Assembly (NCBI GenBank): GCA_048268245.1
Contig: JBLWVX010000005.1
Location: 1 to 10,175, forward strand
Direction: 5' to 3'
DNA length: 10,175 bases
Source: Arcobacteraceae bacterium
Lineage (GTDB): Bacteria > Campylobacterota > Campylobacteria > Campylobacterales > Arcobacteraceae
In this document: piece by piece, positions 1-10,175 of the stretch
Numbering within the stretch: position 1 is the first letter of the stretch
Layout: every line of letters begins with the position of its first letter
The notes under the pieces: generated by a model
Databases searched by the model: none
What the model was told of the DNA's origin: nothing
The model's input: only the letters and a program-made list of their open reading frames with translations
Position numbers and translations under genes: made by a program

Positions 1-220
1 TATTATGAGTCTTCTTATAATCACTTACCCATAAACTTAATGTACCTTTATTTAATCCTAAATCTTTAGCTATTGATGAAATTGATTTATCACTATCCAA
101 TCACAATTTTATTGCTGAGTCTTTGAACTTTTGATTATATTTACTTTTCCTTATTTAACCCTCTCTACATTTTATTTTAACATAGCATTTTTCTATCTCC
201 TATAAACTGTAGCCAGATCA
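1..220 (-). mobile_element. Left end of a degenerate IS3-family element running off the window (IRL plus 5' part of orfA pseudogene)
   Basis: The minus strand from 220 reads TGATCTGGCTACAGTTTATAGGAGATAGAAA, 26/31 identical to the IS end at 4538. The frame from 154 reads (I)RKSKYNQKFKDSAIKL*LDSDKSISSIAKDLGLNKGTLSLWVSDYKKTHN, an IS3 OrfA HTH. ATA sits at the expected start and there is an in-frame TGA at 103-101. Confidence 0.88.
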
Positions 221-245
221 GCTTAATTAAATTCTTTTTAATTCG

Positions 246-280
246 AAAACCTTTAAGGTATTATATCTTAAAGGTTTTTT
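246..280. terminator. Inverted repeat, probable intrinsic terminator downstream of copA
   Basis: AAAACCTTTAAG-gtattatat-CTTAAAGGTTTT(TT): perfect 12-bp arms ending in A/T runs, about 70 nt past the copA stop codon. Confidence 0.7.
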
Positions 281-347
281 GTTACATTTCTATATTTATC
301 TTATAATCATCTAAACTAGTATTAATTGAAATCATAACTATATTGTT

Positions 348-2648
348 TTATAATTTGATTTTTTTTAATCTTAATGCGTTAAAAATAACTGATACAGAAC
401 TAAGACTCATTGCAGCAGCGGCAATGACTGGTGACAATAAAACTCCAAACATTGGATATAAAATCCCTGCTGCAATAGGCACACCTGCTGAATTATACAT
501 AAATGCAAAGATAAGGTTCTGTTTTATATTTTTCATTGTTTCTTTACTTAAATTGTAAGCTTTAAGTATTCCTCTTAAATCACCTTTTATTAATGTTACT
601 TCTGCACTTTCTATTGCAATATCTGTACCAGTTCCCATAGCTATCCCAACATCTGCAGCAGTTAAAGCAGGTGCATCATTAATACCATCACCAGCCATTG
701 CAACTATATTCCCTTTAGATTGTAATTGTTTAATTACTGATAATTTATCTTGAGGCAATACATCAGAATATACTTGCTGAATATTCAATTTTTTTGCAAC
801 GGCATTGGCTGTGATTTTATTATCTCCTGTTAACATTACAACATTAATATTAAGGTTCTGTAAATCTCTTATAACTTGTTTGGTATTTTCTTTTATTGGA
901 TCAGAAATACAAATAAGACCTGCGATAGTATTATTTATCGCAATGTAAATAACTGTTTGACCTTCCATTCTTAATTCATCTGCTTCTAATTGAATATCGT
1001 CAACTTGTATACCTAAATTATTCATTAATTTTAAATTACCAAGTGCTATAAAACTATTCCCTACATAACCTGTTACACCTTTACCTGTAAGATACTCAAA
1101 TTCTTTAATTTCTTTTATTGGAAGATTCATATTTTTACATTTTCTAATAACTGCAGAAGATAAGGGATGCTCACTATTTTGTTCAATACTTGCAGCAAAA
1201 CTAATGATGTCTTTTATATTGTAATTATTTGCCGTAATTATTGAAGTCACTTCAGGTTTCCCTTGTGTTAAAGTACCAGTTTTATCCACAACAAGTGTAT
1301 TAATTTTCTGCATTGTTTCTAATGCTTGAGCATTTTTTATTAAAATTCCAGAAAGTGCTCCTTGTCCTGTTCCTACCATTATTGAAATAGGTGTTGCAAG
1401 TCCTAATGCACAAGGACATGCTATAATTAATACAGCTACAGCATTAACAATTGCGTATGCCATGCTAGGTTCAGGTCCCCAAAAGTACCAAATAATATAA
1501 GTCATTATTGAAATAAATACAACGCTTGGAACAAAATAACTTGATACTGTATTTGCAAGTTTTTGAATGGGTGCTTTGCTACGTTGAGCATCTGCTACCA
1601 TCTGTATAATTTGAGAAATTAAAGTATCTTCACCAATTTTTGTAGCTTTTATTAATAAAGTTCCATTCTCATTAATTGTTGCTCCAATTACACCATCATC
1701 TATTTTTTTCTCTACAGAGATTGGCTCTCCTGTAATCATTGATTCATCAATACTACTAGTACCATCAATTATAACTCCATCCACTGGAATTTTTTCACCT
1801 GGTTTAATTTTCAATATATCATTTACTTTAATAGATTCTATATCAATTATTTCTTCTGTTTTATCATTATTTATTCTTAACGCTTTAGCAGGGACTAAAT
1901 CTAATAACATTTTTATTGCCATATTAGTTTTTGATCTTGCTTTTAATTCTAAAACCTGACCTAATAGAACTAATGTAATAATAACACCTGCTGCCTCAAA
2001 GTAAACAGGGACTGTATTATGTTCACTTTGTAAAGTTTGTGGAAATATGTGAGGAAAGAATAATGCAATAACACTATATATCCAGGCTACACTAACCCCT
2101 AGTCCAATTAATGTAAACATATTTAAATTCTTTGTAATAACTGACTTATATGCTTTTACATAAAAACTCCATCCTCCCCAAATTACTATAGGTGTTGCTA
2201 GTAAGAATTCTATAAATTGAATTTCTTTCATAGATAATATAGAAAATAAAATTTCTGTTAAATCTGCCATCATTGCGAGTAGAAATAAAGGAACTGCTAA
2301 AATTGAACTAATCCAAAACTTTTTTGTCATAGTTTCTAATTCTAAATTATCATCTTTTTCTAATGTTTTTTTTTGAATAGGTTCTAATGCCATTCCACAT
2401 TTAGGACAATCACCTGGTTCATCTTGAATTATTTCGGGGTGCATAGGACAAGTATATTGTGTCCCTTTATCTAAAACTATTGTTTCTTTTTCATTTTTTA
2501 TATATTTATCTGGTTCATTTCTAAATTTTGATTGACAGCTAGAGCTACAAAAATAAAAACTTTTATCTTTATATTTTATATGATGTTTTGAGTTATTATC
2601 AACTTTCATATGACATACAGGATCTTTTATTATTTTGTTCTTATTCAT
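348..2648 (-). CDS. copA: Cu(I)/Ag(I)-translocating P1B-type ATPase with N-terminal YHS and heavy-metal-binding domains
   Basis: YHS-like KDPVCHM...FYFCSSSCQSKF; YTCPMHPEI...CPKCGMALEP metal-binding domain; TGE, CPC, DKTGT, SEHP, GDGIND, YN...P and MSLSS motifs of P1B-1 ATPases. AAGGA RBS at about 2660-2656. Confidence 0.95.
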   Translation of the reverse strand: MNKNKIIKDPVCHMKVDNNSKHHIKYKDKSFYFCSSSCQSKFRNEPDKYIKNEKETIVLDKGTQYTCPMHPEIIQDEPGDCPKCGMALEPIQKKTLEKDDNLELETMTKKFWISSILAVPLFLLAMMADLTEILFSILSMKEIQFIEFLLATPIVIWGGWSFYVKAYKSVITKNLNMFTLIGLGVSVAWIYSVIALFFPHIFPQTLQSEHNTVPVYFEAAGVIITLVLLGQVLELKARSKTNMAIKMLLDLVPAKALRINNDKTEEIIDIESIKVNDILKIKPGEKIPVDGVIIDGTSSIDESMITGEPISVEKKIDDGVIGATINENGTLLIKATKIGEDTLISQIIQMVADAQRSKAPIQKLANTVSSYFVPSVVFISIMTYIIWYFWGPEPSMAYAIVNAVAVLIIACPCALGLATPISIMVGTGQGALSGILIKNAQALETMQKINTLVVDKTGTLTQGKPEVTSIITANNYNIKDIISFAASIEQNSEHPLSSAVIRKCKNMNLPIKEIKEFEYLTGKGVTGYVGNSFIALGNLKLMNNLGIQVDDIQLEADELRMEGQTVIYIAINNTIAGLICISDPIKENTKQVIRDLQNLNINVVMLTGDNKITANAVAKKLNIQQVYSDVLPQDKLSVIKQLQSKGNIVAMAGDGINDAPALTAADVGIAMGTGTDIAIESAEVTLIKGDLRGILKAYNLSKETMKNIKQNLIFAFMYNSAGVPIAAGILYPMFGVLLSPVIAAAAMSLSSVSVIFNALRLKKIKL

Positions 2649-2676
2649 TTTATTTTCCTTGAATATATTTTTTAAC

Positions 2677-2829
2677 CTAATGCCTCTTATGCATGAATAA
2701 ATGCATAAGAGGACACATGAATAAAATTAAAAAAGGTATAGATTGTGATAATAAACTACCTTTGGGTGTAAAGATATATAGTAAAACTAGAAATACAATA
2801 ATCAAAAAAAACAAGTATCTTCTTTGCAT
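2677..2829 (-). CDS. Small membrane protein, DUF2933 family (50 aa), not in the supplied ORF track
   Basis: Manual translation: MQRRYLFFLIIVFLVLLYIFTPKGSLLSQSIPFLILFMCPLMHLFMHKRH*. Two hydrophobic segments plus the CPLMHLFMH signature. AAGGA RBS at 2839-2835; directly upstream of copA. Confidence 0.88.
   Translation of the reverse strand: MQRRYLFFLIIVFLVLLYIFTPKGSLLSQSIPFLILFMCPLMHLFMHKRH
2683..2712. repeat. Perfect 12-bp inverted repeat inside the 3' end of the DUF2933 gene
   Basis: CCTCTTATGCAT-gaataa-ATGCATAAGAGG. Confidence 0.9.
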
Positions 2830-2851
2830 AATAATCCTTTTTTTTATATAA

Positions 2852-3140
2852 TTAGCTTTCTGTTACTAATATCTTTTTATATTCATCTCCTTCTTCACAT
2901 AGAATTAGAATATTTCCTTTTATTTTAAAAGGTACTAAATCTAATAGTCTAGGAGGAGGACCAAATACATTTTCCTATTGTAATTAAATATTTCACCATG
3001 GCAAGCATATTTCCACTCATCCTTTTTCCACGCAGCTATACATCCTAAATGTGTGCGTAATCCAATTACTACAGTATAGTGGGTATTATCAATTACTAAA
3101 TCTCGTTTTGAATGTTCCATATCAGAGCTTTTTCAAAAGA
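2852..3140 (-). pseudogene. Remnant of a PetA-like Rieske [2Fe-2S] protein (5'-truncated, frameshifted)
   Basis: From ATG 3120: MEHSKRDLVIDNTHYTVVIGLRTHLGCIAAWKKDEWKYACHGEIFN. After a frameshift near 2975: NVFGPPPRLLDLVPFKIKGNILILCEEGDEYKKILVTES*. These are degenerate CTHLGC, CxCHG and GPPPR motifs; no Tat/TM N-terminus is present. Confidence 0.87.
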
Positions 3141-3153
3141 GTTTATAATAACA

Positions 3154-3185
3154 ATTATAACTTCTCTATGTGTAAGTAACATGGA
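3154..3185 (-). promoter_or_regulatory. Putative regulated promoter for the Rieske remnant-DUF2933-copA unit
   Basis: Minus strand: TCCATGT-tact-TACACAT-agagaagt-TATAAT. Same geometry as 4396-4427. Confidence 0.6.
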
Positions 3186-3189
3186 ATGA

Positions 3190-3391
3190 TTATGTTATGT
3201 TTAGTTTATAACCAACATTTTTAATAGCTGTAATTGTATTTCTATTCAGTTTTTTTCTAAGGTTTTTAATATAGTTTCTTCTGCATTAGCCCCATCCATC
3301 ACACTTATTACATCACATATTCTATGGATATTAAATGTTCTTCAATGATCTCATTTAGGATAGGGTCATCTTCAAGTATTAAAATTTTCAT
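3190..3391 (-). pseudogene. OmpR/PhoB-family response regulator with a large internal deletion
   Basis: The receiver start MKILILEDDPILNEIIEEHLISIEY / DVISVMDGANAEETI (frameshift near 3315) is joined near 3270 to the winged-helix end YIKNLRKKLNRNTITAIKNVGYKLNIT*. ATGA overlap with the upstream cytochrome c stop. Confidence 0.85.
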
Positions 3392-3718
3392 TTATCTTTT
3401 AATCTTCCATATTTTAGCTATAAATTATAGTGCTTGTCATCACAAAAAGATTGAAAGTAAGCAATTGTAGCTTCTTTTTCTGTTTTTGTTAACTTATCTC
3501 CAAATGGAGGTATGTTCCCATCATAAGGCTTTCCACCTTCTGTGATAATCTGCATTAATTGCCATTTTGGGTGATGCCATGCATGAGCTTTGTCATTTAA
3601 AGGTGGTGGATATAAACCATCAGGAAAACTCTTAGAATTTTATTGTATTTAAAAATAAAAAAAGCTGCTGAAATAATTATAATAATAGATACAGTTGCTT
3701 TTAAAATTTAGATTTCAT
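3388..3718 (-). pseudogene. Class I c-type cytochrome pseudogene
   Basis: MKSKF* (frameshift), then hydrophobic leader LKATVSIIIIISAAFFIFKYNK, then in another frame SKSFPDGLYPPPLNDKAHAWHHPKWQLMQIITEGGKPYDGNIPPFGDKLTKTEKEATIAYFQSFCDDKHYNL*LKYGRLKDK*. The CxxCH region is absent, IPPF stands at the MPxF axial-ligand position, and there is an internal TAG. Confidence 0.8.
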
Positions 3719-3726
3719 TTTTTATC

Positions 3727-4155
3727 TCAATGTTTTTCATAAACATCTAATGAACCATTTTTATTTATTGATAAAACATTATAAGAATGTTTTATATTAC
3801 CTTGTTCCATACCTGGGCTACCTATAGGCATACCTGGAACCGTAATACCAACAATATTAGGTTTTTGAGTCAACATTCTTTTTACTGCAGAATAATCAAC
3901 ATGTCCTTCTATAACATATCCGTCAACTAAAGCAGTATGGCAAGAAGCAGTTTTTCTTGTAATTCCAACTTTTTCTTTTACTTCATTTACATTATTTAGC
4001 TCAACTGTATTAACTTTAAAACCTTTTTCCTTCATAATATCTACCCATTTTGTACAGCACCCACAATATGGTGATTTATAAACTGTCATTTCTTTGCCTT
4101 CTATTGCAAATATTGAGCTTACTAATAATAATGATGATAAGACAACTCTTTTCAT
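3727..4155 (-). CDS. CopG/DUF411-family exported copper-binding protein
   Basis: Signal peptide; YKSPYCGCCTKW, SCHTA, EGHV and PGMPIGSPGME motifs. The ATG abuts the SHOCT gene stop (TAAATG). Confidence 0.92.
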   Translation of the reverse strand: MKRVVLSSLLLVSSIFAIEGKEMTVYKSPYCGCCTKWVDIMKEKGFKVNTVELNNVNEVKEKVGITRKTASCHTALVDGYVIEGHVDYSAVKRMLTQKPNIVGITVPGMPIGSPGMEQGNIKHSYNVLSINKNGSLDVYEKH

Positions 4156-4371
4156 TTATGATTCCTTGATTAATAATTTTTTCATTTCTTCATACTGTTC
4201 TTTTGTTATTTCACCTTTTGAGAATCGCTTTTTTAGAATATCTAAAGCAGAATTCTCATTTTTTTCTTCTTTGTTAAAAAAAGAAAAAATTAGGAAAAAT
4301 ATAATAATCCAAAATATAAACATTGCTAATCCATGAAACATTGTCATATTCATATCCATATATCCAAACAT
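4156..4371 (-). CDS. SHOCT-domain membrane protein with Met/His-rich N-terminus
   Basis: MFGYMDMNMTMFHG, one TM helix, then SALDILKKRFSKGEITKEQYEEMKKLL. AAGGAG RBS at about 4382-4377. Confidence 0.88.
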   Translation of the reverse strand: MFGYMDMNMTMFHGLAMFIFWIIIFFLIFSFFNKEEKNENSALDILKKRFSKGEITKEQYEEMKKLLIKES

Positions 4372-4395
4372 AATAGCTCCTTATAATTCTAATGT

Positions 4396-4427
4396 ATTCT
4401 ATTAAAATAATGTGGACTCTATGTGGA
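4396..4427 (-). promoter_or_regulatory. Putative response-regulator box and -10 of the SHOCT-copG operon
   Basis: Minus strand: TCCACAT-agag-TCCACAT-tattttaa-TAGAAT. Perfect 7-bp direct repeat at 11-bp period, typical of OmpR/PhoB-family sites. Confidence 0.68.
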
Positions 4428-4431
4428 GGGT

Positions 4432-4512
4432 AATGTCGAAGTATTAAAAAATTAATTAAGTTCGCACTTTAGTAAAAGATTTTGAAATTTTAGGAGAAAA
4501 TACTTCGACATT
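4432..4512. repeat. Perfect 14-bp inverted repeat with 53-bp spacer
   Basis: AATGTCGAAGTATT (4432-4445) and AATACTTCGACATT (4499-4512). Confidence 0.9.
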
Positions 4513-4607
4513 CATAATAAGAAAATTGTAGTTAACTTGATCTGGCTACACTTTATGATACATAGAAATAGTAAATTTTCTATATAATAAAAAGATAAAA
4601 GTAGTAA

Positions 4608-4925
4608 ATGAGAAGAGGACATAAATATACCCAAGAGTTTAAAGACTCAACAATTCAGTTGATTTTAAATAGTGATAAATCAATATTTAAAATATCTAAA
4701 GATTTAGATGTAAGTGATAAAACACTTTATGCATGACTAAGAACTTACAGAGAGAAACATGATATACCAACATCTTCACAACAAGCTAAAGAGTCATTAT
4801 AAGAAGAGAACAGAAGGCTAAGAACAGAGTTAGCACAAGTAAAAAAAGAAAGAGAAATACTCTTGTGCTTGCACTCTCTTTGAGAAAAAAGGCAGCAGAG
4901 TGACTTCACAAGCGAAGCTCAATAA
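4608..4925 (+). pseudogene. IS3 transposase orfA pseudogene
   Basis: MRRGHKYTQEFKDSTIQLILNSDKSIFKISKDLDVSDKTLYA*LRTY...ESL*EENRRLRTELAQVKKEREIL: HTH plus leucine zipper, with stops at 4734 and 4800 and an insertion at 4862-4884. Confidence 0.88.
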
Positions 4926-5782
4926 AGTACGCATGGATAAAAGAACATCAAACACAATTTAGTATACAACTAATGTGTAAACTATTTGGTGTGTCAAGGA
5001 GCTGTTATTATCATTATTTAGAAGTTGATAAAAAAGATGATGTACAACTACAAGAACTTATAAAAAAAGCTTTTGTAGAGTCATTTCATACCTATGGAAC
5101 AAGAAGAATAAAAAAAGAGCTTGAAGTAAATTATGGTTTAGTTTTATCAAGATGTAAAATAAGTAGAGAGATGAAAAAGCTTCATTTAAATGCCAATACT
5201 AAAAAAAAGATTTAGAGTTTTAACTATAAACTCAAATCATAATTATGCAATTGCCTGTAATAGAGTACAATAAGATTTTTATATATCATTACCTAATGAG
5301 ATATATGTTGGAGATATAATTTATGTCCCAACTAAAGAGTTATGATGATATCTTACAGTTGTAATTGATATATACTCTCAATGAGTCATTCTCTTCATAC
5401 TTTACTAGTAAATGATGCTCTTATGATAGTAATTAAAAGAAGAATACTATCAAAAGGCTTGATATATCATACTGATAGAGGAATTCAATATGCTTCTTAT
5501 GAACATAAATCTATTTTAGAAAGATATTATATTATCCAAAGCATGAGTAAGAAAGGAGATTGTTTGGATAGTGCTGTTGCTGAGAGTTTTTTTCACTTAT
5601 TGAAAACATAATTAGTCCATCATAAGAAGTTTTTAACTAGAAAAGAAGCTAATGAAAAGATATTTTAGTATATAGAGATATTATATAATAGGCAAAGATT
5701 ACACTCCTCAAATAATAATTTATCTCCAAATGATCTTGAAGATAAATTGTTACGTTTAGAAATGGTTATTTACACAGTTTAA
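4922..5782 (+). pseudogene. IS3 transposase orfB (DDE) pseudogene
   Basis: IKYAWIKEH...MCKLFGVSRSCYY...TYGTRRI, GDIIYVPTKE, HTDRGIQY, DSAVAESFFHLLK, YNRQRLHS. Several stops and frameshifts, and loss of the RKIVGW-type segment near 5378. Confidence 0.92.
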
Positions 5783-5783
5783 T

Positions 5784-6119
5784 TTACAGGGTCGGTTTTA
5801 TATGAATTTCATAACTTCTGATGATTTTATTTATATATTTTACTTCATTTTCTTTTTCTTTAAAGTATATATTAGCTATTTCATTAAGAGTTTTCTCTTT
5901 TTTGCTTCTTTTTTTTGCTATTGTTGGAGGCTCTTCACCAAGTCTTAGTTTTGTTAATATTTCATTTCTAATTTGTTTACAATAATTTATTCTGATACCT
6001 TGAGAATATTTGCCAATAGTTTTTAGTCTATCTTTGTTGTTTTCTCTGTATCTTATTACAAACACTTTATCTATTTCTTTGCCATTTTTGTTTATAATAC
6101 TCTTGAAAAAATACCTTCT
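5784..6119 (-). pseudogene. N-terminal remnant of a tyrosine recombinase/integrase (arm-binding and start of core-binding domain)
   Basis: EGIF / KSIINKNGKEIDKVFVIRYRENNKDRLKTIGKYSQGIRINYCKQIRNEILTKLRLGEEP...KTLNEIANIYF...YEIHIKPTL*. This is the typical island-integrase N-terminal pattern; the catalytic domain is absent and the sequence ends where it meets the IS3 relic. Confidence 0.75.
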
Positions 6120-6168
6120 TGAAGGTTATAGTAAAATAAAATATTTATCATTAAATAAAAGGAAATAA

Positions 6169-7272
6169 ATGGGATTAGGTGTAGGAATAGTAGGACTTCC
6201 AAACGTAGGTAAATCAACAACTTTTAATGCTTTAACAAAAGCTCAAAATGCAGAGGCTCAAAACTATCCATTTTGTACTATTGAACCAAATAAAGCTGTT
6301 GTTCCAGTACCTGATAAAAGACTTGATGAATTAGCAAAAATTGTTGACCCAAATAAAATTCAACACTCAACTATTGATTTTGTAGATATTGCAGGATTAG
6401 TTAGAGGTGCAAGTAAAGGTGAGGGACTTGGAAACCAGTTCTTATCTAATATTAGAGAAGTTGAAGTTATCTTACATATGGTTAGATGTTTTGATGATGG
6501 TAATGTAACTCATGTTGAGGGTGATGTAGATCCAATCAGAGATATTGAAATTATTGAAACAGAGTTAATTTATGCAGATATTACTCAATGTGAAAAGAAA
6601 ATTGAAAAATTAAAAAAACAATCAAAAGGTTCTAAAGAAGCAGCTGCAATGCTAGTTGTTGCAGAAGAGTTAATGGCTCACTTAAGTGAATTACAACCTG
6701 TTAAAACTTTTGAAGATAAAGAAAATGAACTTTTCCTAGCTATGGATAAAGAGTTAAGATTCTTATCAAATAAAGATGTAATCTATGGTGCAAACATGGA
6801 TGAAGACTCTTTAATGGAAGGAACAAATGAGTATGTTGAAAAACTAAAAGAACATGCAAACTCTGTAAATGCAGATGTTATTACTCTTTGTGCAAAAATT
6901 GAAGAAGAACTTGTTGGAATGGATGATGATGAGGCTAAAGAGTTATTAACTGATTTAGGTGTTGAAGAGTCTGGATTAGAGCAAATTATTCAAAAAGCAT
7001 TTGATAAATTAGGTCTTATGAGTTATTTCACAGCAGGAAAAGTTGAAGTTAGAGCATGGACTATTAGAAAAGATACAAAAGCACCACAAGCTGCAGCTGT
7101 TATTCACAATGACTTTGAGAAAGGTTTTATCAAAGCAGAAGTTATTTCTTATGAAGACTTTGTTGCAAATGGTGGAGAATCTAAGTGTAAAGAGCTTGGA
7201 AAGTTAAGACTTGAAGGTAAAGATTACATTGTTCAAGACGGTGATGTAATGCATTTCAGATTTAATACATAA
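6169..7272 (+). CDS. ychF: Ribosome-binding ATPase YchF (Obg family)
   Basis: GIVGLPNVGKST, NYPFCTIEPN, DIAGLV, GEGLGNQFL, NxxE-type G4 (NMDE), and a C-terminal TGS-like domain ending EGKDYIVQDGDVMHFRFN. AAGGA RBS at 6159-6163. Confidence 0.98.
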   Translation: MGLGVGIVGLPNVGKSTTFNALTKAQNAEAQNYPFCTIEPNKAVVPVPDKRLDELAKIVDPNKIQHSTIDFVDIAGLVRGASKGEGLGNQFLSNIREVEVILHMVRCFDDGNVTHVEGDVDPIRDIEIIETELIYADITQCEKKIEKLKKQSKGSKEAAAMLVVAEELMAHLSELQPVKTFEDKENELFLAMDKELRFLSNKDVIYGANMDEDSLMEGTNEYVEKLKEHANSVNADVITLCAKIEEELVGMDDDEAKELLTDLGVEESGLEQIIQKAFDKLGLMSYFTAGKVEVRAWTIRKDTKAPQAAAVIHNDFEKGFIKAEVISYEDFVANGGESKCKELGKLRLEGKDYIVQDGDVMHFRFNT

Positions 7273-7285
7273 TTGATATAAATTG

Positions 7286-7294
7286 TGTTACAAT
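7286..7294 (+). promoter_or_regulatory. Possible extended -10 promoter for the HDOD gene
   Basis: TGtTACAAT in the 49-bp intergenic gap, upstream of the AGGAG RBS at 7311-7315. Confidence 0.45.
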
Positions 7295-7321
7295 AGAAAA
7301 TTATTTTAGTAGGAGTTTAAA

Positions 7322-8143
7322 TTGTCATCTATAAGCATATTAGAAAAAATAGAATCTCTTCCTCCCCTTCCTAAGACTATTAGTGAGATTGAGGAGTTTA
7401 GAAGAAAAAGTGATAAAGAAGCATTTGAGTTACTACAAATTGTAGAAAAAGACGCTTTAATCATTTCTACATTATTAAAGATTTCAAATTCAGCAATGTT
7501 TGGATTTAGATCTAAAGTAGAAACACCAAGCAGAGCAATCAATCTTTTAGGAATTAATTTTACAATTTCTATTGCTATTGGTGGTACTGTACAAAATTTA
7601 CTTATGTCAAACTTAGAGCCATATGGTATAAATAGTGATGATTTTATGAGAGCTTCAAACTTATCATCAACTCTTGCTCATTTATGGGTTTCTAAATTTG
7701 ATTATGATTTAAAAGAAGAGCTTTTGCTTCCAGCACTTTTACAAGAAGCAGGAAAGTTTATTTTAGCTGATATTATAGTTACAGATAAAAAGACAGAAAT
7801 GTTTAAAACAAAAATAGCTCAAGGTGAAGATGTAGCAGCAGTTGAAAAAGAGTTAATTGGTTTATCAACTTCAGAAATAACAGCTAAAATCTTTAGACAT
7901 TGGAAATTAAGTGATAGCTTAATCGATATGATTGAATATGTTGATGATGTAGAAAAGTGTAATGAATCAATTAAGCAAAAAGCACAAATTTTAGATGTTA
8001 TCAAAACAGCATGTAACGTTACAGATCCATTAAGTGAAGAAAACTGTGCAAAAGCAGTAGAAAAAGCTACAAAATATGGACTTCATACTAAGTCATTGGA
8101 AAAAGCTATAGAGACACTTCAAGATAGACTACTAGATGAATAA
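7322..8143 (+). CDS. Stand-alone HDOD-domain protein
   Basis: IESLPPLPKT, EKDALIISTLLKISNSAMFG, RAINLLG, ALLQEAGKFIL and IFRHWKLS match the HDOD pattern. TTG start with AGGAG RBS. Confidence 0.92.
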   Translation: MSSISILEKIESLPPLPKTISEIEEFRRKSDKEAFELLQIVEKDALIISTLLKISNSAMFGFRSKVETPSRAINLLGINFTISIAIGGTVQNLLMSNLEPYGINSDDFMRASNLSSTLAHLWVSKFDYDLKEELLLPALLQEAGKFILADIIVTDKKTEMFKTKIAQGEDVAAVEKELIGLSTSEITAKIFRHWKLSDSLIDMIEYVDDVEKCNESIKQKAQILDVIKTACNVTDPLSEENCAKAVEKATKYGLHTKSLEKAIETLQDRLLDE

Positions 8144-8166
8144 TTAAGGTTTTAACCTTAATTATT
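8139..8166. terminator. Palindromic, probably bidirectional terminator between convergent genes
   Basis: AATAATTAAGGTT-tt-AACCTTAATTATT; contains both stop codons (8141-8143 and 8164-8162). Confidence 0.75.
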
Positions 8167-10171
8167 TAAATTCGTAATATCCTGTTTTACTATTTTTAGC
8201 TAAAGACATTCCATACTCTGACTTCTCTAATATATTTTCAGTATTGCCCCAAGTAACTGAAATTTGAAGCTCTGGTTTTATTTTTATATTTTCATGATTT
8301 AAATCAAAACTATTTATTTTTTTTATTAACTCTTTGTATTCTGATTCATTAGTTAAAATTCCTAAGGTTGGACCTTGAAGTCTATATGTTATTGATTCTT
8401 CATTTATATTTAAAGCTAATTGCTTAAACAACATATTTCCTTTTTCATATGTATGTTTTATATTTATTTGTTCTAAATTAGCAAAATAAATTTCAATAAA
8501 TACAATCTCTTCATCTGTAATATTTTTTAAATCTTTTCTTAATTTATTTATATTGAAAAGTTTTGTAACTGAGTCTATATAAATAGGAATACTTTTTAAG
8601 TAACTGATGATTATATTGATTAGGTTTTGTACTATATACGACTTATTTTTTTCAAAAATTTCTAAAAATATATGTTCATAAACTTTAGAATATGCCATTC
8701 TTAATTTATAACCTTCCATAAGAGGTATTTCTATTTTTTTATAGCCTAAGTCAACTAGTCTACATTTTTCTTTACAAAGACCTTCAACGGCACAAAAAAT
8801 AAGACCATGAAAAATTTCATTTGAAATAAAGTTTTCAATACTTTTATTTAATGTATCACTATCTAATCCCTCTTTCGTAAAAATTTCACTTACAATATTA
8901 CTTAGTTCTTGATTTATATTATATTTAAGAGTTATTTCAAATCTTTTTGCATATTTTTCTATAATATTTTGTCCAATTTTTCTATATTTTTCTGGCTTAT
9001 AAACTAAATCATCTATTTCAATATCTTCCATATAGTTTTTACCAAGGTTTAAAAGAACAGTATTATTTAACTCTAAATATTCATTTTCAAGTAGTGATTT
9101 ACCATTTATACTAATATATTTATAGAAATATTCTTTTGTAGTTTCATCAGATTTTTCATCTTTATAGTACGAGTAATAAGCAGATAGAGATAAGTAAAGT
9201 TTTGAATATATAGCCATAAGATGTGAAGCTATTTTATTTGTTTCAATATACGAAATAATCTTTGAATGAAGATTATCTTTAATAGTGTCATTTTTAAGTT
9301 TTGTTAACTTATTGATAATAACATCACACAAAGATAGTTTATAGTATTCATAGTAGTCATTTTCAAATTTATCTTTAGATATTAGAATTTCAAGAATTTC
9401 AATCAACTTATCTGCTTCTATCTTATTTGAATAAAGTACAATTGAATGTACTATTTGCATGTTAGTATTATTAAAGTCTTTACTTTTTATAAACTCATCA
9501 AGTATTTGTCTATAGTCATAATTTTTCTTTGTATTGTAGTTGTAAATATATGAAAAATTATCTATAAGATCTTCTTGAAAGCTGTATATACAATCAAATT
9601 TATTTATAGTTTTATGGATAACTTCTCGTTTATATAAAGTAAATATATTTGTGAATTTCTCTAAAATATCTGTGTTTTCTAAGTTATAATTATGATGAAG
9701 TTTATAAATTAGATTTGACAATAGGGTGCTTAAAGAATTTAAAAATATATAGTAATACTTTTTATAGTTATTTTCATTTGCAAAATTTGTATTTTTTGAT
9801 AGTTCGTATCCATCACAAGTTTTTTGAAAATAGAAGAAAAACTCATCTATAAGATATGTATATTCTTTATCTTTGATATCAATAAATGGGATATGTGAAT
9901 AGAAAAATAAAAGTTTTCCTAAAATATTATTTAACTTATTTATTTTTTCTTCACCAATTGATACTCTAAATTTTGTAATATTTATTGTTTCAGTGATTAA
10001 ATCAATTAGTTCATTTATTGTTCTTTTTCTATAAACATCATTTGAGTTTATCGTACAAATTTTATTTAGTGTTTCAATTAATAATAAATATTGACTAAAA
10101 CTATTCTCAAAGTTTTTTTTCTCTTTTTTTTCATATTCATTTTGAAGTTTATCTTCATTTATATTATTCAT
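8162..10171 (-). CDS. Large soluble protein with C-terminal degenerate GGDEF-like domain; true start may lie outside the window
   Basis: C-terminal IDSVTKLFN (DxLTGLxN-like), INIKHTYEKGN (INDxxGHxxGD-like), YRLQGPTL (YRxGGDEF position) and MSLAK. The first ~500 aa are unrecognised. The ATG is 4 nt from the window edge with an open frame upstream. Confidence 0.72.
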   Translation of the reverse strand: MNNINEDKLQNEYEKKEKKNFENSFSQYLLLIETLNKICTINSNDVYRKRTINELIDLITETINITKFRVSIGEEKINKLNNILGKLLFFYSHIPFIDIKDKEYTYLIDEFFFYFQKTCDGYELSKNTNFANENNYKKYYYIFLNSLSTLLSNLIYKLHHNYNLENTDILEKFTNIFTLYKREVIHKTINKFDCIYSFQEDLIDNFSYIYNYNTKKNYDYRQILDEFIKSKDFNNTNMQIVHSIVLYSNKIEADKLIEILEILISKDKFENDYYEYYKLSLCDVIINKLTKLKNDTIKDNLHSKIISYIETNKIASHLMAIYSKLYLSLSAYYSYYKDEKSDETTKEYFYKYISINGKSLLENEYLELNNTVLLNLGKNYMEDIEIDDLVYKPEKYRKIGQNIIEKYAKRFEITLKYNINQELSNIVSEIFTKEGLDSDTLNKSIENFISNEIFHGLIFCAVEGLCKEKCRLVDLGYKKIEIPLMEGYKLRMAYSKVYEHIFLEIFEKNKSYIVQNLINIIISYLKSIPIYIDSVTKLFNINKLRKDLKNITDEEIVFIEIYFANLEQINIKHTYEKGNMLFKQLALNINEESITYRLQGPTLGILTNESEYKELIKKINSFDLNHENIKIKPELQISVTWGNTENILEKSEYGMSLAKNSKTGYYEFK

Positions 10172-10175
10172 GTAT

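Follow-up and report, generated by a model that had tools for sequence, protein, structure and literature searches.

The described system closest to the locus analysed here is the cop cluster of Cupriavidus metallidurans, for which the published gene list, of the pMOL30 type, comprises, in the part of the source used here, copO, copF, copG and copJ (PMC12029693). CopG is a tetranuclear copper protein and has been proposed, in the section of a review drawn on here, to oxidise Cu(I) (PMC7558416). For the Campylobacterales, the passages on Helicobacter pylori in another review assign crdAB-czcAB and copAP to the CrdRS-controlled copper resistance, and name no CopG, cytochrome c or Rieske protein in that regulon (PMC9696931).

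Second Rieske genes (ISP2) have been described in clusters without common flanking genes (PMC4013037), and the second Rieske protein of Rubrivivax gelatinosus, encoded by petA2, is cited as interchangeable in the bc1 complex (PMC6256036, PMC4013037). The Rubrivivax petA2 and the roseobacter ISP genes are bc1-type petA genes without petB or petC, as is the gene described here, which unlike petA2 is a pseudogene; the portions of the ISP2 sources used here name no copper link, CueR box or case from the Campylobacterota. In Nitratiruptor, petA is upregulated under copper (log2 1.55) and cadmium (log2 2.03) and is among 27 genes induced by both (PMC10092412, Table 1); copper damages Fe-S proteins and the assembly of periplasmic cytochrome c (PMC4600104); and a cytochrome c and a 2Fe-2S oxidoreductase, petA not being named, are encoded near alphaproteobacterial Cu ATPases (PMC13707694), in each case as given in excerpts of those papers. 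Full-text literature searches, which covered main texts and a minority of subscription papers, returned no description of a lone petA in a copper island.

The window, that is, the whole stretch of DNA analysed, corresponds to positions 1-10,175 of contig C5, in an Arcobacteraceae genome of 2.68 Mb, and the metagenome runs in which it occurs derive from oyster and mollusc samples. It contains a copper island on the minus strand, which runs from right to left from a promoter box at 4427 through genes for a SHOCT-domain protein and CopG, three gene remnants and DUF2933 to a YHS-type copper ATPase. A second copper island of the host genome is located on contig C8. To the right of the island, the window contains a broken IS3-like element and ychF, together with a piece that weakly resembles an integrase. 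The features of the island are:

348-2648, minus strand: intact CopA/CopF-type Cu(I) P1B-ATPase with YHS and HMBD domains, 766 aa (TIGR01511 above cut-off; Pfam YHS and HMBD)
2677-2829, minus strand: DUF2933 (CopO-like) small membrane protein, 50 aa (PF11666, E 2.5e-9)
2852-3141, minus strand: pseudogene of PetA, the bc1 Rieske protein, 3' half (tblastn, alignment, TIGR01416)
3154-3185, minus strand: predicted response-regulator promoter with two half-sites and, 8 nt on, TATAAT (score 16.9, genome rank 8)
3190-3391, minus strand: pseudogene of an OmpR-type response regulator (tblastn with intact relatives; DNA alignment)
3388-3718, minus strand: pseudogene of a CopJ-like monohaem cytochrome c (72% to intact ortholog)
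3727-4155, minus strand: intact CopG (DUF411) periplasmic copper protein, 142 aa, CxCC (PF04214, E 1.5e-24; PDB 6WIS, E 3e-26)
4156-4371, minus strand: intact SHOCT-domain small membrane protein (PF09851, E 1.9e-8)
4396-4427, minus strand: predicted response-regulator promoter of the SHOCT-CopG-cytochrome c-regulator unit (score 25.2, genome rank 2)

In locus L316, on a C. metallidurans plasmid, the order is DUF2933, ATPase, DUF411 and cytochrome c. The window shares with it the clustered genes for DUF2933, the YHS-type Cu ATPase (51% identical) and CopG/DUF411, and also a homologous monohaem cytochrome c (35%, E 6e-23) in the copJ position, the name copJ being given to the cytochrome by gene order. 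Judged by these homologies, the island is a member of the copO-copF-copG-copJ group with all four parts present, the cytochrome as a pseudogene. The island departs from the Cupriavidus cluster in its rearranged gene order, its OmpR-type direct-repeat promoter, its dead cytochrome and regulator genes and the petA remnant ahead of DUF2933; L316 contains no Rieske gene. Since the Cupriavidus set already unites CopG, cytochrome c and CopA, their grouping is not new. A previous reading of the window from its letters alone (the sequence-only reading) knew of no description of such a module; the CopG, cytochrome c, DUF2933 and ATPase genes correspond to copO-F-G-J, and our literature searches returned no precedent for the link between petA and copper.

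CopG, whose nearest named relatives are from Arcobacter and Poseidonibacter (77-80%), keeps CGCC and GMPIGSPGM in the alignment to PDB 6WIS, which identifies it as a thioredoxin-like DUF411 protein with the CxCC motif and the Met segment GMPxGSPGM. The DUF2933 protein is, at 50 aa, slightly shorter than its relatives (51-62 aa), which overlap the start of copA. Members of the cytochrome c family were detected in 24 of the 184 Arcobacteraceae genomes. Among the 23 genomes other than the host, a copper gene is present in the examined region in 18, and CopG directly adjoins the cytochrome gene in 9; the genomes without a copper gene there comprise four in which the locus is short or lies at a contig end, together with G029, in which the cytochrome gene follows petABC.

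The three remnants are co-oriented on the minus strand, and tblastn with intact relatives confirmed their earlier assignment to a cytochrome c, an OmpR-type regulator and a PetA-like Rieske protein. The stretch 2850-3720, which had been described as empty of open reading frames, is not wholly so (it holds pieces of 59 and 45 aa), but the remnants in it are real. The cytochrome c remnant (3718-3388) matches residues 67-148 of an intact ortholog (72%, E 1e-36, tblastn), and the matching part contains the segment PPLNDKAHAWHH. About 40 codons including CXXCH, which is present in 119 of 120 relatives, have been deleted, and there are a frameshift and a premature stop. The motif HxWHH, found in 119 of 120 members of the family, is retained; it accounts for three extra histidines, so that the protein is not broadly His-rich, as had been suggested. 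For the regulator remnant (3391-3190), tblastn recovers only residues 1-25 (E 2e-6) and 192-219 (E 2e-8), and the middle ~150 codons are gone. DNA alignment shows that the deletions in both genes are clean and internal, and large internal deletions are the mode of decay of this island.

The extent of decay was also assessed from conserved alignment columns, defined by a cut-off of at least 95% for PetA (120 references) and the cytochrome (60 references) and of 90% for the regulator and CopG. Such columns are changed at 10 of 45 positions in the PetA remnant (two of the changes being shared with the intact relatives P0088 and P0095), at 5 of 32 in the cytochrome c, at 2 of 21 in the regulator and at 1 of 52 in the intact CopG. 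In run X5, which comes from an independent study, one contig agrees with 2300-4167 without a single difference, and run X9 covers 2683-3228; an assembly or sequencing artefact is ruled out by these independent metagenomes, in which the lesions recur. Other strains have further deletions of 10 and 15 nt, the 10-nt one in the regulator (run X12). The identity of the X5 contig and the additional deletions indicate that the decay is real and continuing. The single RNA run (X13), represented by contigs only, contained 0.13 of the words of the stretch.

The PetA remnant (3141-2852, minus strand) spans residues ~70-165, of which ~70-163 match the PetA of the host (E 1e-26, tblastn), and its best NCBIfam match is TIGR01416 (E 1.6e-6 for a 50-aa piece, under the whole-protein cut-off). 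An intact PetA is exported by the Tat route, is anchored in the membrane and acts at the quinol site of cytochrome b. The first ~70 codons, which encode the Tat signal and the membrane anchor, are absent from the window, as is the ribosome-binding site. The remaining part reads RTHLGC, with one cluster-ligand Cys replaced by Arg, and YACHG, in which Tyr replaces the otherwise invariant Cys that opens the second motif; a frameshift is located near 2980. The stop codon at 2854-2852 corresponds to the natural length of the protein. As noted in the sequence-only reading, neither petB nor petC lies downstream; DUF2933 starts there instead, 22 nt after the stop.

The full petABC operon of the host is located on contig C2. 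The remnant is 64% identical to the host PetA at the protein level and 67% at the DNA level, and its DNA identity to 24 other Arcobacteraceae copies is 63-71%. A recent copy nearly identical to host petA, which the sequence-only reading had named, together with capture by chance, as an outcome that would speak against its proposal, is ruled out by the 67% DNA identity, the remnant being about as distant from the host copy as from those of other genera. In a phylogenetic tree it nests among the Arcobacteraceae PetAs, far from the alphaproteobacterial ones, and by this placement it is of Arcobacteraceae rather than alphaproteobacterial descent. The housekeeping petABC operons of the family thus represent its source lineage, from which it differs in that petB and petC are missing, the promoter context is another, and the gene is truncated and mutated in a cluster ligand. 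As to the donor, in an alignment pruned of 10 orphans and of 8 rows that were long or distant, AU tests reject neither a grouping with P0088, P0095 and G009 (p 0.69) nor one with the host clade (p 0.58). One tree had grouped the remnant with P0088/P0095/G009, where long branches meet, and the grouping was lost once rows were removed.

The remnant is preceded by a box at 3185-3154 with the architecture TCCACAY-N4-TCCACAY-N8-TATAAT, which points into the petA remnant, DUF2933 and copA. In relatives, the region upstream of SHOCT contains a conserved direct repeat with a -10 hexamer 8 nt behind it. With a promoter matrix trained on 15 sites from other genomes, the site at 4427 ranks 2nd and that at 3185 ranks 8th among 5.36 million positions in the genome, and five of the top eight sites fall in its two copper loci. 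The boxed promoter that the sequence-only reading had noted beside the Rieske remnant is therefore real. However, an identical box architecture stands directly before DUF2933, without petA, in genomes G104 and G109, the CopA proteins of which are the closest relatives of the CopA in the window, and the box and the ribosome-binding region of DUF2933 match the petA-free leader of these two genomes. Judged from this correspondence, the 3185 box belongs natively to DUF2933-copA, with petA an insertion in the leader of that unit; the promoter consequently provides no argument for selection on petA. By analogy with H. pylori CrdRS, and in view of the gene context, we predict that a copper-sensing regulator of the OmpR type binds the TCCACAY repeat. 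The H. pylori system is likewise a copper system of the Campylobacterales under an OmpR-family two-component regulator, a likeness at the level of the regulator family, based on part of the review cited above.

The island is thus a partly dead member of the copO-F-G-J type with a broken extra petA inside the DUF2933-copA leader. An intact SHOCT-CopG-cytochrome c-regulator-Rieske-DUF2933-copA arrangement, the search for which the sequence-only reading had proposed, was not found in 184 Arcobacteraceae or 351 Campylobacterales genomes, and the Rieske insertion is, among the genomes searched, unique in the Campylobacterales. PetA is matched in 176 of the 184 Arcobacteraceae genomes, with two matches in 8, the host included; the seven others comprise six petAB duplicates and one contig-end fragment. 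No lone Rieske gene was present near 6 other DUF2933 loci, or near the respective genes in 11 YHS-CopA genomes and 23 cytochrome c genomes; upstream of the six DUF2933 loci and the other YHS-CopA loci we found SHOCT, CusA or unrelated genes. Among the 351 Campylobacterales genomes, 27 others have extra PetA matches. In the 15 of these loci that were examined, mostly petAB(C) operons, no copper gene occurs within 1.5 kb of the extra match; the other 12 genomes belong to one genus, five members of which are among the 15.

Of the further Rieske-domain matches in the family, the four examined (G107, G190, G142 and G155) were rejected because of their other contexts, with no copper link. Two of these four matches precede an 823-aa gene, an arrangement that by eye resembles that of arsenite oxidase. 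A metagenome scan yielded no intact ortholog (one match, spurious), and a protein search with the 50-aa PetA piece, which is weak evidence, returned three candidates, none significant. Viral contigs scanned with P0095 gave no match, a plasmid blastn matched only the cytochrome c and CopA parts, and in eight public runs, the contigs of which show presence only, no intact petA 5' end was seen.

Intact lone petA genes are found in copper islands of marine and soil bacteria unrelated to the host. In a plasmid collection, PetA is matched in 118 records and PetB in 43, and among the PetA matches listed, 43 of 60 have no petB match when compared by accession. From these we picked 17 lone-petA loci by hand, approximately one per genus, several of which are kin. 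An annotated copper gene lies within 8 kb of petA in 12 of the 17 loci, which are alpha- and betaproteobacterial (Dinoroseobacter, Sinorhizobium pSinB, Ruegeria, Roseovarius, Methylocystis, Leisingera, Sulfitobacter, Roseobacter, Tritonibacter, Jannaschia, Burkholderia and Phaeobacter); the copper context is ambiguous in Ensifer, Marinibacterium and Paraburkholderia, and no copper gene was found within 8 kb in Bosea and S. meliloti ml46. Control windows on the far side of six positive plasmids contained a copper gene in one case. Matches in Sulfurovum and Alteromonas plasmids proved to be full petABC operons and are outside the count of 17.

In all 17 orphan PetAs both the CTHLGC and the CPCHGS motif are conserved, along with a Tat-type signal and anchor at the N terminus, and since this is the anatomy of the bc1 subunit, they most likely slot into the bc1 complex of their hosts, as is cited for the second Rieske protein of Rubrivivax. 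Boxes matching what we take to be a CueR-like consensus, also seen before the copA genes of the same loci, occur within 120 nt upstream of the start in 6 of the 17 copies, four of them from one lineage, and before one chromosomal lone petA; in shuffled DNA the chance of such a box is ~6e-4 per 120-nt window. The spacer at petA is one base shorter than at copA. In Ruegeria B32, petA closes a co-oriented run (CopA-APC-DUF2933-orf-cytochrome c-petA) that starts at a CueR-like box. Crp/Fnr regulators adjoin several of the plasmid copies, and in Sulfitobacter a DUF3141-ack-pta-fabI-CBS cassette precedes petA.

The link between petA and copper is weaker in an unbiased sample of 101 genomes of a roseobacter-type family than in the hand-picked plasmids. 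The sample contains seven lone copies in six genomes, of which two have a copper-cluster gene within 8 kb and one more stands beside passenger genes of copper islands. The first copy is accompanied by a multicopper oxidase, CueR and a box, and the second by DUF2933-ICMT; two others are part of a DUF3141-fabI-petA-CBS cassette with no copper gene in range, and the remaining three comprise one in a sugar-metabolism island and two divergent copies. A lone second petA lies among sulfur-oxidation genes in G546 and between rhodanese-like genes in G512. As lone intact petA genes do stand in alpha- and betaproteobacterial copper islands, the statement that no genome has an intact Rieske gene in a cop cluster, which the sequence-only reading had set against its own proposal, does not hold.

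We favour, with a probability of roughly one half, the interpretation that the petA remnant was once a full-length gene for a spare, copper-induced Rieske subunit of the host bc1 complex, which was recruited independently and is now dead. The stop codon at natural length, with no petB behind it, fits the recruitment of a whole gene, the remnant is situated behind a high-ranking promoter of the island, and the decay of PetA to a level like that of the cytochrome c, as against the intact CopG, fits a joint loss of function; together with the large deletions typical of the island, these observations favour a gene that was once complete. Because the remnant is of Arcobacteraceae descent, its recruitment would have been an independent one. 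A spare Rieske protein for copper stress had already been suggested by the sequence-only reading, and the suggestion gains from the intact lone petA genes in the copper islands of Alpha- and Betaproteobacteria, although none was found in the Campylobacterota.

We hypothesize that the ancestral petA possessed a 5' end, which would have been lost later by a deletion similar to those in the cytochrome and regulator genes. A two-component regulator may bind the TCCACAY repeat under copper, and could be supplied in trans by the island on C8. Copper might limit the Rieske subunit, for which Fe-S loading would take place in the cytoplasm, whereas the cluster and the disulfide would be exposed in the periplasm, where CopA is expected to deliver Cu(I). 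An extra, induced PetA could then slot into the existing cytochrome b/c1 core, so that respiration keeps running. Separately from the Rieske protein, CopG probably oxidises periplasmic Cu(I), and the electrons would probably pass to the CopJ-like cytochrome c and on to the terminal oxidase.

Alternatively, a 3' piece of an Arcobacteraceae petA may have been inserted by illegitimate recombination into the untranslated DUF2933-copA leader, never have made protein and have decayed ever since, in which case the lone petA genes of other phyla would be a separate matter. We consider such a chance capture possible but somewhat doubtful. The missing 5' end and the lack of an intact relative in our searches keep it alive: neither the 5' half nor a ribosome-binding site is present, the promoter as well as the ribosome-binding region of DUF2933 match the petA-free leader of G104 and G109, the remnant is unique among the genomes searched, an origin from the host lineage is allowed by the AU test, and remnants of an IS3 element and an integrase flank the island. 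On the other hand, the 3' junction coincides with the petA stop and includes no petB sequence, the level of decay resembles that of the cytochrome c pseudogene, and the same type of gene is intact in copper islands of two other classes.

It is improbable that CopG, the HxWHH cytochrome c and a lone Rieske protein formed a dedicated periplasmic chain for the oxidation or reduction of copper, a path the sequence-only reading had proposed and which has no support beyond adjacency in one decayed locus. All three parts do lie within one island here, a cytochrome c gene adjoins petA in Ruegeria B32 and is near it in Roseovarius indicus, CopG is encoded near petA in Dinoroseobacter and Phaeobacter, HxWHH is almost universal in the cytochrome family (119 of 120 members), and CopG is a proposed oxidant of Cu(I) in the part of the review consulted (PMC7558416). 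However, 9 of 23 Arcobacteraceae genomes, as well as Cupriavidus, have CopG and the cytochrome side by side with no lone Rieske gene, and the occurrence of this pair without Rieske in every intact Arcobacteraceae or Cupriavidus locus examined makes such a chain unlikely; moreover, the full bc1-type anchor and motifs persist in the orphan PetAs, which show no new features, and the neighbours of lone petA vary by locus. More improbable still is that petA is a passenger of DUF3141-ack-pta-fabI-CBS or sugar-fermentation cassettes, for which metal islands are a frequent insertion site, copper not being the signal, for although 4 of the 7 lone copies in the 101-genome sample are in such cassettes (three without an explicit copper gene within 8 kb), a cassette precedes the Sulfitobacter petA and Crp/Fnr regulators stand beside several copies, the window has no cassette genes, and a CueR-like box immediately precedes petA in 6 of the 17 plasmid loci and in one chromosomal case.

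The recurrence of lone petA genes in copper islands is apparently an unreported pattern. We tentatively propose, with less confidence than an even chance would imply, that Alphaproteobacteria, Betaproteobacteria and Arcobacteraceae each independently placed a lone petA under copper-responsive control in mobile copper islands, the Rieske protein being a copper-sensitive weak point of the bc1 complex. The reason for extra Rieske genes outside the operon in proteobacteria is an old open question, to which the copper-island context with CueR-like boxes offers a concrete, testable lead. If the proposal is true, the supply of a spare subunit would be an unrecognised arm of copper resistance beside efflux and oxidation, and a specific respiratory target of copper toxicity would be named. 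The copy in the window is dead, and its main interest lies in a possible independent origin beyond the Proteobacteria.

CueR-like boxes, promoter-like motifs matching a CueR-type consensus, lie directly 5' of lone petA, the bc1-type Rieske gene without petB, at six plasmid loci (L228, L237, L238, L239, L240 and L244) and one genome locus (L304), in each case with a 6-nt spacer. The copA boxes in these same loci have a 7-nt spacer. Boxes with 6 nt are likewise found ahead of dsbA, ccmF and a cytochrome c gene. The two spacer lengths may therefore reflect a further MerR-type regulator or another class of promoter.

Lone petA also occurs in a DUF3141-(ack-pta)-fabI-petA-CBS/BON cassette, repeated at L301, L303, L308 and L236, which often has DUF2933, ICMT, APC or CopA as neighbours. 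On a Burkholderia contaminans plasmid (L243), two cueR genes flank lone petA, genes for a HiPIP and for a multicopper oxidase lie nearby, and a bc1-to-HiPIP electron route is possible in this copper island. The Alteromonas plasmid pBGP9 (L292) carries a complete rplM-rpsI-petABC block close to a cupredoxin/FTR1 system and a heavy-metal sensor kinase. Three genomes belonging to a single Arcobacteraceae genus (G169-G171; L116-L121) each carry the entire petABC operon in two almost identical versions. Genus g44 (L245-L263) often has three to five copies, among them a divergent petAB in which the third gene is short and without visible c1.

The cytochrome c pseudogene of the window belongs to a CopJ-like family, in which a PPPLN..AHxWHH segment is near-invariant, alongside CXXCH and an axial-type Met (alignment of P0121-P0240). 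Its three additional His residues might together bind copper. In the Arcobacteraceae genome G029 the CopJ-like HxWHH gene lies immediately 3' of petABC and outside any copper island (L114:9618-9944 and L115:4662-5090), the assembly holding this region in two copies. Since the gene directly follows petABC, its position suggests that the cytochrome is able to serve as a bc1 electron acceptor.

To the right of the copper island, the first two of the following features separate it from ychF:

4608-5780, + strand: IS3-like transposase, heavily broken
5784-6065, - strand: integrase arm-binding piece, weak match
8162-10171, - strand: 669-aa ORF, very AT-rich

CopG directly adjoins ychF in the Arcobacteraceae genome G014 (L106), hinting at a shared insertion site. 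A Pfam search of the 669-aa ORF gave no match at E 0.1; by eye, the C-terminal part resembles a degenerate GGDEF-type domain.

The host has a second copper island, which is intact (G000:C8:5000-25000; L110). It encodes CusABC-like efflux, a sensor kinase, three response regulators, a porin, SHOCT and CopA, and contains three top-ranking predicted promoter boxes. This island could activate the surviving genes of the window in trans.
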